UHGV virus genome: UHGV-0861165
DNA: 11,523 nt
Source of the DNA: a virus
Reading direction: 5' to 3' (one strand)
In this document: one piece after another, positions 1 to 11,523 of the stretch
Layout of the letters: each line of letters begins with the position of its first letter
Position numbering within the stretch: position 1 is the stretch's first letter
Notes under the pieces: generated by a model
Databases searched by the model: none
Seen by the model: only the letters and a program-made list of their open reading frames with translations
What the model was told of the DNA's origin: nothing
Position numbers and translations under genes: made by a program

Positions 1-2748
1 ATTGAGCATGGACCAGATGCTGTCCTGACTTTACCCGAGGGTAATGCCAGCGCAGGACTCCCGTCTTCCGTTCGCTACAATGCCGACTCCGACGAATTTG
101 AGGGCTTCTATGAAAATGGTGGATGGTTGCCGCTGGGTGGCGGTGGTATCCGCTGGGAAGTCCTTCCGCATGCCTCTACGGCAACGCTCACTGAAGGGCG
201 AGGCTATCTCATTAATAATACCACAGGGGCATCTACAGTGGTTCTCCCTTCCCCTACGCGTATTGGGGATTCTGTTACTATTTGTGATGCTTATGGGAAA
301 TTTGCCACTTACCCATTGACTGTGTCTCCTTCTGGAAATAATTTGTATGGCTCCACTGAAGACATGGCTATAACAACTGATAACGTATCAGCAACGTTCA
401 CTTGGTCTGGACCTGAACAAGGTTGGGTTATCACATCCGGTGTCGGTCTTGGCCAAGGTCGTGTCTACAGTCGTGAAATCTTTACAAAAATTTTGGCGTC
501 TGAAACAAGTGCTGTCGCTCTCAATACTCCACCAACAATCGTGGACGTGTATGCTGACGGAAAACGTCTTGCGGAATCCAAATATTCACTAGATGGGAAT
601 GTAATCACTTTCAGTCCTTCTTTGCCAGCCAACACAGAACTTCAGGTGATTGAATATACTCCTATTCAATTGGGTAATAGCGGTGGTTCTGGTTCTTCTA
701 CGATTACCTGGGTCTATAATGGGGGTTCAGCGATTGGCGGTGAAACCGAAATCACTTTGGACGTCGTTGTTGATGATGTTCCGGCCATTGATATAAACGG
801 AAGTCGCCAGTATAAAAATCTGGGATTCACATTCGATCCATTAACCAGTAAAATCTATCTTGCACAAGAACTGGAACCAGAGGATGAAGTTGTTGTAATT
901 ATCAATGGAACACCAAACATCTATAATCAAATTGATCATACTTTGCGGGAAGTTGCTCGTGCTACTAACGTTAAAGACAGTGAAGTAATTCTTAGTTCTG
1001 ACACTACTCAGTCCCTTAATGGTAAGAAGATTATTTACTCTGTTAGTGAGCAGAAGGCATATAGTTTACCTACTCTACCGTCCAATGTATTTATTGAATC
1101 TGTTGAAAGTGGGAAATTAACATATAGTCCTGGCTCAATTAAGGTAGATCTACTCCCATTACCTAATGACTCTGCTGTAACTGAGCAAGCAATTCTCAAC
1201 CAGTTGTCTGCAATTGAAGGTGAATCCCTTATTGGAACAGTTACCTATGTAACCCTGCGAGAGTACACAGGCTCAGCTACACGTGTTAAGTGTATCGGTA
1301 GAAGTGTAGAGGGGGATGGTGGTGAGGGGGACTTCTATTTAGTACCTGGTGATTCTACTTCAGTAGATGATGATGGGGTAATTATTGTTGATGGTTCCGG
1401 CCGTCGTTGGAAACGTTCCTATTCTGGCCCAATTTCTGCCTCTTGGTTCGGTGTAAGAGATGGTACTGACGTCACCACTACACTACAAAATGCAGTTAGT
1501 CGGGGTGGTGGACAAATCTTTGTACAGGACGGTCAGTACACACTTACTGCTCCCATCGTTGCAAATTTTACTGGTGCATCTTTCCCAATTATGGGAAGAA
1601 AAAGTAAGCGTTTTGATTTCATTGGTTCATCCATGGCGAACACCACTTTTAATACTAATGGTAATGAAGCGTTTAGTTTTACCGGTACTGATGGTTCTGT
1701 AGCTGGTCAGGGTGTACATAGTGGTGCACGTATTAGTGACTTCAGCGTCTATGGCACAAATAATACAGGCATTGGTGTACGTTTGGTTGGTGCTGCATAC
1801 CTCAAAGTACATGACCTCCAAATTAAACGTACTAATATCGCTATGCGTATTTCTGGTGTACTCTCAAGTGATATAAAACGAATCAATGCTCAATATAACA
1901 ACCATGGTATGTACATCACCAGTGCTTCTAACAGTACAGTCAATGCTATGCGTATTAGTGGGATGTTTGGTGCTAATAGTAAATGGGGAATTGAAGGTGA
2001 AGTAGGTACTAACGTATACATTGAAGATTCTAATTTTGAGGGTAATGGTACAGATGGGGATGAACTGTCTGGTGCTATTTACTTACGAGTTGTAGAACCT
2101 TTGAGCACCATTAACATTAGTGGGTACTTTGAGGCTAACGTTGGGCGAGCAGATATACTGATAGATAACCGAACCAGCTCTCCTTTGGTTGTAAACCTCC
2201 GTGGTTGCGTATTTAATCGTGGTGGTATGCGTGGTGGGTCTAATCTTGGTATTGGTGCAAAGTATAATGTTGAGACACGCTCTACTGGCGGTGGTCCAAT
2301 CATCCTTAATCTTAATGGTTGTGTATTCTTTACACAGACGGGTTTTGGATATGTACCTAGTGCAGATTCTCCATATATACAACCAGCACCATACTTAACT
2401 GTTAATGGGGAAGATACTTGTTACTTTAGTGAATCTACTAGTCGTGGTGAGACTGGGAACCGTGGTATGACATTAGGTATTTCTATGAAAGCTGATGGAA
2501 CCATGGCCAATAAACCACCTTTCTTAACCTCAACTCGTGTTTCTGCTGGTGTATACACCATCACACACAATACTAGATTCGGGACGGATATTGATCATTT
2601 CCAGGCAGTGGCTACGTCTAAGGCCAGTGGTTTTACTGTATCTTATGTGCAGAAGGTTAACTTACAGGCATTACGCATCGTTACATTAAATGCAGCAGGT
2701 TCGCCTGCTGATACTGATTTTGATGTTATAGTCACTTCTCGTCGTTAA
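1..2748 (+). CDS. Tail spike protein, long form, 5'-partial: N-terminal tandem small beta-domains (gp10-like by recollection), internal docking motif, then right-handed parallel beta-helix depolymerase-type domain
   Basis: Frame 1 has no stop from position 1 to TAA at 2746-2748. The ORF-track start at 127 is a TTG inside this open frame, so the gene begins upstream of the window. The translation shows periodic beta-helix-like repeats rich in G/N/S/T (e.g. GIGVRLVGAAYLKVHDLQIKRTNIAMRISG, NVYIEDSNFEGNG). It is paralogous to ORF3 in the docking motif (REVARATNVKDSEVIL...QKAYSLPTLP) and the pre-helix neck motif. Confidence 0.85.
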   Translation: MEHGPDAVLTLPEGNASAGLPSSVRYNADSDEFEGFYENGGWLPLGGGGIRWEVLPHASTATLTEGRGYLINNTTGASTVVLPSPTRIGDSVTICDAYGKFATYPLTVSPSGNNLYGSTEDMAITTDNVSATFTWSGPEQGWVITSGVGLGQGRVYSREIFTKILASETSAVALNTPPTIVDVYADGKRLAESKYSLDGNVITFSPSLPANTELQVIEYTPIQLGNSGGSGSSTITWVYNGGSAIGGETEITLDVVVDDVPAIDINGSRQYKNLGFTFDPLTSKIYLAQELEPEDEVVVIINGTPNIYNQIDHTLREVARATNVKDSEVILSSDTTQSLNGKKIIYSVSEQKAYSLPTLPSNVFIESVESGKLTYSPGSIKVDLLPLPNDSAVTEQAILNQLSAIEGESLIGTVTYVTLREYTGSATRVKCIGRSVEGDGGEGDFYLVPGDSTSVDDDGVIIVDGSGRRWKRSYSGPISASWFGVRDGTDVTTTLQNAVSRGGGQIFVQDGQYTLTAPIVANFTGASFPIMGRKSKRFDFIGSSMANTTFNTNGNEAFSFTGTDGSVAGQGVHSGARISDFSVYGTNNTGIGVRLVGAAYLKVHDLQIKRTNIAMRISGVLSSDIKRINAQYNNHGMYITSASNSTVNAMRISGMFGANSKWGIEGEVGTNVYIEDSNFEGNGTDGDELSGAIYLRVVEPLSTINISGYFEANVGRADILIDNRTSSPLVVNLRGCVFNRGGMRGGSNLGIGAKYNVETRSTGGGPIILNLNGCVFFTQTGFGYVPSADSPYIQPAPYLTVNGEDTCYFSESTSRGETGNRGMTLGISMKADGTMANKPPFLTSTRVSAGVYTITHNTRFGTDIDHFQAVATSKASGFTVSYVQKVNLQALRIVTLNAAGSPADTDFDVIVTSRR

Positions 2749-2754
2749 CTGATA

Positions 2755-2775
2755 CCCCTCCTCGGAGGGGGTTTC
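2755..2775 (+). terminator. Terminator-like GC hairpin (CCCCTC / GAGGGG stem, short loop) followed by TTTCT
   Basis: Perfect inverted repeat CCCCTC(2755-2760)...GAGGGG(2765-2770) with a T-rich 3' flank, 7 nt after the ORF1 stop. The T-tract is short, so it may be a partial terminator or an RNA-stability element. Confidence 0.55.
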
Positions 2776-2880
2776 TAGAAAAACAATGAGGTACATATGA
2801 ACGGATTATTCTTACAAGGTGGTAAAGGTTCAACCGGGATCTTAACCAATAAACAAGCAATAGCTCGGCATTTCGGTGTC
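2776..2880 (+). repeat. Junction cassette copy A: CTAGAAAAACAA-GAGGT-ATATGAACG plus conserved 5' coding segment of the short tail spike
   Basis: By eye, near-identical at nucleotide level to 8103-8209 (TAGAAAAACAAtGAGGTacATATGAACGgatTaTTCTtACAAGGTGGTAAAGG... versus TAGAAAAACAAaGAGGTttATATGAACGaaaTgTTCTcACAAGGTGGTAAAGG...). Includes the RBS (GAGG) and the ATG at 2797. Confidence 0.7.
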
Positions 2881-5301
2881 AAAGAAGACGAAGTCGTTTA
2901 TTTCACTGTCGGTATTGATCTCAGTGGATTTAAAGTAATTTATGATGAGTCTACCCAACGGGCTTATTCTCTTCCTTCAGGTATTGTTTCAGGAACGACT
3001 GCGATAAGCCTTAATTCTGCTGGGGTATTAGTCCATTCTGCTGGTAATGTGGATTTAGGTGCACTAGCTGTTACCCGGGAAGAGTATGTAACTTTACCTG
3101 GTTCATTCGAGACGGGTGTAACCGTTAATGCCAAGAATGAGTTAGTTGTCTTTGCGAATGGCAAGTATCGTTGGGATGGGGCATTGCCTAAAGTGGTTGA
3201 TGCAGCCTCATCCCCCGAAACCAGTGGTGGTATTGCTTCAGGTGCTTGGGTAGGTGTGGTTTCTGCTCTCCTAACAACAGCCAGCGGTACTGGGCTTGTA
3301 GGTCACAAAGGTGCTAACTTTAGTGACACCACTGCCTACCTTTACCTATCCTGGCGTAATGGTGATATTACTGCATTCGGGGGTGTGTACGATGACGCCT
3401 CAGCTGGTGATCTAAATAAAGCAGCCTTTGCTACTATGCAGGATACTTTTGGGGGTGTACGTATAAACCTCATGGGTAAAGCAGTTTACCTACCAAACTC
3501 TATGGAGTTAGAGGTAGGGAGTCTGGAAATCTGGGGTGGTGGTAATATTTTCGGTGGTTCTGGATACATGTTCCGTGCTGGTGACAACGGATTCGTTAAC
3601 ATTAAGGAATTTACCCTACAAAGTATTGATGCAAGTGGTAACGACTTCACTCGCCTTGTTGGTGCACCCTCTAATCGTGTTAACCTCATCCAGTATGTTG
3701 AAGCAGCATATTTCAAAACGATTGGAAGAGTCATCGTATTCGCTGGCAATGGTCGCGCCGGTGGAGACTTTAATCCAGTAGAGACAAGTTACGGCTGTAA
3801 GCAGATTAACTTCCATCACTTTTCATGCGAAGAGCCAGGAGACTATCTCGTTTCTGCCCAGAACTATCCGTTTGATACCTTCAGTGTCACTAAGTTTTAT
3901 GTACATAATATGAAGGGTACGCTCATCAATGCTGGAATTGATAACGATCATGTCTATGAGCGTCAGCTAAACCACGCAATGAAAACCCTCATCGTTTCCG
4001 ACTACACCGTCATGAACGAAGATGATTTCTGGGCTGATGGCGTCTTTACCTATACTACGGTAGCTATCGCTGAAGTTGAGCACCTAGTTCACACCAACGG
4101 TCGCCAACATGGTGTTAAAGTCAAAGAGGCTGGTAATGTAGTCTACGACATCTACAATAATGCATTTAGCGTCCAAGAAGAAAATATCTTTATCAGTGAC
4201 TGTTTCAACTGGAACGACGGGATGCTCATGCCTCACAAGATTAAAGGGGCGTGGAGCTATTCGAGTAAGAATAAGCACTGGGTGTACCGTAAGAGTTATG
4301 TGGTGGCAATGAAAGCTATTCACAGTGGTATTTCAGAAGGAAACGCCAAAGGTTCTTTCTTCTATCCCGAAACGGATGACCTGCACACTAGTGCTGCTTC
4401 TTCTGTCACTGATTGGACGCAACGACAAATCACGATCACTGACTGTTTCATTGAACTGATTAAAGTTAATCAGGCTAACCTTTCACGTCCATTGTTCAAT
4501 GTGCGTTTGGATGGCAACACCTTTGTTACACACGATTCTGGTACTACCCATTTGGTTCAGTTCTCTGCCTATCCCCATAACCTCTATCAGCAGATGACGG
4601 TAACAAATAACCGTATCATAGCTCCGGCTCTTACGTTATCTGCATTGGTAGGCTTCTCCGCAGGTTCTCAGGCTGGTGGAGGAGTATTCCAGGGGGTTGT
4701 CGATATTTCGAACAATACCGTTCGGGCAGCAGCGGCGAATTTGCTGGCAGATTGGTCTGGTGGTCAGAATATCGGAACTGGGTCAGTCATCCGTATCGAC
4801 AATAACGATATGGTTACCACAGGCAACTGCCAGATCTGTAACTCTAATCCGTCCTATGTTGACTCTGTATTTGCTAGAAACAACTATTTGCAGGGCACTG
4901 CGACTGTAGGGATGGGTAAGCTGAACGCATCTGCCTACGCATATGAGACTGTGAATGGGTTTAAGGGGAACAGTCCGATTGTTCTGTTCCAGCAGGGAAT
5001 CCCAACAGCGCAGCAGATTAATAGTCGCTCGTATCGCCTGGAGATTTCTGGAACTAATGGTGAGAAAGTAACCCAAGGTTTCACTATCACTGCTGGCGTC
5101 AGCACGACTTCAATACGCTTCGTGAGTTCCGATGGGAACACGTACACGAAGGTAACTGGAACCGATAATGGCACCTTCGAAATGCAATCCACTTCATCGG
5201 ATGGGTTAAATTTAGAGGTCGTGGTTGCATCTGATGGTGTAACAGTCAGAACAGCGTCGTCTGTGATGCAAAGGTTTGAAGCTCGACTGTATGCTCTGTA
5301 A
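2797..5301 (+). CDS. Tail spike protein, short form (834 aa): N-terminal anchor module shared with ORF4, divergent central and C-terminal receptor-binding/enzymatic region
   Basis: ATG at 2797 preceded by GAGG with a 5-nt spacer; uninterrupted 2505-nt ORF. The first ~155 aa (MNGLFLQGGKGSTGILTNKQAIARHFGVKEDEVVYF...KVIYDESTQRAYSLP...) are clearly homologous to the ORF4 N-terminus. The C-terminus is rich in G/T/S/V beta-strand-like sequence typical of tail spike C-terminal domains. Enzymatic fold not assignable by eye. Confidence 0.85.
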   Translation: MNGLFLQGGKGSTGILTNKQAIARHFGVKEDEVVYFTVGIDLSGFKVIYDESTQRAYSLPSGIVSGTTAISLNSAGVLVHSAGNVDLGALAVTREEYVTLPGSFETGVTVNAKNELVVFANGKYRWDGALPKVVDAASSPETSGGIASGAWVGVVSALLTTASGTGLVGHKGANFSDTTAYLYLSWRNGDITAFGGVYDDASAGDLNKAAFATMQDTFGGVRINLMGKAVYLPNSMELEVGSLEIWGGGNIFGGSGYMFRAGDNGFVNIKEFTLQSIDASGNDFTRLVGAPSNRVNLIQYVEAAYFKTIGRVIVFAGNGRAGGDFNPVETSYGCKQINFHHFSCEEPGDYLVSAQNYPFDTFSVTKFYVHNMKGTLINAGIDNDHVYERQLNHAMKTLIVSDYTVMNEDDFWADGVFTYTTVAIAEVEHLVHTNGRQHGVKVKEAGNVVYDIYNNAFSVQEENIFISDCFNWNDGMLMPHKIKGAWSYSSKNKHWVYRKSYVVAMKAIHSGISEGNAKGSFFYPETDDLHTSAASSVTDWTQRQITITDCFIELIKVNQANLSRPLFNVRLDGNTFVTHDSGTTHLVQFSAYPHNLYQQMTVTNNRIIAPALTLSALVGFSAGSQAGGGVFQGVVDISNNTVRAAAANLLADWSGGQNIGTGSVIRIDNNDMVTTGNCQICNSNPSYVDSVFARNNYLQGTATVGMGKLNASAYAYETVNGFKGNSPIVLFQQGIPTAQQINSRSYRLEISGTNGEKVTQGFTITAGVSTTSIRFVSSDGNTYTKVTGTDNGTFEMQSTSSDGLNLEVVVASDGVTVRTASSVMQRFEARLYAL

Positions 5302-5302
5302 G

Positions 5303-5330
5303 AACAACCCCGCTTCGGCGGGTTCTTGTT
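5303..5330 (+). terminator. Terminator-like hairpin with CCCGC-TTCG-GCGGG core (UUCG-type tetraloop) and T-rich 3' flank
   Basis: CCCGC(5309-5313) TTCG GCGGG(5318-5322), flanked by partially complementary AACAA/TTGTT arms, followed by TTCTTGTT. Lies immediately after the ORF2 stop (5299-5301). Confidence 0.45.
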
Positions 5331-5360
5331 ATACCTTTGTTCATAAATTTATTAGTTCAG

Positions 5361-5368
5361 ACTAAATA
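5361..5368 (+). promoter_or_regulatory. ACTAAATA motif, candidate phage late-promoter-like element (T4 late consensus TATAAATA, 6/8 match)
   Basis: The same octamer recurs at 10350-10357 upstream of ORF5, followed in both cases by a similar leader (ATGGRG-ATC-(2-3 nt)-AAATG). The spacing to the downstream start is 34-36 nt if ORF3 starts at 5405. Confidence 0.3.
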
Positions 5369-5404
5369 CCCCATATTGGCAAATCCTCTATGGGGTATCT
5401 TCAA

Positions 5405-8068
5405 ATGACCAGAAACGTCGAGAGCATCTTTGGAGCGGTCGTAACAGCTCCGCACCAGATTCCATACACTTACACAGCAACGGGCGGAGAGAAGTTTATC
5501 TCCCTCCCTTTCTACCCTGTCACTGGTATAGTCACAATCAACGGTGGTATGCAAGTTCCGTTAGACAACTTTGAAATCGATGGAAATACGTTGAATCTCG
5601 GGTGTGCATTATCCAAAGGTGACGTTGTGTTCTGTCTGTTTGATAAGATTCTGTCTCCAGAAGATTATAAAACTGGGATTCGAATCTATAAGTTTCAGGC
5701 TATAGGAGGTGAAACCGAGTTCACTCCTGATTACACATCCTATGGAGTCCAATCTCTTTATATCGGTGGTGAGTACAAAACACCCGAAATTGAATATTCC
5801 TATGACAGCACGACAGGGAAAGTGACTTTACAAACTGCGCTGACTGCAGGCGTTTGGGTAGTCGCTGAAATGTCTGTTAAACAACCGAATATCAGTCCGT
5901 TGTTTGACCGAAGTATTCAAGAAATCGCCCGTTCAGCTAATGTAAAAGATTCTGAGGTAATTCTTAATACGGATACATCTCAAGTACTCAATAACAAGAA
6001 AGTTATCTTCGATGCAGCTGCTCAGAAAATTTATGGCCTGCCTTCATTACCGACCAATGTCTATATTAGTTCTGTGTCTAATGGTCAGTTAACCTACAGT
6101 CCAGGTAACATTACCGTAGATTTGATGGAAGTTCCTAATTCTGGTGCTAGTCTCAGAGAAGACCTGAGTAAGCCTGATGGTAGCAAGCTCATTGGTTCAT
6201 GCCCCAATATTGCAGTACTGCGAACAATTGAGCCTACCTATGCTGAACAACGCATTTACGTAGAAGCACATACTGAAGGTATGATTGCAACCAATGCAGG
6301 TGATTTAGGTGGCGGGTATTTTGTATATAAACCATCTGTTACATCAGCAGATGACAATGGTATGACTATTGTTACTGCATCCGGCAAGCGTTGGGTACGT
6401 GATTTACGTGGTAGCACCGAAGTTACCCCATCTATGTTTGGTGCGTGGATGGATGCTCCTTATATTGATGGGAGCACTATTCAGGGTACACCTTATCCTA
6501 AAGCACCAAGTATGGGGGCTGCTGACCTGTCTGGTGTGCACAATGATGGGGATGCTTTGCTGGCAACCTACACATATGCTGTAGCTAATGGGTTGAATAT
6601 CAAAATTACTCAACCGATGTACATTGGTGATACACAGATTGATATTAGCAATCAGCGTTGGACTGGTAGATCTCTATCCATTACGGGTCTTGGTCAGAGA
6701 CAAAGTATTATTTATACATCAGGTAAGGGTGGATTCATCTCTACCAGATGGGGACACAATATTACCGTTGGTCGCCTCTCTTTCCGTAATGCTGATTCTG
6801 ATTACGTAGGTAGTCCTCTTGTTATCAGTTCATTCGACTTAAGTAATGGCATCGGTGGTGGTGGTAAAACATTCAATATTCACGATGTGGACTTTTACCA
6901 CTATAAGTTCGCTTTGCCTATGGCTTGCTTTGTCAGTGTTATGACCAATTTGTATGCATATGACTGTACCTATGGTTTTGGTATCAATGGAAGCACTAGT
7001 ACGGATATGTCATCTATTTGGGCACACCATTGTGACATTGGCTTTTTATGGGGAGCTGCCATTAATCGTACTACATACGAGCCAGCCAATAATGAAACAC
7101 CTGTTATGTATGTTGCTACCAGCAACATTGCAGCAGATGGTTGCATTTTACCTCATAAATTTTATGGAGATATTCGTAGCCTTTCCTTCTCTGGCTTTGG
7201 TATTGAAGGGATAAATGGTCCAGTGGCATTAGACTTCTCACAGTTAGCCTCCCCTGCTGCACAAACAACAATCGTATTCAGAGATGTTTCTTGTTGGATT
7301 CAGTCTAAAATGAATACTGGTGTAACTCATTTTATTGAGTTGCCTGCTAATGAGTACCAGGCTGGTAGGATTATTTTTGACAGTGGTTACGTTAACTCTG
7401 ACTATGCTATCAAATTGATGGAGAATACCACTTCTCCAAGTAACCAGTATATTGGGCGTAGTGTTACATTAAATAGTAATTTTGAATTTTTAAAAGTTAG
7501 CGATGGTTCCTACACAATATCTACATATAACCGTGGTAACCTTTACCGGGGCAGGGTATATGGAGAAGATATTGTACAAGGTCGTAACTCGTACACGGGT
7601 ACTACTTTGTCAGCAATCCATTCTAATAGTAATTCCTTCTTCAGAAGTGTTGACCATAAGGAAGCTACTGTACTGGTTCCATGGAACAGGGCTTTAGATA
7701 TATTCCTTTGTGCTGTAGGGGAAGAGACTAAAATTCCGGATGGTTGCTTCGTTGCTGGGCGTGCAGATATCATTCCAGTTAACAAAAATGGTTTGGCTGG
7801 TACTGAATCAGGGGGCAGTATTCTGTTTGGGCTATCCGGTAGCACACAGGAAAATGTAGCCTCTGGTGCAGTCTGGTCTAATATGATTGCTGGTGATAAA
7901 TCTCTTTCCGGGGTAACAGTAACTAAACTGGTACGTGATGGTAAAACATTTGTTAGAATCGCATTGCCTACGGCAAGCCTAACAAATGCAATCGTTCACC
8001 TTTCTGTAACCTACTGTGGTTTTGCACATTACTACGATAAGCGTTGGGAAATAAAACCCTTAAGCTAA
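5405..8068 (+). CDS. Tail spike protein, long form (887 aa from ATG 5405; 892 aa if the in-frame ATG at 5390 is used): N-terminal tandem small beta-domains, docking motif, neck motif, beta-helix depolymerase-type domain
   Basis: Uninterrupted frame to TAA 8066-8068. Start ambiguity: the ATG at 5390 has no SD and sits in the 3' arm of an inverted repeat, whereas the ATG at 5405 has a leader that parallels the ORF5 leader. The protein is paralogous to ORF1 in the docking motif (QEIARSANVKDSEVIL...QKIYGLPSLP) and the neck motif (GGGYFVYKPSVTSADDNGMTIVTASGKRWVRD). Confidence 0.85.
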   Translation: MTRNVESIFGAVVTAPHQIPYTYTATGGEKFISLPFYPVTGIVTINGGMQVPLDNFEIDGNTLNLGCALSKGDVVFCLFDKILSPEDYKTGIRIYKFQAIGGETEFTPDYTSYGVQSLYIGGEYKTPEIEYSYDSTTGKVTLQTALTAGVWVVAEMSVKQPNISPLFDRSIQEIARSANVKDSEVILNTDTSQVLNNKKVIFDAAAQKIYGLPSLPTNVYISSVSNGQLTYSPGNITVDLMEVPNSGASLREDLSKPDGSKLIGSCPNIAVLRTIEPTYAEQRIYVEAHTEGMIATNAGDLGGGYFVYKPSVTSADDNGMTIVTASGKRWVRDLRGSTEVTPSMFGAWMDAPYIDGSTIQGTPYPKAPSMGAADLSGVHNDGDALLATYTYAVANGLNIKITQPMYIGDTQIDISNQRWTGRSLSITGLGQRQSIIYTSGKGGFISTRWGHNITVGRLSFRNADSDYVGSPLVISSFDLSNGIGGGGKTFNIHDVDFYHYKFALPMACFVSVMTNLYAYDCTYGFGINGSTSTDMSSIWAHHCDIGFLWGAAINRTTYEPANNETPVMYVATSNIAADGCILPHKFYGDIRSLSFSGFGIEGINGPVALDFSQLASPAAQTTIVFRDVSCWIQSKMNTGVTHFIELPANEYQAGRIIFDSGYVNSDYAIKLMENTTSPSNQYIGRSVTLNSNFEFLKVSDGSYTISTYNRGNLYRGRVYGEDIVQGRNSYTGTTLSAIHSNSNSFFRSVDHKEATVLVPWNRALDIFLCAVGEETKIPDGCFVAGRADIIPVNKNGLAGTESGGSILFGLSGSTQENVASGAVWSNMIAGDKSLSGVTVTKLVRDGKTFVRIALPTASLTNAIVHLSVTYCGFAHYYDKRWEIKPLS

Positions 8069-8078
8069 TTAACTACCC

Positions 8079-8102
8079 CCACCCCCTTTATGGGGGTGGT
8101 TT
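8079..8102 (+). terminator. Terminator-like hairpin CCACCCCC-TTTAT-GGGGGTGG followed by TTT
   Basis: Perfect 8-bp inverted repeat (8079-8086 / 8092-8099) with a 5-nt loop and a TTT 3' tail, 10 nt after the ORF3 stop. Confidence 0.6.
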
Positions 8103-8209
8103 ACTAGAAAAACAAAGAGGTTTATATGAACGAAATGTTCTCACAAGGTGGTAAAGGCTCCACTGGTATTCTTACCAATAAGCAAGCCATTGCCCGTAAG
8201 TTTGGTGTT
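8103..8209 (+). repeat. Junction cassette copy B (see 2776-2880)
   Basis: Nucleotide-level similarity to copy A spans the leader, RBS, ATG (8126) and the first ~80 nt of coding sequence. Confidence 0.7.
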
Positions 8210-10297
8210 AAGCAATCTGAGGTTGTTTATGCCAAATCAGGACAGTCCTTGTCTGGTTATAAAGTAATCTACGATAAGGTCACTCAGCGCTCCTATGCAC
8301 TGCCTTCTAACCTGCCTGCTGGCGCTACCATCACCAGCCTGACAGACGGCATTCTCGTACACAATACGGGCACCGTAGACCTGGGTGCTCTGGCTGTACT
8401 GCGCGGGGAGTTCGTTACTCTGGTCGAAAACTTTACGTCTGGATTTACGATTCGTGTCAAAAACGAAGTTGTAAGTGATGGGGTAAATTTGTATCGCTGG
8501 GGTGGTAGTTTACCAAAGACCGTTAATTCTGGTGAAACTTTAGAAAGCACTGGGGGTATGAATACGAATGCGTGGATTGGCGTTGTATCGCTTAATAACT
8601 CATTTTTGAGTGTAAATGCTCTAAGGGCGTCAGAAAACTTAAATAAAAATATACCATTGTTTCTTTCAAGTTATTATGAAGGTATTGATGGCGGCGGCGG
8701 GTCTTTCTACGTAGATACCAACGACACTACGTCATCAGATAACAATGGTACAGTATTTGTTAACGCCTCTGGCCAGCGCATAAAACGTATTTCAGATGGT
8801 GTATGTCGTTGGTCAGACTTCGGAATTCTTCCAGGCATGCCGGTAGCGCCTACAAAATCGCAGTGTGAAGCCGTTTGGTCGTGGGGGTTTGCAAATGGGT
8901 GTACTCGTTATGAAACCTTCCAGAAAGGGGAGATGACGTTCACCTTCCCCCTGTTGTTCCAAGTTCCGGCTAACTGGACAGGTGGTGCTGTTAGCTTCAT
9001 TGCAGAAGGGTTGCATAAATTTGCTTATGATTTCAAAAATGGCGCTACAGATGATGTGATTGAGATCCTCCTTAAACTGGAAGATCTGTCAGGTAATACA
9101 CCCATCCATACTGTTTATAATTTTGATAACGTTGGGATGGGACGGTTCCCCGGGAAAAACATCCGATATACCGCACTGCGACACACGAGCGCAAAAAACT
9201 CAATGATCAAGGTTACTGGGAAGAACAACTACGGATATGCCTTGTTCATAGGCGGTAGTGATAACAGCATCGTGTACAATTCAACGTTTTATAACTGCGA
9301 TGGCCAGTTGCTTGTAAATTCTCCAGCAGGCGGTTACGACAGCTTTGGTGATGCAATTTATGTTGGCGCTAAAAATGTGTCTATCCAGAGTCCTGTAATT
9401 GAAACAACACAGGGTGGTAGAGCCGGTATCGTATTTGAAGGGACATGGGTTGAACGTGTTGGTGGTGAGGTAACAAACTGCTTTATTAAGGGATATGACC
9501 GTGGTATTCACATAGAGACTGTAGGTTTCAGGATGGATGCAATTAATATTACTGGAGGCAGGATACAAGATTGCAATACCAGCGTATTGGCATTCAATGG
9601 TGTAACTGATGATATGGGTAGTGATATGTCTGTTATCATCAAGGGGTTAACGTCAAGGCTTGATAGCACAATTTCAGGCCACGCCAATCCGTCTGGTTTT
9701 AGCCTGGGACACCTTATGGTATCTGGAGTTAACACACAAGTAACAACGGAAGGGTGCTCATGGCAGACTCACCAGAACAACATCACCGTTGTGGGTAATG
9801 GGAAATGGGTGAGCAATGGTGACCGCATGTTTGTTAACTCTGGTGGCATCAACCTGCCGTACACTCGTGGGTGCGAGATAAACAATCTGTACGCACCACA
9901 GAACAGAAACGCGTTAAAATCCGCAGGTAATTTAGTCTTTACAAACTCTTATTGGGGAGGGGACATTAACATAACCGGGGGCAATAAAACAATTATTGAT
10001 AACGTCGAGATGTCAAGACAAGGAGGATATGCAAACTGTGGTCGTATCAGTCTGGTTGGCTCCAATAGTGCGATATTGCGTAATATTATATTCCAGTATC
10101 CAGACTCATGGGCAATAGATAATACTCAAACTTGGCAGGTCCCCGTGTGTCCTATCATAGAAAACATCCACGTAAATAGCGTAGAAACAGGAACTGCAAC
10201 ATTACAAAGAAACGCAGAAAGTGGGGCTAATAATCGGTACAGAAGGTCTATTCCTTCATATATATCAAACGGAAGTACATGGACGATAATTAGTTAA
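8126..10297 (+). CDS. Tail spike protein, short form (723 aa): shared N-terminal anchor module, neck motif, right-handed beta-helix (pectate-lyase-like) depolymerase-type domain
   Basis: ATG at 8126 preceded by GAGG (8117-8120); uninterrupted 2172-nt ORF. The N-terminal ~150 aa are homologous to ORF2. Typical beta-helix repeats are visible (GGSDNSIVYNSTFYNCDGQLLVNS, AIYVGAKNVSIQSPVIETTQGGRAGIVFEG, TNCFIKGYDRGIHIET). Confidence 0.88.
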   Translation: MNEMFSQGGKGSTGILTNKQAIARKFGVKQSEVVYAKSGQSLSGYKVIYDKVTQRSYALPSNLPAGATITSLTDGILVHNTGTVDLGALAVLRGEFVTLVENFTSGFTIRVKNEVVSDGVNLYRWGGSLPKTVNSGETLESTGGMNTNAWIGVVSLNNSFLSVNALRASENLNKNIPLFLSSYYEGIDGGGGSFYVDTNDTTSSDNNGTVFVNASGQRIKRISDGVCRWSDFGILPGMPVAPTKSQCEAVWSWGFANGCTRYETFQKGEMTFTFPLLFQVPANWTGGAVSFIAEGLHKFAYDFKNGATDDVIEILLKLEDLSGNTPIHTVYNFDNVGMGRFPGKNIRYTALRHTSAKNSMIKVTGKNNYGYALFIGGSDNSIVYNSTFYNCDGQLLVNSPAGGYDSFGDAIYVGAKNVSIQSPVIETTQGGRAGIVFEGTWVERVGGEVTNCFIKGYDRGIHIETVGFRMDAINITGGRIQDCNTSVLAFNGVTDDMGSDMSVIIKGLTSRLDSTISGHANPSGFSLGHLMVSGVNTQVTTEGCSWQTHQNNITVVGNGKWVSNGDRMFVNSGGINLPYTRGCEINNLYAPQNRNALKSAGNLVFTNSYWGGDINITGGNKTIIDNVEMSRQGGYANCGRISLVGSNSAILRNIIFQYPDSWAIDNTQTWQVPVCPIIENIHVNSVETGTATLQRNAESGANNRYRRSIPSYISNGSTWTIIS

Positions 10298-10302
10298 CAA
10301 AG

Positions 10303-10330
10303 CCCCTCTTCGGAGGGGTTTCTTCTTTCT
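10303..10330 (+). terminator. Rho-independent-type terminator: CCCCTC-TTCG-GAGGGG hairpin followed by TTTCTTCTTTCT
   Basis: Perfect 6-bp GC stem with a TTCG tetraloop and a pyrimidine/T-rich tail, 5 nt after the ORF4 stop. The stem sequence is nearly the same as the hairpin at 2755-2775. Confidence 0.65.
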
Positions 10331-10339
10331 ATTCCTCGG

Positions 10340-10367
10340 TTGGTTGTATACTAAATATCTCTATAAT
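10340..10367 (+). promoter_or_regulatory. Candidate promoter upstream of ORF5: TTGGTT (weak -35) - 16 nt - TATAAT (consensus -10); overlaps the ACTAAATA motif at 10350-10357
   Basis: A perfect TATAAT hexamer at 10362-10367 lies ~24 nt upstream of ATG 10392, with RBS GGAG at 10381-10384. The -35 is poor (3/6). The alternative reading is a phage late-type promoter centred on ACTAAATA. Confidence 0.3.
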
Positions 10368-10391
10368 GGCACCTATCGATGGAGCATCAAA

Positions 10392-11523
10392 ATGCAAGAA
10401 ATGAACCTCAACCGCCGCCCATATTGGGATGACTGGAATCCAGAGAAGCGTTTTTCGCGCATCCTATTCCGTCCGGCACCTATCAAAGTTCAGACGCGTG
10501 AACTGAACCAGATGCAGACCATCTTCCAGGATCAACTGGAGAAACTTGGCAACCATCTGTTCAAAGACGGTTCAATGGTTATCCCCGGCGGCCTGACGAT
10601 CACCAACACTGCTGTGTCCATGAAGTTCACTCTGGCTGGTGGTAGTGAGTTCACTGATCTGGAAGGTATCTCCGAACTCTATGTTCTGGGCAAGGACAAC
10701 AATGCGAAAGCACGCGTCCTGTCCTTGGAACGTTACCCAGCTGAGCCGGATACAATGTATGCCATCTTAGAGATGACTGAGAGTGGTAGTTCAGACGGTT
10801 TCGAAGCTGGCGACAATCTATACTTCAACACCTATGACGTGAACGATAACTTCATCCGTGTCGGCTATGGCGTGGCCGATACTGTTGGCGGTTCGATTGT
10901 CGCTCGCATGACAAAGGGTGTTTATTTCGTTCGTGGTATGTTCCTGGATGTTGAACCAACCACTTTGATCGTAGACAACGCATCGAACTCTACATCTCAC
11001 CGCATTGGCTTCAAAGTTACAGAAACAATCGTGACCGAAGCAGAAGATGAAAGTCTGTTCTCCAATGCTCAGGGTACTCCGAACTCTAAAGCCCCTGGTG
11101 CGCATCGCCTGCGCGTCGACCTCGTGTTGTCTCGCTACGGTTATGATGAAGAAGTGGCCGACTTCGTTGAACTGGCGAAGGTGAAAGACGGTCGCATTCA
11201 GTCCATGGTCACCCAGTCAACGTACAACATCCTCGAAGACGCCATGGCTCAGCGTACCTATGAGACCAATGGTGACTACAACGTCTCTACTCACCAGATC
11301 GACCTGCGTGAACATCTGAAAGAGAACAACAACGGCGGCGTTTACACTCCGGCTGAAGGTGGTGATGAAAGCAAATTCGTGGCGGTTATGAAGCCAGGCA
11401 TTTCCTACGTTCGTGGTCGTCGTATCGAAAACCTCGGCGAAGAGCTGGTCATAATTGACAAAGCCCGTGACACTGATATCCTGAACAACAACCCTGTGGC
11501 TGTTTCGACTGGCAACTATCTGG
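10392..11523 (+). CDS. Conserved phage structural protein of unknown function (possibly baseplate- or tail-associated), 3'-partial
   Basis: ATG at 10392 with a good RBS (GGAG, 7-nt spacer); the frame is open to the window end, so it is absent from the ORF track. It looks visibly GC-richer, with more host-like codon choice, than the spike genes, and it lacks beta-helix repeats and the spike N-terminal modules. The function is inferred only from its position next to the spike cluster. Confidence 0.75.
   Translation, partial: MQEMNLNRRPYWDDWNPEKRFSRILFRPAPIKVQTRELNQMQTIFQDQLEKLGNHLFKDGSMVIPGGLTITNTAVSMKFTLAGGSEFTDLEGISELYVLGKDNNAKARVLSLERYPAEPDTMYAILEMTESGSSDGFEAGDNLYFNTYDVNDNFIRVGYGVADTVGGSIVARMTKGVYFVRGMFLDVEPTTLIVDNASNSTSHRIGFKVTETIVTEAEDESLFSNAQGTPNSKAPGAHRLRVDLVLSRYGYDEEVADFVELAKVKDGRIQSMVTQSTYNILEDAMAQRTYETNGDYNVSTHQIDLREHLKENNNGGVYTPAEGGDESKFVAVMKPGISYVRGRRIENLGEELVIIDKARDTDILNNNPVAVSTGNYL

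What the first reader, a model, noticed from the sequence alone, without database searches (positions are those of the whole stretch)
1..10297. Array of four consecutive tail spike genes in alternating long/short architecture
Four same-strand genes of 723 to over 900 aa all carry beta-helix-type repeats and shared attachment modules. In the long forms (ORF1, ORF3) the N-terminus is a string of small beta-domains; in the short forms (ORF2, ORF4) it is a common ~155-aa anchor. This matches what I recall of the Ackermannviridae branched receptor-binding complex, where two long spikes (TSP2/TSP4) carry gp10-like docking domains and two short spikes (TSP1/TSP3) attach to them. Four different C-terminal domains imply recognition or degradation of up to four different surface polysaccharides. 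The host is probably an enterobacterium, judged only from GAGG-type ribosome-binding sites and codon usage.
Basis: partly seen in the sequence, partly recalled or inferred. Interest (0 to 1): 0.6.

Follow-up and report, generated by a model that had tools for sequence, protein, structure and literature searches.

The report
Agtrevirus four-tailspike gene cluster
This is the standard cluster of four tailspike genes (TSP4, TSP3, TSP2, TSP1) of an Agtrevirus-type Ackermannviridae phage; the system is well known, and only this phage's set of sugar-recognising domains and two recombination joints are new.

Summary
The window holds four same-strand genes followed by the start of VrlC/VriC. That is the CBA120 order, TSP4-TSP3-TSP2-TSP1-VrlC.

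- **ORF1 (945 aa in full; the window lacks its first 30 codons):** it carries the TSP4 baseplate anchor and XD1-XD3 domains, 80% identical to CBA120 TSP4.
- **ORF3:** it carries the TSP2 XD2-XD3-D1 region.
- **ORF2 and ORF4:** both carry the D1-D2 head of TSP1/TSP3 (Pfam PF18668).
- **Backbone:** the conserved flanks are 96-98% identical to Agtrevirus phages and 75-89% to Kuttervirus.
- **C-terminal bodies:** the four share no detectable sequence similarity to one another beyond a short neck/D3' module. All are beta-helix type, by structure prediction for ORF1 and ORF2 and by PF27114 hits for ORF1, ORF3 and ORF4.
- **Novelty of the bodies:** no deposited phage has the ORF1 body above 31% or the ORF2 body above 43% identity. 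ORF3's is 97% shared with phages fGh-Ecl02 and YX22. ORF4's is 85-90% shared with Salmonella phage SJ2 and E. coli prophage tailspikes.

ORF1 has a TSP2-type head without D2. ORF2 has a TSP1-type leader and first 25 residues fused to a TSP3-type head. Together they suggest that a cassette from a TSP2|TSP1-type junction was moved into the TSP4|TSP3 junction.

Verdict: a new member of a known kind, of low to moderate interest.

The parts
1..2748 (+). ORF1 = TSP4 orthologue, cut at the 5' end (the window begins at codon 31 of 945). Approximate layout in nt: 1-930 rest of the anchor domain plus XD1-XD2-XD3; 949-1230 TSP2-type D1 head, with no D2; 1185-1210 neck helix; 1237-1449 D3'-like small domain; 1513-2340 beta-helix; 2395-2739 C-terminal beta domain.
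   Evidence: PDB 7REJ/7RFO TSP4-N, E=2.7e-183. It is 80% identical to CBA120 TSP4 and 87% to YX22 TSP4 over residues 1-424. The full length comes from L004. It has no PF18668, unlike CBA120 and YX22 TSP4. Its D1 is 49-61% identical to TSP2 D1s and 34-35% to TSP4 D1s. Model m2604498821d6 and its Foldseek matches. PF27114 hit.
2755..2771 (+). GC-rich hairpin (CCCCTC-CTCG-GAGGGG) followed by TTTCT, directly after the ORF1 stop. The 48-nt ORF1-ORF2 spacer with its GAGG ribosome-binding site is of the TSP1-leader type.
   Evidence: Sequence. Window 2764-2901 is 76% identical to 8092-8230, the ORF4 leader and start. It also matches the TSP2-TSP1 junctions of CBA120, AV101, SJ2 and CECAV_050.
2797..5301 (+). 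ORF2 = the short spike at the TSP3 position, 834 aa. Residues 1-25 are TSP1-type. Residues 26 to about 160 are a TSP3-type D1-D2 head. Residues from about 176 to 834 are a beta-helix body of a rare family plus a C-terminal beta domain.
5309..5322 (+). Terminator-like hairpin (CCCGC-TTCG-GCGGG plus a T-rich tail) after ORF2.
5362..5368 (+). CTAAATA motif in the 88-nt ORF2-ORF3 spacer. It may be a T4-type late promoter. The same extended motif recurs before VrlC.
   Evidence: The 7-mer count alone is not significant (4 found, 1.9 expected). The promoter reading rests on my recollection of the Vi01/CBA120 genome papers and was not tested.
5405..8068 (+). ORF3 = TSP2 orthologue, 887 aa from ATG 5405 (an in-frame ATG at 5390 would give 892 aa). 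It has XD2-XD3-D1, a neck, D3' and a beta-helix body.
   Evidence: PDB 6W4Q residues 1-342, E=2.4e-142. It is 97-98% identical over its full length to TSP2 of YX22 and fGh-Ecl02, and 66% to CBA120 TSP2 over 1-341. PF27114 hit on the product. No PF18668.
8079..8099 (+). GC-rich hairpin (CCACCCCC-TTTAT-GGGGGTGG) after ORF3, followed by a TSP1-type leader with a GAGG ribosome-binding site.
   Evidence: Sequence.
8126..10297 (+). ORF4 = TSP1 orthologue, 723 aa. It has a TSP1-type D1-D2 head (residues 1 to about 155), a D3'-like module and a beta-helix body.
   Evidence: PF18668 at residues 97-153. PDB 4OJ5, 9D84 and 4QNL heads. The first 20 residues are 99% identical to 8 TSP1 references. PF18668 and PF27114 hit the product itself. 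The body is 85% identical to SJ2 TSP1, 83% to Enterobacter phage Tyrion and 90% to E. coli prophage tailspike WP_063122163.
10300..10321 (+). Terminator-like hairpin after ORF4.
10351..10357 (+). Second CTAAATA motif, upstream of VrlC.
10392..11523 (+). 5' part of the VrlC/VriC-like virion gene (about 1612 aa in relatives). It marks the downstream edge of the tsp cluster.
   Evidence: Translation. phrog_358, E=2e-143. It is 98% nt identical to Agtrevirus phages. Annotations of relatives.

Best explanation
The window is the tailspike (tsp) gene cluster of a virulent Agtrevirus-type Ackermannviridae myophage, transcribed in the order TSP4, TSP3, TSP2, TSP1 and followed by VrlC.

By homology with the CBA120 paradigm, the assembly would be as follows. 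The ORF1 trimer (TSP4) anchors to the baseplate through its N-terminal triple beta-helix anchor domain. Its T4-gp10-like XD2 domain binds the XD2 of ORF3 (TSP2). The D1-D2 heads of the two short spikes dock on the XD3 domains: TSP1 on TSP4 and TSP3 on TSP2. The result is a branched, four-spike complex at each baseplate corner.

Each spike ends in a different trimeric right-handed beta-helix body. Each body binds, and most likely cleaves or modifies, one specific O-antigen or capsular polysaccharide of an enterobacterial host (E. coli, Enterobacter, Citrobacter or Salmonella type). The phage could therefore address up to four glycan types.

The cluster is a recombination mosaic. The conserved assembly modules are Agtrevirus backbone. 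The bodies were imported and have relatives in prophage P22-like tailspikes, T7-like fibres and other phages. One imported cassette appears to span a TSP2-type head and body, the intergenic leader and the first 25 codons of a TSP1-type gene.

Shown here: gene layout, domain homology, predicted folds and mosaic boundaries. Inferred: physical assembly, enzymatic activity, glycan specificity and the single-cassette history.
For: - **Layout and synteny.** The genes run baseplate wedge, a 396-aa protein, four tsp genes, then VrlC. fGh-Ecl02, YX22, SJ2, CECAV_050, AV101 and CBA120 have the same layout; A221 and PC3 are syntenic but carry only three tsp genes.
- **Assembly modules.** ORF1 matches 7REJ at E=2.7e-183. 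ORF3 matches 6W4Q at E=2.4e-142. ORF2 and ORF4 match the TSP1/TSP3 heads and PF18668.
- **Published assembly rules.** These come from PMC8825819 and PMC11414711.
- **Backbone.** Nt 1-977 and 10298-11523 are 96-98% identical to Agtrevirus phages and 75-89% to Kuttervirus.
- **Modular exchange.** The same bodies occur behind P22 head-binding (PF09008), T7-fibre (PF03906) and Tail_spike_N adaptors in E. coli, Enterobacter, Hafnia and Citrobacter genomes and in metagenomes.
- **Cassette.** The evidence is.
- **Literature precedent.** This pattern is already described for Agtrevirus (PMC10791037).
Against: - No experiment is available here: no complex, no enzymatic activity and no host.
- The beta-helix fold of ORF3 and ORF4 rests on precomputed Pfam PF27114 hits only.
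- The ORF2 body has no characterised relative, so hydrolase, lyase, esterase or a purely binding role cannot be told apart.
- ORF2's TSP1-type N-terminal tip and ORF1's TSP2-type head depart from the CBA120 template, so the docking scheme may not transfer one-to-one.
- The single-cassette history could equally be two separate recombination events.
Confidence: 0.93

Rival explanations
1. The branched complex is wired differently from CBA120 in this phage. ORF2 carries a TSP1-type N-terminal tip, so it may compete with ORF4 for the XD3 of TSP4, or dock on either XD3. Occupancy could then be mixed, or TSP2-XD3 could stay empty.
For: - ORF2 residues 1-20 are 86% identical to TSP1 references and 53% to TSP3 references. 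Residues 41-60 are 99% TSP3-type.
- Among the 8 TSP1 and 6 TSP3 references, the first 20 or so residues are nearly invariant and class-specific.
- Chao et al. ascribe TSP1 docking to the charged N-terminus of D1.
- No deposited phage has this hybrid head above 81% identity over 72 aa.
Against: - The rest of ORF2's D1-D2 is TSP3-type.
- ORF3 (TSP2) is 98% identical to YX22 TSP2, which pairs with a canonical TSP3.
- Related contigs in other samples carry 90%-cluster relatives of ORF2, so the arrangement seems viable.
- fGh-Ecl02 has a still more aberrant TSP3 head alongside the same TSP2, so tolerance seems broad.
- Which residues set docking specificity is not known.
Confidence: 0.15
2. One or more of the four proteins is a non-enzymatic adhesin (a tail fibre that only binds) or a glycan-modifying esterase, rather than a depolymerase.
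For: - The beta-helix fold alone does not prove glycosidase activity.
- G7C gp63.1, which shares the head module (4QNL), is an O-antigen deacetylase according to PMC11414711.
- No catalytic residues could be assigned.
Against: - All four characterised CBA120 spikes and all four AV101 spikes degrade or recognise O-antigens.
- ORF1's family is related to the Sf11, Sf101 and Sf6-like O-antigen tailspikes.
Confidence: 0.2
3. The cluster belongs to another multi-spike phage group (G7C-like podovirus, Alcyoneusvirus or Vequintavirinae) or to a prophage, not to an Ackermannviridae phage.
For: The head module and gp10-like domains also occur in G7C-like phages, in phage B2 and in Klebsiella jumbo phages.
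Against: - The flanks are 96-98% nt identical to Agtrevirus genomes.
- The upstream baseplate wedge genes and the downstream VrlC are syntenic.
- A 90%-cluster relative of ORF1 lies on a 154.6-kb contig, the size of an Ackermannviridae genome.
Confidence: 0.01

Closest known systems
Kuttervirus CBA120 TSP1-4 branched receptor-binding complex (orf210-213; PDB 4OJ5, 6W4Q, 6NW9, 5W6H, 7REJ)
   Same: The gene order, strand logic and flanks are the same. ORF1 has the same TSP4 anchor and XD1-3 (80% aa identity over 1-424). ORF3 has the same TSP2 XD2-XD3-D1 (66% over 1-341). ORF2 and ORF4 have the same D1-D2 heads. All four have beta-helix bodies.
   Different: All four receptor-binding bodies are unrelated to those of CBA120. 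ORF1 lacks the D2 domain that CBA120 TSP4 has and carries a TSP2-type D1. ORF2's first 25 residues are TSP1-type. The backbone is only 75-89% nt identical.
Agtrevirus phages (AV101, YX22, A221, PC3/PH4, vB_CECAV_050) and Enterobacter phage fGh-Ecl02
   Same: The backbone is 96-98% nt identical. TSP2 is 97-98% identical to those of YX22 and fGh-Ecl02. The published pattern also fits: Agtrevirus TSP bodies are mostly unique to each phage and resemble prophage tailspikes (PMC10791037).
   Different: No deposited phage covers 80% or more of the window. The TSP4 and TSP3 bodies are absent from the 50,697 phage records, with best matches of 31% and 43%. The hybrid TSP3 head is not found there either.
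P22-like, Sf6-like and Sf11-type prophage and phage tailspikes of E. coli, Enterobacter, Hafnia and Shigella
   Same: They carry homologous beta-helix bodies. The ORF4 body is 90% identical to E. coli WP_063122163. The ORF1 body is 50-67% identical to E. coli and E. hormaechei prophage spikes and about 27-30% to Sf101 and Sf11 gp13. The ORF2 body is about 43% identical to E. hormaechei and E. coli spikes and to Kapi1.
   Different: Those proteins use other N-terminal adaptors: the P22 head-binding domain PF09008, the T7 fibre N-terminus PF03906, or the Sf11 helical adaptor. They act as single spikes, not as part of a branched complex.
Phage T4 gp10 and G7C gp66/gp63.1
   Same: According to PMC8825819, the XD1-3 domains of TSP4 share the gp10 fold and its role as docking platforms. 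The G7C gp63.1 head (4QNL) matches the heads of ORF2 and ORF4.
   Different: gp10 is a baseplate protein without a receptor-binding body. G7C has two spikes, not four. No direct sequence match of the window ORFs to T4 gp10 was sought or seen.

Membership tests
Ackermannviridae branched TSP cluster (CBA120 paradigm) | Two to four consecutive same-strand tsp genes between the baseplate-wedge genes and the VrlC/VriC gene, in the order TSP4-TSP3-TSP2-TSP1 | tested here: met
   upstream genes on L004; VrlC. Compared with the annotated loci.
Ackermannviridae branched TSP cluster (CBA120 paradigm) | TSP4 with an N-terminal anchor domain plus XD1-XD2-XD3 | tested here: met
   ORF1 residues 1-308 (window frame) match 7REJ residues 31-338, E=2.7e-183. 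It is 80% identical to CBA120 TSP4 over 1-424.
Ackermannviridae branched TSP cluster (CBA120 paradigm) | TSP2 with XD2-XD3 and a D1 head without D2 | tested here: met
   ORF3 residues 6-353 match 6W4Q residues 1-342. No PF18668.
Ackermannviridae branched TSP cluster (CBA120 paradigm) | TSP1 and TSP3 begin directly with a D1-D2 head (Pfam PF18668 Tail_spike_N) | tested here: met
   PF18668 in ORF2 (E=8.7e-21) and ORF4 (E=1.4e-12). Matches to 4OJ5 and 6NW9. Caveat: ORF2's first 25 residues are TSP1-type.
Ackermannviridae branched TSP cluster (CBA120 paradigm) | TSP4 head made of D1 plus D2 | tested here: not met
   PF18668 is present in CBA120 and YX22 TSP4 and absent from full-length ORF1. ORF1's D1 is TSP2-type. 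fGh-Ecl02 TSP4 also lacks PF18668, so this feature varies within the group.
Ackermannviridae branched TSP cluster (CBA120 paradigm) | Each spike ends in a trimeric right-handed beta-helix receptor-binding or depolymerase body | tested here: met
   ORF1 model. ORF2 model. For ORF3 and ORF4 the evidence is only the precomputed PF27114 Phage_tail_beta hits. Trimerisation was not tested.
Ackermannviridae branched TSP cluster (CBA120 paradigm) | Physical assembly into a branched complex, and glycan-degrading activity | not testable with these tools
   This needs virion EM or proteomics, ultracentrifugation, and halo or oligosaccharide assays.
Genus Agtrevirus (Aglimvirinae) | High nucleotide identity of the backbone to Agtrevirus genomes, above that to Kuttervirus | tested here: met
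   Nt 1-977 and 10298-11523 are 96-98% identical to YX22, A221, CECAV_050, AV101 and PC3, and 75-89% to CBA120 and SJ2. Whole-genome identity is not testable from an 11.5-kb window.
T4 gp10-like XD domains | Fold identity of XD1-3 with T4 gp10 domains | not tested
   Taken from PMC8825819 for CBA120 TSP4-N, to which ORF1 is 80% identical. No direct comparison with gp10 was made here.
P22-like tailspike (head-binding domain PF09008) | N-terminal P22 head-binding domain | tested here: not met
   No PF09008 in any window ORF. It occurs only in prophage homologues of the bodies.

The most novel reading that the evidence does not exclude
This phage may be a natural rewiring experiment on the branched complex. 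A single cassette would have moved from a TSP2|TSP1-type junction into the TSP4|TSP3 junction. The cassette would comprise a TSP2-type D1, neck, D3' and body, the 48-nt leader, and the first 25 codons of a TSP1-type gene. The product is a TSP4 without D2 and a TSP3 with a TSP1-type docking tip.

If the tip sets XD3 choice, both short spikes would target TSP4-XD3, and the stoichiometry or topology of the complex would differ from CBA120. If it does not, the first 25 residues, which are nearly invariant and class-specific among the 14 reference phage spikes compared, must have another role.

Separately, the ORF2 body belongs to a very small beta-helix family with no characterised member. It may target a glycan for which no phage enzyme is yet known.
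Probability: 0.15. Interest if true: 0.5.

Novelty: new member of a known kind. Interest (0 to 1): 0.27.

Why it matters
The Ackermannviridae four-spike complex is a well-studied model for multi-receptor host recognition and a platform for engineering host range. This locus adds one more natural combination to that model.

- Two of its receptor-binding bodies, those of TSP4 and TSP3, are not in any deposited phage genome.
- A third, that of TSP1, is shared at 90% with rare E. coli prophage tailspikes. This illustrates module traffic between prophages and virulent phages.
- Its two unusual joints are the TSP2-type head on TSP4 and the TSP1-type tip on a TSP3 head. They mark natural, presumably viable crossover points that engineers could copy. 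They also give a cheap test of which residues decide where a short spike docks.

None of this changes the picture of how the system works.

Tried and rejected
- **Local Pfam scan:** it gave no family for ORF1 and ORF3. The precomputed PF27114 hits come from a newer Pfam than the local library appears to hold.
- **Sequence and profile searches of PDB for the bodies:**
  - Nothing was found for ORF2 or ORF4 beyond the heads.
  - The ORF1 body hits Sf11 gp13 (9OCC). According to the paper, only residues 4-59 of that chain were modelled, so it is not a solved body structure.
- **Profile comparison of the bodies with each other:** only the neck/D3' module aligns between ORF4 and ORF1, and ORF3 does not align at all. 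The four bodies are therefore not detectably related by sequence.
- **Serotype inference from E. coli genomes:** it failed. The ORF4 body occurs in only 2 of 5,426 complete genomes, and the table carries no serotype.
- **Rfam:** no RNA family.
- **Minus strand:** no ORF over 100 aa and nothing conserved.
- **Sigma-70 promoter scan:** fewer sites than in the shuffles, so uninformative.
- **CTAAATA motif count:** not significant on its own.
Full report
**Observation**

The window holds four large + strand ORFs and nothing comparable on the minus strand.
- ORF1 (1..2748) is open at the 5' end. An identical Logan contig (ERR975170_336, 0 mismatches over 8079 nt) shows the full gene is 945 aa and that the window starts at codon 31. 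The same contig shows baseplate-wedge genes and a 396-aa gene upstream.
- ORF2 is 2797..5301 (834 aa).
- ORF3 is 5390..8068 (892 aa). All orthologues and the crystallised CBA120 TSP2 start at the second ATG, 5405, giving 887 aa.
- ORF4 is 8126..10297 (723 aa).
- From 10392 to the end of the window runs the start of the VrlC/VriC-like virion gene.

**Identity of the four genes**

Searches against solved structures identify the N-terminal modules.
- ORF1 matches CBA120 TSP4-N (7REJ/7RFO) at E=2.7e-183 over residues 31-338.
- ORF3 matches full-length CBA120 TSP2 (6W4Q) over residues 1-342 at E=2.4e-142.
- ORF2 and ORF4 match the D1-D2 heads of TSP1 (4OJ5), TSP3 (6NW9/5W6F), phage B2 Gp48 (9D84) and G7C gp63.1 (4QNL).
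- Pfam finds Tail_spike_N (PF18668) in ORF2 and ORF4 only.

In CBA120 the genes orf213 (TSP4), orf212, orf211, orf210 and orf209 (VrlC) lie on the minus strand, downstream of the gp6 wedge genes. The transcriptional order is thus TSP4, TSP3, TSP2, TSP1, VrlC, as in the window. Hence ORF1 = TSP4, ORF2 = the TSP3 position, ORF3 = TSP2 and ORF4 = TSP1.

The published assembly rules come from Chao et al. 2022 (PMC8825819) and Sørensen et al. 2024 (PMC11414711).
- TSP4 anchors to the baseplate.
- The XD2 domains of TSP4 and TSP2 bind each other.
- TSP1-D1 docks on TSP4-XD3.
- TSP3 docks on TSP2-XD3 once the TSP2:TSP4 complex exists.
- The XD domains have the T4 gp10 fold.

**Which phage**

A megablast of the whole window finds 281 Ackermannviridae records, but none covers 80% or more of it. 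A local blastn against eight fetched loci gives the mosaic map.
- Nt 1-977 (TSP4 anchor and XD1-3) and 10298-11523 (VrlC) are 96-98% identical to Agtrevirus phages YX22, A221, vB_CECAV_050, AV101 and PC3. They are 75-89% identical to Kuttervirus CBA120 and SJ2.
- The window from just upstream of ORF3 through the first codons of ORF4 (5325-8214 in YX22, 5361-8214 in fGh-Ecl02) is 96% identical to YX22 and fGh-Ecl02.
- Everything else matches only in the short head regions, at 70-84%.

The backbone is therefore Agtrevirus-like.

**The receptor-binding bodies**

tblastn of each C-terminal body against 50,697 phage genomes gave the following.
- ORF1: best hit 30.6% (an Aeromonas phage), then Sf101 and Sf11 tailspikes at about 26%.
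- ORF2: best hit 42.5%, Escherichia phage Kapi1.
- ORF3: 97.4% to fGh-Ecl02 (host Enterobacter cloacae) and YX22 (host APEC E. coli), then 52-58% to Kagunavirus-type and other siphophages.
- ORF4: 85% to Salmonella phage SJ2 TSP1, 83% to Enterobacter phage Tyrion and 66% to Citrobacter phage CrRp3.

The 5.8-billion-protein collection adds more.
- The ORF1 body recurs at 93% in metagenomic proteins with T7-fibre and Tail_spike_N adaptors. It recurs at 67% in Enterobacter hormaechei and at 50% in E. coli P22-like prophage tailspikes with PF09008 head-binding domains.
- The ORF2 body has only 14 non-self relatives, all at about 40-44%, in E. hormaechei and E. coli.
- An exhaustive HMMER scan of 1.84 billion representatives finds only 5 clusters at E<1e-30 for the ORF2 body.
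- The ORF4 body is 90% identical to an E. coli prophage tailspike, WP_063122163. It occurs in only 2 of 5,426 complete E. coli genomes.

This is the pattern published for Agtrevirus: bodies unique to each phage that resemble prophage tailspikes (PMC10791037).

**Fold**

- The ORF1 body model has mean pLDDT 78, and residues 100-605 are confident. It gives Foldseek probability 1.0, E of about 1e-10 and TM of 0.4-0.48 to AM24, K2-2, CBA120 TSP2, Sf6 and other tailspikes.
- The ORF1 body also matches the Sf11 gp13 sequence at E=1e-22. Only residues 4-59 of that chain were modelled.
- PF27114 (Phage_tail_beta) is on record for the products of ORF1 and ORF3 and of ORF4.
- The bodies are not detectably related to one another by sequence. 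The exception is a shared neck/D3' module of the form G-x-GG-x-G-x-F-Y...D-x-x-G-x-V-x-V...G-x-R-W/I-K-R.

The claim of four different beta-helix bodies holds. For ORF3 and ORF4 it rests on Pfam hits alone.

**Two recombinant joints**

1. The head of ORF1.
   - Canonical TSP4 proteins (CBA120, YX22) have a D1-D2 head with PF18668 at about residues 415-482. Full-length ORF1 has none.
   - Its D1 (residues 356 to about 450) is 49-61% identical to the D1 of nine TSP2 proteins and only 34-35% to the D1 of six canonical TSP4 proteins.
   - Nucleotide similarity to Agtrevirus TSP4 genes stops at nt 977. Nt 949-1169 instead match TSP2 genes at 76-82%.
2. The start of ORF2.
   - The 48-nt ORF1-ORF2 spacer and the first 35 or so codons of ORF2 are 76% identical to the ORF3-ORF4 spacer and the start of ORF4. 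This is the only internal DNA repeat in the window.
   - The same stretch matches the TSP2-TSP1 junctions of other phages.
   - I aligned ORF2 with 8 TSP1 and 6 TSP3 references, whose first 20 or so residues are nearly invariant and class-specific. ORF2 residues 1-20 are 86% TSP1-like and 53% TSP3-like. Residues 41-60 are 99% TSP3-like and 78% TSP1-like.
   - No deposited phage has this hybrid head above 81% identity over 72 aa.

My inference is a single imported cassette. It would span a TSP2-type D1, neck, D3' and body, the leader, and 25 codons of a TSP1-type gene, with crossovers at the XD3/D1 border of tsp4 and at about codon 25-28 of tsp3. Two separate events would explain the data equally well.

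Whether the TSP1-type tip changes where ORF2 docks cannot be settled here. Chao et al. attribute TSP1 docking to the charged N-terminus of D1. On the other hand, the same TSP2 (98% identical) pairs with a canonical TSP3 in YX22 and with a very aberrant one in fGh-Ecl02.

**Regulatory features seen in passing**

- Each of the four genes is followed within 10 nt by a GC-rich hairpin and a T-rich stretch. Those after ORF2 and ORF4 meet the terminator scan's criteria.
- The short spacers before ORF2 and ORF4 carry GAGG ribosome-binding sites.
- The two longer spacers, before ORF3 and before VrlC, share the motif ACTAAATA-N-C-N-C-N-ATA-N-TGGCA. I recall CTAAATA as the late-promoter core proposed for Vi01-like phages. 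That is memory, not a test, and the 7-mer count alone is not significant.
- Rfam finds nothing.

**Verdict**

It is the tsp cluster of an Agtrevirus-type Ackermannviridae phage, a new member of a well-described kind. The new elements are:
- this phage's combination of bodies, two of which are absent from deposited phages;
- a rare beta-helix family in ORF2;
- the two recombinant joints.

Assembly, enzymatic activity and host glycans remain inferred.

Noticed in passing
window 2797-2880 and 2749-2796; compare 8069-8230: The leader and first 25 codons of the gene at the TSP3 position are TSP1-type, and the rest of its head is TSP3-type. The class-specific N-terminal 20 or so residues are otherwise nearly invariant in the 14 reference spikes. 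No deposited phage has this hybrid.
   Followed up: yes
window 949-1320 (ORF1 residues 356 to about 450 of the full-length protein): This TSP4 has a TSP2-type D1 head and lacks the D2 (PF18668) domain present in CBA120 and YX22 TSP4. fGh-Ecl02 TSP4 also lacks PF18668.
   Followed up: yes
window 2755-2771, 5309-5322, 8079-8099, 10300-10321: Every tsp gene is followed almost at once by a GC-rich hairpin plus a T-rich tail. Three of the four have a 4-nt loop (CTCG, TTCG, TTCG). If these act as terminators, read-through or separate promoters would be needed to express all four genes.
   Followed up: partly
window 5359-5383 and 10348-10372: The two longer spacers share an extended motif, ACTAAATA(C/T)C(C/T)C(A/T)ATA(T/A)TGGCA. 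This fits late promoters ahead of tsp2 and vrlC only, which would pair the genes as tsp4+tsp3 and tsp2+tsp1. The 7-mer count is not significant by itself.
   Followed up: partly
window 5390 vs 5405: ORF3 has two in-frame ATGs 15 nt apart, and neither has a clear Shine-Dalgarno sequence. Orthologues and the 6W4Q construct use the second (MTRNVE...).
   Followed up: partly
L001 (fGh-Ecl02) 5986-8088 and L003 (A221): In fGh-Ecl02 the protein at the TSP3 position lacks the D1 domain altogether (MNPQFNQPKGSTAKEINK...), yet it sits beside a TSP2 that is 97% identical to ORF3. A221 has only three tsp genes. Head requirements in this group seem loose.
   Followed up: no
Proteins P0001, P0003, P0016, P0094: Metagenomic proteins carry the ORF1-type or ORF4-type body behind a T7 tail-fibre N-terminus (PF03906), some of them also with Tail_spike_N. 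The same body therefore circulates among at least four adaptor types: TSP4/XD, Tail_spike_N, P22 head-binding and T7 fibre.
   Followed up: partly
L004 and L011 (Logan run ERR975170); P0086 on a 154,609-nt contig: The window sequence is split over two contigs of one public sequencing run with no organism label. A 90%-cluster relative of ORF1 lies on a genome-sized contig, so a complete genome of this or a sister phage probably exists unannotated in public data.
   Followed up: no
CBA120 record NC_016570, orf213; phrog_34776: TSP4 orthologues are annotated 'haemolysin-type calcium binding' in RefSeq and PHROGs, and TSP2 is annotated 'maturation protein' in some records. These are misleading legacy names for tailspikes.
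   Followed up: no

What the first reader, a model, noticed from the sequence alone, without database searches (positions are those of the whole stretch)
931..1170. A ~50-aa motif recurs in all four spikes, internal in the long forms and N-terminal in the short forms
ORF1 REVARATNVKDSEVILSSDTTQSLNGKKIIYSVSEQKAYSLPTLPSNV and ORF3 QEIARSANVKDSEVILNTDTSQVLNNKKVIFDAAAQKIYGLPSLPTNV (5909-6140) resemble the N-termini of the short spikes, ORF2 QAIARHFGVKEDEVVYF...FKVIYDESTQRAYSLPSGI (about 2848-2985) and ORF4 QAIARKFGVKQSEVVYA...YKVIYDKVTQRSYALPSNL (about 8177-8312). The anchor of the short spikes and a domain inside the long spikes therefore appear paralogous. This could reflect homotypic docking, or an ancestral duplication that created the branched complex.
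Basis: seen in the sequence. Interest (0 to 1): 0.6.

Follow-up and report, generated by a model that had tools for sequence, protein, structure and literature searches.

The report
Shared head module of phage tailspikes
The repeated ~50-residue motif is real, but it is the already described D1/TD1 "head" module found in all four tailspikes of Kuttervirus (CBA120-like) phages. The two short spikes use it to plug into an adaptor domain on the two long spikes, so the finding is correct but ordinary.

Summary
The window is the tailspike cluster of a Kuttervirus (Ackermannviridae) phage, in the order TSP4 (ORF1, cut by the window edge), TSP3 (ORF2), TSP2 (ORF3), TSP1 (ORF4), then VriC. The four quoted segments are at the stated coordinates. 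They are clearly homologous: long-versus-short pairs give z = 14-18, with 0 of 2000 shuffles reaching the observed score. BLASTP gives E 1e-6 to 1e-16, and profile-profile hhalign gives 99.9% probability (E 3e-33).

The motif is the first two thirds of an ~80-residue domain, the D1 (TD1) head module. This module has been solved for CBA120 TSP1-4, G7C gp63.1 and Shigella phage B2 gp48. An AlphaFold model of the ORF1 segment matches only those D1 domains in the PDB.

Published ultracentrifugation shows that the short spikes dock through D1 onto the T4 gp10-like XD3 domain of the long spikes. The long spikes' own D1 is not needed for this, so docking is heterotypic, not homotypic.

In the best 150 of 386 matching protein clusters, D1 is either N-terminal or sits directly after an XD3-like domain (87 of 87 internal copies). 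Homology with related phages breaks inside D1/D2 in all four genes, so the module is also the recombination junction.

Verdict: already known, low interest.

The parts
1..2748 (+). ORF1, the TSP4-type long spike. It is cut at its 5' end by the window edge; about 30 codons are missing. It contains the anchor domain, XD1, XD2, XD3, D1, then neck, D3'-like region and body.
   Evidence: Frame 1 is open from base 1. Residues match CBA120 TSP4-N structures 7REJ/7RFO residues 74-338 at near identity, E 1e-160. Gene order is as in Kuttervirus fGh-Ecl02.
670..915 (+). XD3 (T4 gp10-like) domain of ORF1, the predicted docking platform for the D1 of ORF4 (TSP1).
   Evidence: Boundaries are placed by the residue offset of the alignment to CBA120 TSP4-N and the construct boundaries N253/N335. 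Net charge -9, pI 4.05. The function is inferred from the ultracentrifugation data in PMC8825819.
928..1173 (+). D1/TD1 head module of ORF1 (the finding, 931-1170). It is the TSP2-type variant and is not followed by a D2 module.
   Evidence: phmmer with this 90-residue segment hits 6W4Q residues 164-246 (E 1e-23), 9D83, 9D80, 5W6H, 6NW9, 4QNL, 9D84 and 4OJ5. The AF2 model has pLDDT 80.6. Foldseek hits only D1 domains. No PF18668 match in ORF1.
2797..5301 (+). ORF2, a short spike in the TSP3 position.
2830..3084 (+). D1/TD1 module of ORF2 (residues 12-96), preceded by the conserved leader MNGLFLQGGKGS.
   Evidence: Residues 1-166 match 4OJ5 (TSP1) at E 1e-69, 6NW9 (TSP3) at E 2e-65 and 5W6H (TSP4 head) at E 2e-47. 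Domain limits follow PMC7506556.
3067..3258 (+). D2 module of ORF2 (Pfam Tail_spike_N, PF18668).
   Evidence: residues 91-154, E 8.7e-21.
5405..8068 (+). ORF3, the TSP2-type long spike: XD2 (5405-5668), XD3 (5669-5899), D1, neck, D3', body. The ATG at 5405 agrees with CBA120 TSP2 and fGh-Ecl02. An upstream in-frame ATG lies at 5390.
   Evidence: 6W4Q residues 1-342 match query residues 6-353, E 2e-142. ORF3 is 97% identical to fGh-Ecl02 TSP2 from its residue 1.
5669..5899 (+). XD3 (gp10-like) domain of ORF3, the predicted docking platform for the D1 of ORF2 (TSP3).
   Evidence: Placed by homology to CBA120 TSP2. It aligns with ORF1 XD3 (ORF1 244-484 with ORF3 104-351, 40% identity, E 7.5e-43).
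5900..6145 (+).
   Evidence: Aligned to 6W4Q D1, residues 166-247. 58% amino-acid identity to ORF1 D1.
8126..10297 (+). ORF4, a short spike in the TSP1 position.
8159..8413 (+). D1/TD1 module of ORF4 (residues 12-96). It is basic: net charge +4, pI 9.6.
   Evidence: Residues 1-154 match 9D84 gp48 (E 3e-53), 4QNL (E 1e-52) and 4OJ5 (E 3e-51). Charge.
8414..8584 (+). D2 module of ORF4 (PF18668).
   Evidence: residues 97-153, E 1.4e-12.

Best explanation
The motif is the N-terminal helix and first beta-strands of the D1 (also called TD1) head module of Ackermannviridae tailspikes. The module is an ~80-residue trimer-forming domain that sits just before the neck helix and the receptor-degrading beta-helix body.

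All four spikes of this Kuttervirus carry one copy. In ORF4 (TSP1) and ORF2 (TSP3) it is at the N-terminus. By homology with CBA120, it is the plug that docks each trimer onto the T4 gp10-like XD3 domain of a long spike: ORF4 onto ORF1/TSP4, and ORF2 onto ORF3/TSP2 once the TSP2:TSP4 pair has formed.

In ORF1 and ORF3 the same module follows XD3 in the same chain. There it simply starts that protein's own spike. It is not needed for binding the partners and does not block them.

D1 is also the last conserved block before the variable receptor-binding body, so it is where recombination exchanges bodies between spikes and between phages.

Shown here: homology, fold, domain positions, the XD3-then-D1 rule, charge complementarity, and the positions of the homology breakpoints. 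Inferred from CBA120 experiments: the actual D1:XD3 contacts in this phage.
For: Identity of the locus: a Kuttervirus tailspike cluster, with fGh-Ecl02, YX22, Det7 and others among the hits.

Homology of the four segments. The ORF1 segment alone hits every solved D1, namely 6W4Q, 5W6H, 6NW9/5W6F, 4OJ5, 4QNL and 9D80/83/84. Its AF2 model (pLDDT 80.6) matches only those D1 domains (E 7e-9 to 1e-4, TM 0.70-0.75); the next hit has E > 1.

Literature: the D1 fold is shared by TSP1-4 and gp63.1 (PMC7506556). TSP1 D1 binds TSP4 XD3, the TSP3 head binds the TSP2:TSP4-N complex, and the TSP4 head is dispensable (PMC8825819). TD1 docks on XD3 (PMC11721090; PMC11414711). TD1 was proposed as a recombination site (PMC8432352).

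Census: 386 clusters at 50% identity match the profile. In the best 150, D1 starts only near residue 10 (63 clusters), 130-200 (24), 270-320 (58) or 336-340 (5). All 87 internal copies are directly preceded by an XD3-like domain.

Charges: ORF1 XD3 is net -9 and ORF4 D1 is net +4, while ORF2 D1 is net -3. This is the same pattern as published for CBA120.

DNA homology with fGh-Ecl02 and PC3 ends inside D1 or D2 in all four genes, at window positions 941/977, 3198, 6106 and 8214/8278.
Against: No binding experiment or multimer model exists for this phage. The D1:XD3 contacts are transferred from CBA120.

ORF1's head differs from that of CBA120 TSP4: it is a TSP2-type D1 with no D2. The geometry around ORF1 XD3 could therefore differ.

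ORF2's leader (MNGLFLQGGKGSTGILT) resembles TSP1 more than CBA120 TSP3. Which XD3 it chooses is therefore not certain.

How TSP3 recognises TSP2 is unresolved even in CBA120.

The census covers only the best 150 of 386 clusters. The XD3 test used jackhmmer on a set preselected for D1.
Confidence: 0.88

Rival explanations
1. Homotypic docking: the N-terminal D1 of a short spike binds the internal D1 of a long spike, so like binds like and this builds the branched complex.
For: Both partners carry the same fold. The published CBA120 model allows secondary lateral contacts between neighbouring heads: the TSP3 head is said to 'also interact with TSP1 heads'.
Against: TSP1 binds TSP4-N335, which has no D1. 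Binding is lost when XD3 is deleted (TSP4-N253). Complexes form equally with TSP4-N490, which keeps the head. TSP1, TSP2 and TSP3 mixed together do not associate, although all carry D1 (Fig. 8A legend). In the charge estimates here only ORF4 D1 is basic (net +4); ORF1, ORF2 and ORF3 D1 are mildly acidic (net -2 to -3). These estimates offer no support for D1-D1 pairing, whereas ORF4 D1 does complement ORF1 XD3 (net -9).
Confidence: 0.04
2. D1 is conserved mainly as a DNA-level recombination linker, a shared 'splice site' for swapping receptor-binding bodies. On this view any protein-docking role is secondary.
For: Homology with relatives breaks inside D1/D2 in all four genes. CBA120 TSP4 D1 is itself a mosaic: its first ~18 residues, TLREVARVTNVKDTEVI, are long-type and the rest is short-type. 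Sorensen et al. proposed TD1 as a recombination site.
Against: Within this genome, long and short D1 share only 42-46% nucleotide identity, and ORF1/ORF3 share 61.5%. That is too little for homologous recombination between them. Conservation is at the protein and fold level across Ackermannviridae and N4-like phages. The docking role has direct biochemical support. The two roles are compatible rather than exclusive.
Confidence: 0.07
3. The resemblance is chance or a compositional similarity among beta-rich tail proteins.
For: None beyond the short length of the motif.
Against: z = 14-18 with 0 of 2000 shuffles reaching the observed score. hhalign E 3e-33. Specific structural matches to D1 only.
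Confidence: 0.01

Closest known systems
D1 (TD1) head module of Escherichia phage CBA120 tailspikes TSP1-4 (PDB 4OJ5, 6W4Q, 6NW9/5W6F, 5W6H)
   Same: Same gene cluster and order. Same positions of the module: N-terminal in TSP1/TSP3, after XD3 in TSP2/TSP4. Same fold. Same ~35% identity between the TSP2-type and the other D1s. ORF1's adaptor region and ORF3's N-terminal region are near-identical to CBA120 TSP4-N and TSP2.
   Different: Here the TSP4-position spike (ORF1) has a TSP2-type D1 and no D2. CBA120 TSP4 has a D1-D2 head about 70% identical to those of TSP1/TSP3. The receptor-binding bodies of ORF1, ORF2 and ORF4 differ from those of CBA120, with no PDB match beyond the head region.
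N4-like (Schitoviridae) spikes: G7C gp63.1/gp66, Shigella phage Moo19 gp82, B2 gp48/gp49 (PDB 4QNL, 9D80-9D84)
   Same: The same D1 module occurs either N-terminally (gp63.1, gp48) or internally after gp10-like domains (gp82 residues ~305-385, gp49 ~287-364). The short protein is carried by the long one (PMC11654681).
   Different: A podovirus tail with two partners rather than four. The bodies are esterases. B2 gp49 ends soon after its D1 (410 residues), so it is a body-less adaptor.
Bacteriophage T4 gp10 baseplate protein (domains 2 and 3 bind gp12 and gp11)
   Same: The XD domains of the long spikes adopt the gp10 folds and act as trimeric docking platforms for other trimeric fibres (PMC8825819 abstract).
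   Different: T4 gp11 and gp12 do not carry a D1 module, and gp10 has no enzymatic body. The relation concerns the socket, not the motif in the finding.
Anchor-branch receptor-binding systems of Klebsiella podophages (KP32, K11, KP34: branching domain plus conserved docking peptide)
   Same: The same logic applies: a primary spike with a gp10-like branching domain carries a secondary spike through a conserved N-terminal element (PMC13352976 abstract; PMC11721090).
   Different: There the plug is described as a short conserved peptide, not an ~80-residue folded D1 domain. No sequence relation was tested here.

Membership tests
Ackermannviridae tailspike D1/TD1 head module | Sequence homology to the D1 regions of solved TSPs | tested here: met
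   The ORF1 segment hits 6W4Q residues 164-246 at E 1e-23, 5W6H at E 8e-10, and 6NW9, 4QNL, 9D84 and 4OJ5 at E 3e-4 to 1e-3. ORF2 and ORF4 hit 4OJ5, 6NW9, 4QNL and 9D84 at E 1e-41 to 1e-69. ORF3 hits 6W4Q at E 2e-142.
Ackermannviridae tailspike D1/TD1 head module | D1 fold (N-terminal helix followed by a small beta structure) | tested here: met
   The AF2 model of ORF1 residues (window 916-1185) has pLDDT 80.6, with helix 2-16 followed by seven strands. Foldseek against the PDB hits only D1 domains, with TM 0.70-0.75 and rmsd 1.4-3.2 A. Caveat: the alignment used for the model was dominated by short-type sequences.
Ackermannviridae tailspike D1/TD1 head module | Position: N-terminal in TSP1/TSP3, directly after XD3 in TSP2/TSP4 | tested here: met
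   The rule also holds generally: 87 of 87 internal copies follow an XD3-like domain.
Ackermannviridae tailspike D1/TD1 head module | Followed by D2 (PF18668) in TSP1, TSP3 and TSP4 but not in TSP2, as in CBA120 | tested here: not met
   ORF2 and ORF4 have PF18668 and ORF3 lacks it, as expected. ORF1 (TSP4 position) also lacks it and continues like TSP2: it aligns to 6W4Q residues 99-373. This is a difference in head composition, not in D1 itself. The published review allows 'one or two tandem domains'.
Ackermannviridae tailspike D1/TD1 head module | Trimeric, and binds the XD3 trimer of the partner long spike | not testable with these tools
   Only monomer prediction is available. Support is indirect: near-identity of ORF1 XD3 to CBA120 TSP4 XD3, charge complementarity and published ultracentrifugation data.
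Kuttervirus branched tailspike cluster | Four consecutive tsp genes (TSP4-TSP3-TSP2-TSP1) between baseplate genes and vriC | tested here: met
   Synteny with fGh-Ecl02 and PC3. The right flank is 98-99% identical to the region that includes the start of VriC. The left flank lies outside the window.
T4 gp10-like XD adaptor domains (in the long spikes) | Homology to the solved TSP4-N XD1-XD3 domains | tested here: met
   ORF1 matches 7REJ/7RFO/7RFV at E 1e-105 to 1e-160. ORF3 residues 104-351 align with ORF1 residues 244-484, which include XD3. A direct comparison with T4 gp10 itself was not run.

The most novel reading that the evidence does not exclude
Every internal D1 found lies directly after an XD3-like socket, and free D1 modules bind such sockets. 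Long spikes may therefore have arisen by gene fusion of an adaptor with a spike that was docked on it. The reverse may have happened by fission; compare Moo19 gp82, which is fused, with B2 gp49 plus gp48, which are split. On this reading the branched complex grows and shrinks by fusion and fission at the XD3|D1 boundary. The cis D1 heads might also contribute lateral head-to-head contacts that set the assembly order. Neither point is demonstrated. The published data only exclude D1-D1 as the primary docking interface.
Probability: 0.3. Interest if true: 0.3.

Novelty: already known. Interest (0 to 1): 0.1.

Why it matters
D1/TD1 is the standard plug of a plug-and-socket system that lets one phage carry four different receptor-degrading enzymes. 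It is also the natural junction for engineering host range by swapping spike bodies. All of this has been published for CBA120, S117, AV101 and related phages. The finding therefore adds no new biology.

It does correctly identify the module from raw sequence. In this phage it shows a TSP4 with a TSP2-type head, which is one more example of mosaicism at this junction.

Tried and rejected
1. The word-indexed protein search with the four-segment alignment returned only 37 short fragments of 165 residues or fewer. It was useless for an architecture census, so I used the exhaustive representative search instead.

2. A full-text search for the PDB codes 9D80-9D84 returned only noise. The source paper (Moo19/B2) was found through 'gp48 gp49'. 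It does not describe which gp49 residues contact gp48, so it could not settle the docking interface.

3. The tool predicts single chains only and refuses artificial fusions.

4. I looked for recent gene conversion between the D1 copies. The DNA repeat search found only ORF2/ORF4 5' ends at 74% over 147 nt. Codon-aligned identity is 42-46% between long and short types and 61.5% between ORF1 and ORF3. Recent conversion is rejected.

5. I considered whether the cis D1 occupies its own XD3 and whether the binding seen with TSP4-N335 is an artefact of removing it. This is rejected because TSP4-N490, which keeps the head, forms the same complexes.

6. Plattner et al. 2019, the original paper on the branched complex, is not in the searchable library. 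Its conclusions are cited only through later papers.
Full report
**What the window is.** Megablast against phage genomes finds 281 records, almost all Ackermannviridae. The best are Kuttervirus phages (Enterobacter phage fGh-Ecl02, Escherichia phages YX22 and A221, Salmonella phage Det7). No record covers more than 42% of the window.

The annotated regions of fGh-Ecl02 and PC3 show the same layout. Four consecutive spike genes follow baseplate genes and precede vriC, in the order TSP4, TSP3, TSP2, TSP1. The window holds four large ORFs on the + strand.

- ORF1 has no stop upstream in frame 1 and runs off the left edge. Its residues match the crystal structures of the CBA120 TSP4 N-terminal fragment (7REJ, 7RFO, 7RFV) from residue 74 to 338 at near identity. 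About 30 codons are therefore missing, and the TTG 'start' at 127 is an artefact of the ORF listing.
- ORF3 matches full-length CBA120 TSP2 (6W4Q) from its residue 1, E 2e-142.
- ORF2 and ORF4 match the first ~155-165 residues of CBA120 TSP1 (4OJ5), TSP3 (6NW9, 5W6F), the TSP4 head (5W6H), G7C gp63.1 (4QNL) and Shigella phage B2 gp48 (9D84).

**Check of the observation.** The four quoted peptides are at the stated coordinates. Local alignment scores between the internal segments of ORF1/ORF3 and the N-terminal segments of ORF2/ORF4 are 93-114, against shuffles with mean ~25 and sd ~5. This gives z = 14-18, with 0 of 2000 shuffles reaching the observed score.

Full-length BLASTP picks out the same segments with E from 1e-6 to 9e-16. 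It gives 99.9% probability, E 3e-33, over 84 aligned columns. Those sets were themselves selected with a joint profile, so the number is somewhat generous.

The homologous unit is about 80 residues, not 50. Amino-acid identity is 34-36% between long and short types, 58% between ORF1 and ORF3, and 64% between ORF2 and ORF4. Nucleotide identity between long and short types is 42-46%. These are old paralogues, not recent conversions.

**What it is.** The 90-residue ORF1 segment on its own hits every solved copy of one domain:

| PDB entry | Protein | Residues | E-value |
|---|---|---|---|
| 6W4Q | CBA120 TSP2 | 164-246 | 1e-23 |
| 9D83 | B2 gp49 | 287-364 | 6e-20 |
| 9D80 | Moo19 gp82 | 305-385 | 1e-19 |
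| 5W6H | CBA120 TSP4 head | 4-84 | 8e-10 |
| 6NW9, 4QNL, 9D84, 4OJ5 | TSP3, G7C gp63.1, B2 gp48, TSP1 | N-terminal | 3e-4 to 1e-3 |

This domain is D1 in the papers of Herzberg and colleagues and TD1 in those of Plattner and of Sorensen. An AlphaFold2 model of the ORF1 segment has pLDDT 80.6, with one helix and then seven short strands. In a Foldseek search of the PDB it matches only those D1 domains, with E 7e-9 to 1e-4 and TM 0.70-0.75. The next hit has E > 1.

D2, the second head module (Pfam PF18668), follows D1 in ORF2 and ORF4 but not in ORF1 or ORF3.

**What is already published.** Greenfield et al. [quoted passage not shown] They report ~35% identity to the others, and ~70% identity among the others (PMC7506556).

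Chao et al. 2022 describe the domain maps: TSP1/TSP3 are D1-D2-neck-D3-D4, TSP2 is XD2-XD3-D1, and TSP4 is AD-XD1-XD2-XD3-D1-D2. They show by analytical ultracentrifugation that:

- the TSP1 head binds TSP4-N335;
- binding is lost when XD3 is deleted;
- TSP3 needs its head and a preformed TSP2:TSP4-N complex;
- all complexes also form with TSP4-N490, which retains the D1-D2 head (PMC8825819).

[quoted passage not shown] Sorensen et al. 2021 extracted TD1 from all four TSP types and proposed it as a recombination site (PMC8432352).

**How it most likely works here.** By homology, ORF4 (TSP1 position) docks through D1 on XD3 of ORF1 (TSP4). ORF2 (TSP3 position) docks on XD3 of ORF3 (TSP2) after ORF1 and ORF3 have paired through their XD2 domains. 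The D1 of each long spike merely begins that protein's own head, neck and body.

Support from this window is as follows. ORF1's adaptor region is nearly identical to the crystallised CBA120 fragment. ORF1 XD3 is strongly acidic (net -9, pI 4.05) and ORF4 D1 is basic (net +4, pI 9.6). ORF2 D1 is not basic (net -3). This is the same pattern as reported for CBA120, where the TSP3-TSP2 contact is less well understood. The contacts themselves are inferred, not shown.

**Homotypic docking.** This is not supported. The socket is XD3, the long spikes' D1 is dispensable for binding, and TSP1, TSP2 and TSP3 mixed together do not associate although all carry D1. Only secondary lateral head-head contacts, which are suggested in the published model, remain possible.

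**General rule.** An exhaustive HMMER search of 1.84 billion representatives with the four-segment profile finds 386 clusters (E <= 1e-3). In the best 150, D1 begins at only four kinds of position:

| D1 start (residue) | Clusters | Type |
|---|---|---|
| ~10 | 63 | N-terminal (short spikes) |
| 130-200 | 24 | TSP2-like |
| 270-320 | 58 | N4-like phage type, as in Moo19 gp82 |
| 336-340 | 5 | TSP4-like |

All 87 internal copies are immediately preceded by a domain homologous to ORF1/ORF3 XD3. In phage genomes the long-type D1 occurs in 338 records: ~150-160-kb Ackermannviridae of Salmonella, Escherichia, Klebsiella, Dickeya, Shigella and Serratia, and ~72-kb N4-like phages.

This pattern fits reuse of one head-plus-body cassette with or without an N-terminal adaptor. 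It also fits fusion and fission at the XD3|D1 boundary (Moo19 gp82 is fused, B2 gp49 and gp48 are split). It remains an inference.

**Recombination junction.** DNA homology between this window and its relatives ends inside the head modules of all four genes:

- ORF1 against PC3: 96% identity up to position 977, about 17 codons into D1. Against fGh-Ecl02, homology runs up to 941.
- ORF2 against PC3: up to 3198, in D2.
- ORF3 against PC3: up to 6106, in distal D1.
- ORF4 against fGh-Ecl02: up to 8214. Against PC3, up to 8278. Both are in D1.

CBA120 TSP4 D1 is itself a mosaic. Its first ~18 residues (TLREVARVTNVKDTEVI) are of the long type seen in ORF1, and the rest is of the short type. ORF1 here instead continues as a TSP2-type D1 with neck and D3'-like region, aligned to 6W4Q residues 99-373. 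This phage's TSP4 therefore carries a TSP2-type head.

**Verdict.** The feature is already known, and interest is low.

Noticed in passing
window 1-130: ORF1 is open in frame 1 from the first base (IEHGPDAVLTLPEG...). The TTG start at 127 given by the ORF listing is not the real start. By alignment to CBA120 TSP4-N, about 30 codons lie beyond the left edge of the window.
   Followed up: yes
window 928-1500 (ORF1): The TSP4-position spike has a TSP2-type head: D1 only, no PF18668 D2, followed by a neck and a D3'-like region aligned to 6W4Q residues 99-373. CBA120 TSP4 has a D1-D2 head of the TSP1/TSP3 type, and its D1 is a mosaic whose first ~18 residues are of the type seen here.
   Followed up: partly
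window 941-977, 3198, 6106, 8214-8278: Nucleotide homology with the closest relatives (fGh-Ecl02, PC3) ends inside D1 or D2 in all four spike genes. This is consistent with the head modules being the exchange junction for receptor-binding bodies.
   Followed up: partly
window 2755-2901 and 8084-8230: The two short-spike genes share a conserved upstream leader: a GC-rich hairpin (terminator-like) followed by TTTCTAGAAAAACAA(T/A)GAGGT..ATATG. Identity is 74% over 147 nt, including the first 105 coding bases. A similar hairpin (CCCCGCTTCGGCGGG) follows ORF2 at about 5309-5324.
   Followed up: no
window 1356-1406, 6340-6390, 8728-8778: A third shared motif (TS.DD.G..IV..SG.RW) recurs in ORF1, ORF3 and ORF4 downstream of the head. 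ORF1-ORF4 and ORF3-ORF4 BLASTP alignments extend through it. It may be the D3' module, which CBA120 has only in TSP2 and TSP4. If so, the TSP1-position spike here carries it too.
   Followed up: no
window 5390-5405: ORF3 has two in-frame ATGs, at 5390 and 5405. CBA120 TSP2 and the fGh-Ecl02 annotation both start at the second (MTRNVE...).
   Followed up: partly
L003 9001-9312 (ENA metagenome contig, 151,655 bp); proteins P0005, P0011, P0013, P0015, P0018: There are recurrent free-standing 102-103-residue ORFs that consist only of a short-type D1 and end in a conserved tail (...AVYRDLKSNENAL/P). Some clusters have 36-66 member sequences. In L003 the ORF lies inside a myovirus baseplate module, after a GDSL-lipase protein and before 80- and 495-residue ORFs. 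It could be a split spike gene or a D1-only cap on an XD3 socket.
   Followed up: partly
L001 4486-6588 (Enterobacter phage fGh-Ecl02 TSP3-position gene): This 700-residue spike lacks D1. It matches ORF2 only from D2 on: ORF2 residues 102-151 align with its residues 38-89. How it attaches to the complex is unclear.
   Followed up: no

What the first reader, a model, noticed from the sequence alone, without database searches (positions are those of the whole stretch)
1324..1430. Conserved neck motif preceding the beta-helix in three of four spikes
ORF1 GDFYLVPGDSTSVDDDGVIIVDGSGRRWKR, ORF3 GGYFVYKPSVTSADDNGMTIVTASGKRWVR (about 6307-6410) and ORF4 GGGGSFYVDTNDTTSSDNNGTVFVNASGQRIKR (about 8689-8800) share a G-x-F/Y-x-V...S-x-D-D/N-x-G-x-(I/V)-V-x-x-SG-(K/R)-R motif. 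In each protein it sits just before the helix begins. I did not find it in ORF2, which may therefore have a different domain organisation or enzymatic fold.
Basis: seen in the sequence. Interest (0 to 1): 0.4.

Follow-up and report, generated by a model that had tools for sequence, protein, structure and literature searches.

The report
Known D3' linker domain of tailspikes
The shared motif is real, but it is the back half of a small, already described linker domain (D3', or "connection domain") that lies between the neck and the beta-helix body of many phage tailspikes, so it is an ordinary feature.

Summary
The window is the four-tailspike gene cluster of a Kuttervirus-type (Ackermannviridae) phage. 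ORF1 corresponds to TSP4, ORF2 to TSP3, ORF3 to TSP2 and ORF4 to TSP1.

The motif is present at nt 1327-1416 (ORF1), 6311-6400 (ORF3) and 8690-8788 (ORF4). The similarity is far above chance: z = 10.6-15.3, and 0 of 2000 shuffles reached it.

In ORF3 the motif aligns residue for residue with CBA120 TSP2 residues 296-328. That stretch is the C-terminal half of the published D3' fold module (TSP2 270-328; Greenfield 2020), called the "connection domain" in Depo32.

An AlphaFold model of ORF1 places the motif with pLDDT 90-94 in a discrete unit of one short helix and four strands. This unit lies between the neck helix and the helix that caps the beta-helix.

A profile of the module matches 17 distinct tailspike or depolymerase sequences with solved structures and 9,679 protein clusters. 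It also tracks a precomputed Pfam label, PF27114 (122 of 125 labelled proteins hit, 0 of 221 unlabelled).

ORF2 lacks the module (profile-profile probability 0.14%). It is still predicted to be a beta-helix spike, closest to CBA120 TSP3 and TSP1.

One small addition: mosaic joints between related spikes fall inside or at the edges of this module.

Verdict: already known, low interest.

The parts
1..2748 (+). ORF1, a TSP4-type tailspike. It is cut at the window's 5' end; the frame is open from nt 1, and the full protein is 945 aa (P0121). Layout: anchor/XD domains, D1, neck helix, D3', beta-helix, C-terminal domain.
   Evidence: Frame open from nt 1. N-terminal part nearly identical to CBA120 TSP4-N, 7REJ, E=1e-160. 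P0121 is 100% identical and carries PF27114. AF2 model.
1162..1209 (+). ORF1 neck alpha-helix (aa 346-361), upstream of the module.
   Evidence: Model helix 82-97. By analogy with the 12-residue neck helix of TSP2 (PMC7506556).
1222..1416 (+). ORF1 D3'/connection module (aa 366-430 HMM envelope; core aa 375-430). Short helix at aa 374-378, strands at aa 386-391, 401-405, 419-421 and 427-430.
   Evidence: Iterated HMM 77.5 bits. Model pLDDT 90-94 over this stretch. hhalign 99.6%. phmmer hits to 5W5P and 6W4Q run across this region.
1327..1416 (+). It covers strands 2-4 of D3' and the long loop between strands 2 and 3.
1474..1503 (+). [quoted passage not shown] The first rung starts at about aa 462.
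   Evidence: Model helix 186-195, strands from 198 onward.
2797..5301 (+). ORF2, a spike in the TSP3 position. Layout: D1, D2, a short hairpin with two helices, capping helix (aa 204-218), beta-helix, C-terminal beta domains. No D3'.
   Evidence: Pfam Tail_spike_N only. P0241 and its full-length relatives P0242-P0248 lack PF27114. HMM 4.2 bits. hhalign probability 0.14%. Model and fold search.
5390..8068 (+). ORF3, a TSP2-type tailspike. The true start is probably the ATG at 5405.
   Evidence: 6W4Q (full-length CBA120 TSP2) E=2e-142 over aa 6-353. 96% DNA identity to the TSP2 gene of fGh-Ecl02, whose CDS start maps to nt 5405.
6185..6400 (+). ORF3 D3' module (aa 266-337).
   Evidence: Aligns to TSP2 residues 262/270-328. 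HMM 59.3 bits.
8126..10297 (+). ORF4, a spike in the TSP1 position. Layout: D1, D2, D3', beta-helix.
   Evidence: D1/D2 match 9D84, 4QNL and 4OJ5. Pfam Tail_spike_N. Homologues carry PF27114.
8588..8788 (+). ORF4 D3' module (aa 155-221).
   Evidence: HMM 87.3 bits. The segment alone hits the D3' of K2-2 TSP 8IQ9 (E=1.5e-7) and of AM24 5W5P.

Best explanation
The motif is the C-terminal half (strands 2-4 and the loop between strands 2 and 3) of the D3' fold module of tailspike proteins, also called the 'connection domain'. D3' is a ~60-residue open-face beta-sandwich: four antiparallel strands packed round a two-turn helix. It is inserted between the trimeric neck alpha-helix and the alpha-helix that caps the N-terminal end of each right-handed beta-helix.

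In this Kuttervirus-type phage three of the four spikes carry it (the TSP4-, TSP2- and TSP1-position proteins). The TSP3-position spike goes from D2 to the cap through a short non-D3' linker.

Its most likely role is structural. It acts as a compact adaptor that spaces and orients the enzymatic beta-helix body relative to the neck and virion-attachment domains. It also forms the tolerant joint at which beta-helix cassettes are grafted onto different anchors.

Shown here: homology to the solved D3' of CBA120 TSP2, a confident predicted fold and position, absence from ORF2, and very wide distribution. Inferred: the adaptor/joint function. No catalytic or receptor-binding role is indicated.
For: ORF3 aa 305-337 align column by column with CBA120 TSP2 296-328 within an E=2e-142 alignment to 6W4Q. 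The TSP2 paper defines D3' as residues 270-328, lying between the neck helix and the D3 capping helix, and also present in TSP4 503-557, Fri1 gp49, AM24 TSP and AS12 gp42 (PMC7506556).

A three-sequence profile made from the window alone finds TSP2 270-328 exactly, and AM24 at E=2e-8. A 33-sequence profile hits TSP2, AM24, TSP4, K2-2 TSP, 23SH gp1, Kp7 gp52, K64-1 S2-4, DpK2/Depo32, WceF, APK09 gp48 and Fri1 gp49.

The AF2 model of ORF1 aa 265-873 has mean pLDDT 85.8 and 90-94 over the module. In order it shows a neck helix, a short helix, four strands, a capping helix and then beta-helix rungs. Its best solved matches are D3'-bearing spikes: 6W4Q, 5W6P, 8IQ5 and 5W6H.

The precomputed label PF27114 coincides with the module: 122 of 125 labelled proteins are hit and 0 of 221 unlabelled. 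ORF1's full-length copy P0121 carries the label.

The module is widespread: 9,679 of 1.84 billion cluster representatives match at E<=1e-3, and the segments match 5-14 PHROG tail-protein families each.

Joint behaviour: relatives with P22-type, T7-type or Tail_spike_N anchors begin to align at ORF1 aa 330-372 and at ORF4 aa 160. Identity also steps up inside or at the end of D3'. ORF1 against P0123 is 12% in the neck, 43-53% in D3' and 94-98% after it. ORF4 against P0007 is 25%, 79% and then 100%. DNA conservation with phage SJ2 stops at nt 977 in ORF1 and nt 6112 in ORF3, in both cases upstream of the module.
Against: No experiment assigns a function to D3'. The two structural papers disagree on how much it contributes to trimerisation.

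The strand topology 1-2-4-3 could not be checked, because model coordinates are not exposed. Only one of the three modules (ORF1) was modelled; ORF3 and ORF4 rest on sequence and profile homology. The models are monomers of a trimeric protein.

The joint inference comes from protein identity profiles of a few dozen relatives, not from a statistical test of breakpoints. A few short relatives of the ORF1 beta-helix lack the module (P0175, P0179, P0182), so the beta-helix does not strictly need it.
Confidence: 0.93

Rival explanations
1. Trimerisation neck or beta-helix cap: the motif itself holds the three chains together or caps the solenoid.
For: It lies on the path between neck and beta-helix. 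[quoted passage not shown] In TSP2 a chloride on the threefold axis is held by Arg284 of the three D3' units. ORF1 R386 and the arginine of ORF3's EQRIYV occupy that column.
Against: [quoted passage not shown] The cap is a separate alpha-helix about 20 residues downstream (PMC7506556). ORF4 has no arginine at the chloride-binding column.
Confidence: 0.15
2. Recombination junction: the conserved peptide, and hence partly conserved DNA, is kept mainly because it offers a crossover site for swapping beta-helix cassettes between spikes and between phage families.
For: Mosaic joints fall within or at the ends of the module. The same ORF4-type cassette occurs at 90% identity on a P22-type head-binding anchor in E. 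coli (P0007).
Against: The three copies in this window share no detectable DNA similarity, so they cannot recombine with each other by homology. The recombination motif proposed for Kuttervirus is a different one, GTTAVSL in D1 (PMC8432352). A folded domain with conserved glycine, phenylalanine and arginine positions across 9,679 clusters points to structural constraint. Joints at domain borders are expected anyway, because chimaeras broken inside a domain fold badly.
Confidence: 0.2
3. Accessory glycan-binding site: the small sandwich binds host polysaccharide and helps first contact.
For: Small beta-sandwiches in spikes often bind sugars (general knowledge). The module occurs in tandem copies in some proteins, as carbohydrate-binding modules do.
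Against: No ligand is reported on D3' in the papers read here. It sits at the virion-proximal end of the spike, far from the catalytic grooves. Its conserved residues (GGG-F, D-D-x-G, R-W-K-R) look like turns and core positions rather than a binding face; this is inference.
Confidence: 0.05
4. Chance resemblance of Gly/Asp/Ser/Thr-rich stretches.
For: The segments are compositionally biased and short.
Against: z = 10.6-15.3 with 0 of 2000 composition-preserving shuffles. Profile hits to solved structures reach E = 3e-20. The modelled fold is confident.
Confidence: 0.01

Closest known systems
D3' fold module of phage CBA120 TSP2 (residues 270-328; PDB 6W4Q, 5W6P) and TSP4 (503-557; 5W6H)
   Same: Same position (neck helix, module, capping helix, beta-helix). 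Same length. Alignable sequence including GGG-x-F, D-N/D-x-G and W-x-R. Same predicted set of secondary-structure elements. Same phage family and the same gene positions for ORF3 and ORF1.
   Different: Only about 30-40% identical. In CBA120 TSP1 lacks it, whereas here the TSP1-position ORF4 has it, as do SJ2 ORF153 and PhiSH19 TSP1. ORF1 has no D2 between D1 and the neck, unlike CBA120 TSP4.
'Connection domain' of Klebsiella depolymerase Depo32 / DpK2 (7VZ3, 7VYV, 7LZJ; residues about 199-266)
   Same: Matched by the module profile at E = 4e-6. Described as following a short neck helix and preceding the capped beta-helix (PMC10581125).
   Different: The anchor (helical bundle), host and substrate (K2 capsule) all differ. 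The profile match stops short of the final strand.
N-terminal modules of Acinetobacter phage tailspikes (AM24 5W5P, Fri1 gp49 6C72, APK09 gp48 8OQ0)
   Same: Greenfield 2020 lists AM24 and Fri1 gp49 as sharing the D3' fold, together with AS12 gp42 (6EU4), which the profile here did not hit at E <= 0.01.
   Different: These are podophage spikes with short particle-binding domains and capsule depolymerase bodies.
Precomputed Pfam label PF27114 (its name is not available in the local Pfam copy)
   Same: The label coincides with the module in 343 of 346 proteins tested.
   Different: I could not read the family's definition. That it is the same as D3' is inferred from co-occurrence and position only.

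Membership tests
D3' / connection module of tailspikes | Significant sequence similarity to the solved D3' of CBA120 TSP2 (270-328) or its listed structural relatives | tested here: met
   ORF3: direct alignment to TSP2 296-328. The window-only profile hits TSP2 270-328 (E about 5e-5) and AM24 (2e-8). The ORF4 segment hits 8IQ9 at 1.5e-7. ORF1 hits 5W5P at 8e-6.
D3' / connection module of tailspikes | [quoted passage not shown] | tested here: met
   ORF1 model: helix 82-97, module 110-166, capping helix 186-195, rungs from 198. For ORF3 this follows from the alignment to 6W4Q. ORF4 was not modelled.
D3' / connection module of tailspikes | Open-face sandwich: four antiparallel strands (order 1-2-4-3) round a two-turn helix | tested here: inconclusive
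   The model shows one short helix and four strands at pLDDT 90-94. Strand order and packing could not be read, because coordinates are not exposed.
D3' / connection module of tailspikes | Absent from ORF2 (negative test) | tested here: met
   HMM 4.2 bits. hhalign probability 0.14% against 99.6% for the control. No PF27114 label on ORF2 or its relatives. The model shows a hairpin plus two helices instead.
Ackermannviridae branched four-tailspike cluster (TSP1-4) | Four consecutive spike genes; TSP4 with anchor and XD domains, TSP2 with XD domains, TSP1 and TSP3 with a D1-D2 head; flanked by the VrlC-like gene | tested here: met
   Best DNA matches are Kuttervirus phages (fGh-Ecl02, SJ2, Det7).
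Beta-helix glycosidase/lyase body (D3) in ORF2 | Right-handed parallel beta-helix with an N-terminal capping helix | tested here: met
   Model pLDDT 78. Foldseek to CBA120 TSP3 at 2.5e-17 and TSP1 at 1e-15, plus other beta-helix enzymes. The alignment is shallow (8 full-length sequences), so confidence is moderate.

The most novel reading that the evidence does not exclude
The D3' module may be the preferred splice point of a pan-phage cassette system. Beta-helix depolymerase bodies could be exchanged between Ackermannviridae, P22-like, T7-like and other phages by crossovers inside or at the end of this one conserved 60-residue domain. That would explain its presence in about 10,000 protein clusters and its frequent tandem duplication.
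Probability: 0.2. Interest if true: 0.4.

Novelty: already known. Interest (0 to 1): 0.12.

Why it matters
It matters little as a discovery. The module was described structurally in 2020 for the model phage of this same family. It has since been noted in Klebsiella and Acinetobacter phage depolymerases, and it appears to have its own Pfam entry.

Its practical value is for annotation and engineering. Recognising the module marks the N-terminal border of the swappable receptor-binding cassette. It also tells which spikes in a cluster follow the D1-(D2)-neck-D3'-helix plan and which follow the D1-D2-helix plan. Finally, it shows that the statement "TSP1 and TSP3 lack D3'" is specific to CBA120 and is not a rule for the family.

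Tried and rejected
- The local Pfam-A and NCBIfam copies give no family over the motif, so the module could not be named from them. The PF27114 label appears only as a precomputed tag, and a literature search for it found nothing.
- A look-up of the contig that encodes ORF2 found nothing on record. Cluster look-up shows only an unnamed 20,337-nt NCBI/Logan contig, so the source phage remains unnamed.
- Recent duplication or gene conversion between the three copies is rejected: there is no DNA similarity.
- Identity with the published Kuttervirus recombination motif GTTAVSL is rejected: that motif lies in D1.
- A hidden, diverged D3' in ORF2 is rejected by the HMM, the profile-profile comparison and the model.
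- The first MAFFT alignment of only three segments misaligned the N-terminal half. It was replaced by the 33-sequence alignment A5.
Full report
**What the window is.** Four long same-strand ORFs fill the window. The best DNA matches are Kuttervirus phages of the Ackermannviridae, including Enterobacter phage fGh-Ecl02, Salmonella phage SJ2 and Det7. Only 25-42% of the window is covered, which is the usual pattern of conserved N-terminal assembly parts and variable receptor-binding parts.
- ORF1 is open from nt 1. Its N-terminal part is nearly identical to the CBA120 TSP4 anchor/XD fragment (7REJ, E=1e-160). Its full-length form is P0121, 945 aa.
- ORF3 matches full-length CBA120 TSP2 (6W4Q, E=2e-142) over aa 6-353.
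- ORF2 and ORF4 begin with the D1-D2 head of CBA120 TSP1 and TSP3.
- The gene order is therefore TSP4, TSP3, TSP2, TSP1, followed by the start of the VrlC-like gene.

**The observation.** The three quoted peptides are present: ORF1 aa 401-430 (nt 1327-1416), ORF3 aa 308-337 (nt 6311-6400) and ORF4 aa 189-221 (nt 8690-8788). Pairwise local scores of the motif segments lie 10.6-13.6 standard deviations above composition-preserving shuffles, and none of 2000 shuffles reaches them. The extended ~60-residue segments give z = 10.9-15.3. No DNA similarity links the three coding segments, so these are old copies.

**What it is.**
- In the alignment of ORF3 to the TSP2 crystal sequence, the motif lies opposite TSP2 residues 296-328.
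- Greenfield et al. 2020 define residues 270-328 of TSP2 as the D3' fold module. It is an open-face sandwich of four antiparallel strands round a two-turn helix, inserted between the neck helix and the helix that caps the beta-helix. It is also present in TSP4 (503-557) and in three Acinetobacter phage spikes, and absent from CBA120 TSP1 and TSP3 (PMC7506556).
The N-terminal half, with a conserved L-R and the first strand, was overlooked.
- A profile built from the three window segments alone finds TSP2 270-328 exactly, and AM24 at E=2e-8.
- A 33-sequence profile (A5) finds 17 distinct tailspike or depolymerase sequences with solved structures. These include TSP2, AM24, TSP4, K2-2 TSP, Kp7 gp52, K64-1 S2-4, DpK2/Depo32, Pantoea WceF, APK09 gp48 and Fri1 gp49.
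- In Depo32 the same element is called the connection domain (PMC10581125). In RaK2 gp527 it was recognised as D3'-like (PMC10253068).

**Structure.** An AlphaFold model of ORF1 aa 265-873 was built from 62 sequences and has mean pLDDT 85.8. In ORF1 numbering it shows, in order:
- a neck helix at aa 346-361;
- a short helix at aa 374-378;
- strands at aa 386-391, 401-405, 419-421 and 427-430;
- a linker;
- a capping helix at aa 450-459;
- then the beta-helix rungs.

The module has pLDDT 90-94. The model's best solved matches are D3'-bearing spikes.

**ORF2.** The module is absent.
- The best local score against ORF2 is at background level.
- The iterated HMM gives 4.2 bits.
- The profile-profile comparison gives probability 0.14%, against 99.6% for the ORF1 control.
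- Neither ORF2 nor its seven full-length relatives carry the PF27114 label.
- The ORF2 model (pLDDT 78, shallow alignment) passes from D2 through a hairpin and two short helices to a capping helix at aa 204-218 and then a beta-helix.
- Its best solved matches are CBA120 TSP3 and TSP1.

ORF2 therefore differs in domain plan but not, as far as predicted, in the fold of its body.

**Breadth.**
- A precomputed Pfam label, PF27114, is absent from the local Pfam copy and tracks the module almost perfectly. The iterated HMM hits 122 of 125 labelled proteins and none of 221 unlabelled ones.
- The A5 profile finds 9,679 cluster representatives at E<=1e-3 and 1,941 at E<=1e-10 among 1.84 billion.
- Of the top 148 representatives, 66 carry two or three copies, some in direct tandem.
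- The isolated segments match 5-14 PHROG families of tail fibre, spike or depolymerase proteins.
- TSP1-position proteins with the module already exist in named phages (SJ2, PhiSH19, Marshall). ORF4 carrying it is therefore not new.

**How it probably works.** The evidence fits a structural adaptor that connects the neck to the capped beta-helix. The TSP2 paper reports little contribution to trimer contacts, apart from a chloride held by Arg284 of the three modules. ORF1 R386 and the arginine in ORF3's EQRIYV occupy that column, while ORF4 has none. The Depo32 paper reports hydrophobic trimer contacts for the neck helix plus connection domain.

A second inferred property is that the module marks the joint of the exchangeable cassette.
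- Relatives of the ORF1 and ORF4 bodies that sit on P22-type, T7-type or Tail_spike_N anchors start aligning at ORF1 aa 330-372 and at ORF4 aa 160.
- Identity steps up within or right after the module. ORF1 against P0123 is 12% in the neck, 43-53% in D3' and 94-98% downstream. ORF4 against the E. coli prophage spike P0007 is 25%, 79% and then 100%.
- DNA conservation with SJ2 ends before the module in ORF1 and ORF3.

This joint is distinct from the GTTAVSL site in D1 that was proposed for Kuttervirus recombination (PMC8432352).

**Verdict.** However, it is neither the neck nor the cap, and ORF2 is still a beta-helix spike. The element is an already described domain, so novelty and interest are low.

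Noticed in passing
related proteins P0347-P0494 (e.g. P0353 aa 27-90/99-162/171-234; P0348 aa 18-80/134-200; P0352 aa 136-199/777-838/1416-1477): The D3' module often occurs in two or three copies per protein. Some copies are in direct tandem. In giant proteins of about 2000 aa, copies recur hundreds of residues apart, possibly one before each enzymatic body; the bodies themselves were not examined. The papers I read do not describe tandem D3' copies.
   Followed up: partly
window 8588-10297 (ORF4 aa 155-723) vs P0007 (WP_063122163.1): The ORF4 body is 93-100% identical to that of an E. coli prophage tailspike with a P22-type head-binding domain. Identity falls to 79% in the second half of D3' and 25% in the first half. 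This is a cross-family cassette exchange with its joint inside the module.
   Followed up: partly
window 1222-2748 (ORF1) vs P0123/P0124: The identity step lies exactly at the RRWKR end of D3': 43-53% in the module and 94-98% from the next residue onward. The partner proteins carry Tail_spike_N and T7 tail-fibre N-terminal labels.
   Followed up: partly
window 928-1209 (ORF1 aa 268-361): ORF1 goes from D1 straight to the neck helix and D3' with no D2 domain. That is the CBA120 TSP2 plan joined to a TSP4 anchor/XD N-terminus. CBA120 TSP4 has D1-D2-D3'.
   Followed up: partly
window 5390-5407: The listed ORF3 start (ATG 5390, MGYLQ...) is probably not the real one. CBA120 TSP2 and the fGh-Ecl02 homologue start at the MTRNVE methionine, which is nt 5405.
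   Followed up: partly
window 2797-5301 (ORF2 body, aa ~160-834): The ORF2 receptor-binding body is rare. Only seven full-length relatives were found, at 40-45% identity. They are in Enterobacter hormaechei and E. coli genomes, and one has a P22-type head-binding domain. No Pfam, NCBIfam or solved-structure sequence match lies beyond the head.
   Followed up: partly
window 2772-2799, 8101-8128 and 5361-5398: Similar upstream stretches (TAGAAAAACAA[T/A]GAGGT..ATATG) precede ORF2 and ORF4. Separately, the 38 nt at window 5361-5398 (upstream of ORF3's likely start) match two intergenic sites in fGh-Ecl02 exactly, one before each of two spike genes. These are probably shared translation-initiation or late-promoter elements of the spike genes.
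   Followed up: no
window ~10392-11523: This is the start of the VrlC-like (virulence-associated) gene that follows the spike cluster in Kuttervirus genomes. It is 98.7% identical to fGh-Ecl02 and runs off the window end.
   Followed up: no
PDB 6TGF (Pantoea stewartii WceF) residues 165-220: A chromosomal bacterial exopolysaccharide-modifying enzyme with a tailspike-like fold also matches the D3' profile (E=6e-5). The module is therefore not confined to virion proteins.
   Followed up: no
P0175, P0179, P0182: Short proteins (367-494 aa) share 44-50% identity with the ORF1 beta-helix but start after the D3' position and carry no PF27114 label. They are either truncated gene calls or bodies that work without the module.
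   Followed up: no

What the first reader, a model, noticed from the sequence alone, without database searches (positions are those of the whole stretch)
2749..2830. Near-identical junction cassette at both long-to-short spike boundaries
The ORF1/ORF2 and ORF3/ORF4 junctions (second copy 8069-8160) share the same layout. A C-rich/G-rich hairpin is followed by CTAGAAAAACAA-GAGGT-(T/A)(C/T)ATATGAACG, and then a highly similar first ~80 nt of coding sequence. Such a repeated junction is a ready-made homologous recombination site for swapping whole spike modules, and it may also give coordinated translation initiation of the two short spikes. The intergenic spacers alternate short-with-cassette (48 and 57 nt) and long (88 and 94 nt), suggesting two long-plus-short gene pairs.
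Basis: seen in the sequence. Interest (0 to 1): 0.55.

Follow-up and report, generated by a model that had tools for sequence, protein, structure and literature searches.

The report
Portable spike-gene junction cassette, present twice
The repeated junction is real: it is a conserved hairpin-plus-ribosome-site block that accompanies one type of short tailspike gene across three unrelated phage groups, and here a second copy replaced the usual promoter in front of another spike gene.

Summary
The window is an Ackermannviridae tailspike cluster (tsp4-tsp3-tsp2-tsp1, then vrlC). Both long-to-short junctions carry a GC hairpin, a short T run, CTAGAAAAACAA, GAGGT, four bases, then ATGAACG. "Near-identical" overstates it: 74% over 147 nt.

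In the coding part, third codon positions match at only 16/35, so protein constraint explains that similarity. The non-coding motif matches at 17/18.

The cassette is not specific to this genome. It precedes TSP1/gp63.1-type short spikes in Ackermannviridae, G7C-like N4 podophages and rV5-like myophages. The hairpin stem sequence varies, while TAGAAAAACAA+GAGGT is almost invariant and always 21 nt from the ATG.

Relatives carry it only at tsp2-tsp1. Their tsp3 has its own CTAAATAcCcc late-promoter leader. Here that leader and about 22 codons were replaced by a cassette, leaving a three-part mosaic in ORF2.

Each window copy is closer to copies in other phages than to its partner, so there is no exchange between the two copies.

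Best reading: a promoter-less intercistronic expression module (weak terminator or stabiliser hairpin plus an open ribosome-binding site) that moves with the spike's N-terminal end. The recombination idea is partly right, but the crossovers map in the coding 5' region, as already proposed in the literature. The role of the 11-mer is inferred, not shown.

The parts
1..2748 (+). ORF1, tsp4-type long spike. Its 5' end is cut off by the window start. The N-terminal anchor/XD part (1-977) is conserved; the receptor-binding part is unique.
   Evidence: Bases 1-977 are 96-98% identical to tsp4 of YX22, A221 and AV101. Frame 1 is open from base 1. The C-terminal part has only relatives at 38% amino-acid identity or less.
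2755..2770 (+). Junction-1 hairpin (CCCCTC-CTCG-GAGGGG), followed by G and TTT (2771-2774).
   Evidence: Centroid fold -13.5 kcal/mol. It did not qualify as a terminator in the scan because the T run is too short.
2775..2796 (+). Junction-1 core: CTAGAAAAACAA (2775-2786), T, GAGGT (2788-2792), ACAT.
   Evidence: Of the Kuttervirus-tsp1 / L019 allele type (CAATGAGGTAC).
2797..5301 (+). ORF2, a short spike in the tsp3 position. Its 5' end is a mosaic: 2797-~2862 is TSP1/gp63.1-type, ~2868-3004 is Agtrevirus tsp3-type, and from ~3005 it is TSP1/gp63.1-type again. The receptor-binding part is unique.
   Evidence: alignment. PF18668 at residues 91-154. N-terminal 1-166 matches PDB 4OJ5, 6NW9 and 4QNL.
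5309..5322 (+). Terminator-like hairpin after ORF2 (CCCGCTTCGGCGGG, then TTCTTGTTAT).
5362..5395 (+). CTAAATACCCC family motif (putative T4-type late promoter), whose CCCC forms the 5' arm of a leader hairpin ending in GGGG just before the ORF3 start.
   Evidence: The motif is named in PMC7283392.
5390..8068 (+). ORF3, tsp2-type long spike. The start may be 5405, as annotated in relatives.
   Evidence: 5325-8214 is 96% identical to YX22 and fGh-Ecl02. Annotated starts.
8079..8099 (+). Junction-2 hairpin (CCACCCCC-TTTAT-GGGGGTGG), followed by TTTA (8100-8103).
   Evidence: -18.2 kcal/mol. Not called a terminator.
8104..8125 (+). Junction-2 core: CTAGAAAAACAA (8104-8115), A, GAGGT (8117-8121), TTAT.
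   Evidence: Of the Agtrevirus tsp1 / G7C allele type.
8126..10297 (+). ORF4, tsp1-type short spike. The first 89 nt belong to the block conserved with relatives; the rest is divergent.
10300..10321 (+). Terminator-like hairpin after ORF4, with a T-rich tail.
10351..10392 (+). CTAAATATC motif and leader of the next gene (vrlC-like, ATG at 10393).

Best explanation
The cassette is a promoter-less intercistronic expression module attached to the 5' end of TSP1/gp63.1-type short tailspike genes.

Proposed mechanism:
- Transcription enters from the late promoter of the upstream long-spike gene.
- The GC hairpin right after that gene's stop codon has only a 3-4-U tail. It acts as a weak terminator and/or a 3' stabiliser of the upstream message.
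- The hairpin also locks away the G-rich arm. The A-rich stretch TAGAAAAACAA, the GAGGT Shine-Dalgarno and the ATG 21 nt after the TAG then stay single-stranded.
- This gives an open ribosome-landing site that works on read-through transcripts.
- The module needs only host ribosomes and a passing polymerase, so it works in any recipient. It therefore moves with the spike's N-terminal end between phage families that have different transcription programmes.

In this genome it occurs twice. A second copy, from a different lineage than the first, was recombined into the tsp4-tsp3 junction. It replaced the usual terminator, CTAAATAcCcc promoter, gated leader and first ~22 codons of tsp3. That turned tsp4-tsp3 into a second bicistronic pair.

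Shown: the anatomy, the distribution, purifying selection on the motif, absence of promoter motifs, and the mosaic origin.
Inferred: co-transcription, leakiness of the hairpin, and the translational role of the 11-mer.
For: (1) Same layout in three phage groups:
- Ackermannviridae tsp2-tsp1 junctions.
- G7C gp66-gp63.1 and other Gamaleyavirus.
- The rV5-like phage KKE7M.

(2) Purifying selection on the non-coding core:
- In 24 distinct copies, every position of TAGAAAAACAA and GAGGT has a major-allele frequency of at least ~0.9.
- Third codon positions of the adjoining gene average 0.72, and the SD-ATG spacer 0.3-0.5.
- Within the window the motif matches 17/18, against 16/35 at third positions.

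(3) Structure is conserved, not sequence:
- All 25 distinct copies fold a GC hairpin of -11 to -19 kcal/mol.
- At least 8 different stem sequences occur.
- The hairpin ends 2-7 nt before the TAG.
- The TAG-to-ATG distance is 21 nt in 24 of 25 copies listed.

(4) No promoter in the cassette:
- No CTAAATA and no sigma-70-like site on the + strand.
- In relative fGh-Ecl02, TAGAAAAACA occurs once in 149.8 kb.
- In the same genome CTAAATAYC occurs 12 times, 10 of them within ~30-50 nt upstream of an ATG (tsp4, tsp3, tsp2, vrlC, neck and tail-sheath genes among them).
- The three phage groups use different late transcription systems (established knowledge: T4-type gp55/gp33, annotated, versus N4-type). 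A shared promoter is therefore unlikely.

(5) The T run is too short for the terminator scan. That scan did call the hairpins after ORF2 and ORF4.

(6) Predicted RBS accessibility in read-through context is 0.52-0.54 for the cassettes, against 0.26-0.35 for CTAAATA-type leaders. This is weak support.

(7) Import rather than duplication:
- The closest relatives (fGh-Ecl02, YX22, AV101) have a promoter-type leader and an MISQFNQPRGS / MNPQFNQPKGS N-terminus at tsp3.
- ORF2 is a three-part mosaic.
- Each window copy is nearer to copies in other phages than to its partner.
- All 173 phage records with a detectable cassette have exactly one.
Against: - There are no transcript data, so co-transcription and read-through are inferred.
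- ARNold called the equivalent hairpin of PhAPEC5 a terminator (4-T tail). If termination is efficient, the short spike would need a promoter that I could not see.
- An open, A-rich landing pad should tolerate A/T substitutions. Near-invariance of 11 specific bases suggests a sequence-specific partner that this model does not name.
- The accessibility difference is modest and depends on an assumed transcription start.
- Formal covariation on an ungapped alignment was weak, because the hairpins shift in register.
- In CBA120, TSP1 docks on TSP4 and TSP3 on TSP2 (PMC11721090). Adjacent genes are therefore not docking partners, which weakens any 'co-expression of partners' rationale.
Confidence: 0.6

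Rival explanations
1. Recent intragenomic duplication or gene conversion. On this view the two cassettes are copies of each other, kept alike by recombination, and serve as the crossover site for swapping spike modules within or between genomes.
For: It is the longest direct repeat in the window. Recombination in tsp 5' regions is documented experimentally (PMC11414711).
Against: - Third-position identity is 16/35, and 16 of 29 identical-amino-acid codons differ synonymously.
- The longest identical run is about 14 nt.
- Each copy ranks 14-15 of 22 relative to the other.
- The mapped breakpoints lie in coding sequence, and the tsp2-cassette-tsp1 5' block is collinear with relatives.
Confidence: 0.05
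2. Terminator plus private promoter. The hairpin stops transcription of the long spike gene, and TAGAAAAACAA (or the sequence around it) is a promoter element that starts a separate short-spike mRNA.
For: - ARNold predicts a terminator at the PhAPEC5 homologue.
- Invariance of a specific 11-mer at a fixed distance from the start codon is what a promoter element would show.
- The motif has a loose resemblance to the A-rich T4-type late element.
Against: - It has no match to CTAAATAcCcc or to a sigma-70 consensus.
- It occurs once per genome, whereas the family late motif occurs 12 times.
- A start about 6 nt downstream would leave a leader that begins at the SD.
- It is conserved in phage groups with unrelated late transcription machinery.
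Confidence: 0.12
3. Sequence-specific RNA operator or processing site. The 11-mer would be bound by a host factor (for example Hfq at an AAnAAnAA / ARN-type site, or ribosomal protein S1). Alternatively it would be cut by RNase E next to the protective hairpin. Either would set the long:short spike ratio.
For: - Near-invariance of specific bases where mere A-richness should suffice.
- A hairpin followed by a single-stranded A-rich stretch is the classical context for RNase E sites and for 3' stabilisers (established knowledge).
- A host factor would explain conservation across phage families.
- Diverged lineages keep a purine-rich version (L037 TAAAAAAGAAA; L026 CTAGAATAATCA).
Against: No direct evidence, no Rfam family and no literature on the motif. 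This rival overlaps with, rather than excludes, the best explanation.
Confidence: 0.18
4. DNA-level exchange signal. The invariant motif (with CTAG at its head) would be the target of a nuclease or recombinase that stimulates replacement of the downstream spike module.
For: - The motif sits at the upstream edge of a module that is clearly mobile between families.
- Relatives encode several homing endonucleases.
- TTTCTAGAAA is a perfect palindrome in junction 1.
Against: - The palindrome is absent from most copies.
- Breakpoints with relatives are at codons ~22-24, ~30 and ~70, and directly after stop codons, not at the motif.
- The three phage groups share no known common endonuclease.
- The fixed 21-nt distance to the ATG points to an RNA or translation role.
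Confidence: 0.05

Closest known systems
Ackermannviridae tsp gene cluster with conserved 5' ends as exchange sites (Sorensen et al. 2021, PMC8432352; 2024, PMC11414711)
   Same: Same gene order and the same conserved N-terminal XD/TD1 regions with variable receptor-binding parts. One ORF2 breakpoint falls at GTTAISL, the GTTAVSL motif these authors proposed as a recombination site.
   Different: Those papers deal with coding sequence only. The 2021 paper contains neither 'promoter' nor 'terminator', and in the 2024 paper neither word refers to a phage signal. The non-coding cassette, its cross-family conservation, and replacement of the tsp3 promoter leader by a cassette are not described there.
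G7C gp66-gp63.1 junction and its Gamaleyavirus homologues (hairpin annotated as 'repeat_region' in HQ259105, and as ARNold 'terminator' in PhAPEC5 KF192075)
   Same: Long adaptor-bearing fibre gene, then GC hairpin, then (C)TAGAAAAACAAAGAGGT, four bases and ATGAACGA, then a short spike with the same N-terminus.
   Different: A different virus family (N4-like podophage) with different late transcription. Only the hairpin was annotated, not the conserved 11-mer/RBS block.
T4-type late promoter leaders of Ackermannviridae (CTAAATAcCcc, PMC7283392)
   Same: They sit in the same kind of place, between spike genes and just before a start codon, and serve the same end: expressing a spike gene late.
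   Different: The cassette lacks the motif and the RBS-embedding leader hairpin. In this window it physically replaces such a leader at tsp3.
Intercistronic stem-loops that stabilise or attenuate within operons (e.g. malEFG REP, pap operon; established knowledge)
   Same: A GC hairpin directly after the upstream stop codon, inside a presumed polycistronic transcript, followed by a single-stranded A-rich stretch and the next RBS.
   Different: The function here is untested. The element travels with the downstream gene's 5' end between viruses, and its flanking 11-mer is almost invariant.

Membership tests
Ackermannviridae tail-spike gene cluster | Four consecutive spike genes (tsp4, tsp3, tsp2, tsp1) followed by vrlC, with conserved N-terminal regions | tested here: met
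   Four + strand ORFs. 1-977, 5325-8214 and 10298-11523 are 96-99% identical to YX22, fGh-Ecl02, A221 and AV101. 281 phage records match, mainly Salmonella and Escherichia phages.
Ackermannviridae tail-spike gene cluster | Family regulatory motif CTAAATAcCcc upstream of late genes | tested here: met
   Present at 5362 and 10351 (variant CTAAATATC). Absent from both cassettes. Motif named in PMC7283392.
TSP1/gp63.1-type short spike (N-terminal adaptor) | N-terminal ~160 residues homologous to CBA120 TSP1/TSP3 and G7C gp63.1; Pfam Tail_spike_N | tested here: met
   PF18668 hits at E 9e-21 and 1e-12. PDB 4OJ5, 6NW9, 4QNL and 9D84 at E 1e-41 to 1e-70 over residues 1-~160.
Rho-independent terminator | GC-rich stem-loop | tested here: met
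   Stems of 6 bp and 8 bp, at -13.5 and -18.2 kcal/mol.
Rho-independent terminator | U-rich tract (at least 5 of 8) directly after the stem | tested here: not met
   The tails are GTTTCTAG and TTTACTAG. The scan did not call them, while it did call the hairpins after ORF2 and ORF4. A 4-T variant in PhAPEC5 was called by ARNold, so a weak terminator remains possible.
T4-type late promoter / sigma-70 promoter | CTAAATA(C/T)C element, or a -35/-10 pair, upstream of the gene | tested here: not met
   No CTAAATA within 100 nt upstream of ORF2 or ORF4. No + strand sigma-70-like site in 2749-2796 or 8069-8125.
Shine-Dalgarno translation initiation region | A purine-rich match to the anti-SD 4-9 nt before the start codon, in accessible RNA | tested here: met
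   GAGGT lies 4 nt before the ATG in both copies. It is conserved in 24 copies. Mean unpaired probability is 0.52-0.54. Activity itself was not tested.
Any curated RNA family (Rfam 15) | Covariance-model match at gathering score | tested here: not met
   No hit in the window. There was only a chance-level HEARO hit (E 0.55) near junction 2.

The most novel reading that the evidence does not exclude
TAGAAAAACAA is a sequence-specific operator, not just an open landing pad. It would be recognised by a host factor common to enterobacteria (an Hfq/S1-type binder or RNase E). Together with the hairpin it would fix the ratio of short to long spike. Being independent of any phage's own transcription programme, it would act as a portable 'plug-in' expression adaptor that lets spike genes be exchanged between unrelated phage families and work at once.
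Probability: 0.2. Interest if true: 0.6.

Novelty: new variant of a known kind. Interest (0 to 1): 0.42.

Why it matters
Spike exchange decides the host range of these phages, and they are being engineered by swapping tsp genes. Known work treats the conserved coding 5' ends as the handles for exchange.

This analysis adds three points:
- A non-coding block moves with one of those handles across at least three phage groups.
- That block is under stronger constraint than the neighbouring synonymous sites.
- It can stand in for a dedicated late promoter, as the tsp3 position of this genome shows.

For engineering, this suggests a compact, promoter-independent way to append or replace a spike gene behind another. 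It also warns that changing the 26-nt block may alter spike stoichiometry.

It is not a new kind of system. The interest lies in one unexplained invariant 11-mer and in a clear natural example of regulatory-module replacement.

Tried and rejected
- **TAG as a back-up stop for the upstream gene.** It is in frame in both window junctions, but across 21 copies the frame is 0, 1 or 2 (10/5/6), so this is coincidence. The TAG is always in frame with, and 21 nt from, the downstream ATG, which only reflects the absence of indels in the block.
- **Palindrome.** TTTCTAGAAA is palindromic in junction 1 only.
- **Formal covariation of the hairpin.** RNAalifold on an ungapped alignment gave a weak result because stems slide by 1-4 nt. 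I relied on per-sequence folds instead.
- **Donor of the ORF1 receptor-binding part plus cassette as one imported 'pair'.** No nucleotide match was found, and only relatives at 38% amino-acid identity or less. This could not be tested.
- **Recurrence of the ORF2 chimera.** There is no exact protein on record. A degenerate 68-nt pattern across the breakpoint has no hit in IMG/VR.
- **Literature.** No paper holds TAGAAAAACAA in a phage context. No Ackermannviridae transcript-mapping study was found.
- **Gene pair equals docking pair.** Rejected for CBA120, where TSP1 docks on TSP4 and TSP3 on TSP2.
- **Pattern hits in MAGs and metagenomes.** Twelve are the same spike module with a hairpin. The rest are unrelated AAGGAGGT ribosome sites of other organisms.

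Full report
**What the window is**

Four large + strand ORFs fill the window:
- ORF1 runs to 2748 and is cut off at the 5' end by the window start.
- ORF2 is 2797-5301.
- ORF3 is 5390-8068.
- ORF4 is 8126-10297.
- Another gene starts at 10393.

Megablast finds 281 phage records, mainly Salmonella and Escherichia phages. The best are Enterobacter phage fGh-Ecl02 and Escherichia phages YX22, A221 and AV101, but none covers more than 42% of the window.

The order is the family's tsp4-tsp3-tsp2-tsp1-vrlC. Both short spikes have the N-terminal ~160 residues of CBA120 TSP1/TSP3 and G7C gp63.1 (PDB 4OJ5, 6NW9, 4QNL). Both also match Pfam Tail_spike_N.

**Check of the observation**

Both long-to-short junctions read: stop codon, GC hairpin, TTT, CTAGAAAAACAA, one base, GAGGT, four bases, ATGAACG.
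- The 12-mer is exact at 2775 and 8104 and occurs nowhere else in the window.
- The pair 2755-2901 / 8084-8230 is the longest direct repeat in the window, at 74% identity over 147 nt.
- Spacers are 48, 88, 57 and 95 nt.

So the layout is confirmed, but 'near-identical' is true only of the non-coding core (17/18). In the first 35 codons, 29 amino acids are identical but only 16 third positions are. Sixteen of the 29 conserved codons differ synonymously. The coding similarity is therefore what protein constraint alone gives. The non-coding motif is far better conserved than neutral sites; with a 46% neutral match rate, 17 of 18 has a probability of about 2e-5 (my arithmetic).

**The cassette is not peculiar to this genome or this family**

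A blastn of junction 2 also hits G7C-like N4 podophages (Gamaleyavirus: G7C, pSb-1, EC1-UPM, Uz-1) at 91-95% identity over window ~8081-8230. It also hits rV5-like myophages (KKE7M, BME3, a Phapecoctavirus).

Reading those loci shows the same anatomy. In G7C it lies between gp66 (long, adaptor-bearing) and gp63.1 (short).

Across loci from IMG/VR, INPHARED, MAGs and metagenomes I collected at least 25 distinct copies.
- Every copy has a GC hairpin of -11 to -19 kcal/mol.
- At least eight different stem sequences occur (CCCCTC/GAGGGG, CCACCCCC/GGGGGTGG, CCCCGC/GCGGGG, GGGTCAC/GTGACC, CCCTCC/GGAGGG and others).
- The hairpin ends 2-7 nt before the TAG.
- TAGAAAAACAA and GAGGT have major-allele frequencies of at least ~0.9 at every position.
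- The adjoining third codon positions average 0.72, and the four bases between SD and ATG 0.3-0.5.
- The TAG is 21 nt from the ATG in 24 of 25 copies listed.

This is structure conservation in the hairpin and sequence conservation in the core. Both are stronger than neutral drift in the same sequences.

**What the cassette is not**
- It has no CTAAATAcCcc, the regulatory motif known in this family (PMC7283392), and no sigma-70-like site.
- In 149.8 kb of the relative fGh-Ecl02, TAGAAAAACA occurs once, at tsp2-tsp1.
- In the same genome CTAAATAYC occurs 12 times, 10 of them within ~30-50 nt upstream of an ATG. Those include tsp4, tsp3, tsp2, vrlC, neck and tail-sheath genes.
- That genome encodes T4-type gp55, gp33 and gp45. 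G7C-like phages use the N4 scheme (established knowledge). A promoter shared by these groups is unlikely, whereas host ribosomes are common to all.
- The window's cassette hairpins fail the terminator scan for lack of a T run. The hairpins after ORF2 and ORF4 pass it.
- ARNold did call the 4-T variant in PhAPEC5 a terminator, so weak termination is plausible.
- No Rfam family matches, and no paper holds the motif in a phage context.

**Why there are two copies here**

In more than 15 Ackermannviridae loci, tsp4, tsp3 and tsp2 each have their own CTAAATACCCC leader. Only tsp2-tsp1 has the cassette. This includes the closest relatives, whose tsp3 starts MISQFNQPRGS or MNPQFNQPKGS behind a promoter-type leader.

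All 173 INPHARED records with a detectable cassette have exactly one.

The window's ORF2 is a three-part mosaic:
- nt 1-66 (plus the cassette) are TSP1/gp63.1-type, with 1-4 differences from AV101 tsp1, KKE7M and G7C over nt 20-66.
- nt 72-208 are Agtrevirus tsp3, with 2-4 differences from YX22 and AV101.
- From nt ~209 it is TSP1/gp63.1-type again.

The switches fall in the AIAR codons and at GTTAISL. The latter is the motif proposed as a recombination site by Sorensen et al..

So a cassette with about 22 codons replaced the terminator, late promoter, leader and first ~22 codons of tsp3. The tsp3-type core of the first tandem domain was kept. A reasonable inference is that this preserves docking specificity.

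The imported copy is not derived from the resident one. Each window copy ranks 14th-15th of 22 in similarity to the other and is closer to copies in other phages, including other families.

One IMG/VR contig (L026) has diverged cassette-like sequences (CTAGAATAATCAGAGGT, TATAAGAATATCAGAGGT) before both short spikes. The double arrangement is therefore rare, not unique.

**Where recombination actually happened**

Against the closest relatives the window is conserved at three places and unrelated in between:
- 1-977.
- ~5300-8214, which is tsp2, cassette 2 and the first 89 nt of tsp1 as one collinear 96% block.
- 10298-11523.

Breakpoints thus lie after the XD region of tsp4, right after stop codons, and at codon ~30 of tsp1. 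None lies in the non-coding cassette.

The cassette belongs to the conserved 'handle' on the upstream side of the variable receptor-binding part. This agrees with published ideas that conserved 5' ends and flanking genes provide the homology. It does not single out the cassette as the crossover site.

The two copies within the genome share runs of at most ~14 identical bases. Recombination between them would delete ORF2-ORF3.

**Mechanism proposed**

The cassette is a promoter-less intercistronic expression module.
- Shown: anatomy, distribution, selection on the core, lack of promoter motifs, and origin by recombination.
- Inferred: the short spike is translated from read-through of the long spike's late transcript.
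- Inferred: the hairpin attenuates and/or protects the upstream 3' end, and keeps its G-rich arm from pairing with the RBS.
- Inferred: the A-rich 11-mer with GAGGT forms an open initiation site.

Predicted accessibility of the RBS in read-through context is 0.52-0.54 for the cassettes. It is 0.26-0.35 for CTAAATA-type leaders, which rise to 0.40-0.57 if transcription starts inside their hairpin as in T4 late genes. This support is weak and depends on an assumption.

What this model does not explain is why eleven specific bases, rather than mere A-richness, are kept. A host-factor site or a processing site is the main open alternative.

**Novelty and score**

Mosaic exchange of spike modules and conserved tsp 5' ends are known. 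The hairpin has been annotated before as a repeat or a terminator.

I could not find the following described:
- Cross-family conservation of the 26-nt non-coding block.
- Its tight linkage to one spike N-terminus.
- A natural case where it replaces a late-promoter leader.

I rate this a new variant of a known kind, of moderate interest.

Noticed in passing
window 5362-5395; also L001 2860-2910, 5940-5985, 8120-8167: In CTAAATACCCC leaders the CCCC of the motif is the 5' arm of a hairpin, and the 3' arm (GGGGTAT) lies just before the start codon. This recalls T4 genes e and soc, where a late start inside the hairpin frees the ribosome site, while read-through RNA keeps it closed.
   Followed up: partly
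window 5390 vs 5405: The start of ORF3 is ambiguous. The first ATG (5390) lies inside the leader hairpin. The relatives fGh-Ecl02, YX22, AV101 and A221 are annotated from MTRNVES, which is 5405 here.
   Followed up: no
L003 5045-5404 (pSb-1) and L004 6044-6352 (KKE7M): After the cassette these phages have only a 102-119-aa ORF carrying the spike N-terminus. The short spike there appears to be truncated or split.
   Followed up: no
window 1141-2745, ~3260-5300, 8215-10297: The receptor-binding parts of ORF1, ORF2 and ORF4 have no nucleotide match in 50,697 phage records. ORF1's has only relatives at 38% amino-acid identity or less (Aeromonas, Shigella Sf101-type tail proteins).
   Followed up: partly
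L026 5671-5963: An uncultivated Ackermannviridae-like contig carries an extra small ORF (~97 aa) between tsp2 and tsp1. It has diverged cassette-like sequences before both short spikes.
   Followed up: partly
L027, L028, L033 at ~5955-6000; L037 at ~5950-6000: Variant cassettes exist. TTAGAAAAACAGGAGATTCATC is joined to a different N-terminus (MNPQFAQPKGS) in maane-type Kutterviruses. TAAAAAAGAAAGAGGT occurs in a G7C-like contig. The non-coding block and the N-terminal coding type are therefore not strictly linked.
   Followed up: partly
window 2772-2781: TTTCTAGAAA is a perfect 10-bp palindrome containing the rare CTAG. It is not palindromic in junction 2 or in most other copies.
   Followed up: yes
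window 2779-2786 and 8108-8115: AAAAACAA fits the AAnAAnAA / (ARN)3 pattern bound by the distal face of Hfq. This rests on recall only and was not tested.
   Followed up: no

What the first reader, a model, noticed from the sequence alone, without database searches (positions are those of the whole stretch)
2797..3264. Shared N-terminal anchor module in the two short spikes, with a sharp divergence point
ORF2 and ORF4 are clearly homologous over the first ~155 aa (MN..F.QGGKGSTGILTNKQAIAR.FGVK..EVVY....LSG.KVIYD..TQR.Y.LPS...VDLGALAV.R.E.VTL....GVVS). Immediately afterwards they become unrelated (ORF2 ALLTTASGTG..., ORF4 LNNSFLSVNALRASENL...). That is the signature of a conserved attachment domain fused to exchangeable receptor-binding domains. 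The counterpart is ORF4 8126-8590.
Basis: seen in the sequence. Interest (0 to 1): 0.55.

Follow-up and report, generated by a model that had tools for sequence, protein, structure and literature searches.

The report
Shared docking head of two tailspikes
Two of the four tailspike genes of this Ackermannviridae phage begin with the same well-known 155-residue "head" that plugs the spike into the phage's branched spike complex, and continue with unrelated, horizontally exchanged sugar-recognising domains. This is an ordinary, already documented design, though the head in the third-spike slot is an unusual patchwork.

Summary
ORF2 (2797-5301) and ORF4 (8126-10297) are 58% identical over aa 1-156/1-155 (E=1e-50) and unrelated afterwards. 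The window is the tsp4-tsp3-tsp2-tsp1 tailspike cluster of an Ackermannviridae (Agtrevirus-like) phage. The shared module is the D1-D2 (TD1-TD2) head of TSP1/TSP3, solved for CBA120 (4OJ5, 6NW9). In CBA120 it docks on the gp10-like XD3 domains of TSP4 and TSP2. Both partners lie in the window (ORF1, ORF3) and match CBA120 closely.

The divergence point is the D2/neck border, where engineered chimeras were cut. Heads are similar in 153/153 pairs across ten phages; C-termini in 6/153. Both receptor domains recur on P22-type, epsilon15-type, T7-type and other anchors.

Refinements:
- The heads are old paralogs (57% nt identity, third positions 33%).
- D2 is a widespread adaptor, not anchor-specific.
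- Each head is a recombinant patchwork.
- ORF2 is a tsp1-type gene (leader, aa 1-25, aa 74-155) in the tsp3 slot, carrying a tsp3-type patch (aa 26-73).
- ORF4's receptor core is 93-100% nt identical to an E. coli P22-like prophage tailspike.

The parts
2755..2792 (+). tsp1-type leader of ORF2: a GC hairpin (CCCCTCC-TCGG-AGGGGG, 2755-2771), then TTT, then the 18-mer CTAGAAAAACAATGAGGT that contains the ribosome-binding site
   Evidence: Read from the sequence. The 18-mer occurs only twice in the window. In the other Ackermannviridae loci that carry it, it occurs once, and in the seven annotated ones just before tsp1. ORF2 lacks the CTAAATACCCC motif that precedes tsp3 in other four-spike phages.
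2797..2871 (+). ORF2 head, aa 1-25: disordered N-terminal peptide plus the first helix of D1, of TSP1 type
   Evidence: The first 51 nt (aa 1-17) are 90% identical to AV101 and SJ2 tsp1 and 29% to tsp3 genes. Informative sites over the leader plus aa 1-25 run 48:8 in favour of TSP1. In the AF2 model residues 1-16 have pLDDT below 50 and residues 18-26 form a helix.
2872..3015 (+). ORF2 head, aa 26-73: D1 core, a TSP3-type patch that ends inside the motif GTTAISL
   Evidence: 93-95% nt identity to tsp3 of AV101, Det7, PC3, YX22 and SJ2, against 64-69% to tsp1 genes. Informative sites run 6:43. The Fisher tests against the flanking segments give p=7e-15 and p=3e-12.
3016..3084 (+). ORF2 head, aa 74-96: end of D1, again of TSP1 type (AV101/LHE287-like)
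   Evidence: 90% nt identity to AV101 tsp1, 86% to LHE287 tsp1 and 54-58% to tsp3 genes. Informative sites run 25:2.
3085..3264 (+). ORF2 D2 domain (Pfam Tail_spike_N), up to the divergence point at aa 156
   Evidence: PF18668 matches aa 91-154 with E=8.7e-21. The domain is 63-76% nt identical to TSP1, TSP3 and TSP4 heads of most of the phages compared, 41-54% to a few TSP1s, and has no close donor.
3265..5298 (+). ORF2 neck/linker (aa ~154-175) followed by a beta-helix receptor-binding domain and a C-terminal beta-sandwich
   Evidence: In the AF2 model the linker 154-175 has pLDDT below 50 and the beta-helix starts at about aa 221. The Foldseek hits are tailspikes. The closest phage relative is the Kapi1 tailspike, 42% identical from ORF2 aa 159. 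Identity to every other protein cluster found (90% clusters) is at most 44%.
8079..8121 (+). tsp1-type leader of ORF4: hairpin CCACCCCC-TTTAT-GGGGGTGG (8079-8099), then TTTA, then the 18-mer CTAGAAAAACAAAGAGGT
8126..8212 (+). ORF4 head, aa 1-29: N-terminal peptide and first helix, of the TSP1 'MNEMFSQGGKGSTG' type
   Evidence: 94-100% nt identity to tsp1 of YX22, fGh-Ecl02, PC3, A221 and LHE287. Informative sites YX22:Det7 run 56:3.
8213..8590 (+). ORF4 head, aa 30-155: D1 core and D2 of the Det7/Ag3 TSP1 type, with a further switch near aa 130
   Evidence: aa 30-96 are 87-89% nt identical to Det7 tsp1, 83-86% to Ag3 tsp1 and about 55% to the other tsp1 type. Informative sites run 5:71, then 5:32, then 15:5. 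PF18668 matches aa 97-153 with E=1.4e-12.
8591..10294 (+). ORF4 receptor-binding domain, a beta-helix depolymerase fold, preceded by a shortened neck
   Evidence: ORF4 lacks the six residues GDASLR that SJ2 TSP1 and Tyrion have at this point. The AF2 model has pLDDT 84.6 and its Foldseek hits are tailspikes. The domain is 85% identical to SJ2 TSP1, 83% to Tyrion and 66% to CrRp3.
8815..10174 (+). Tract inside the ORF4 receptor domain that is nearly identical to the tailspike of a P22-like E. coli prophage
   Evidence: 95.8% nt identity over 1360 nt to NZ_CP080066.1. Per 30-codon window the identity is 93-100% over aa 241-660 (one window 82%) and 43-73% in the flanks. The prophage protein carries a P22 Head_binding N-terminus (P0018).
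703..915 (+). XD3 domain of ORF1 (TSP4), the inferred docking site for the TSP1-type head. The borders are approximate and mapped from CBA120 TSP4 residues 265-335.
   Evidence: ORF1 aa 1-308 align with CBA120 TSP4-N335 (7REJ) residues 31-338 at E=2.7e-183, nearly identical. Chao 2022 showed that TSP1 binding needs the TSP4 XD3 domain (PMC8825819).
5669..5908 (+). XD3 domain of ORF3 (TSP2), the inferred docking site for the TSP3-type head. The borders are approximate and mapped from the CBA120 TSP2 region after residue 88.
   Evidence: ORF3 aa 6-353 align with CBA120 TSP2 (6W4Q) residues 1-342 at E=2.4e-142. The role of TSP2 XD3 in binding TSP3 comes from PMC8825819.

Best explanation
The window is the tail-spike cluster of an Ackermannviridae phage: tsp4 (ORF1, cut at its 5' end by the window), a gene in the tsp3 slot (ORF2), tsp2 (ORF3), tsp1 (ORF4), then the start of vriC. 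The segment shared by ORF2 and ORF4 is the D1-D2 'head' of TSP1/TSP3. It is a trimerising N-terminal module whose D1 apex docks on the trimeric gp10-like XD3 domain of a long spike. In CBA120, TSP1 docks on TSP4 XD3, and TSP3 docks on TSP2 XD3 within the TSP2:TSP4 complex. The result is a branched complex of four spikes on the baseplate. After D2 come a short flexible neck and then a beta-helix domain that binds and probably cleaves a polysaccharide; this domain sets host specificity.

Purifying selection on docking keeps the heads alike at protein level. The receptor domains are replaced by recombination with other phages and prophages, which produces the sharp paralog divergence at aa 156.

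Shown here: the homology, the domain borders, the genomic context, the presence of both XD3 partners, the constant-head/variable-tail pattern, mosaic breakpoints, and one very recent exchange with a prophage.

Inferred by homology with CBA120: the physical docking and which head goes on which XD3.
For: The head homology is E=1e-50 and stops at aa 156. Both heads match CBA120 TSP1 4OJ5, TSP3 6NW9, G7C gp63.1 4QNL and B2 gp48 9D84. PF18668 scores above its cut-off.

The cluster is syntenic with 281 phage records, nearly all named for enterobacterial hosts; the ones examined are Ackermannviridae, and the neighbouring genes agree. ORF1 carries AD-XD1-XD2-XD3, almost identical to 7REJ, and ORF3 carries XD2-XD3-D1 like 6W4Q. 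Binding experiments in CBA120 show that the TSP1 head binds TSP4 XD3 and that the TSP3 head needs TSP2:TSP4 (PMC8825819).

Third-codon identity between the two heads is 33% while amino-acid identity is 58%, which indicates old paralogs under purifying selection. Heads are similar in 153/153 pairs and C-termini in 6/153. The head is found in 966 phage records, the C-termini in 2 and 6. The same receptor domains occur on P22 Head_binding, epsilon15-like, T7-tail-fibre, 'MATQPT' and anchorless N-termini, with junctions at ORF2 aa 159 and ORF4 aa 160.

The AF2 models place a low-confidence linker exactly at the break. Functional chimeras were made by cutting at TSP3 Ala157 and TSP1 aa 149-153 (PMC9965104). 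The ORF4 receptor core is 93-100% nt identical to an E. coli prophage tailspike.
Against: No binding or structural data exist for these particular proteins. ORF2 is not a canonical TSP3: it has a tsp1-type leader and N-terminal peptide, and no promoter-like motif of its own. Its docking partner is therefore uncertain. ORF4 lacks the conserved GDASLR start of the neck. D2 also occurs on spikes with quite different anchors, so only part of the 'anchor module' is likely to make the attachment. The most recent exchange detected used crossovers inside the receptor domain, not at the module border.
Confidence: 0.9

Rival explanations
1. Partner assignment differs from CBA120. ORF2 is essentially a second TSP1, so both short spikes dock through the same kind of apex. 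Either the two XD3 sites accept either head interchangeably, or ORF2 competes with ORF4 for the TSP4 XD3 site. In this reading the TSP3-type patch is a neutral by-product of recombination.
For: ORF2 has the tsp1 leader, the tsp1-type aa 1-25 (including the first helix...NKQAIARH) and tsp1-type aa 74-96. A near-identical receptor domain exists on a pure TSP1-type head (P0056). Three-spike phages (A221, LHE287) keep a TSP2 whose N-terminal region (which includes XD3) is 90% identical at DNA level, yet have no tsp3 gene. That suggests the site can stay empty or accept another head.
Against: The D1 core aa 26-73 is 93-95% nt identical to bona fide tsp3 genes across two subfamilies. This looks like a retained or selected feature. 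The gene also sits in the tsp3 slot. In CBA120 the two heads behave differently in binding assays (PMC8825819).
Confidence: 0.2
2. The similarity comes from a recent intragenomic duplication or gene conversion between the two genes, with no shared functional constraint.
For: The first 105 nt are 74% identical and the leaders share an exact 18-mer apart from one N position.
Against: Overall nt identity is 57%, third positions are 33% identical, and the longest exact run is 15 nt. Each segment of each head has a much closer relative in another phage (83-100% nt) than in its paralog. The shared C-terminal 'GVVS' uses different codons at every synonymous site.
Confidence: 0.02
3. The module is a direct particle-binding or baseplate-binding anchor, like the P22 head-binding domain or the T7 gp17 N-terminus, rather than a spike-on-spike docking head.
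For: It is N-terminal and conserved, and it occupies the same place as P22-type and T7-type anchors in proteins that carry the same receptor domains.
Against: There is no similarity to PF09008 or PF03906. The homologous CBA120 heads bind XD3 domains, and only the TSP4 AD domain is assigned to the baseplate. In G7C and B2 the homologous spike is carried by a partner protein that has gp10-like domains. Both XD3 partners are present in the window.
Confidence: 0.04

Closest known systems
CBA120 TSP1 (ORF210, PDB 4OJ5) and TSP3 (ORF212, PDB 6NW9/5W6F) head domains D1-D2
   Same: The same N-terminal two-domain head of about 155 aa. The ORF2 head matches TSP1 at E=1e-69 and TSP3 at E=1.9e-65; the ORF4 head matches at 2.6e-51 and 1.2e-40. 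Both are followed by a neck and a beta-helix receptor domain. The gene order is the same, and the XD3-bearing partners are nearly identical to those of CBA120.
   Different: The receptor domains are unrelated to those of CBA120. The ORF2 head is a TSP1/TSP3 chimera with a tsp1 leader, and ORF4 combines two TSP1 head types. ORF4 lacks the GDASLR neck motif.
Agtrevirus/Kuttervirus tsp clusters (AV101, YX22, fGh-Ecl02, A221, LHE287, Det7, SJ2, Ag3) and the TSP-subtype framework of Sorensen et al. 2021/2023
   Same: Conserved N-termini with unique receptor domains. The GTTA(V/I)SL motif in D1, proposed there as a recombination site, is where one ORF2 breakpoint maps. Receptor domains are shared with prophages and distant phages.
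   Different: No record covers 80% or more of the window. Among the loci examined, this phage alone has two genes with the tsp1 leader and only two CTAAATACCCC motifs although it has four spikes. Its TSP4 carries a TSP2-type D1 and no D2.
G7C gp63.1 (PDB 4QNL) and Shigella phage B2 gp48 (PDB 9D84), Schitoviridae
   Same: The same D1-D2 head at the N-terminus (E=1e-52 to 1e-64). The spike is carried by a partner with gp10-like domains (gp66 or gp49). The same 18-nt leader is present in contigs of about 71 kb.
   Different: These are podophages with one or two spikes and an esterase receptor domain. There is no four-spike branched complex.
P22-like tailspikes (Kapi1; E. coli prophage WP_063122163.1) and epsilon15-like, T7-like and Vectrevirus spikes (Tyrion, CrRp3)
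   Same: They carry the same receptor-binding domains as ORF2 (42%) and ORF4 (66-90% at protein level; up to 100% nt in the core). The junction lies at the equivalent of aa 159/160.
   Different: Their N-terminal anchors are entirely different: P22 Head_binding PF09008, the epsilon15-type N-terminus plus D2, T7 PF03906 plus D2, or no anchor at all.

Membership tests
Ackermannviridae TSP1/TSP3 head module (D1-D2 = TD1-TD2) | An N-terminal segment of about 155 aa homologous to the solved D1-D2 heads of CBA120 TSP1 and TSP3 | tested here: met
   phmmer against the PDB: ORF2 aa 1-166 vs 4OJ5 at E=1e-69 and vs 6NW9 at 1.9e-65; ORF4 aa 1-154 vs 4OJ5 at 2.6e-51 and vs 6NW9 at 1.2e-40.
Ackermannviridae TSP1/TSP3 head module (D1-D2 = TD1-TD2) | D2 matches Pfam PF18668 (Tail_spike_N) above the gathering score | tested here: met
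   ORF2 scores 74.2 bits and ORF4 48 bits against a cut-off of 25.
Ackermannviridae TSP1/TSP3 head module (D1-D2 = TD1-TD2) | The head is followed by a short neck and a parallel beta-helix receptor-binding/depolymerase body | tested here: met
   The AF2 models show beta-helices after a low-confidence linker at aa ~154-175 (ORF2) or ~150-160 (ORF4). The Foldseek hits are tailspikes. One caveat: the ORF4 neck lacks GDASLR.
Ackermannviridae TSP1/TSP3 head module (D1-D2 = TD1-TD2) | Encoded in a tsp cluster between baseplate-wedge genes and vriC, together with TSP4 (AD-XD1-XD2-XD3) and TSP2 (XD2-XD3) | tested here: met
   Synteny with annotated phages. The upstream context is seen in L014. ORF1 matches 7REJ and ORF3 matches 6W4Q.
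Ackermannviridae TSP1/TSP3 head module (D1-D2 = TD1-TD2) | The head trimer physically docks on an XD3 trimer | not testable with these tools
   Known only for CBA120 (PMC8825819). No complex prediction or binding assay was available here.
Canonical TSP3 orthologue (for ORF2) | The gene lies between tsp4 and tsp2 | tested here: met
   Gene order in the window and in L014.
Canonical TSP3 orthologue (for ORF2) | TSP3-type N-terminal peptide (MISQFNQPRGSTSIEV...) | tested here: not met
   ORF2 starts MNGLFLQGGKGSTGILT. Its first 51 nt are 29% identical to tsp3 genes and 90% to AV101/SJ2 tsp1.
Canonical TSP3 orthologue (for ORF2) | Its own CTAAATACCCC motif about 40 nt upstream, as in the other four-spike phages | tested here: not met
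   The motif is present before tsp4, tsp3 and tsp2 in fGh-Ecl02, YX22, SJ2, Det7, AV101 and CBA120. In this phage it is present only before tsp4 (L014) and tsp2 (5362-5372).
Canonical TSP3 orthologue (for ORF2) | TSP3-type D1 core | tested here: met
   aa 30-73 are 93-95% nt identical to tsp3 of five phages; informative sites over aa 26-73 run 6:43 in favour of TSP3.
Canonical TSP1 orthologue (for ORF4) | The last tsp gene before vriC, with a hairpin plus the CTAGAAAAACAANGAGGT leader and the MNEMFSQGGKGSTG N-terminus | tested here: met
   From aa 30 on, however, the D1 core and D2 belong to the alternative Det7/Ag3 TSP1 type.
P22-type head-binding anchor (PF09008) | An N-terminal Head_binding domain | tested here: not met
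   No Pfam hit in ORF2 or ORF4. The domain is present only in relatives that share the receptor domains.

The most novel reading that the evidence does not exclude
ORF2 records a natural 'retargeting' event. A tsp1-type spike gene (leader, N-terminal peptide, first helix, end of D1, D2 and receptor domain, as preserved intact in P0056) was placed in the tsp3 slot. It acquired only the 48-codon TSP3-type D1 core (aa 26-73). If that patch was selected, it maps the determinant of which XD3 site a head docks on (TSP2 versus TSP4) to the D1 beta-core, not to the N-terminal peptide or helix. The phage would then have reorganised its cluster into two promoter-led pairs: tsp4 followed by a rider gene, and tsp2 followed by a rider gene.
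Probability: 0.25. Interest if true: 0.5.

Novelty: new member of a known kind. Interest (0 to 1): 0.25.

Why it matters
The module and its break point follow the established plug-and-play logic of Ackermannviridae host range, so the finding mainly confirms the annotation. It identifies the window as a four-spike cluster and tells an engineer where receptor domains can be swapped (aa ~156).

The added details have modest value. They give natural, statistically clear breakpoints at the ARxFGVK and GTTA(I/V)SL motifs. The second of these is a published but untested proposal for a recombination site. They supply a candidate specificity patch for head-XD3 pairing. They also give a concrete case of very recent receptor-domain exchange between a temperate E. 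coli prophage and a virulent phage, which points to E. coli as a likely host.

Tried and rejected
1. A large-database search with the head alone returned only 42 short fragments of 93-261 aa. It could not measure C-terminal diversity, so I used the phage collection and ten fetched clusters instead.

2. I could not find the genomic context of P0056, which has the same receptor domain as ORF2 on a pure TSP1 head. Scans for the ORF2 receptor domain found nothing in viral, metagenome or genome contigs, and there was no DNA match in complete E. coli genomes.

3. Pfam gives no family for either receptor domain, nor for ORF1 or ORF3, in the local copy. The precomputed tables list PF27114 on the relatives that share the ORF4 receptor domain and, in L014, on the TSP4 and TSP2 products (ORF1, ORF3), but I could not test it here.

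4. The sigma-70 promoter scan found fewer sites than in shuffled sequence, so it was uninformative. The terminator scan picked up the hairpins at 5309-5322 and 10300-10321 but missed those before ORF2 and ORF4, which I read by eye.

5. Recent duplication or gene conversion between ORF2 and ORF4 was considered and rejected on codon-position identities.

6. The shared 'GVVS' ending of both D2 domains was considered as a sign of conversion. I rejected this because every synonymous position differs and similar variants occur elsewhere.
Full report
**What the window is.** Four long ORFs lie on the + strand.
- ORF1: frame 1 is open from nt 1 to 2748, so the gene is cut at its 5' end by the window.
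- ORF2: 2797-5301.
- ORF3: 5390-8068.
- ORF4: 8126-10297.

Megablast against 50,697 phage records finds 281 records, nearly all named for enterobacterial hosts (Salmonella, Escherichia, Dickeya, Shigella, Enterobacter). The ones examined are Ackermannviridae; the closest are the Aglimvirinae phages YX22, A221, AV101, PC3 and LHE287, and fGh-Ecl02. No record covers 80% or more of the window. The matches are patchy: gene 5' ends and flanks match, and most 3' parts do not. Annotated neighbours show the canonical order: baseplate wedge, tsp4, tsp3, tsp2, tsp1, vriC. ORF1-ORF4 are therefore TSP4, the gene in the TSP3 slot, TSP2 and TSP1. vriC starts at about 10393.

**The observation.** ORF2 and ORF4 align over aa 1-156 and 1-155 with 58% identity (E=1e-50). 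Nothing else aligns; the next HSP has E=0.59.

At DNA level the modules share only 57% identity. First, second and third codon positions are 66%, 72% and 33% identical, and the longest exact run is 15 nt. These are old paralogs kept similar by selection on the protein. They are not a DNA repeat or a fresh duplication.

The homology starts before the ATG. Both genes are preceded by a GC hairpin and the 18-mer CTAGAAAAACAANGAGGT, which occurs only at these two places in the window.

**What the module is.** Both N-termini match several solved heads:
- CBA120 TSP1 (4OJ5): E=1e-69 for ORF2 and 2.6e-51 for ORF4.
- CBA120 TSP3 (6NW9): E=1.9e-65 and 1.2e-40.
- G7C gp63.1 (4QNL) and Shigella phage B2 gp48 (9D84).

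Residues ~91-154 are Pfam PF18668, the 'Tail spike TSP1/Gp66 N-terminal domain'. In the published nomenclature this is the head: D1 (~aa 11-96) plus D2 (~97-155), followed by a helical neck and the D3 beta-helix (PMC8825819).

The AF2 models agree with this layout.
- D1 and D2 are confidently folded.
- Residues 1-16 are disordered.
- A low-confidence linker sits exactly at the divergence point: ORF2 aa 154-175 with pLDDT below 50, and ORF4 with a dip at aa 150-160.
- Beta-helices follow, and their Foldseek hits are phage tailspikes and depolymerases.

**How it most likely works.** In CBA120, ultracentrifugation showed three things (PMC8825819; summarised in PMC11414711):
- The TSP1 head binds the XD3 domain of TSP4.
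- TSP2 binds TSP4 through XD2.
- The TSP3 head binds once TSP2:TSP4 has formed, and it is modelled on TSP2 XD3.

Both partners are in the window and closely match the CBA120 proteins. ORF1 aa 1-308 match TSP4-N335 (7REJ residues 31-338, E=2.7e-183). ORF3 aa 6-353 match TSP2 (6W4Q, E=2.4e-142). I infer that ORF4 and ORF2 ride on ORF1 and ORF3 in the same way. This step rests on homology and was not tested here.

A weaker D1-like domain also sits after XD3 in ORF1 and ORF3 (E=3e-14 and 2.5e-10 against ORF4). D1 is therefore common to all four spikes, while D2 is present only in the two short ones.

**Constant head, variable tail.**
- tblastn finds the head in 966 phage records, 349 of them with at least 80% coverage. 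Partial matches show that D1 and D2 also circulate separately: D2 alone in K1F-like, Kayfunavirus and Klebsiella podophages, and D1 alone in others.
- The ORF2 C-terminal part matches only two records. The best is the Kapi1 tailspike at 42%, a P22-like Lederbergvirus.
- The ORF4 C-terminal part matches three phages: SJ2 TSP1 at 85%, Tyrion at 83% and CrRp3 at 66%.
- Among 18 TSP1/TSP3 proteins from ten phages, all 153 head pairs are similar (median 66% identity, minimum 47%). Only 6 of 153 C-terminal pairs give any hit.
- In a 5.8-billion-protein collection, the two receptor domains occur behind many kinds of N-terminus. These include P22 Head_binding (PF09008), an epsilon15-type N-terminus plus D2, a 'MATQPT...' N-terminus plus D2, a T7 tail-fibre N-terminus (PF03906) plus D2, several others, and almost no N-terminus at all (CrRp3 type).
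- With P22-type proteins the homology begins at ORF2 aa 159 and ORF4 aa 160. With D2-bearing proteins it begins at about aa 87-103.

The aa-156 border is thus a general module junction. Engineered CBA120/SPTD1 chimeras cut at TSP3 Ala157 and TSP1 aa 149-153 were functional (PMC9965104).

**Refinement 1: the heads are mosaics.** I compared segment-wise nucleotide identities and counted informative sites.

| Gene | Segment | Closest type | nt identity | Informative sites |
|---|---|---|---|---|
| ORF2 | leader + aa 1-25 | tsp1 | 82% (leader) and 90% (aa 1-17) to AV101 tsp1; 29% (aa 1-17) to tsp3 | 48:8 (tsp1:tsp3) |
| ORF2 | aa 26-73 | tsp3 | 93-95% to five tsp3 genes (aa 30-73) | 6:43 |
| ORF2 | aa 74-96 | tsp1 | 90% to AV101 tsp1 | 25:2 |
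| ORF2 | D2 (aa 97-155) | no close donor | 63-76% to most heads, 41-54% to a few TSP1s | 25:27 |
| ORF4 | leader + aa 1-29 | tsp1 of YX22, fGh-Ecl02, PC3 | 94-100% (aa 1-29) | 56:3 (YX22:Det7) |
| ORF4 | aa 30-96 | alternative TSP1 type of Det7/Ag3 | 83-89% | 5:71 |
| ORF4 | aa 97-130 | Det7/Ag3 type | 62-65% over the whole D2 (aa 97-155) | 5:32 |
| ORF4 | aa 131-155 | switches back | not scored separately | 15:5 |

For ORF2, Fisher tests between adjacent segments give p=7e-15 and p=3e-12. For ORF4, the test between the first two segments gives p=4e-28.

The ORF2 breakpoints fall at codons 21-25, in the motif ARxFGVK, and at codons 70-71, inside GTTAISL. The second is the motif that Sorensen et al. 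2021 proposed as a recombination site (PMC8432352).

**Refinement 2: ORF2 is a tsp1-type gene in the tsp3 slot.** In the other Ackermannviridae loci that carry the 18-mer leader it occurs once; in the seven annotated ones it lies directly before tsp1. Here it occurs twice. No IMG/VR contig returned had two copies.

The motif CTAAATACCCC lies about 40 nt upstream of tsp4, tsp3 and tsp2 in the four-spike phages. In this phage it precedes only tsp4 (L014) and tsp2 (5362-5372).

A 90%-cluster mate of ORF2, P0056, has the same receptor domain: 21 differences over aa 174-834. Its head, however, is a pure TSP1-type head without the TSP3 patch. The simplest history is that a tsp1-type gene received a 48-codon tsp3 patch. 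Whether the patch matters for docking is unknown; see the novel case.

**Refinement 3: recent exchange does not respect the border.** Window 8815-10174 is 95.8% nt identical to the tailspike of a P22-like prophage in E. coli 19SZHZ803Rt, whose N-terminus is a P22 head-binding domain. In 30-codon windows the identity is 93-100% over aa 241-660, apart from one window at 82%. It falls to 43-68% over aa 151-240 and 67-73% after aa 660. The long-term module junction is at aa 156, but this particular recent event used crossovers inside the receptor domain. It also points to E. coli as a host.

**Other details.** ORF4 lacks the six residues GDASLR at the start of the neck that SJ2 TSP1 and Tyrion have. 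The D1 that follows XD3 in ORF1 is of TSP2 type (72% to PC3 TSP2), and ORF1 has no D2, unlike most TSP4s.

**Comparison with what is known, and novelty.** Conserved N-terminal heads, unique receptor domains and exchange with prophages and distant phages are all published for CBA120, Kuttervirus and Agtrevirus. The finding is therefore correct but already explained. The proteins are new members: the ORF2 receptor domain is at most 44% identical to every other protein cluster found (clusters at 90% identity), and the ORF2 head and leader arrangement are unusual.

**Verdict.** The interest is low, 0.25. The chimeric ORF2 head is the one lead worth a bench test.

Noticed in passing
window 2755-2792 and 8079-8121; loci L001-L008, L013: A GC hairpin plus the 18-mer CTAGAAAAACAANGAGGT precedes both ORF2 and ORF4. 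In the other Ackermannviridae loci that carry it, this leader occurs once per cluster, and in the annotated ones always before tsp1. It also occurs in Schitoviridae-like contigs of about 71 kb. Leader and head seem to travel together.
   Followed up: yes
window 5362-5372; L014 3176-3186; loci L001-L031: CTAAATACCCC lies about 40 nt upstream of tsp4, tsp3 and tsp2 in four-spike phages (three copies) and is never found before tsp1. This phage has only two copies, before tsp4 and tsp2, so ORF2 probably depends on read-through from tsp4. A related sequence, CTAAATATCTC, lies before vriC at about 10351.
   Followed up: partly
window 8815-10174: The ORF4 receptor-domain core is 93-100% nt identical (one 30-codon window 82%) to the tailspike of a P22-like prophage in E. 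coli 19SZHZ803Rt (NZ_CP080066.1, next to an acyltransferase and intS). Both flanks are diverged. This is a very recent exchange between a temperate and a virulent phage, and a hint that the host is E. coli.
   Followed up: yes
window 880-1240 (ORF1 aa ~296-410): After XD3, the TSP4 of this phage carries a TSP2-type D1 (72% to PC3 TSP2; window nt 949-1141 hits tsp2 of A221 and AV101) and no D2. Most TSP4s carry a TSP1-like D1-D2 head at this position. DNA homology to the closest tsp4 genes stops at nt 977.
   Followed up: partly
window 8585-8600 (ORF4 aa 153-158): ORF4 lacks the six residues GDASLR that begin the neck in SJ2 TSP1 and Tyrion. Both ORF2 and ORF4 end D2 with GVVS instead of the usual SVGD, and they use different codons to do so.
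   Followed up: partly
P0056 (ENA, 8 contigs, same 90% cluster as ORF2): P0056 has the same receptor domain as ORF2 (21 differences over aa 174-834) on a pure TSP1-type head without the TSP3 patch. Its genomic slot could not be looked up.
   Followed up: partly
window 5390-5407: ORF3 can start at ATG 5390 (MGYLQMTRNV..., as annotated in LHE287 and PC3) or at ATG 5405 (MTRNV..., as in most relatives and in the CBA120 TSP2 structure). Neither start has an obvious ribosome-binding site.
   Followed up: no
one search hits (e.g. Salmonella phages SJ3 and 38): Many stand-alone proteins of 100-260 aa consist only of the head. They suggest split, truncated or frameshifted tsp genes in deposited genomes and assemblies.
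   Followed up: no
window 5309-5322 and 10300-10321: Terminator-like hairpins follow ORF2 (CCCGC-TTCG-GCGGG plus a T-run) and ORF4 (AAGCCCCTC-TTCG-GAGGGGTTT plus a T-run). They are consistent with transcription-unit ends after each short spike.
   Followed up: no

What the first reader, a model, noticed from the sequence alone, without database searches (positions are those of the whole stretch)
3265..5301. ORF2 receptor-binding region looks architecturally distinct from the other three spikes
After the shared anchor, ORF2 lacks the neck motif and shows less regular helix periodicity. It contains Cys/His/Asp-rich stretches (e.g. YGCKQINFHHFSCEEPGDY, ISDCFNWNDGMLMPH, ITDCFIELIKVNQ) before a G/T/S-rich C-terminal domain. 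It may carry a different catalytic domain, or be a non-enzymatic binder. It is the best candidate in the window for an uncharacterised receptor-binding specificity.
Basis: inference. Interest (0 to 1): 0.5.

Follow-up and report, generated by a model that had tools for sequence, protein, structure and literature searches.

The report
Phage tailspike with rare sugar-binding module
ORF2 is an ordinary-looking phage tailspike (a beta-helix spike bolted onto a standard anchor) whose host-recognition module belongs to a small, enzymatically uncharacterised family whose only studied member, from the temperate coliphage Kapi1, targets the bacterial O-antigen.

Summary
The window is the four-tailspike cluster of an Ackermannviridae (Kuttervirus-like) phage, in the order TSP4-, TSP3-, TSP2- and TSP1-type. 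ORF2 (2797-5301) sits in the TSP3 position.

Residues 1-156 are the standard TD1/TD2 head. It also lacks their shared GGGxF...DDxG...GxRWxR motif.

The module is 41-44% identical over its full length to about 15 prophage tailspikes, including Kapi1's. Kapi1's receptor is the O-antigen, and its particles alter LPS. Four of five prophage relatives examined lie beside O-antigen-modifying genes (gtrABC or an O-acetyltransferase).

A wider superfamily of about 80 clusters conserves E426, D451, K441, K483 and three tyrosines.

The Cys/His/Asp richness is not real: ORF2 has fewer cysteines than ORF3 or ORF4.

Best reading: a horizontally acquired, O-antigen-specific depolymerase of unknown specificity and chemistry. 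It is a new member of a known kind, of modest interest.

The parts
2788..2791 (+). GAGG ribosome-binding site, 5 nt before the ORF2 ATG
   Evidence: Read directly from the sequence.
2797..5301 (+). ORF2, an 834-aa tailspike in the TSP3 position of the four-spike cluster
   Evidence: ORF list and translation. An identical protein, P0001, lies on an independent assembly contig with the same neighbours.
2797..3264 (+). N-terminal head (TD1/TD2, aa 1-156), the adaptor that docks the spike into the branched complex
   Evidence: phmmer hits to CBA120 TSP1 (4oj5, E 1e-69) and TSP3 (5w6f, E 1.9e-65) over aa 1-166. PF18668 at aa 91-154. 78% DNA identity to Kuttervirus 'tail spike protein 3' over nt 52-464 of the gene.
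2992..3012 (+). GTTAISL (aa 66-72), a variant of the GTTAVSL motif proposed as a recombination site in Kuttervirus TD1 domains
   Evidence: Sequence. Motif described in PMC8432352.
3265..3342 (+). Module junction and degenerate neck (aa 157-182). Family homology starts at L159/G164.
   Evidence: Alignment A1. pLDDT is below 50 here. GC3 jumps from 0.31 to 0.45 at this boundary.
3343..4998 (+). Right-handed parallel beta-helix body (aa ~183-734), the presumed receptor-binding and catalytic domain
3544..4296 (+). Core shared with a wider superfamily (aa ~250-500). It carries P327, G333, N371, N383, Y419, E426, G439, K441, Y450, D451, Y453 and K483.
   Evidence: About 80 distant clusters match profile positions ~95-345 with E 1e-16 to 1e-4. 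Column conservation across them.
4000..4038 (+). Conserved loop DYTVMNEDDFWADG (aa 402-415 region) with invariant D402, N407, D409, W412 and D414
   Evidence: Invariant columns. The assignment to a loop after strand aa 395-406 comes from the model's secondary structure. Its role is inferred.
4072..4149 (+). E426 to D451, the only two carboxylates conserved at 90% or more across the superfamily. They are 25 residues apart and are candidate catalytic residues.
   Evidence: A catalytic role is inferred and not shown.
4198..4245 (+). Conserved loop DCFNWNDGMLMPHKIK (aa 468-483) with invariant D468, W472, N473, D474, P479, K481 and K483. It repeats the D.F.W.DG pattern of the first loop.
4357..4386 (+). 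FFYPETDDLH (aa 521-530), a conserved motif inside the helical insertion (aa ~499-542)
   Evidence: Invariant F521, F522, E525, D528 and H530. The insertion has lower confidence in the model.
4999..5298 (+). G/S/T-rich C-terminal beta-sandwich domain (aa ~735-834)
   Evidence: All-beta in the model. 52% G+S+T at aa 751-800. It also occurs as a separate 105-aa fragment hit, P0019, and matches weakly a fivefold repeat in P0089.
5309..5332 (+). Terminator-like hairpin CCCGCTTCGGCGGG followed by a T-rich tail, just after the ORF2 stop
   Evidence: This is a consensus match only.

Best explanation
ORF2 is the TSP3-position tailspike of an Ackermannviridae phage. It is built from two modules. The head (aa 1-156, TD1/TD2) docks the trimer onto the XD3 domain of the neighbouring TSP2-type spike (ORF3), within the complex anchored by the TSP4-type spike (ORF1). 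The body (aa ~183-834) is a right-handed beta-helix with a C-terminal beta-sandwich. It was acquired by recombination at the head/body junction from the pool of enterobacterial temperate-phage tailspikes. The body most likely binds a specific LPS O-antigen along the beta-helix groove and cleaves it. This lets the virion work its way down to the outer membrane and gives the phage one of its four host specificities. The most likely chemistry is glycoside hydrolysis using conserved carboxylates (E426 and D451, possibly with D409), with conserved Lys, Tyr and Trp residues holding the sugar chain. What is shown: the two-module build, the fold, family membership and the residue conservation. What is inferred: O-antigen as target, by homology and gene context. 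Also inferred are the enzymatic activity and its type, and which residues are catalytic. The particular O-serotype is unknown.
Against: No enzymatic assay exists for any family member. The Kapi1 LPS change was seen with whole phage, not purified spike. The conserved lysines fit a lyase as well as a hydrolase. ORF2 is the family outlier: 41-44% identity against 52-91% among the others. It differs at 48 positions that are invariant in all other members, including H546, D548, D551, W428 and W529, so loss or change of activity cannot be excluded. The model comes from only 14 sequences and a monomer, and confidence is low at aa 157-187 and 528-538. Ackermannviridae spikes can also target capsules.
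Confidence: 0.6

Rival explanations
1. The beta-helix body is a polysaccharide lyase (beta-elimination on a uronic-acid-containing O- or K-antigen), not a hydrolase.
Confidence: 0.15
2. The body is a non-enzymatic binder: an adhesin-type spike that only holds the receptor.
Against: All 135 family-invariant positions are retained, including the residues conserved across the superfamily. Kapi1 particles alter LPS. The characterised CBA120 spikes TSP2, TSP3 and TSP4 cleave their O-antigens.
Confidence: 0.1
3. The target is a capsular or exopolysaccharide (K-antigen) rather than the LPS O-antigen.
For: Ackermannviridae spikes recognise LPS, capsules or exopolysaccharides (PMC11414711). ORF2 is only 41-44% identical to its relatives, so its specificity has certainly diverged.
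Against: The one studied relative uses the O-antigen. Four of five prophage relatives examined are paired with O-antigen-modifying cassettes, the classic seroconversion arrangement.
Confidence: 0.1
4. The spike is a deacetylase/esterase that removes O-acetyl groups rather than cutting the chain, as the reader suggested as one assay.
For: Some tailspikes are esterases. Two relatives are paired with O-acetyltransferases.
Against: No SGNH or other esterase domain was detected by Pfam or NCBIfam. The model is beta-helix and beta-sandwich only.
Confidence: 0.03

Closest known systems
Tailspike of Escherichia phage vB_EcoP_Kapi1 (Kapi1_067, QOC59583.1; Lederbergvirus)
   Same: The receptor-binding body is homologous over its full length: 42.3% identity over 99% of ORF2 aa 157-834, E 7e-151. 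The junction position and the invariant motifs are the same. This is the only member with biology attached: its receptor is the O-antigen and the LPS ladder is altered by the phage.
   Different: Kapi1 carries a P22-type head-binding adaptor on a temperate podovirus, whereas ORF2 carries a Kuttervirus TD1/TD2 head on a lytic myovirus with four spikes. At 42% identity, and with 48 family-invariant positions changed in ORF2, the serotype specificity is almost certainly different. The enzymology of Kapi1's spike is itself unknown.
CBA120 TSP3 (ORF212, PDB 5w6f/6nw9) and TSP1 (ORF210, PDB 4oj5)
Det7 TSP3 / P22 tailspike pair (a Kuttervirus spike whose body matches a Lederbergvirus spike)
   Same: The evolutionary event is the same: a TSP3 body shared between an Ackermannviridae phage and a P22-like temperate phage, cited in PMC8432352.
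   Different: The body family is different. The P22 type is a structurally and enzymatically defined endorhamnosidase, whereas the ORF2/Kapi1 type has no structure or assay. Foldseek similarity to Sf6 and HK620 spikes is weak (TM 0.17-0.22).
Pectin-lyase-like right-handed beta-helix carbohydrate enzymes (e.g. GVE2 ORF18 7chu, PL6 lyases, GH28, GH110, AlgE epimerases)
   Different: Identity is 6-13%, and no Pfam beta-helix model (PF12708, PF13229) reaches even E=5. The hits span hydrolases, lyases, epimerases and adhesins, so they do not assign a chemistry.

Membership tests
Ackermannviridae TSP1/TSP3-type tailspike | N-terminal TD1/TD2 (D1-D2) head homologous to CBA120 TSP1/TSP3 | tested here: met
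   4oj5 at E 1e-69 and 5w6f at E 1.9e-65 over aa 1-166. PF18668 at E 9e-21.
Ackermannviridae TSP1/TSP3-type tailspike | Encoded in a four-gene tsp cluster with XD-domain partners (TSP4 and TSP2 types) | tested here: met
   ORF1 matches TSP4-N (7rej) and ORF3 matches the TSP2 N-terminus (6w4q). The cluster is syntenic with Kuttervirus records.
Ackermannviridae TSP1/TSP3-type tailspike | Physical assembly onto TSP2 XD3 within the TSP4-TSP2 complex | not testable with these tools
   Inferred from head homology and from the literature.
Right-handed beta-helix tailspike depolymerase | Parallel beta-helix body | tested here: met
Right-handed beta-helix tailspike depolymerase | Homotrimer with active sites in or between subunits | not tested
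   Only a monomer was modelled.
Right-handed beta-helix tailspike depolymerase | Identifiable catalytic acidic (or basic) residues in the groove | tested here: inconclusive
   E426, D451 and D409, plus K441 and K483, are conserved from the family to the superfamily. Their 3D position could not be checked and no characterised homologue exists.
Right-handed beta-helix tailspike depolymerase | Cleaves the host polysaccharide | not testable with these tools
   The only evidence is indirect: Kapi1 virions alter purified LPS.
Kapi1-type tailspike body family (unnamed; no Pfam or PHROG model) | Full-length alignment of the body from the junction to the C-terminus | tested here: met
   99-100% coverage, 41-44% identity, E 1e-154 to 1e-170. 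All 135 invariant columns are kept.
Kapi1-type tailspike body family (unnamed; no Pfam or PHROG model) | O-antigen as receptor | not testable with these tools
   Shown for Kapi1. Supported by gene context for four prophage members. Unknown for ORF2.
Pfam beta-helix families (Pect-lyase_RHGA_epim PF12708, Beta_helix PF13229) | Score above the gathering threshold | tested here: not met
   No Pfam hit in aa 157-834 at E up to 0.1, nor in nine family bodies at E up to 5.
P22 / Sf6 / HK620 tailspike families | Sequence homology of the body and the defined catalytic triad or pair | tested here: not met
   No PDB sequence hit with single-sequence or profile searches. Foldseek E 3e-4 to 2e-3 with TM 0.17-0.22.
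SGNH esterase (deacetylase) tailspikes | SGNH hydrolase domain | tested here: not met
   No such domain in Pfam or NCBIfam. The model has only a beta-helix and a beta-sandwich.

The most novel reading that the evidence does not exclude
The ORF2/Kapi1 body, together with the roughly 80 distant clusters that share the motif NP..(F/Y)G ... N..N(F/M) ... N ... (N/D)DD.(W/F) ... Y......E ... G.K ... YD.Y ... K.K, is a new carbohydrate-active enzyme family. It would be a new GH or PL family in CAZy terms. E426 and D451 (or a Lys/Tyr pair) would be the catalytic residues, used by tailspikes of both Gram-negative and Gram-positive phages and so far invisible to Pfam, PHROGs and the PDB.
Probability: 0.35. 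Interest if true: 0.45.

Novelty: new member of a known kind. Interest (0 to 1): 0.3.

Why it matters
In Ackermannviridae phages, host range is set by which receptor-binding bodies sit on the four conserved spike positions. These phages are being engineered for detection and therapy by swapping those bodies.

ORF2 adds a TSP3 subtype that is not present in any deposited Ackermannviridae genome. Its body comes from a family with no structure and no biochemistry. It is a second natural example, after Det7 TSP3 and P22, of a body shared between a lytic four-spike myovirus and P22-like temperate phages.

Solving or assaying this body would also explain the unexplained Kapi1 tailspike. It would annotate a wider, currently nameless set of phage spikes. 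Beyond that, it is a routine case of modular tailspike exchange.

Tried and rejected
- **Sequence libraries on the body alone.** Pfam, PHROGs and NCBIfam returned nothing.
- **PDB by sequence.** I searched with the single protein, a nine-member family profile and a 15-member distant-family profile. Only chance hits came back, at E of 0.26 or worse.
- **AFDB Foldseek.** The library was not available.
- **Source names for homologues.** They read only 'hypothetical' or 'phage head-binding domain-containing protein'.
- **Closer relatives that would give a host or serotype.** The phage records hold only Kapi1. IMG/VR holds five loci, all at 41-43% identity. GTDB species representatives hold none. 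Complete E. coli genomes hold only three Kapi1-type prophages, with about 200 nt of weak DNA similarity.
- **Remote homology between ORF2 and the other three bodies in the window.** None was found by hhalign.
- **A Cys/His metal site.** Rejected. There are only 6 Cys, and apart from C678 and C681 they are widely spaced. Some are not conserved, and overall Cys content is lower than in ORF3 and ORF4.
- **Mapping conserved residues on the model.** Not possible, because coordinates are not exposed.
- **Later literature on the Kapi1 spike.** No enzymology was found.
Full report
**What the window is.** The window holds four long same-strand ORFs: ORF1 at 1/127-2748 (cut by the left edge), ORF2 at 2797-5301, ORF3 at 5390-8068 and ORF4 at 8126-10297. 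The flanks and N-terminal parts match Ackermannviridae genomes at 82-97% identity. These include Enterobacter phage fGh-Ecl02, Escherichia phage YX22, Salmonella phage SJ2 and Det7. No record covers more than 42% of the window.

ORF1 matches the CBA120 TSP4 anchor and assembly region (7rej, E 1e-160; PDB identity confirmed). ORF3 matches the TSP2 N-terminus (6w4q, E 2e-142). ORF2 and ORF4 match the heads of TSP1 and TSP3. The cluster therefore reads TSP4-, TSP3-, TSP2- and TSP1-type, and ORF2 sits in the TSP3 position. The DNA hits under its 5' end are annotated 'tail spike protein 3'. An identical ORF2 protein with the same neighbours lies on an independent assembly contig.

**Checking the observation.** DNA similarity to Kuttervirus spikes covers only nt 52-464 of the gene. 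PDB head matches end at aa 160-173. PF18668 ends at aa 154. Homology to the body family starts at L159/G164.

The three quoted peptides are present at aa 332-350, 466-480 and 547-559.

The clearest 'neck'-like motif shared by the other three spikes is G[GE]Gx[FY]...D[DN]xG...GxR[WI]xR, at the start of their bodies. It occurs in ORF1 (399-430), ORF3 (307-337) and ORF4 (190-221) and is absent from ORF2. ORF2 begins instead with WRNGDITAFGGVYDDASAGDLNKAAF. The short helical linker after GAW is also degenerate in ORF2.

The C-terminus is G/S/T-rich, at 52% over aa 751-800.

The compositional claim fails. ORF2 has 6 Cys (0.7%), fewer than ORF3 (1.2%) or ORF4 (1.4%). Its Asp content is average. Only His is mildly raised, at 2.2%.

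**What the body is.** Residues 157-834 have no match in Pfam, PHROGs or NCBIfam. They have no PDB sequence match with single-sequence or profile searches. Profile comparison with the bodies of ORF1, ORF3 and ORF4 finds nothing.

An AlphaFold2 model built on a 14-sequence alignment has mean pLDDT 77.8 and pTM 0.78. Its parts are:
- a capping helix (aa ~202-218);
- a long run of short beta-strands typical of a right-handed parallel beta-helix (aa ~183-734), with one partly helical, lower-confidence insertion at aa ~499-542;
- an all-beta C-terminal domain (aa ~735-834).

- the GVE2 ORF18 pectin-lyase-like protein;
- Acinetobacter and Klebsiella phage depolymerases;
- PL6 lyases, GH110, GH28 and AlgE epimerases;
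- CBA120 TSP2, TSP3 and TSP4.

All are at 6-13% identity. Foldseek against the PDB and BFVD agrees and is weak, with TM of 0.4 or less. ORF2 therefore has the standard spike architecture. What is distinct is the sequence family, not the fold.

**Relatives.** Among 50,697 phage records, only the Kapi1 tailspike matches the whole body: 42.3% identity, 99% coverage, E 7e-151. It is annotated hypothetical, with a P22 head-binding domain.

In the 5.8-billion-protein collection there are 13 further clusters at 41-44% identity and 99-100% coverage. They come from Enterobacter hormaechei, E. coli and metagenomes. IMG/VR adds five loci at 41-43%. GTDB species representatives add none. Only 3 of 5,426 complete E. 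coli genomes carry a Kapi1-type gene.

The same body is fused at the same junction to four kinds of adaptor:
- the Kuttervirus TD1/TD2 head (ORF2);
- other PF18668 heads;
- the P22 head-binding domain PF09008;
- a fourth N-terminus with no Pfam match.

ORF2 is the family outlier. It is 41-44% identical to every member, while the others are 52-91% identical to each other. Third-position GC is 0.454 in the body, against 0.308 in ORF2's own head and 0.28-0.41 in the other bodies. This fits import from a higher-GC donor pool such as enterobacterial prophages.

**Target.** Pick et al. (PMC8787464) showed that the Kapi1 receptor is the LPS O-antigen. Spontaneous resistant mutants carry a wzy frameshift, and a waaL mutant is almost resistant. 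Incubating purified LPS with Kapi1 changes the ladder. The authors state that the spike has no similarity to other viral proteins beyond the head-binding domain, and that its activity cannot be predicted. Later papers citing Kapi1 add no spike enzymology.

I examined the gene context of five prophage homologues. Two lie tail-to-tail with gtrA-gtrB-gtrC. Two lie beside an Acyl_transf_3+SGNH O-acetyltransferase. The fifth, the Kapi1 type, lies next to the integrase. Pairing an O-antigen-specific spike with an O-antigen-modifying cassette is the classic seroconversion arrangement of P22- and Sf6-like phages (established knowledge). It supports O-antigen as the family's target. For ORF2 itself this is inference.

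**Is it an enzyme, and of what kind?** ORF2 keeps all 135 positions that are invariant in the family. These include a dense polar and aromatic cluster between aa 402 and 530: D402, N407, D409, W412, D414, Y419, E426, H432, Q437, K441, N447, Y450, D451, Y453, N454, E461, D468, W472, N473, D474, K481, K483, Y488, and on to E525, D528 and H530.

An exhaustive profile search of 1.84 billion representatives found 90 proteins. About 80 of them are distant hits (E 1e-16 to 1e-4) that match only profile positions ~95-345, which is ORF2 aa ~250-500. Some carry PF18668, PF09008 or clostridial ChW repeats, so they are spikes or cell-surface proteins from diverse phages.

Across these distant members the following ORF2 positions are conserved at about 90% or more: P327, G333, N371, N383, Y419, E426, G439, K441, Y450, D451, Y453 and K483 (numbering is shifted by +1). 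E426 and D451 are the only carboxylates conserved that widely. They lie 25 residues apart, roughly one beta-helix rung.

Two loops, aa 407-415 (NEDDFWADG) and aa 468-475 (DCFNWNDG), repeat the same D.F.W.DG pattern after equivalent strands. They probably stack as a ridge beside the groove. That is inference.

This pattern fits the acid pair of O-antigen spike hydrolases. The conserved lysines keep a lyase mechanism open. A profile of the distant family also finds nothing in the PDB, so no characterised template exists.

ORF2 differs at 48 positions that are invariant in the other 13 members. These cluster at aa 541-551 (G541T, N542Q, F544Q, H546T, D548T, N549D, D551F), with W428E, W529L and aa 710-714 besides. 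I read these as changed sugar subsites, meaning a new specificity, but loss of activity cannot be excluded.

**How it most likely works.** The head docks the trimer onto XD3 of the TSP2-type spike, within the TSP4-anchored branched complex (literature). The beta-helix binds and probably cleaves one particular O-antigen, giving the phage one of four host specificities. Confidence is about 0.6 for the whole statement. It is higher, about 0.75, for 'an enzymatically active, O-polysaccharide-specific spike', and lower for 'hydrolase'.

**Comparison with the other three spikes.** No body in the window has a solved sequence relative.
- The ORF3 body is 97.6% identical to those of fGh-Ecl02 and YX22.
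- The ORF4 body is 86% identical to SJ2 and 83% to the podovirus Tyrion.
- The ORF1 body has only 23-31% identical phage relatives (Aeromonas phage 4_4512, Sf101).

ORF2 is therefore one of two rare bodies, not uniquely the best candidate.

**Novelty and verdict.** Swapping of bodies among Ackermannviridae spikes and with P22-like phages is documented, for example Det7 TSP3 and P22. ORF2 is a new TSP3 subtype whose body belongs to a small family that has no enzymology or structure but a plausible receptor class. It is a new member of a known kind, with interest about 0.3.

The most novel reading still open is that the wider motif-bearing superfamily is a new carbohydrate-active enzyme family (probability about 0.35).

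Noticed in passing
window 1-2748 (ORF1), especially 1267-2745: ORF1 is cut by the left edge of the window: frame 1 is open from base 1, and about 30 codons are missing compared with fGh-Ecl02. It is the TSP4-type spike. Its receptor-binding part has only 23-31% identical relatives among phage records (Aeromonas phage 4_4512; Shigella phages Sf101 and Sf11). Its specificity is therefore at least as uncharacterised as that of ORF2.
   Followed up: partly
window 6305-8065 (ORF3 body): The TSP2-type body is 97.6% identical to spikes of Enterobacter phage fGh-Ecl02 and of Escherichia phage YX22 (host APEC IMT5155). It is 52-58% identical to spikes of small sipho- and podoviruses (TH16, Kagunavirus, Opt-79). 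This gives a possible hint to one host of this phage.
   Followed up: no
window 8606-10294 (ORF4 body): The TSP1-type body is 86% identical to Salmonella phage SJ2, 83% to the podovirus Enterobacter phage Tyrion and 66% to Citrobacter phage CrRp3. This is another cross-family exchange of a receptor-binding module.
   Followed up: no
window 3265-5298 versus 2797-3264: Third-codon-position GC jumps from 0.308 in the ORF2 head to 0.454 in the ORF2 body, the highest in the cluster (a hand two-proportion test gives z of about 3.3). This is consistent with import of the body from a higher-GC donor.
   Followed up: partly
window ~2755-2775 and 5309-5332: GC-rich hairpins followed by T-rich tails lie directly after the stops of ORF1 (CCCCTCC..GGAGGGG TTTCT) and ORF2 (CCCGCTTCGGCGGG TTCTTGTT). 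The spike genes may be separately terminated or attenuated units. The region holds 7 terminator-like sites, against 2.4 expected.
   Followed up: no
L005 10453-13144; L008 8458-11230; L007 8719-10572; L011 8405-10240: In enterobacterial prophages, the homologous spike gene is followed tail-to-tail by an O-antigen-modifying cassette. This is gtrABC in two cases and an Acyl_transf_3+SGNH acyltransferase in two. Kapi1 itself has no such recognisable gene although it seroconverts its host (PMC8787464).
   Followed up: partly
proteins P0021-P0103, matching ORF2 aa ~250-500 (window 3544-4296): About 80 clusters at the 50%-identity level share a beta-helix core motif (NP..FG, N..NF, NDDDWW, Y......E, EG.K, YDAY, K.K). 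They have no Pfam, PHROG or PDB counterpart. Some carry P22 head-binding or PF18668 adaptors, and one carries clostridial ChW repeats. This is an unnamed spike superfamily.
   Followed up: partly
window 10298-11523: Downstream of ORF4 the GC rises to about 0.50. By synteny with fGh-Ecl02 and YX22, this is the intergenic region and start of the large VrlC-like 'virulence-associated' protein gene. A 95-aa minus-strand ORF (10818-11105) overlaps it and is probably spurious.
   Followed up: no
protein P0089 (1093 aa), repeats at aa 509-989: A weak fivefold repeat in an unrelated protein matches the ORF2 C-terminal beta-sandwich (profile positions 587-648). It has faint Fn3/Ig-like Pfam hits, which suggests that the C-terminal domain is an Ig/Fn3-like module.
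   Followed up: no

What the first reader, a model, noticed from the sequence alone, without database searches (positions are those of the whole stretch)
5369..5407. Inverted repeat over the first in-frame ATG of ORF3, and start-site ambiguity
CCCCATA (5369-5375) and TATGGGG (5389-5395) form a perfect 7-bp inverted repeat with a 13-nt loop, and the 3' arm contains the ATG at 5390. That ATG has no Shine-Dalgarno sequence; the preceding sequence cctc is anti-SD-like. The second in-frame ATG at 5405 sits in a leader resembling that of ORF5 (ctATGGGGtATCttcAAATG versus cgATGGAGcATCaaAATG). The real start is therefore probably 5405, with the hairpin a leader structure or possible translational regulator.
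Basis: seen in the sequence. Interest (0 to 1): 0.4.

Follow-up and report, generated by a model that had tools for sequence, protein, structure and literature searches.

The report
Late-promoter hairpin masking tailspike ribosome site
The inverted repeat is real and is the start region of a phage tailspike gene: its left arm is the gene's own late promoter and its right arm is the ribosome-binding site. The hairpin can therefore probably form, and block translation, only on RNA that starts further upstream, a trick already known from phage T4.

Summary
The repeat exists and is longer than reported: 10 perfect bp (ATACCCCATA 5366-5375 / TATGGGGTAT 5389-5398), with a 13-nt loop. The window is an Ackermannviridae tailspike cluster and ORF3 is the TSP2 orthologue.

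The true start is ATG 5405:
- GGGGT (5392-5396) is its Shine-Dalgarno (-6.0 kcal/mol, against -1.5 for ATG 5390).
- In relatives the upstream ATG is out of frame or hits a stop after three codons.

With T4-type geometry, transcription should start near 5374. Late mRNA would then lack the 5' arm, and only read-through RNA could fold and bury the SD. This is the arrangement of T4 gene e and I-TevI.

The same promoter-arm/SD-arm hairpin, with different complementary sequences, occurs at about half the late promoters of phage Ag3. These include TSP4, gp6, gp14 and, tellingly, the endolysin.

No transcription start has been mapped, the arms at this site never vary, and read-through is inferred.

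Verdict: a new member of a known kind, apparently undescribed for this family. Interest is moderate.

The parts
5309..5322 (+). Intrinsic terminator after ORF2: CCCGC-TTCG-GCGGG followed by TTCTTGTTAT. Outer pairing AAGAAC/GTTCTT at 5300-5327.
   Evidence: Terminator scan. Inverted repeat I3. ORF2 ends at 5301.
5362..5375 (+). T4-type late promoter, CTAAATA (5362-5368) with the extended consensus CCCCATA. It is the exact Ackermannviridae motif CTAAATAcCcc.
   Evidence: It is the only exact match in the window. The motif is quoted for the family in PMC7283392. The LIMEstone1 and SPTD1 records annotate a late promoter at or next to the equivalent motif. Homology to distant genera begins exactly here, and upstream flanks cannot be aligned. 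Relatives encode gp55-like sigma, gp33 and gp45.
5373..5376 (+). Predicted late transcription start (inferred, not mapped).
   Evidence: In phage Aeh1 CTAAATA begins at -12 from the putative start (PMC1524935). T4 late 5' ends map just downstream of TATAAATA (PMC3014915). With C5362 = -12, +1 falls at 5374.
5366..5375 (+). 5' arm of the hairpin, ATACCCCATA. It covers the last 3 nt of the promoter element plus the stretch up to the predicted start.
5376..5388 (+). Loop TTGGCAAATCCTC with an inner GG/CC helix (5378-79 / 5385-86). The apical CAAAT varies between genera.
   Evidence: Fold. Loop variants CAAAT, CGAT, TAACG, TCAT and TTAT.
5389..5398 (+). 3' arm of the hairpin, TATGGGGTAT. It contains the decoy ATG (5390-5392) and the Shine-Dalgarno GGGGT (5392-5396).
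   Evidence: P(unpaired) of 5392-5396 is 0.00 in RNAs that include the 5' arm.
5405..8068 (+). ORF3, the TSP2-type tailspike, read from its real start codon.
   Evidence: Residues 6-337 of the 5390 reading match PDB 6w4q from its residue 1, E = 1e-141. Annotated starts in Ag3, CBA120, AV101, Marshall, RC-2014, LIMEstone1 and IME250.
10351..10394 (+). Second late-promoter leader of the window: CTAAATATCTC (10351-10361), SD GGAG, and ORF5 ATG at 10392. It has only a weak hairpin.
   Evidence: (p about 0.2).

Best explanation
Positions 5362-5407 are the promoter and translation-initiation module of the TSP2-type tailspike gene.

Shown from sequence and comparison:
- CTAAATACCCC(ATA) is a T4-type late promoter element.
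- GGGGT (5392-5396) is the SD of the true start, ATG 5405.
- ATG 5390 is not a start. It exists because the 3' arm must complement the CAT of the promoter-proximal CCCCATA.
- The 10-bp pairing between the promoter-proximal sequence and the SD region is a selected sense-strand RNA structure.

Inferred mechanism: RNA polymerase with the phage late sigma starts near 5374. Late mRNA therefore lacks the 5' arm and its SD is available. Transcripts that begin upstream and read through the ORF2 terminator (5309-5322) carry both arms. They fold into a hairpin of about -16 kcal/mol that buries the SD, so ORF3 is not translated from them.

This is the promoter-in-the-stem gating known for T4 gene e, I-TevI, segB and Aeh1 mobE. 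Ackermannviridae appear to use it at many late genes.
For: Start codon and SD:
- SD/anti-SD duplex is -6.0 kcal/mol for 5405 (spacing 7) and -1.5 for 5390.
- The upstream ATG is out of frame or followed by a stop in LIMEstone1, L152, L093 and the CBA120 TSP3 leader.
- PDB 6w4q starts at MTRNVE.

Promoter:
- The motif is exact and is quoted for the family.
- The gp55/gp33/gp45 homologues are present in Ag3.
- Conservation across about 30 genomes of 4 genera starts sharply at C5362.
- The site sits just after a terminator.

Geometry:
- CTAAATA lies at -12 in Aeh1.
- Mapped T4 late 5' ends lie inside the gene e stem.

Structure:
- P(unpaired SD) is 0.00 in read-through RNAs.
- MFE is -15.7 kcal/mol with the 5' arm and -3.7 without it.

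Selection for pairing:
- 7 of 14 Ag3 CTAAATA leaders fold with p <= 0.006 against shuffles; summed z is -9 to -11.
- Each pairs 'ATA plus the next 5-10 nt' with its own SD, using different complementary sequences: ATACCCCTAGATG/CATTTAGGGGTAT (TSP4), ATACCTTCA/TGAGGGTAT (gp14), ATACCCCCAT/ATGGGGGTAT (orf174), ATCTTCAaCACC/GGTGaTGGAGAT (gp6) and ATACCCCATAC/GTGTGGGGTAT.
- Loop lengths range from 4 to 23 nt.
- These hairpins persist across genera with wobble-compatible changes.
- Every non-Watson-Crick pair in the stems is G.U on the sense strand.

Strongest analogy:
- The family's endolysin gene has TTAAATA plus ATACCUUCGCA/UGCGGAGGUAU masking its SD. It lies about 1.2 kb downstream of a predicted early promoter on the same strand. 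This is exactly the T4 lysozyme case.

Read-through is plausible in this cluster:
- ORF2 and ORF4 have no promoter of their own and sit behind terminator-like hairpins.
Against: - No transcription start has been mapped in any Ackermannviridae, and none was found in the literature searched. The key step, that late mRNA lacks the 5' arm, rests on analogy.
- Both arms of this particular hairpin are invariant in every relative, so there is no covariation at the site itself. The promoter explains the conservation of the 5' arm, and the SD partly explains that of the 3' arm.
- Formal pair counts on orthologues show only one-sided wobble changes. There are no double compensatory changes, and the shuffle control is uninformative. 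The MAFFT-based counts are unreliable.
- The gene upstream of ORF3 is itself a late tailspike gene. It is unclear why read-through translation would need silencing here. The gp6 leader has a hairpin even though its upstream neighbour is divergent.
- When 35 nt of coding sequence are included, the truncated RNA is predicted to keep the SD partly paired, with P(unpaired) 0.01-0.58. That alternative pairing is not conserved.
- A crude genome-wide control gives only modest enrichment: 6/22 against 16/170, p = 0.025.
Confidence: 0.6

Rival explanations
1. The hairpin is part of the gene's own late mRNA. It would act there as a 5'-terminal stabiliser or as a translational attenuator or thermosensor of the tailspike leader.
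For: - In most paralogues the stem starts at the same position, A5 of CTAAATA. This would suit a defined 5' end.
- The hairpin is stable.
- No start site has been mapped, so this cannot be excluded.
Against: - It needs a start at or upstream of 5366. That lies inside or before the only conserved promoter element, and nothing upstream of C5362 is conserved between genera.
- It contradicts the -12 geometry reported for CTAAATA and TATAAATA promoters.
- A -16 kcal/mol stem over the SD on the main late mRNA of an abundant virion protein would be counterproductive.
Confidence: 0.15
2. The complementarity has no function. Two independently constrained motifs, the promoter CTAAATACCCCATA and an SD context TATGGGGTAT, happen to be complementary. 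ACCCC resembles the anti-SD, so it would pair with any G-rich SD.
For: - The arms never vary at this site.
- A 10-bp IR is not rare at window scale.
- Hairpin-free late promoters share CTAAATACCCCATA.
Against: - Paralogous leaders with other promoter-proximal sequences carry matching, different SD flanks.
- 7 of 14 leaders beat shuffles at p <= 0.006.
- GGGGTAT-type SDs occur in 4 of 6 CCCC promoters and 0 of 8 others in Ag3 (hand-computed Fisher p = 0.015).
- The pairing extends 3-6 bp beyond the CCCC/GGGG core at every site.
Confidence: 0.1
3. The repeat is a double-stranded DNA operator. A dimeric phage protein would bind the palindrome over the late promoter and repress or activate it, as I-TevI does at its operator.
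For: - The repeat overlaps a promoter.
- T4 I-TevI represses its own late promoter through an overlapping operator.
Against: - Arm spacing ranges from 4 to 23 nt among paralogues, and the arm sequences differ while staying complementary.
- The imperfections are all G.U on the sense strand. They would be A.C mismatches on the other strand and are meaningless for a duplex site.
Confidence: 0.05
4. The hairpin acts on upstream-initiated RNA for stability or processing rather than translation. It would be a 3'-protective or processing structure for the ORF1-ORF2 transcript.
For: It lies 45 nt after the ORF2 terminator. Stable hairpins can block 3' exonucleases.
Against: - A terminator hairpin already lies upstream.
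- The stem is not followed by a U tract (CTTCAAATG).
- In every paralogue the 3' arm coincides with the SD, which a stability element would not require.
- The stems are too short for RNase III.
Confidence: 0.05
5. ATG 5390 is the real start, giving an MGYLQ- extension, as annotated in the SPTD1, Menlow and PhaxI records.
For: It is in frame in this window and in most Kuttervirus orthologues, and three GenBank records use it.
Against: - It has no SD.
- It is buried in the stem.
- It is out of frame or stopped in LIMEstone1, L152, L093 and the TSP3 leader.
Confidence: 0.03

Closest known systems
T4 gene e (lysozyme) leader: an RBS-sequestering hairpin with late promoters in its 5' strand
   Same: A TATAAATA-type late promoter lies in the DNA that encodes the 5' strand of a stem, and the 3' strand holds the SD. 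Longer transcripts fold and are translated about 100-fold less, while late transcripts lack the 5' strand (PMC3014915). The geometry here is the same, and the Ackermannviridae endolysin has the same design.
   Different: - The gene here is a tailspike, not a lysis gene.
- Only the SD and a decoy AUG are in the stem; the real AUG lies 6 nt beyond it.
- The promoter variant is CTAAATA.
- Nothing has been tested experimentally.
T4 I-TevI / I-TevII / I-TevIII, segB and Aeh1 mobE hairpins
   Same: A late (or middle) promoter is positioned so that its transcripts cannot form the RBS-masking structure (PMC2988022). Aeh1 uses the same CTAAATA promoter variant.
   Different: Those cases regulate selfish endonuclease genes embedded in early or middle operons. 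Here the targets are core virion genes and about half of the late promoters.
Ackermannviridae ('Viunalikevirus') late motif CTAAATAcCcc / T4-family gp55 late promoters
   Same: The match is exact at 5362-5372. The site lies upstream of a structural gene, with no conserved -35 region.
   Different: The published motif was described as a promoter only. The papers read do not mention its pairing with the downstream SD. The paper thought (from memory) to have first described the motif (Adriaenssens et al. 2012, doi 10.1007/s00705-012-1360-5) could not be read.
Intrinsic (rho-independent) terminator
   Same: It is a G+C-containing stem-loop in an intergenic region.
   Different: There is no U tract after the stem, and the loop is 13 nt. 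A genuine terminator lies 45 nt upstream.

Membership tests
T4-type (gp55-dependent) late promoter | TATAAATA-like -10 element, here the CTAAATA variant | tested here: met
   Exact CTAAATACCCC at 5362-5372, the only exact copy in the window. The same variant is reported for Aeh1 and for Ackermannviridae.
T4-type (gp55-dependent) late promoter | The phage encodes gp55-like sigma, gp33 and the gp45 clamp | tested here: inconclusive
   These genes are not in this 11.5-kb window. They are present in the close relative Ag3 (orf00122, orf00076, orf00165) and are reported for CBA120.
T4-type (gp55-dependent) late promoter | No requirement for upstream (-35) sequence; placed closely upstream of a late or structural gene | tested here: met
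   Flanks upstream of C5362 cannot be aligned across 12 distinct variants, while the stretch from 5362 to the ATG is nearly invariant. The gene is a tailspike.
T4-type (gp55-dependent) late promoter | Transcription starts about 6 nt after the element, late in infection and dependent on replication | not testable with these tools
   No start-site data were found for the family.
Promoter-in-stem RBS-sequestering hairpin (T4 e / I-TevI type) | A stable stem that includes the SD and/or the AUG | tested here: met
   -16.3 kcal/mol, z = -3.7. SD 5392-5396 has P(unpaired) 0.00 in RNAs that contain the 5' arm.
Promoter-in-stem RBS-sequestering hairpin (T4 e / I-TevI type) | The late promoter lies within the 5' strand, so late transcripts lack it | tested here: met
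   This is met by position only. The motif is at 5362-5368, the arm at 5366-5375 and the predicted +1 near 5374. MFE drops from -15.7 to -3.7 kcal/mol on truncation. The actual start is unmapped.
Promoter-in-stem RBS-sequestering hairpin (T4 e / I-TevI type) | Co-directional transcripts from upstream traverse the site | tested here: inconclusive
   ORF2 ends 60 nt upstream on the same strand, with a terminator at 5309-5322. ORF2 and ORF4 lack promoters, which implies read-through in this cluster. No RNA data exist.
Promoter-in-stem RBS-sequestering hairpin (T4 e / I-TevI type) | Translation differs between long and short transcripts | not testable with these tools
   This needs reporter fusions or toeprinting.
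Conserved structured RNA (any Rfam family) | A match to a curated covariance model | tested here: not met
   There were only sub-threshold chance hits, 16.7 and 15 bits against gathering scores of 56 and 64.
Intrinsic terminator | A G+C-rich stem, a short loop and a following U tract | tested here: not met
   The scan did not call it. The loop is 13 nt and the tail is CTTCAAAT.
Upstream ORF / N-terminal extension from ATG 5390 | The reading frame from the first ATG is conserved, with an SD | tested here: not met
   The distance to the real ATG is 13, 14, 15 or 16 nt in relatives, with TAA as 4th codon in several. There is no SD.

The most novel reading that the evidence does not exclude
Ackermannviridae may use 'transcript-origin gating' across the genome. 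At roughly half of their late promoters the promoter DNA doubles as the anti-SD strand of a hairpin. The genes affected include the tailspikes TSP2/TSP3/TSP4, baseplate gp6, neck gp14, two further virion proteins and the endolysin. Each of these genes would then be translated only from RNA born at its own promoter and never from read-through RNA. This would imply heavy early, middle or inter-operon read-through across the structural modules of phages that lack a MotA/AsiA-type middle system. It would also imply a level of control used far more widely than the handful of cases known in T4.
Probability: 0.3. Interest if true: 0.55.

Novelty: new member of a known kind. Interest (0 to 1): 0.4.

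Why it matters
- Annotation: ATG 5405 is the start. Several GenBank records of related phages (SPTD1, Menlow, PhaxI) use the decoy ATG.
- Engineering: Ackermannviridae tailspikes are being swapped to retarget host range, and their late promoter is used to drive reporters (PMC9965104). A cassette that keeps the 3' arm but places it behind another transcript would be translationally silent. One that removes the 5' arm would lose the promoter.
- Biology: the finding gives a concrete, testable model of post-transcriptional timing in a phage family whose transcription is essentially unstudied. It links the tailspike leader to the classic T4 lysozyme mechanism through the family's own endolysin.

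Tried and rejected
- Known RNA family: the Rfam scan of 5200-5500 gave nothing above noise.
- Sigma-70 promoter or terminator at the site: none was called.
- Significance of the repeat on its own: rejected. The window-level count is not significant, and CTAAATACCCC with up to 2 mismatches is not enriched in the window (7 found, 3.4 expected).
- Orthologous covariation at the TSP2 hairpin: impossible, because the arms are invariant.
- RNAalifold on the TSP4 and gp6 leaders: MAFFT misplaced the gaps, so those counts are unreliable. A gap-free endolysin alignment showed only one-sided wobble changes, and the shuffle control was uninformative.
- Distant gp6 homologues outside the family have no TAAATA leader and do not help.
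- Start-site or transcriptome data for the family: none found.
- N-terminal peptides in the Ag3 supplement: none.
- Papers not held: Gibb and Edgell on Aeh1 mobE, and Adriaenssens et al. 2012.
- Correlation between hairpins and a co-directional upstream gene: checked by eye in Ag3 and not clean. The gp6 leader has a hairpin but a divergent neighbour.
Full report
**What is there**

The window is a tailspike gene cluster of an Ackermannviridae phage.
- A 401-nt query around the finding matches 269 phage records from Kuttervirus, Agtrevirus, Limestonevirus and Taipeivirus. The nearest are Escherichia phages AV101 and PH4, at about 97%.
- No record covers more than 42% of the whole window at high identity, so the gene combination is mosaic.
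- ORF3 is the TSP2 orthologue. Read from 5390, its residues 6-337 align to PDB 6w4q from that chain's residue 1, with E = 1e-141.
- ORF2 and ORF4 carry the Tail_spike_N domain. ORF5, whose ATG is at 10392, carries DUF4815.

**The observation**

- It is a perfect 10-bp inverted repeat, ATACCCCATA 5366-5375 / TATGGGGTAT 5389-5398, with a 13-nt loop.
- As RNA it folds at -16.3 kcal/mol, z = -3.7.
- On its own this is not beyond chance. The window has two perfect repeats of at least 10 bp against 0.41 expected, and 10% of shuffles do as well.

**The start codon**

ATG 5405 is the start, with high confidence.
- ATG 5405 has an SD/anti-SD duplex of -6.0 kcal/mol (GGGGU, spacing 7). This is like the other ORFs of the window (-5.6 to -6.9). 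ATG 5390 has -1.5.
- Phage Marshall's annotators marked the same GGGG as the ribosome-binding site.
- The two ATGs are 15 nt apart in most orthologues. They are 16 nt apart in LIMEstone1 (ATG GGG TAT TAA), 14 nt in L152, and 13 nt with a TAA in L093 and in the paralogous CBA120 TSP3 leader.
- Three GenBank records (SPTD1, Menlow, PhaxI) nevertheless annotate the upstream ATG.

The 5' arm sits inside CTAAATACCCC (5362-5372), which is the only exact copy in the window.
- This is the regulatory motif CTAAATAcCcc quoted for Ackermannviridae (PMC7283392).
- CTAAATA is also the late-promoter variant of the T4-like phage Aeh1, where it begins at -12 from the putative start (PMC1524935).
- Relatives encode the T4 late apparatus: a gp55-like sigma, gp33 and the gp45 clamp.
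- The LIMEstone1 and SPTD1 records annotate a late promoter at or next to the equivalent motif.
- Across about 30 TSP2 leaders from four genera, everything from the C of CTAAATA to the ATG is almost invariant. The flank just upstream cannot be aligned. Variation is confined to the apical loop and the SD-ATG spacer.
- With C5362 at -12, transcription should start near 5374. The late mRNA would then contain at most the last 1-3 nt of the 5' arm.

**Is the pairing selected?**

The arms never vary at this site, so the evidence comes from paralogues.
- In phage Ag3, 7 of 14 CTAAATA leaders fold far better than shuffles (each p <= 0.006; summed z -9 to -11).
- In each of the seven, the stem joins 'ATA of the promoter plus the next 5-10 nt' to that gene's own SD. 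The sequences differ but are mutually complementary, and the loops range from 4 to 23 nt:
  - TSP4-like: ATACCCCTAGATG / CATTTAGGGGTAT
  - gp14: ATACCTTCA / TGAGGGTAT
  - orf174: ATACCCCCAT / ATGGGGGTAT
  - gp6: ATCTTCAaCACC / GGTGaTGGAGAT
  - a virion protein gene: ATACCCCATAC / GTGTGGGGTAT
- Removing the first 8 nt, which mimics a start at +1, collapses the structures. For TSP2 the MFE goes from -15.7 to -3.7 kcal/mol.
- The hairpins persist in other genera with changes that keep pairing. Examples are U.G to C-G in gp6, and G.U to G-C plus U-A to C-G in the TSP4 leader of Taipeivirus.
- Every non-Watson-Crick stem pair is G.U on the sense strand. Together with the variable spacing, this argues for a sense-strand RNA structure and against a duplex DNA operator.

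Caveats on this evidence:
- A gap-free formal count on the endolysin leader found 98.5% of cells paired, but only one-sided changes, and the shuffle control was uninformative.
- The MAFFT-based counts for TSP4 and gp6 are unreliable.
- A crude genome-wide control gives modest enrichment: 6/22 against 16/170, p = 0.025.

**Mechanism**

The arrangement is that of T4 gene e.
- In T4, late promoters lie in the DNA that encodes the 5' strand of an RBS-masking stem. Long early transcripts are translated about 100-fold less, and late transcripts lack the 5' strand (PMC3014915).
- The same design is known for I-TevI, I-TevII, I-TevIII, segB and Aeh1 mobE (PMC2988022).
- The most telling parallel appeared during the control scan. 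The Ackermannviridae endolysin gene has TTAAATA followed by ATACCUUCGCA / UGCGGAGGUAU, about -16 kcal/mol, masking its SD. This is conserved in 16 genomes.
- In Ag3 the endolysin gene lies about 1.2 kb downstream of a predicted early promoter on the same strand.
- In the window, RNAs that include the 5' arm have SD 5392-5396 fully paired.
- Read-through is plausible in this cluster. ORF2 and ORF4 have no promoter of their own and lie behind terminator-like hairpins.

**What is shown and what is inferred**

Shown:
- the repeat;
- the SD and the true start;
- the exact promoter motif and its overlap with the 5' arm;
- conservation of the module;
- recurrence of the design with different sequences.

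Inferred:
- the position of the transcription start;
- the existence of read-through RNA;
- the effect on translation.

Points against the model:
- No start site has been mapped for the family.
- The gene upstream is itself late, so the benefit of silencing read-through at this gene is unclear.
- The gp6 leader has a hairpin despite a divergent upstream neighbour.
- A non-conserved alternative pairing partly covers the SD in silico in the truncated RNA.

**Comparison and novelty**

- There is no Rfam match.
- The element is not a terminator and not a conserved upstream ORF.
- The genome papers for Ag3, CBA120, LIMEstone and EspM4VN, and a 2024 family review, do not mention hairpins at these promoters. 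The paper I recall (from memory) as the first description of the motif, Adriaenssens et al. 2012, could not be read.
- I file the element as a new member of a known kind, the T4-type promoter-in-stem translational gate. The start-codon question is a routine annotation point.
- The broader reading is that about half the late genes of the family are gated this way. That is the most novel possibility the evidence leaves open.

Noticed in passing
L133:7236-7280 (Ag3 record 57236-57280, minus strand); L291-L306 positions about 110-153: The Ackermannviridae endolysin gene has a TTAAATA late-promoter motif. Its last 3 nt and the next 8 nt (ATACCTTCGCA) pair with TGCGGAGGTAT, which contains the SD (about -16 kcal/mol). 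This is conserved in 16 genomes with wobble-compatible variants and directly mirrors T4 gene e.
   Followed up: yes
Ag3 record (L132-L134): 142142(+), 134755(-), 130869(-), 114680(-), 99169(-), 137958(+); CBA120 126074(-): The same promoter-arm/SD-arm hairpin occurs at the leaders of a virion protein gene, gp6 baseplate wedge, the TSP4-like gene, gp14 neck, orf174 and a small ORF in the tRNA region. In Kuttervirus it also occurs at TSP3. Other late promoters (gp18, gp22, gp48, orf207, orf227) lack it.
   Followed up: yes
window 2755-2799 and 8079-8128: ORF2 and ORF4 are preceded by near-duplicate modules and no CTAAATA: a G+C hairpin (CCCCTC-CTCG-GAGGGG; CCACCCCC-TTTAT-GGGGGTGG), then TTT(C/A)CTAGAAAAACAA(T/A)GAGGT, then ATGAAC. 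Both proteins carry Tail_spike_N. They must be transcribed by read-through from the promoters of ORF1 and ORF3.
   Followed up: partly
window 10340-10394: The ORF5 leader has CTAAATATCTC (10351) overlapping a perfect TATAAT (10362-10367) with a weak TTGGTT -35. The Ag3 authors listed the equivalent site as an early promoter (Porf206). An upstream ATG at 10381 is 11 nt from the real ATG at 10392, so it is out of frame.
   Followed up: partly
L002 (SPTD1), L005 (Menlow), L008 (PhaxI): These GenBank records annotate the decoy upstream ATG as the TSP2 start. Seven other records use the second ATG. Menlow even annotates a 3-nt 'RBS' before the decoy.
   Followed up: yes
L136 (LIMEstone1 record 112806 and 112032, minus strand): LIMEstone1 keeps a copy of the gp14 hairpin leader plus the first codons (MATSK...) upstream of two inserted ORFs. 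The functional gp14 now has a different, hairpin-free CTAAATA leader. This looks like the scar of an insertion that split promoter from gene.
   Followed up: no
Ag3 record 142142-142242 (L134:42142-42242): In Ag3 the hairpin leader and start of the MK(P/T)FL virion protein gene are followed only 100 nt later by the next CTAAATA promoter, and no ORF is annotated between them. CBA120 and LIMEstone1 have a full 450-nt gene there. This is probably a deletion remnant.
   Followed up: no
Ag3 record 60851 (minus strand; L133:about 10812-10851): CTAAATA sits in the loop of a terminator-like hairpin (ATCCCCC-TAAATAC-AGGGGGAT plus a T run), upstream of a 'starvation-inducible regulator' gene. It is either a chance motif or a promoter hidden in a terminator loop.
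   Followed up: no
window 5385-5394 with 5430-5440: In RNAs truncated at the predicted start, ViennaRNA pairs CCUCUAUGGG with the coding-region CUUUGGAGCGG (-11.8 kcal/mol), which partly covers the SD. The partner sequence is not conserved in Kuttervirus orthologues, so this is probably not meaningful.
   Followed up: partly
window 1-11523: No phage record in the collection covers more than 42% of the window at megablast identity. The N-terminal and leader modules are conserved, while the receptor-binding parts are a new combination.
   Followed up: no

What the first reader, a model, noticed from the sequence alone, without database searches (positions are those of the whole stretch)
8560..8700. 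Abrupt compositional shift inside ORF4 at the module boundary
The 5' module of ORF4 (about 8126-8560) is visibly GC-rich with host-like codons (ctgcctgctggcgctaccatcaccagcctgacagacggc...). The sequence just after the ORF2/ORF4 divergence point becomes markedly AT-rich (aataactcatttttgagtgtaaatgct...aacttaaataaaaatataccattgtttctttcaagttattatgaa). This is consistent with a horizontally acquired receptor-binding domain grafted onto a resident anchor module.
Basis: seen in the sequence. Interest (0 to 1): 0.5.

Follow-up and report, generated by a model that had tools for sequence, protein, structure and literature searches.

The report
Tailspike module joint with AT-rich patch
The spot is the real seam in a phage tailspike gene where a widely swapped sugar-cutting receptor-binding domain joins a tail-anchoring domain, but the "compositional shift" is only an 80-110-base AT-rich patch that this domain carries in every phage that has it, so the finding is an ordinary example of known tailspike mosaicism.

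Summary
The window is an Ackermannviridae four-tailspike cluster. ORF4 (8126-10297) is its TSP1-type tailspike.

**Boundary.** The module boundary at about 8590 is real. ORF2/ORF4 homology, matches to solved structures and Pfam PF18668 all end at residue 153-155. One relative's DNA homology starts exactly at 8591.

**Composition.** The shift is not a step.
- The anchor is 46.9% GC and the receptor-binding domain 43.4%. A fixed split at 8590 gives about 1.8 on a chi-square scale, and segmentation finds no change point inside ORF4.
- The visible contrast comes from two short features: a GC island (8291-8425, 58.5%) and an AT patch (8591-8671, 28.4%; 35% to 8701). GC then returns to 48%.
- The AT patch is AT-rich in all six other lineages examined that carry this domain (27-36% GC). 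It is mostly amino-acid driven, so it belongs to the domain and is not a mark of foreign DNA.

**Mosaicism.** Homology shows it strongly. Residues 1-30, 31-155 and 156-723 each have different nearest relatives. The domain is fused to about ten anchor types: P22 head-binding, epsilon15-like, T7-like, short SP6/K1-5-like peptides and others.

**Anchor.** It is not simply resident. Identity to the closest genomes stops at 8214.

**Verdict.** Observation partly confirmed, interpretation partly supported, biology already well described.

The parts
8126..8590 (+). Anchor module of ORF4 (residues 1-155): TD1 (about 1-96) plus TD2 (about 97-155) of the Ackermannviridae TSP1/TSP3 type
   Evidence: phmmer hits to CBA120 TSP1 4OJ5 (E 2.6e-51), G7C gp63.1 4QNL, Shigella phage B2 Gp48 9D84 and CBA120 TSP3 cover only residues 1-154 (names). 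Pfam PF18668 matches residues 97-153 at 48 bits, cutoff 25. 58% identity to ORF2 residues 1-156. TD1/TD2 limits are from PMC8432352.
8126..8214 (+). First about 30 codons, still collinear with the nearest genomes; near-identity ends at 8214
   Evidence: blastn: fGh-Ecl02 5361-8214 at 96.1% and YX22 5325-8214 at 95.9%, then no match until 10298/10315. Residues 1-30 are 100% identical to CECAV_050, fGh-Ecl02, YX22 and P0002.
8291..8425 (+). GC island inside the anchor (58.5% GC, GC3 0.60 against 0.38 expected from the amino acids)
   Evidence: The same 60-nt bins are 52-63% GC in the Det7 and CECAV_050 TSP1 alleles but 42-47% in fGh-Ecl02 and YX22 TSP1 (SJ2 TSP1: 57% and 43%). It overlaps the end-of-TD1 'GTTAVSL' site proposed as a recombination site in PMC8432352.
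8585..8591 (+). Module joint (anchor to receptor-binding domain)
   Evidence: ORF2/ORF4 homology ends at residue 155. DNA homology to contig L013 (P0001) begins exactly at 8591. The alignment shows 18 nt (the 'GDAxLRxQ' codons) missing here relative to SJ2, Tyrion and P0001. Model pLDDT dips to 65 at residues 151-160.
8591..8701 (+). AT-rich patch (core 8591-8671 is 28.4% GC; 8591-8701 is 35.1%). It encodes the first 37 residues of the receptor-binding module, LNNSFLSVNALRASENLNKNIPLFLSSYYEGIDGGGG
   Evidence: The homologous segment is 27-36% GC in all six other carrier lineages and lies in the lowest 0-4.5% of same-size windows of each one's own receptor-binding domain. GC at codon positions 1+2 is 0.31-0.39 against 0.42-0.47 elsewhere. 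The model gives strand 158-160, helix 163-168, strand 178-180 and strand 192-196.
8591..10297 (+). Receptor-binding / depolymerase module (residues 156-723), a right-handed parallel beta-helix. Homologues are annotated PF27114 Phage_tail_beta
   Evidence: 41 homologues with E <= 1e-10, joined to about ten different N-terminal architectures. AlphaFold model pLDDT 82.3, beta-helix throughout. Foldseek hits to CBA120 TSP1-4 and Klebsiella/Acinetobacter depolymerases. DNA identity is 90.7% to an E. coli P22-like prophage from 8672.
10300..10321 (+). Terminator-like hairpin directly after the ORF4 stop; near-identity to the nearest genomes resumes here
   Evidence: 9-bp stem, T-rich tail. YX22 and CECAV_050 identity of 98.4-98.5% resumes at 10298. 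L013 and L009 homology runs to 10320-10324.

Best explanation
Position 8585-8591 is the joint between two exchangeable modules of an Ackermannviridae TSP1-type tailspike. Residues 1-155 (TD1-TD2) dock the spike onto the branched tailspike complex. Residues 156-723 form a beta-helix glycan-degrading receptor-binding domain that circulates among many unrelated phages and prophages.

The visible compositional contrast has two local sources. The first is a GC-rich island (8291-8425) that belongs to the particular anchor allele, the Det7 gp209 / CECAV_050 type. The second is an 80-110-nt AT-rich patch (8591-8701) that encodes the conserved Asn/Leu/Ser/Phe/Tyr-rich N-terminal cap of the receptor-binding module, with motif LNNxFxSVxxLRxSxNLxxxIPxxLxxYY followed by GGGG.

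The patch travels with the module and is AT-rich in every carrier examined. The main cause is the amino acids it encodes, and AT-biased third positions add a smaller share. There is no lasting change of base composition across the joint.

Shown here: the boundary, the mosaic ancestry, the conservation of the patch, and the absence of a module-scale step. Inferred: that recombination in or next to the conserved TD2 / 'YRWDGxLPK...GDAxLR' region created the joint, that the anchor binds the XD3 domain of TSP2 or TSP4, and that the domain cleaves an O-antigen.
For: **Boundary.** Searches put the end of anchor homology at residue 153-155.

**Incongruent ancestry.**
- Residues 1-30 are 100% identical to fGh-Ecl02, YX22, CECAV_050 and P0002.
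- Residues 31-155 are 78% and 77% identical to CECAV_050 and Det7, but 56% to SJ2 and 44% to P0002.
- Residues 156-723 are 90% identical to P0002 and 86% to SJ2, and unrelated to CECAV_050, Det7, fGh-Ecl02 and YX22.

**Module mobility.** The same domain is fused to these anchors:
- the P22 head-binding domain PF09008 (14 E. coli / E. fergusonii prophage proteins);
- an epsilon15-like 283-residue anchor (Tyrion and 3 others);
- the T7 tail-fibre N-terminus PF03906 (P0006);
- short 9-17-residue N-termini (CrRp3, P0032, P0034);
- several other anchors.

**Composition.** There is no module-scale step.

**Patch conservation.**
- The patch is 27-36% GC in all carriers, against 42-45% for the rest of their receptor-binding domains.
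- GC at codon positions 1+2 is 0.31-0.39 in the patch against 0.42-0.47 elsewhere.
- In the window, the expected GC from the amino acids alone is 0.405 and the observed value is 0.351.

**Fold.** The model and fold search agree on a tailspike beta-helix.

**Literature.** PMC8432352, PMC11414711 and PMC10408124 describe exchange of receptor-binding modules in Ackermannviridae tailspikes, including with distant phages and prophages.
Against: - Third-position GC is also lower in the patch in all carriers (0.11-0.37 against 0.33-0.45). Amino-acid content therefore does not explain everything, and some selection at the nucleotide level, or shared ancestry of synonymous sites, cannot be excluded.
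- DNA homology start points of different relatives fall in or at the edges of the patch (8591, 8630, 8672, 8747). This could mean the patch is itself a preferred crossover zone rather than just a diverged segment.
- The Pfam copy available here did not return PF27114 for the window protein. That family assignment rests on the precomputed annotation of homologues that are 90% identical.
- No binding or enzymatic function was tested.
Confidence: 0.85

Rival explanations
1. One reading: the drop in GC marks a recently imported receptor-binding domain from a lower-GC donor, joined to a resident, host-adapted anchor. On this view the compositional contrast is itself the signature of horizontal transfer.
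For: There is a sharp 100-nt-scale drop exactly at 8590 (0.18, top 0.5% of positions). The domain really has been exchanged horizontally.
Against: - GC of the receptor-binding domain (43.4%; 44.2% without the patch) equals the window mean of 44.3%. GC3 is 0.41 against 0.30-0.43 in the other tailspike genes.
- A fixed split at 8590 gives about 1.8 on a chi-square scale, and no significant change point lies inside ORF4.
- The patch is equally AT-rich in carriers from unrelated phage families.
- The anchor is not resident beyond codon 30.
Confidence: 0.04
2. The AT-rich patch is a selected nucleotide-level element that travels with the cassette. Candidates are an easily melted crossover zone that favours module exchange, or a slow-translation segment that lets the anchor fold or trimerise before the beta-helix emerges.
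For: - GC3 in the patch is lower than in the rest of the receptor-binding domain in all carriers.
- Homology breakpoints of four relatives fall at 8591, 8630, 8672 and 8747.
- The invariant Arg167 is encoded by AGR in every carrier, and CTA, AGG and ATA codons cluster there.
Against: - Most of the effect sits at codon positions 1+2, so it is driven by the amino acids.
- Three rare codons in 15 is not unusual; 3.6% of windows reach that count.
- There is no promoter-like site in the patch.
- The analogous pre-GGG segments of ORF1 and ORF3 are 45.6% and 42.2% GC.
- The carriers are homologous, so shared AT-richness may simply be inherited.
Confidence: 0.08
3. It is a chance fluctuation: ordinary local GC noise in a 44% GC phage gene that happens to sit next to a domain boundary.
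For: The interval as given (8560-8700) is only at the 8th percentile of same-size windows. After allowing for amino acids, the residual GC of the 37-codon patch is at the 5th percentile and its GC3 residual at the 12th.
Against: The 81-nt core is one of the two lowest-GC places in the 11.5 kb (0.28% of windows). The trough recurs at the homologous position in six other lineages.
Confidence: 0.03

Closest known systems
CBA120 TSP1 (ORF210; PDB 4OJ5) and the Ackermannviridae branched tailspike complex (TSP1-TSP4)
   Same: The gene order is a four-tailspike cluster upstream of vrlC/vriC. The N-terminal 155 residues are homologous (E 2.6e-51). TD2 matches PF18668. A C-terminal beta-helix follows.
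   Different: The receptor-binding domain has no sequence similarity to that of CBA120 TSP1. The 'GDAALR' neck motif after TD2 is missing in ORF4.
Kuttervirus SJ2 ORF153 (TSP1; AHK61504.1)
   Same: Same overall architecture and the same receptor-binding family (85-86% aa over residues 156-723). The AT patch is present, 33% GC.
   Different: The anchor is a different allele (56% identity over residues 31-155). Overall DNA identity is only 76%. SJ2 retains the GDASLRSQ neck codons.
Tailspikes of the podophages Tyrion (Uetakevirus, ANN86194.1) and CrRp3 (Vectrevirus, AUV59367.1), and of E. coli P22-like prophages (P0004 type, PF09008 head-binding domain)
   Same: They share the same receptor-binding module: 83%, 66% and 90% aa identity, and up to 90.7% DNA identity from 8672 for the prophage. 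All include the AT-rich N-terminal cap.
   Different: The anchors are entirely different: a 283-residue epsilon15-like domain, a 17-residue peptide, and a 124-residue P22 head-binding domain. So are the virion types and the lifestyle (temperate for the prophages).
Published model of receptor-binding-module swapping in Ackermannviridae tailspikes (Sorensen et al. 2021, PMC8432352; 2024, PMC11414711; Pas et al. 2023, PMC10408124)
   Same: Conserved 5' ends with variable receptor-binding domains, and exchange with distant lytic phages and prophages.
   Different: Searches of those three papers for 'GC content' found no mention. The conserved AT patch of this receptor-binding family and the three-part ancestry of this particular ORF4 are observations made here.

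Membership tests
Ackermannviridae TSP1/TSP3-type anchor (TD1-TD2; Pfam PF18668 Tail_spike_N) | N-terminal ~155 residues homologous to CBA120 TSP1/TSP3 residues 1-155 | tested here: met
   phmmer against PDB: 4OJ5 E 2.6e-51 (query 1-154), 6NW9/5W6F E 1.2e-40, 9D84 E 2.6e-53, 4QNL E 1.4e-52.
Ackermannviridae TSP1/TSP3-type anchor (TD1-TD2; Pfam PF18668 Tail_spike_N) | PF18668 match above the gathering score | tested here: met
   48 bits against a cutoff of 25, residues 97-153.
Ackermannviridae TSP1/TSP3-type anchor (TD1-TD2; Pfam PF18668 Tail_spike_N) | Last gene of a four-tailspike cluster, directly upstream of vrlC/vriC | tested here: met
   Four large + strand ORFs, then a vrlC homologue from 10392. 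The arrangement is collinear with fGh-Ecl02, YX22, SJ2, CECAV_050 and Det7.
Ackermannviridae TSP1/TSP3-type anchor (TD1-TD2; Pfam PF18668 Tail_spike_N) | Physical docking onto the XD3 domain of TSP2/TSP4 | not testable with these tools
   This needs pull-down or cryo-EM work. Here it is inferred only from homology.
Beta-helix tailspike depolymerase (PF27114 Phage_tail_beta) | Sequence membership of PF27114 | tested here: inconclusive
   The Pfam copy used returned only PF18668 for ORF4. Homologues 62-90% identical over residues 156-723 carry PF27114 in the precomputed annotations.
Beta-helix tailspike depolymerase (PF27114 Phage_tail_beta) | Right-handed parallel beta-helix fold | tested here: met
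   AlphaFold2 model with mean pLDDT 82.3 and consecutive short strands over residues 260-720. Foldseek probability 1.00 to CBA120 TSP1-4 and to K2-2, Depo32 and Acinetobacter phage tailspikes. Global TM-scores are low (0.2-0.4) because it is a multi-domain monomer model.
Beta-helix tailspike depolymerase (PF27114 Phage_tail_beta) | Glycan (O-antigen or capsule) cleavage | not testable with these tools
   Only context is available: acyltransferase genes lie next to the homologous spikes in Tyrion and in the E. coli prophage.
   46.9% against 43.4% GC; fixed-split statistic about 1.8 on a chi-square scale; no change point inside ORF4 (permutation p 0.44); GC3 0.445 against 0.41.
   Identity table by segment and DNA breakpoints at 8214, about 8534, 8591, 8672 and 10298.

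The most novel reading that the evidence does not exclude
The conserved AT-rich 80-nt patch at the 5' edge of this receptor-binding cassette could be a selected nucleotide-level 'joint element'. It might act as a melting-prone crossover zone or as a translational pause. It would travel with the cassette and help it plug into many different anchors: Ackermannviridae TD2, P22 head-binding, epsilon15-like, T7-like and SP6-like.
Probability: 0.08. Interest if true: 0.5.

Novelty: new member of a known kind. Interest (0 to 1): 0.18.

Why it matters
The practical value is small and lies mainly in method. Base composition is a poor detector of tailspike module exchange here. The exchanged domain has the same GC as its surroundings, and the eye-catching contrast comes from two short features that each belong to their own module. 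Homology mapping detects the mosaicism that composition misses.

The result also gives a precise, naturally used fusion point (8585-8591, residue 155/156) and alternative ones (about 8672, the GGGG motif). A receptor-binding domain that works on about ten different anchors is joined at these points. That could guide the design of chimeric tailspikes for engineering Ackermannviridae host range, of the kind described in PMC9965104 and PMC11414711.

Nothing here changes the current understanding of phage receptor-binding protein evolution.

Tried and rejected
- **Internal promoter or terminator in the AT patch.** The consensus scan found no promoter-like site between 8126 and 9300, and the overall count was below the shuffle expectation.
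- **Rare-codon pause.** CTA, AGG and ATA fall within 15 codons, but 3.6% of all 15-codon windows have three or more rare codons. I did not pursue this further.
- **Recent ORF2/ORF4 gene conversion at the joint.** Both proteins end the anchor with 'AW(V/I)GVVS', but the DNA differs (ggtgcttgggtaggtgtggtttct against aatgcgtggattggcgttgtatcg). Rejected.
- **AT-richness as a general property of the 'LR...YY...GGG.F' N-terminal cap.** The analogous segments of ORF1 and ORF3 are 45.6% and 42.2% GC. Rejected.
- **AT trough as a general feature of Ackermannviridae TSP1/TSP3 joints.** It is present for this receptor-binding type and for the TSP3 of SJ2, CECAV_050 and Det7 (25-27% GC). It is absent in the TSP1 of CECAV_050, Det7, fGh-Ecl02 and YX22, the TSP3 of fGh-Ecl02 and YX22, and ORF2 of this window (45-55%). 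Not general.
- **Reverse-strand ORF 8293..8550 (85 aa, GTG start) inside the GC island.** I treated it as a by-product of GC-richness and did not investigate it.
- **Search for the source phage.** No GenBank phage record covers 80% or more of the window. Only a 2.8-kb Logan contig matches ORF4 at 97.9%.
- **'Host-like codons'.** This cannot be evaluated without knowing the host.
Full report
**What the window is.** It holds four large + strand ORFs followed by a vrlC homologue starting at 10392:
- 1..2748, open from base 1 and therefore cut by the window edge;
- 2797..5301;
- 5390..8068;
- 8126..10297.

Megablast against GenBank phages finds 281 records, almost all Ackermannviridae (Kuttervirus, Agtrevirus). 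The similarity is patchy and no record covers 80% or more of the window. The annotated relatives fGh-Ecl02, YX22, SJ2, CECAV_050 and Det7 all show the same arrangement: four tailspike genes followed by vrlC. ORF4, which contains the finding, sits in the TSP1 position.

**The module boundary is real and correctly placed.**
- ORF2 and ORF4 are 58% identical over residues 1-155/156 and unrelated afterwards. This puts the divergence point at nt 8590.
- Solved structures match only residues 1-154 (names). They are CBA120 TSP1 4OJ5, CBA120 TSP3 6NW9/5W6F, G7C gp63.1 4QNL and Shigella phage B2 Gp48 9D84.
- Pfam PF18668 (Tail_spike_N) covers residues 97-153.
- In the nomenclature of PMC8432352 these regions are TD1 (about 1-96) and TD2 (97-155).
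- An AlphaFold2 model (mean pLDDT 82.3) shows a confidence dip at residues 151-160. A small cap follows (strand 158-160, helix 163-168, strand 178-180, strand 192-196), and then a long beta-helix.
- Foldseek returns CBA120 TSP1-4 and many capsule or O-antigen depolymerases.

**Composition: a patch, not a step.** Window GC is 44.3%.

| Segment of ORF4 | GC |
|---|---|
| 8126-8290 | 42% |
| 8291-8425 | 58.5% (GC3 0.60) |
| 8426-8590 | 42% |
| 8591-8701 | 35.1% (core 8591-8671: 28.4%) |
| 8702-9001 | 48.0% |
| 9002-10297 | 43.1% |

Averaged over modules, the anchor is 46.9% and the receptor-binding domain 43.4%.

- With 100-nt arms the drop at 8590 is 0.18, in the top 0.5% of positions.
- With 465-nt arms it is 0.032, under 1 sd.
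- A fixed split at 8590 gives about 1.8 on a chi-square scale, roughly p 0.18 by my conversion.
- The best split inside ORF4 has permutation p = 0.44.
- Recursive segmentation of the whole window finds boundaries only at about 204 and about 10405, the start of vrlC.
- The 81-nt core of the patch is genuinely extreme. It is one of two places in the 11.5 kb at or below 28.4% GC.

The 'GC-rich module' is a 135-nt island, and the 'AT-rich domain' is an 80-110-nt patch.

**Where the two local features come from.**

*GC island.* It belongs to the anchor allele. The same 60-nt bins are 52-63% GC in Det7 gp209 and CECAV_050 TSP1. These are the alleles to which ORF4 residues 31-155 are closest (77-78% aa, 84-87% nt). 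In the TSP1 genes of fGh-Ecl02 and YX22 those bins are 42-47%, and in SJ2 TSP1 they are 57% and 43%.

*AT patch.* It belongs to the receptor-binding module.
- In a nucleotide alignment of seven carriers, the homologous 81-86 nt are 27-36% GC in every one. The rest of each receptor-binding domain is 42-45%.
- The patch lies in the lowest 0-4.5% of same-size windows of each carrier's own domain.
- GC at codon positions 1+2 is 0.31-0.39 in the patch and 0.42-0.47 elsewhere. GC3 is also lower, but variably so (0.11-0.37 against 0.33-0.45).
- In the window, amino-acid content alone predicts 40.5% GC for 8591-8701, against 35.1% observed.

The patch encodes the conserved motif LNNxFxSVxxLRxSxNLxxxIPxxLxxYY, which precedes an invariant GGGG. 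The analogous pre-GGG segments of ORF1 and ORF3 are not AT-rich. The feature is therefore specific to this receptor-binding family.

**Mosaicism is shown by homology.**

At the protein level, identity to ORF4 differs by segment:

| Residues | High identity | Low or no identity |
|---|---|---|
| 1-30 | 100% to CECAV_050, fGh-Ecl02, YX22, P0002 | 57% to Det7 |
| 31-155 | 78% CECAV_050, 77% Det7 | 56% SJ2, 44% P0002 |
| 156-723 | 90% P0002, 86% SJ2 | none to CECAV_050, Det7, fGh-Ecl02, YX22 |

At the DNA level:
- The nearest genomes match 5325/5361-8214 at 96%, then nothing until 10298/10315, where identity resumes at 98.4-98.7%.
- Det7 and CECAV_050 match 8189/8100-8523/8534.
- Contig L013 (P0001) matches from exactly 8591 at 84%.
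- Tyrion matches from 8630.
- An E. coli P22-like prophage matches from 8672 at 90.7%.
- L009 (P0002) matches from 8747.
- A Logan contig, L014, is 97.9% identical across the whole gene.

The receptor-binding domain is itself patchy. 8942-9241 is 98-99% identical to two carriers whose flanking bins are 84-95% identical.

**How mobile the module is.** Tblastn against phages finds the domain in three places:
- Kuttervirus SJ2;
- the Uetakevirus podophage Tyrion, with a 283-residue epsilon15-like anchor;
- the Vectrevirus CrRp3, with only 17 residues upstream.

The large protein search adds 41 homologues. Their N-termini include:
- the P22 head-binding domain PF09008 (14 proteins, Escherichia prophages; context);
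- a T7 tail-fibre N-terminus PF03906;
- a Cys-rich coiled-coil N-terminus;
- several other unclassified N-termini;
- near-absent N-termini (9-13 residues).

In all there are about ten architectures. Many of them retain a TD2-like 'YRWDGxLPKxV...GGxGxGAWxxVGDAxLRxQ' piece just before the module.

**Verdict on the interpretation.** 'A horizontally acquired receptor-binding domain' is correct. 'Shown by composition' is not. 'A resident anchor' holds only for the first 30 codons. This kind of exchange is well documented for Ackermannviridae tailspikes (PMC8432352, PMC11414711, PMC10408124). Searches of those three papers for 'GC content' found no mention.

**What remains open.**
- Whether the AT patch carries any selection at the nucleotide level is unresolved. 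The lower GC3 in all carriers and the breakpoints at its edges are suggestive.
- Promoter and rare-codon checks were negative, and the signal at codon positions 1+2 dominates. I give that reading about 8%.
- The host, the glycan receptor and the docking partner were not testable here.

Noticed in passing
window 1-2748: ORF1 (the TSP4-type spike with a gp10-like N-terminus) is open in frame 1 from base 1, so the gene is cut by the window's 5' end. The ORF tool's TTG start at 127 is an artefact of that. From the collinear match to YX22, about 30 codons are missing.
   Followed up: partly
L014 447-2617 (Logan ERR7015370_26180), matching window 8098-10500: This is the only near-identical copy of ORF4 found anywhere (97.9% nt). 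It is called there as two genes of 359 and 364 residues, which means a frameshift or an assembly error in that contig.
   Followed up: no
window 8580-8595: At the joint, ORF4 lacks 18 nt (6 codons) that encode the 'GDAxLRxQ' motif present in SJ2, Tyrion and P0001 between TD2 and the cap. ORF2 ends its anchor with a similar 'AWVGVVS' but with different DNA. The link between anchor and beta-helix may therefore be shorter than usual.
   Followed up: partly
window 8942-9241: This stretch is 98-99% identical to both the P0002 contig (L009) and the E. coli prophage (L011), while the neighbouring stretches are 84-95% identical. It looks like a recent small exchange tract inside the receptor-binding domain.
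   Followed up: no
window ~10405 and ~204: These are the only statistically significant GC change points in the window. GC goes from 43.6% to 50.7% just inside vrlC, whose ORF starts at 10392, and from 57.8% to 43.3% near 204 in the conserved 5' part of TSP4.
   Followed up: no
window 7446-7546: This is the other extreme AT-rich patch of the window (81-nt GC down to 27.2%), in the C-terminal part of ORF3 (TSP2-type).
   Followed up: no
L001 3249-4704 (Tyrion gp23) and L011 5096-6145 (E. coli prophage): An acyltransferase gene (PF01757 in the prophage) lies directly after the homologous tailspike in both a lytic podophage and a P22-like prophage. This suggests that the spike's receptor is an O-antigen that these phages also modify.
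   Followed up: no
window 10300-10321: A terminator-like hairpin lies right after the ORF4 stop. Homology to L013 and L009 runs through it (to 10320-10324), so in some carriers the exchanged cassette includes the terminator.
   Followed up: partly
window 978-2748 and 3258-5301: The receptor-binding parts of ORF1 and ORF2 have no match in any of the five Ackermannviridae loci fetched for comparison, whereas ORF3 is 96% identical to fGh-Ecl02 and YX22 over its whole length. Each spike in the cluster has its own exchange history.
   Followed up: no
window 8293-8550, - strand: An 85-residue GTG-start ORF lies on the opposite strand inside the GC island. It is most likely a by-product of local GC-richness.
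   Followed up: no

What the first reader, a model, noticed from the sequence alone, without database searches (positions are those of the whole stretch)
10350..10357. Shared ACTAAATA-plus-leader arrangement upstream of ORF3 and ORF5
The same octamer (also at 5361-5368) precedes both genes and is followed by a similar leader. It is a 6/8 match to the T4-type late promoter TATAAATA, so the window may hold at least two late transcription units: ORF3-ORF4 and ORF5 onward. The cassette junctions upstream of ORF2 and ORF4 lack it, consistent with co-transcription of each long/short pair.
Basis: partly seen in the sequence, partly recalled or inferred. Interest (0 to 1): 0.4.

Follow-up and report, generated by a model that had tools for sequence, protein, structure and literature searches.

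The report
Known Ackermannviridae late promoter, hairpin-gated leader
The repeated ACTAAATA is the previously predicted late-gene promoter of ViI/CBA120-like phages (Ackermannviridae), here placed after terminators in front of a tailspike gene and a virion gene; at the tailspike gene it also forms half of a hairpin that would hide the ribosome-binding site on read-through RNA, as in phage T4 lysozyme.

Summary
ACTAAATA lies at 5361-5368 and 10350-10357 (+). Each copy is about 30 nt after an intrinsic terminator and 36 or 34 nt before a start codon (5405, 10392). The window is the tailspike cluster of an Ackermannviridae phage: TSP4-, TSP3-, TSP2- and TSP1-type genes, then VrlC/DUF4815.

The late-promoter reading is well supported but not new. 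In two complete relatives (fGh-Ecl02, CBA120), CTAAATA is the most enriched 7-mer upstream of gene starts (13/17 and 17/25 copies; p=4e-14, 6e-17). It is co-oriented, 23-49 nt from the ATG, biased to virion genes, and has no -35 element. Both genomes encode gp55, gp33 and gp45. The sites are invariant in 19 and 18 related loci. GenBank HE600015 (LIMEstone1) already labels the homologous sites "putative late promoter", and CTAAATAcCcc is a published family motif. No start-site mapping was found.

One addition: at ORF3 the promoter's 3' half plus CCCCATA pairs with TATGGGGTAT, which holds the Shine-Dalgarno. Freeing the ribosome site costs about 16-17 kcal/mol in read-through RNA, against 5-7 in RNA started at the predicted start site. 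About a third of late promoters in the relatives show this, with co-varying arms, as in T4 genes e and 49. The ORF5 leader does not clearly show it.

The parts
1..2748 (+). ORF1, a TSP4-type tailspike. Its 5' end and its own promoter lie off the window.
   Evidence: Open from base 1. The first 200 aa score 949 against CBA120 TSP4. In relatives its start is preceded by aCTAAATAcccctagatg...catttaggggtat.
2755..2770 (+). GC hairpin at the ORF1/ORF2 junction, followed by TTTCT. No late-promoter motif.
   Evidence: It is homologous to the CBA120 TSP2/TSP1 junction.
2797..5301 (+). ORF2, the tailspike at the TSP3 position, with a TSP1-type junction and first ~20 codons.
   Evidence: Pfam Tail_spike_N. 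Direct repeat 2755-2901 / 8084-8230. N-terminal comparison.
5303..5330 (+). Intrinsic terminator after ORF2 (core stem 5309-5322, UUCG loop, T-rich tail).
   Evidence: Fold -12.4 kcal/mol, z -2.65. Hairpins at this place in relatives differ in sequence but keep pairing.
5361..5368 (+). ACTAAATA, the late-promoter core (-10-like box) for ORF3. With the next bases it is a perfect CTAAATACCCC.
   Evidence: Invariant in 18 related loci, and homology starts exactly here. Genome-wide enrichment.
5373..5376 (+). Predicted transcription start (inferred, not mapped).
   Evidence: The T4 late box lies about one helical turn upstream of the start (PMC2988020). There is an A-rich peak 5-7 nt after TAAATA across 58 sites.
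5366..5375 (+). 5' arm ATACCCCATA of the leader hairpin. It overlaps the promoter box and the predicted start.
   Evidence: Fold of 5355-5415: -17.3 kcal/mol, z -3.35.
5389..5398 (+). 3' arm TATGGGGTAT of the leader hairpin. It contains the Shine-Dalgarno GGGGT (5392-5396) and the non-used ATG at 5390.
   Evidence: The stem is invariant and the loop variable in 18 loci.
5405..8068 (+). ORF3, a TSP2-type tailspike. The true start is 5405.
   Evidence: Score 894 against CBA120 TSP2. Relatives annotate this ATG.
8079..8099 (+). GC hairpin at the ORF3/ORF4 junction, followed by TTTACT. No late-promoter motif.
   Evidence: Fold -18.9 kcal/mol, z -1.98.
8126..10297 (+). ORF4, a TSP1-type tailspike.
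   Evidence: Pfam Tail_spike_N. N-terminus MNEMFSQGGKGSTGILTNKQA is identical to CBA120 TSP1.
10300..10321 (+). Intrinsic terminator after ORF4 (9-bp stem, UUCG loop, T-rich tail).
   Evidence: Fold -14.9 kcal/mol, z -3.86, 0 of 200 shuffles as stable. Hairpin present, with varied sequence, in the 18 non-LIMEstone relatives; LIMEstone1 has a different stem with no T-run.
10350..10357 (+). ACTAAATA, the late-promoter core for ORF5 (the site in the finding).
   Evidence: Invariant in 19 Ackermannviridae loci. The homologous TAAATA is annotated 'putative late promoter' in LIMEstone1 HE600015.
10362..10367 (+). Perfect TATAAT inside the ORF5 leader, with TTGGTT 16 nt upstream at 10340-10345. This overlaps the predicted late start region (10362-10365). 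It is a possible secondary sigma-70-type -10 box.
   Evidence: It is TATAAA in Kuttervirus loci and absent in type-B and LIMEstone leaders.
10381..10384 (+). Shine-Dalgarno GGAG of ORF5. It can pair weakly (ATGGAG with CTCTAT at 10359-10364).
   Evidence: The helix is no better than controls.
10392..11523 (+). ORF5, a VrlC-like virion protein (DUF4815) that runs off the window.
   Evidence: Pfam DUF4815, E=3e-35. The LIMEstone1 homolog ORF157 is a mass-spectrometry-confirmed structural protein.

Best explanation
ACTAAATA is the -10-type core of the late promoter class of Ackermannviridae phages. The consensus is roughly a-C-TAAATA-c-C-y-c-a-A-a, with no -35 element. It is presumably read by host RNA polymerase carrying the phage's gp55-like late sigma factor, helped by the gp33 and gp45 homologs. 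In this window, two modules of the form 'terminator - late promoter - 34-36 nt leader - Shine-Dalgarno - ATG' start late transcription units. One runs TSP2-type ORF3 through TSP1-type ORF4. The other starts at the virion gene ORF5. A third unit, ORF1-ORF2, would start at a promoter just off the left edge of the window.

At ORF3 the module has a second layer. Bases 5366-5375 comprise the last three bases of the box plus CCCCATA. They pair perfectly with 5389-5398 (TATGGGGTAT), which carries the Shine-Dalgarno. RNA that reads in from upstream contains both arms, so its ribosome-binding site is locked. RNA started at the promoter itself (predicted at about 5373-5376) lacks the 5' arm and is translatable. 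This is the arrangement known for T4 genes e, 49, soc and I-TevI.

What is shown: the motif, its position, its enrichment and conservation, the hairpin, and the co-variation of hairpin arms among promoters. What is inferred: recognition by gp55, the position of the transcription start, and the translational effect. I put the late-promoter identity at about 0.85, hairpin gating at ORF3 at about 0.5, and hairpin gating at ORF5 at about 0.15 or less.
For: Family identity: the window matches Ackermannviridae tailspike clusters.

Genome-wide test in fGh-Ecl02: 13 of 17 CTAAATA copies lie in -70..-13 of a co-oriented start, against 0.55 expected (p=4e-14). It is the top 7-mer. The genes served include gp6, three tailspikes, VrlC, gp14, sheath, gp22 and gp48.

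Replication in CBA120, from a different subfamily: 17 of 25 copies, p=6e-17, again the top 7-mer.

The TAAATA core lies 23-49 nt (median 32) before 28 and 30 starts. No other position from -45 to -2 carries more than 0.25 bit. Virion genes are enriched (p=5e-5).

Divergent gene pairs gp48/gp4 and gp54/gp2 have one TAAATA per direction in intergenic regions of about 50 nt.

gp55, gp33 and gp45 homologs are annotated in both relatives.

Conservation: ACTAAATA is invariant before VrlC in 19 loci. It is invariant before TSP2-type genes in 18 loci, with homology beginning exactly at the motif.

Prior annotation and literature: LIMEstone1 features and the CTAAATAcCcc motif (PMC7283392).

Hairpin at ORF3: -17.3 kcal/mol, z -3.35, against -3.7 for the form starting at 5374. 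The cost of opening the SD-AUG region is 16-17 against 5-7 kcal/mol.

Hairpins across the relatives: helices with score >=18 occur in 7/28 and 10/30 late promoters, against 1.4% and 1.9% of controls. Permuting 3' arms among promoters gives p=2e-4 and 3e-4. Between the two genomes, the endoVII leader loses or gains a G in one arm and a C in the other together. The endolysin leader changes only in ways that keep pairing.

T4 precedent: PMC3014915 and PMC2988022.
Against: No transcription start site or transcriptome for any Ackermannviridae phage was found in the searched library. Promoter function and start position are therefore predictions.

The window's own genome could not be examined. All genome-wide statistics come from relatives.

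The segment after the box is C-rich, whereas T4 late promoters are A/T-rich there (PMC2988020). Start-site spacing might therefore differ. If RNA started within 1-2 nt of the box, a 7-bp stem would survive, with an opening cost of about 12 kcal/mol.

The ORF3 stem never varies among orthologs, so there is no covariation at this particular locus.

The genes upstream of ORF3 are also late genes, so the biological reason for blocking read-through translation there is unclear.

The ORF5 leader helix (6 bp with a G-U pair; z -0.88) is no better than controls.
Confidence: 0.8

Rival explanations
1. ORF5 is driven, wholly or additionally, by a host sigma-70-type promoter: TTGGTT (10340-10345), a 16-nt spacer, then a perfect TATAAT (10362-10367). 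On this reading ACTAAATA is incidental at this site.
For: A perfect TATAAT lies 4 nt after the motif with an acceptable spacer and a 3/6 -35 hexamer. Kuttervirus loci keep TTGGCT...TATAAA.
Against: TATAAT is lost in type-B leaders and in LIMEstone1, while ACTAAATA is invariant in all 19 loci. The consensus scan did not call it because the -35 is too weak. ORF5 homologs are virion proteins, which are expected to be late. The family's reported sigma-70-like motif TTCAAT-N14-TATAAT is absent from the window.
Confidence: 0.07
2. The motif and inverted repeat act at the RNA or protein-binding level and are not a promoter. Candidates are a processing site, a 5' stabilising stem-loop on RNA started further upstream, or an operator for a translational or transcriptional regulator such as the RegA homolog.
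For: The hairpin is a strong RNA structure. Relatives encode RegA. No start site has been mapped.
Against: The motif occurs in both orientations in ~50-nt divergent intergenic regions, into which no upstream transcript of the right sense can read. Many sites have the motif without any hairpin. Arm sequences and loop lengths vary with compensatory changes, which argues against a fixed protein-binding site. The motif sits at a -10-like distance from an A-rich patch and resembles the T4 late box. It also directly follows terminators.
Confidence: 0.07
3. The two octamers are a chance repeat in A/T-rich intergenic DNA and have no function.
For: The window-level count is only modestly above chance: 6 of 200 shuffles reach 3 copies. 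One-mismatch matches are not enriched: 36 against 41.5 expected.
Against: Enrichment p-values of 4e-14 and 6e-17 in two relatives. Invariance of the motif in 19 and 18 related loci while the flanks diverge.
Confidence: 0.01

Closest known systems
Ackermannviridae ('Viunalikevirus') conserved regulatory motif CTAAATAcCcc, also annotated as 'putative late promoter' features in Dickeya phage LIMEstone1 (GenBank HE600015)
   Same: Same sequence: the 5361 site is a perfect CTAAATACCCC. It sits in the same orthologous positions, upstream of the VrlC homolog ORF157 and of the tailspike genes ORF159 and ORF160. The motif is quoted as a family hallmark in PMC7283392. From my own memory, it originates from the 2012 Arch Virol genus proposal, which I could not open.
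   Different: Nothing essential differs. The ORF5 copy departs from the 'cCcc' tail (TCTC instead). The sources I could read treat the motif as a bare sequence and do not mention that its 3' half pairs with the Shine-Dalgarno.
Bacteriophage T4 late promoters (TATAAATA, gp55/gp33/gp45-dependent)
   Same: An 8-bp A/T box at the -10 position. No -35 element. It lies upstream of virion, lysis and recombination-late genes. The late sigma, co-activator and clamp genes are present in relatives. The TAAATA core is shared.
   Different: The first two bases are usually aC rather than TA. TATAAATA itself occurs only 5 times per genome in the relatives. The downstream segment is C-rich rather than A/T-rich. 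Dependence on gp55 is untested.
T4 genes e, 49, soc, I-TevI and segB, and Aeh1 mobE: a late promoter embedded in the 5' strand of a hairpin that sequesters the ribosome-binding site
   Same: The box and following bases form the 5' arm, and the Shine-Dalgarno lies in the 3' arm. Read-through RNA is predicted to be locked, and promoter-initiated RNA open. In the relatives, the endolysin and endonuclease VII genes, the counterparts of T4 e and 49, have the same arrangement.
   Different: Here it affects about a third of late promoters, including tailspike genes that sit in an all-late cluster rather than in early transcription units. No experimental evidence exists.

Membership tests
Ackermannviridae late-promoter motif (CTAAATAcCcc) | Sequence match to CTAAATA(cCcc) | tested here: met
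   5362-5372 is CTAAATACCCC, a perfect match. 10351-10361 is CTAAATATCTC, with the core perfect and the tail 2/4.
Ackermannviridae late-promoter motif (CTAAATAcCcc) | Host genome belongs to Ackermannviridae | tested here: met
   281 phage records match. The best are Kuttervirus/Agtrevirus-like, and the TSP4-TSP1 plus VrlC synteny is shared with CBA120.
Ackermannviridae late-promoter motif (CTAAATAcCcc) | Orthologous position carries the motif in other family members | tested here: met
   19/19 VrlC loci and 18/18 TSP2-type loci. LIMEstone1 annotates these sites as putative late promoters.
T4-type (gp55-dependent) late promoter | A/T-rich 8-bp box resembling TATAAATA, with no -35 element | tested here: met
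   6/8 match with the TAAATA core identical. No position from -45 to -2 exceeds 0.25 bit across 58 sites in relatives.
T4-type (gp55-dependent) late promoter | Genome encodes gp55 late sigma, gp33 co-activator and gp45 clamp | tested here: met
   All three are annotated in fGh-Ecl02 and CBA120. The window's own genome outside these 11.5 kb could not be inspected.
T4-type (gp55-dependent) late promoter | Preferential location upstream of late (virion, lysis) genes | tested here: met
   13/32 virion genes against 15/160 others, Fisher p=5e-5. Endolysin and endoVII are also served.
T4-type (gp55-dependent) late promoter | Transcription starts about 6-7 nt downstream of the box, late in infection, and depends on gp55 | not testable with these tools
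   No start-site or transcriptome data were found. The only indirect support is an A-rich peak 5-7 nt after the box.
T4-type (gp55-dependent) late promoter | A/T-rich segment immediately downstream of the box | tested here: not met
   Positions +1 to +4 after TAAATA are C/T-rich, with C the commonest base. T4 is A/T-rich there (PMC2988020).
T4 e/49-type RBS-sequestering hairpin with embedded late promoter | Stable helix whose 5' strand overlaps the late box and whose 3' strand holds the Shine-Dalgarno or AUG | tested here: met
   ORF3: a 10-bp perfect helix 5366-5375 / 5389-5398, -17.3 kcal/mol, z -3.35. ORF5: only 6 bp, z -0.88, which is inconclusive or not met.
T4 e/49-type RBS-sequestering hairpin with embedded late promoter | Evidence that the pairing is selected (co-variation) | tested here: met
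   This holds across promoters and between genomes: permutation p=2e-4 and 3e-4, plus a compensatory G/C indel in the endoVII leader. At the ORF3 locus itself the stem is invariant, so there is no covariation there.
T4 e/49-type RBS-sequestering hairpin with embedded late promoter | Read-through transcripts are untranslated and promoter-initiated transcripts are translated | not testable with these tools
   Only predicted opening energies are available: 16-17 against 5-7 kcal/mol.

The most novel reading that the evidence does not exclude
Roughly a third of Ackermannviridae late promoters, including those of the exchangeable tailspike genes, are built into hairpins that occlude the Shine-Dalgarno on any transcript entering from upstream. 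On this reading the 'cCcc' tail of the published motif is not a polymerase contact. It is the complement of a GGGG Shine-Dalgarno. Each tailspike cassette (promoter, insulating hairpin, conserved N-terminal anchor domain) would then be a self-contained expression module, insulated from read-through. That would explain why sequence homology between phages begins exactly at the promoter.
Probability: 0.45. Interest if true: 0.45.

Novelty: new member of a known kind. Interest (0 to 1): 0.3.

Why it matters
As a promoter call, this only confirms existing annotation practice for ViI/CBA120-like phages, which are widely used in biocontrol and as tailspike-engineering chassis. It gives the transcription-unit map of this tailspike cluster.

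The hairpin layer has practical value. Anyone swapping tailspike genes in these phages should keep the promoter, leader and N-terminal block together. An inserted gene that is fed only by read-through would be translationally silent if the hairpin is retained.

It also extends a classic T4 translational-timing device to a second phage family and to receptor-binding genes. It offers a simple explanation for part of a published 'regulatory motif'. None of this is surprising in kind.

Tried and rejected
1. The window-level count alone is weak evidence. One-mismatch variants are not enriched, so near-matches such as CTAATTA at 8065 were not accepted as promoters.

2. The sigma-70 consensus scan found nothing at either site, and fewer hits overall than shuffles give.

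3. The Rfam gathering scan of the window returned no families.

4. I looked for hairpin gating at ORF5. The 6-bp CTCTAT/ATGGAG helix is within the control range, and relatives with other leader types do not keep it. It was rejected as a significant feature.

5. I considered that the inverted repeats are just divergent TAAATA/TATTTA promoter pairs. That is true for gp48/gp4 and gp54/gp2. For most of the tailspike, endolysin and endoVII leaders, however, the reverse strand reads AAAATA rather than TAAATA, and no divergent gene exists there.

6. I tried to open the 2012 Viunalikevirus genus paper and the Vi01 genome paper. Neither is held.

7. Literature searches for Ackermannviridae start-site or transcriptome data returned nothing.

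8. The window's own complete genome is not in the phage collection: no record covers 80% or more of the window. Genome-wide tests therefore had to use relatives.

Full report
**Observation.** ACTAAATA lies on the + strand at 10350-10357 and 5361-5368. A third copy is antisense inside ORF1 (1336-1343). A bare CTAAATA lies inside ORF2 at 3412. The count alone is only mildly unusual: 3 copies against 0.51 expected, and 6 of 200 shuffles reach 3. The two + copies, however, both lie in the ~2.6% of the window that is intergenic. They end 36 and 34 nt before start codons, and each is about 30 nt downstream of a GC hairpin plus T-run (5309-5322 and 10300-10321; fold z -2.65 and -3.86). The true starts are ATG 5405 and ATG 10392. 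Relatives annotate 5405, and the in-frame ATG at 5390 sits inside a hairpin arm. The two leaders are genuinely similar: the alignment score is 6, against -7.3 +/- 3.3 for shuffles, and each is the other's best match among 28 late leaders of a relative. The ORF2 and ORF4 junctions lack the motif.

**Context.** The window is the tailspike cluster of an Ackermannviridae phage. By comparison with CBA120:
- ORF1 is TSP4-type, with its 5' end off the window.
- ORF2 occupies the TSP3 position.
- ORF3 is TSP2-type.
- ORF4 is TSP1-type.
- ORF5 is the VrlC-like DUF4815 virion protein.

- In fGh-Ecl02 (153 kb, 92% coding), CTAAATA occurs 17 times. Thirteen copies lie in -70..-13 of a co-oriented start, against 0.55 expected (p=4e-14). 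It is the top-ranked 7-mer in an unbiased scan.
- In CBA120, from a different subfamily, it is again top-ranked: 17 of 25 copies, p=6e-17.
- The invariant core is TAAATA. It lies 23-49 nt (median 32) before 28 and 30 starts, usually preceded by aC and followed by C/T-rich and then A-rich bases. No position from -45 to -2 carries information, so there is no -35 element.
- Virion genes are over-represented: 13/32 against 15/160, p=5e-5.
- In the ~50-nt divergent regions gp48/gp4 and gp54/gp2, one TAAATA faces each way. This is hard to explain other than as promoters.
- Both relatives encode gp55, gp33 and gp45 homologs.
- ACTAAATA is invariant before VrlC in 19 related loci, including LIMEstone1, while the terminator and the leader vary.
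- It is also invariant before TSP2-type genes in 18 loci. There, homology starts exactly at the motif and the upstream flank is unrelated between phages.

**Already known.** The LIMEstone1 GenBank record marks TAAATA at the orthologous sites (before ORF157/VrlC and before tailspikes ORF159 and ORF160) as 'minus_10_signal, putative late promoter'. Its paper reports 33 predicted late promoters (PMC3296691). PMC7283392 quotes CTAAATAcCcc as one of two 'unique regulatory motifs'. The 2011 CBA120 paper still called the late motif unidentified. I found no experimental start-site mapping for the family.

**Added layer.** At ORF3, bases 5366-5375 (ATACCCCATA) comprise the end of the box plus the next seven bases. 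They pair perfectly with 5389-5398 (TATGGGGTAT), which contains the GGGGT Shine-Dalgarno. This read-through form folds at -17.3 kcal/mol, z -3.35. T4 late boxes lie about one helical turn upstream of the start (PMC2988020). RNA initiated here should therefore begin near 5373-5376 and lack the 5' arm. The predicted cost of opening the SD-AUG region falls from 16-17 to 5-7 kcal/mol.

The same design recurs in the relatives.
- Strong helices between 'box + 10 nt' and 'last 20 nt before ATG' occur in 7/28 and 10/30 late promoters, against 1.4% and 1.9% of controls.
- Permuting 3' arms among promoters destroys the signal (p=2e-4 and 3e-4).
- Between the two genomes, the endoVII leader differs by a G in one arm and a C in the other together. 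The endolysin arms change only in ways that keep pairing.

This is the arrangement documented for T4 e, 49, soc and I-TevI (PMC3014915, PMC2988022). The ORF5 leader has only a 6-bp helix with a G-U pair (z -0.88), which is within the control range. The two sites therefore share the promoter and an apparently homologous leader, but clear gating exists only at ORF3.

**Limits.**
- Everything about function is inferred.
- Start-site spacing could differ from T4, because the post-box segment is C-rich.
- The ORF3 stem shows no variation among orthologs.
- It is unclear why read-through from other late genes should be silenced. Cassette insulation is my speculation.

**Transcription units.** The evidence fits three units: [off-window promoter]-ORF1-ORF2-terminator, promoter-ORF3-ORF4-terminator, and promoter-ORF5 onward. 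GC hairpins with short T-runs lie at 2755-2770 and 8079-8099, so they may attenuate transcription within the pairs. The lack of a promoter before ORF2 is lineage-specific. CBA120, fGh-Ecl02 and LIMEstone1 have CTAAATACCCC before the gene at that position. In this window, ORF2 instead carries a TSP1-type junction and first ~20 codons.

**Verdict.** The motif is already known in the family. The hairpin-gated leader is a new member of a known T4-type mechanism. Interest is low to moderate.

Noticed in passing
window 2749-2901 and 8069-8230: The ORF2 junction and its first ~20 codons are a direct repeat of the ORF4 (TSP1-type) junction: 147 nt at 74% identity. After that, ORF2 resembles CBA120 TSP3. 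This recombinant 5' end replaces the promoter and hairpin leader that the TSP3-position gene has in CBA120, fGh-Ecl02 and LIMEstone1.
   Followed up: partly
window 10340-10367: A perfect TATAAT at 10362-10367 has TTGGTT 16 nt upstream and overlaps the late promoter and leader of ORF5. It could be a secondary host-type promoter. It is TATAAA in Kuttervirus loci and absent in other leader types.
   Followed up: partly
window 2755-2770 and 8079-8099: GC-rich hairpins followed by only TTT(C/A)CT separate the long and short tailspike genes. Their stem sequences differ between the two junctions and from CBA120 but keep pairing. They may be leaky terminators or RNA 3'-end stabilisers.
   Followed up: partly
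window 5390-5392: An in-frame ATG lies 15 nt upstream of the accepted ORF3 start, inside the 3' arm of the leader hairpin. Mechanical ORF calling picks it, but relatives annotate 5405.
   Followed up: yes
L004 (fGh-Ecl02 102040 and 112951); L052/L053 (CBA120 44214 and 55338): The endolysin and endonuclease VII genes of relatives have a late TAAATA box embedded in 13-14-bp hairpins that cover the Shine-Dalgarno. These are the same two gene functions (e and 49) for which this device is known in T4. The endoVII arms differ between the genomes by a paired G/C gain or loss.
   Followed up: partly
L003 (fGh-Ecl02 98850); L053 (CBA120 upstream of 58639): One CTAAATA copy sits in the loop of a terminator-like hairpin, CCCCCTAAATACAGGGGG followed by a T-run, 31-32 nt before a small gene. 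This would be a promoter inside a terminator loop.
   Followed up: no
fGh-Ecl02 and CBA120 whole genomes (L002-L005, L052-L055): The second most distinctive upstream word is TTCAATA / TCAATAA. It matches the family's other reported motif, TTCAAT-N14-TATAAT, presumably early promoters. That full motif is absent from the window.
   Followed up: partly
L030-L047, upstream of the TSP2-type gene: In several relatives (L040, L042-L047), the previous gene ends directly before the promoter with no terminator hairpin. Read-through into the hairpin-gated leader is therefore unavoidable there.
   Followed up: no

Follow-up and report, generated by a model that had tools for sequence, protein, structure and literature searches.

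The window analysed here is the whole stretch of 11,523 nucleotides from the virus genome UHGV-0861165, and it contains five long open reading frames, all on the + strand (Table 1). The first four encode tail spikes, and BLASTP comparisons of spike against spike make it clear that N-terminal modules are common to all of them (E 1e-6 to 1e-50). The product of ORF1 matches the crystal structures 7REJ and 7RFO (E 2.7e-183); these show the N-terminal part of a tailspike, 341 residues in length, and the match covers it from residue 31 onward. The fragment is the baseplate anchor of CBA120 TSP4 and, because the match to it starts at residue 31, ORF1 is identified as a TSP4 gene that lacks its 5' codons. 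ORF5 begins at an ATG (10392-10394) with the sequence GGAG 7 nt upstream, and it continues with no stop to the end of the window, which amounts to 377 codons and 1 base; the annotated start of the gene in phage AV101 falls on the same ATG.

Table 1. Genes and signals in the window, with the segments of the ORF5 product placed on the DNA.
Feature	Position	Strand	Remarks
ORF1, TSP4 gene	1-2748	+	5' end missing (~30 codons); open from base 1
ORF2, tail spike	2797-5301	+	Pfam Tail_spike_N
ORF3, tail spike	5390-8068	+	
ORF4, tail spike	8126-10297	+	Pfam Tail_spike_N
Intrinsic-terminator-like hairpin after the last spike gene	10300-10321	+	9 pairs, 5 of them G-C; loop of 4
Conserved vriC leader (70 nt)	10322-10391	+	CTAAATA 10351-10357; TATAAT 10362-10367; ribosome-binding site GGAG 10381-10384
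ORF5, assigned as 5' part of vriC/vrlC	10392-11523	+	codons 1-377 of ~1,612; runs past the window end
Residues 4-71, conserved N-terminal segment	10401-10604	+	aligns with residues 3-69 of the 812/A3R tripod (phmmer, BLASTP)
Residues 72-202, beta-rich domain	10605-10997	+	insertion in the VriC type; the Staphylococcus tripod has ~33 residues here
Residues 203-377, best-conserved DUF4815 segment in the window	10998-11522	+	aligns with tripod residues 104-281

The ORF5 product is identical at every position (377/377) to residues 1-377 of USL85814.1, a 1,612-residue protein of Enterobacter phage fGh-Ecl02. At the DNA level the identity is 97.8-99.3% to AV101, A221, YX22 and LHE287, among others, and 97-99% to Agtrevirus-like coliphages. 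A megablast search of GenBank phages with 10298-11523 returned 71 records, 65 of them with a query coverage of 80% or more, at 80-99% DNA identity. The matching phages are of Agtrevirus, Kuttervirus and Limestonevirus types; among the matches listed all are Ackermannviridae of Salmonella, Escherichia, Shigella, Enterobacter and Yersinia, to which the organism tally adds phages of Dickeya and Erwinia. The matched gene, which is 4,839 bp long in AV101, fGh-Ecl02, YX22, A221, vB_CECAV_050 and Ag3, is variously labelled “virulence-associated protein VriC”, “VrlC protein”, “tail fiber protein” and “hypothetical protein”. Over its full length, the VriC of fGh-Ecl02 shows 95.5% identity to that of LIMEstone1 and around 83% to the Kuttervirus and Klebsiella-phage orthologues. 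The fragment in the window also scores against PHROG 358 (E 2e-143), to which the full-length protein belongs as well, and a scan of NCBIfam with both the fragment and full-length VriC gave no family. Nothing contradicts the assignment; judged by these sequence matches, ORF5 is vriC.

The gene order in the relatives runs from the baseplate wedge genes through four tailspike (tsp) genes, vriC and the neck genes gp13/gp14 to the terminase and sheath genes. The order in the window matches this, with four spike ORFs and then ORF5, the latter on the opposite side of the spikes from that on which the baseplate wedge genes lie in the relatives. In AV101, fGh-Ecl02, YX22, A221, vB_CECAV_050 and Ag3, vriC comes immediately behind the tsp genes; in the four loci that reach far enough, it is followed by a pair of small ORFs and by gp13/gp14, and in AV101, fGh-Ecl02 and Ag3 the terminase, sheath, tube and portal genes lie further downstream. 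The gap between the last spike gene and vriC is 94 nt here, compared to 300-600 nt in some relatives. The position of vriC beside the tsp cluster is an already known and well-described arrangement; the gene is a standard conserved marker flanking the cluster (PMC8432352), and the same arrangement of genes around it has been described elsewhere (PMC11721090). The initial annotation had considered that the function of ORF5 could not be assigned from sequence alone, and it missed both the gene name, vriC/vrlC, and the published use of the gene as a marker of the tsp cluster.

ORF4 and ORF5 are separated by a hairpin and a conserved leader. The hairpin is the top terminator-like site in the window, and its stem is kept in relatives despite their differing sequences. 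In an alignment of the junction from seven phages, the succession of hairpin, leader and vriC is essentially invariant, the leader being identical but for two positions; upstream of the hairpin the window is unlike any of the relatives aligned. Those matches to AV101 and fGh-Ecl02 that reach the end of the window begin at 10298 and 10315, respectively. On the evidence of these alignments, the conserved backbone starts at the hairpin.

Within the leader, the motif CTAAATA is located 41 nt before the ATG of ORF5. Across 48 kb of the locus in fGh-Ecl02, 9 of the 11 copies of CTAAATA are intergenic, where intergenic DNA makes up 12% of the sequence. Each intergenic copy precedes a gene start by 30-49 nt and has the orientation of that gene; the genes behind these copies are those of the gp6 wedge protein, TSP4, TSP3, TSP2, VriC, gp14, the sheath and the scaffold, together with one hypothetical gene on the other strand, and seven of the copies precede identified structural genes, including VriC. 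We read CTAAATA as a putative phage promoter motif of the structural genes. A late-promoter consensus CTAAATAcCcc is described in papers on Viunalikevirus, by which CTAAATA would act late; a literature search on the motif retrieved no relevant phage paper. A scan for sigma-70-type promoters gave no qualifying site upstream of ORF5, the combination TTGGTT-16 nt-TATAAT falling below the scan threshold.

ORF5 matches the Pfam family DUF4815 (PF16075) with an E-value of 3.1e-35, and its 122 bits compare with a gathering cutoff of 30; a full-length relative scores 205.9 bits. Relatives of VriC are present in 1,697 phage records. Beyond the Ackermannviridae they occur in T4-like cyanophages, where the label is “virion structural protein”, in Vibrio, Rhizobium and Methylophilales phages, and in the Herelleviridae of Staphylococcus, Listeria, Bacillus and Enterococcus, where they are called “adsorption-associated tail protein” or TmpG. 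The sole solved relative is a 1,152-residue “DUF4815 domain-containing protein” in the cryo-EM structures of the Staphylococcus phage 812 baseplate (PDB 9euf_0 and copies), matched with an E-value of 1.6e-14 by the ORF5 fragment and of 1.3e-53 by the full-length relative. Two observations identify this chain as the tripod protein (gp119, TmpG): at the N-terminus its sequence agrees with that of TmpG of Kayvirus A3R, and the order of the genes in A3R reproduces the published one. The order in A3R is TmpF (1,019 residues), BmpC (173), TmpG (1,152), a small ORF and proteins of 640, 124 and 458 residues, and that in phage 812 is arm scaffold gp117, arm segment gp118, tripod gp119, RBP1 gp121, a 124-residue coupler and RBP2 gp123 (PMC13433997). 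The two proteins align by phmmer in collinear blocks, with residues 4-71, 203-380, 712-1307 and 1453-1592 of VriC corresponding to residues 3-69, 104-281, 393-948 and 1007-1130 of the tripod.

The part of VriC encoded in the window falls into three segments (Table 1). In the first, P10, D13, D14, L25, P28, Q34, R36, E37, L38 and Q42 are nearly invariant in the family; the second is variable in the family alignment and consists entirely of beta strand in the predicted structure, with a pLDDT mostly of 80-90 for the block; in the third, N225, G228, N231, G236, A237, R239 and F258 are invariant. The AlphaFold2 model of the 377 residues is of moderate confidence (pLDDT 71.6); its input alignment was built from the 22 metagenomic fragments, most of them short and none a full-length VriC, that a homologue search had yielded. 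The model is mostly beta, with a long helix at 36-56 and a further one at 280-291. When the model was used as a Foldseek query, three phage 812 baseplate chains came out on top with a probability of 1.00 and E-values down to 7.5e-9, at a TM of 0.27-0.31 and an rmsd of around 25 Å. The global superposition is thus poor, as would be expected for a multi-domain monomer modelled outside its trimer; the local folds agree, but the domain arrangement of such a model is not comparable with that of the chains.

Orthologues of the protein are also known from virions. In CsCl-purified virions of the kuttervirus Sajous1, the VriC orthologue accounted for 311 spectra and was fourth by spectra (PMC10892097), and the orthologues of Ag3 and LIMEstone1 are annotated as structural proteins. 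It is very probable that ORF5 comprises codons 1-377 of vriC (vrlC), which as a conserved late gene delimits the tsp cluster of Ackermannviridae, and, by homology, that its product has a tripod-like role in the baseplate.

Alternatively, ORF5 could encode one more determinant of host range, a receptor-binding fibre or spike in addition to the four upstream, rather than a tripod-like accessory of the baseplate. One relative labels the gene “tail fiber protein”, the Kayvirus homologues carry the label “adsorption-associated tail protein”, the tripod homologue has carbohydrate-binding modules, and the far C-terminus of VriC, which lies outside the window, shows a weak likeness (E 3e-4) to the trimer domain at the C-terminal end of the HK620 tailspike. 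However, VriC is 83-100% identical in protein sequence across phages with differing hosts and spike sets, a pattern contrary to that of a host-range determinant; this leaves as the receptor of VriC, if it has one, a conserved component of the envelope rather than a glycan specific to a serotype. Further, there is no detectable similarity between ORF5 and the spikes of the window in BLASTP (best E 0.58), and a Pfam scan of ORF5 yields no Tail_spike_N but only DUF4815, with no beta-helix module; the earlier observation that ORF5 lacks the spike N-terminal modules is therefore correct. With no modules in common with the spikes and too high a conservation across hosts, a fifth spike is unlikely, and this reading was rejected; the baseplate protein remains the preferred one.

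The conservation of ORF5 also differs from that of its neighbours. When the whole window was compared with phage records, none covered more than 42% of it. In AV101 and fGh-Ecl02 the spikes match in patches, comprising the N-terminal modules and, in fGh-Ecl02, one whole spike, whereas the match of ORF5 to these two phages is continuous at 97-99%. This difference between patchy, mosaic spikes and a continuously conserved vriC points to recombination of the spikes.

The base composition was then compared between the genes. ORF5 has a GC content of 0.504 and a GC3 of 0.568; ORF1-4 are mosaic and low in GC3 (0.299, 0.427, 0.341 and 0.418, respectively), with a GC content of 0.42-0.46. The difference in GC3 counts is strong for ORF5 against each spike (chi-square p 7e-6 to 5e-19) and against the pooled spikes (8e-14), and not one of 1,860 in-frame windows of 377 codons within the spikes reaches the GC3 of ORF5 (maximum 0.496, mean 0.364, sd 0.070). 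GC2 is lower in ORF5 (0.374) than in the spikes (0.43-0.47); therefore, the contrast is synonymous and does not arise from amino-acid content. The relative synonymous codon usage (RSCU) of ORF5 correlates at 0.29-0.54 with that of the individual spikes, at 0.80 with that of 31 E. coli K-12 genes and at 0.88 with that of the backbone (14 genes) in fGh-Ecl02, a close relative. In the latter phage, the non-spike genes (n=28) have a GC3 of 0.552 +/- 0.063, full-length VriC has 0.593 and the four spikes have 0.32-0.48; a high GC3 (0.50-0.65) is found in backbone genes of every kind, including the DNA polymerase and small hypothetical genes. The composition of ORF5 is the norm for the phage backbone, which is itself near that of E. 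coli, and it is the spike genes that are the outliers, as foreign-looking, recombining DNA.

These values bear out the claim of the initial annotation that ORF5 is richer in GC than the preceding spikes, and both the GC and the codon statistics of ORF5 differ from those of the spikes. Its codons had also been called host-like, which is true for an E. coli-like host, although they are more exactly described as backbone-like. That such codons are simply the norm of this phage's backbone was a point that had been missed.

It might be argued that the contrast in composition reflects selection for expression level, with ORF5 codon-optimised and the spikes not, and has nothing to do with a separate origin of the cassette; the resemblance of its codons to those of E. 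coli and the abundance of the orthologue in virions would fit this view. However, backbone genes of all kinds have a high GC3, so that ORF5 is merely typical of them; the spikes are likewise abundant virion proteins; and the patchy conservation of the spikes next to the continuous conservation of vriC points to recombination. Selection on expression is thus a highly improbable explanation. Composition, codon usage and conservation together show vriC to be part of the vertically inherited backbone. This conservation, the boundary at the hairpin, the orthologue in virions and the baseplate homologue all support the original proposal, in which a core virion gene abuts a spike cassette that is mobile, and no homology to a non-structural protein was found.

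The suggestion that VriC/VrlC is a virulence factor, a cargo gene affecting bacterial pathogenicity, has nothing in its favour but the label in many records, an annotation relic that has been passed on by similarity and that presumably originates from the vrl locus of Dichelobacter nodosus; it was rejected, and is effectively refuted, on proteomics (the orthologue is abundant in purified virions), on synteny (the gene lies within the late structural module, behind a structural-gene leader) and on structural homology (the homologue is a solved baseplate component), and the protein belongs to no family in the NCBIfam scan.

In phage 812, twelve tripod trimers sit on the docking loops of the baseplate arms, where they are held by the insertion loops of the flap domain; their N-terminal region includes the spine helices and the flap domain, which clasp the docking loop of the arm (PMC13433997). 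The tripods bear carbohydrate-binding modules, and on cell binding they rotate and refold; this rearrangement sets the central spike free and is passed on to the sheath initiator (PMC13433997). By analogy, VriC trimers would be fixed to the periphery of the baseplate via their N-terminal region, the part of the protein that the window encodes. The C-terminal two thirds of the protein, encoded outside the window, would then face the cell surface, make contact with it following the binding and cleavage of O-antigen or capsule by the spikes, and help to stabilise or trigger the rearrangement of the baseplate that precedes sheath contraction.

Following the same analogy, the “prongs” that electron micrographs show under the baseplates of Ackermannviridae may consist of VriC trimers. 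A 2024 review proposed VriC as the prong-like structures under the baseplate from its resemblance to the baseplate proteins of A511 and phage 812 (PMC11721090). The prong idea has therefore already been published as speculation, and the window adds homology alone to it.

The counterparts of the other phage 812 components were sought as well. By sequence, no homologue of the arm scaffold or its docking loops was found beside the tsp cluster: in fGh-Ecl02, two proteins of 284 and 396 residues are encoded upstream of this cluster, from the gp6-like wedge gene onward, and neither gave a relevant match to PDB sequences. The C-terminal LysM-like hook domain of the tripod, which serves for peptidoglycan binding, was not found in VriC, full-length VriC having no LysM match in Pfam; its C-terminal region aligns weakly (E 2e-5 to 1e-3) with residues 1007-1130 of the tripod, the part that would include the hook. 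More tentatively, VriC could be the Gram-negative counterpart of the tripod: a trimeric switching organ that forms the prongs, docks through its N-terminal region with residues 72-202 adapting it to a T4-like wedge without an arm scaffold, senses a conserved envelope component after clearance of the O-antigen or capsule, and couples the spikes to contraction of the sheath. In its full extent this scheme is conceivable but somewhat doubtful.

The window can be annotated as the tsp cluster of an Agtrevirus-like Ackermannviridae phage, with vriC as an anchor for locating and comparing spike cassettes. The step in composition at around position 10300 marks where recombination can reshuffle the spikes and leave the backbone untouched, which is useful for engineering spike swaps. 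VriC itself is abundant in virions and widely conserved among myophages, whether their hosts are Gram-negative, Gram-positive or cyanobacterial, and it has been characterised in the Herelleviridae only.

Among known systems, the tripod protein of Herelleviridae (phage 812 gp119/TmpG; Listeria phage A511 Gp106; PDB 9EUF, 9EUI, 9TIC and others) also belongs to DUF4815 and is like VriC a virion tail protein encoded beside receptor-binding genes; it is the distant homologue behind the functional reading of VriC, with 27-38% identity across the blocks that align. In length VriC exceeds the tripod by 460 residues and has three insertions relative to it (72-202, 381-711 and 1308-1452), and its hosts are Gram-negative, whereas the host of phage 812 is Gram-positive and the baseplate architecture is different. 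The VrlC-like proteins of T4-like cyanophages and of Vibrio, Rhizobium and Methylophilales myophages, again DUF4815 proteins annotated as structural, have 29-39% identity to VriC and match it from residue 1 or 2 to around 1300-1400, or over the full length in the Vibrio phages; they are more distant, however, their C-termini differ and they are without an adjacent four-spike cassette. The VriC proteins of Ackermannviridae (AV101 WJJ54140.1, fGh-Ecl02 USL85814.1, Ag3 orf00206 and the “unknown structural protein” of LIMEstone1) are products of the same gene as ORF5, with the same position after the tsp genes, the same leader and the same start codon, and nothing of substance differs between them.

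A G+C-rich hairpin lies within a few bases 3' of each of the four tail-spike genes in the window, ORF1 to ORF4 (see table). Since a hairpin follows every spike gene, each of them looks like a unit with a terminator of its own, and such separate termination, if true, would make cassette swaps neutral for the adjoining genes. The motif CTAAATA is found ahead of ORF3 and of ORF5, the latter being the start of the virion gene vriC. In Enterobacter phage fGh-Ecl02, 9 of the 11 CTAAATA sites are intergenic and stand 30-49 nt upstream of genes, and the copies there often take the form CTAAATACCCC; the motif is probably a structural-gene promoter of the phage. Neither ORF2 nor ORF4 has CTAAATA upstream in the window; in its place they have a common leader, CTAGAAAAACAA(T/A)GAGGT.

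Features between the spike genes and in ORF5
Feature	Position	Sequence	Remark
Hairpin after ORF1	2753-2775	CCCCTCCTCGGAGGGGG	absent from promoter/terminator scan list
Hairpin after ORF2	5309-5322	CCCGCTTCGGCGGG	in promoter/terminator scan list
Motif upstream of ORF3	5362-5368	CTAAATA	28 nt upstream
Hairpin after ORF3	8077-8100	CCCCCACCCCCTTTATGGGGGTGG	absent from promoter/terminator scan list
Hairpin after ORF4	10300-10321	AAGCCCCTCTTCGGAGGGGTTT	in promoter/terminator scan list
Motif upstream of ORF5	10351-10357	CTAAATA	41 nt upstream
Antisense ORF	10818-11105 (-)		95 codons, within ORF5

In fGh-Ecl02, YX22 and A221 the 45-50 nt or so directly upstream of the vriC terminator read GGAGGTCT.GAATCCATGACCATAACC.CAGAAAGATAA. 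In vB_CECAV_050 an almost unchanged copy of this stretch forms the 3' end, with the stop codon, of the last spike gene (alignment A2, of L002:28793-28880, L005:12113-12200 and L006:8696-8790 against L007:12482-12538). In fGh-Ecl02, YX22 and A221 it is intergenic; it looks like the leftover of a last spike gene that was replaced. Just its final 15 nt or so (CAGAAAGATAATCAAAG) are kept in AV101. The window has no such spike remnant, the stop codon of ORF4 lying 2 nt before the hairpin.

The reading frame of ORF1 (1-2748) is open from the first base of the window, and the only start listed for it is an internal TTG at 127. Residues 1-308 of its product align with a tailspike N-terminal fragment of known crystal structure, 341 residues long, over positions 31-338 of the fragment (7REJ, 7RFO; E 2.7e-183). 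By this alignment, which starts at residue 31 of the fragment, the 5' end of ORF1 is missing and the window begins about 30 codons inside the TSP4 gene. The products of ORF2 and ORF4 are 58% identical over their first 156 residues (encoded at 2797-3264 and 8126-8590), Tail_spike_N domain included, and this common N-terminus suggests that the two spikes dock alike. Third-position GC is low even where the spikes are conserved, in their N-terminal modules (0.31-0.44), and therefore the entire tsp cluster, not the receptor-binding parts alone, departs from the backbone in composition.

The antisense ORF within ORF5 has no annotated gene at its position in the relatives, and has most likely stayed open by chance. 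Beyond the window, residues 1300-1612 of the full-length fGh-Ecl02 VriC (L002:32842-33780) show a weak resemblance (E about 3e-4) to the domain through which the HK620 tailspike trimerises at its C-terminus, which would fit a distal end of VriC that is trimeric and spike-like; Pfam Phage_spike_2 scores below its family cutoff on the C-terminal part.

The four spikes of 1-10297 are absent as a set from the phage collection (August 2025), where the best coverage of the window by any single record is at most 42%. AV101 and fGh-Ecl02 offer no match to ORF2, ORF4 or most of the C-terminal part of ORF1. The N-terminal module of ORF1 shares 96% identity with AV101, and ORF3 likewise 96% with the third spike of fGh-Ecl02. 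From these comparisons, the combination of spikes looks new and the backbone that carries it known.
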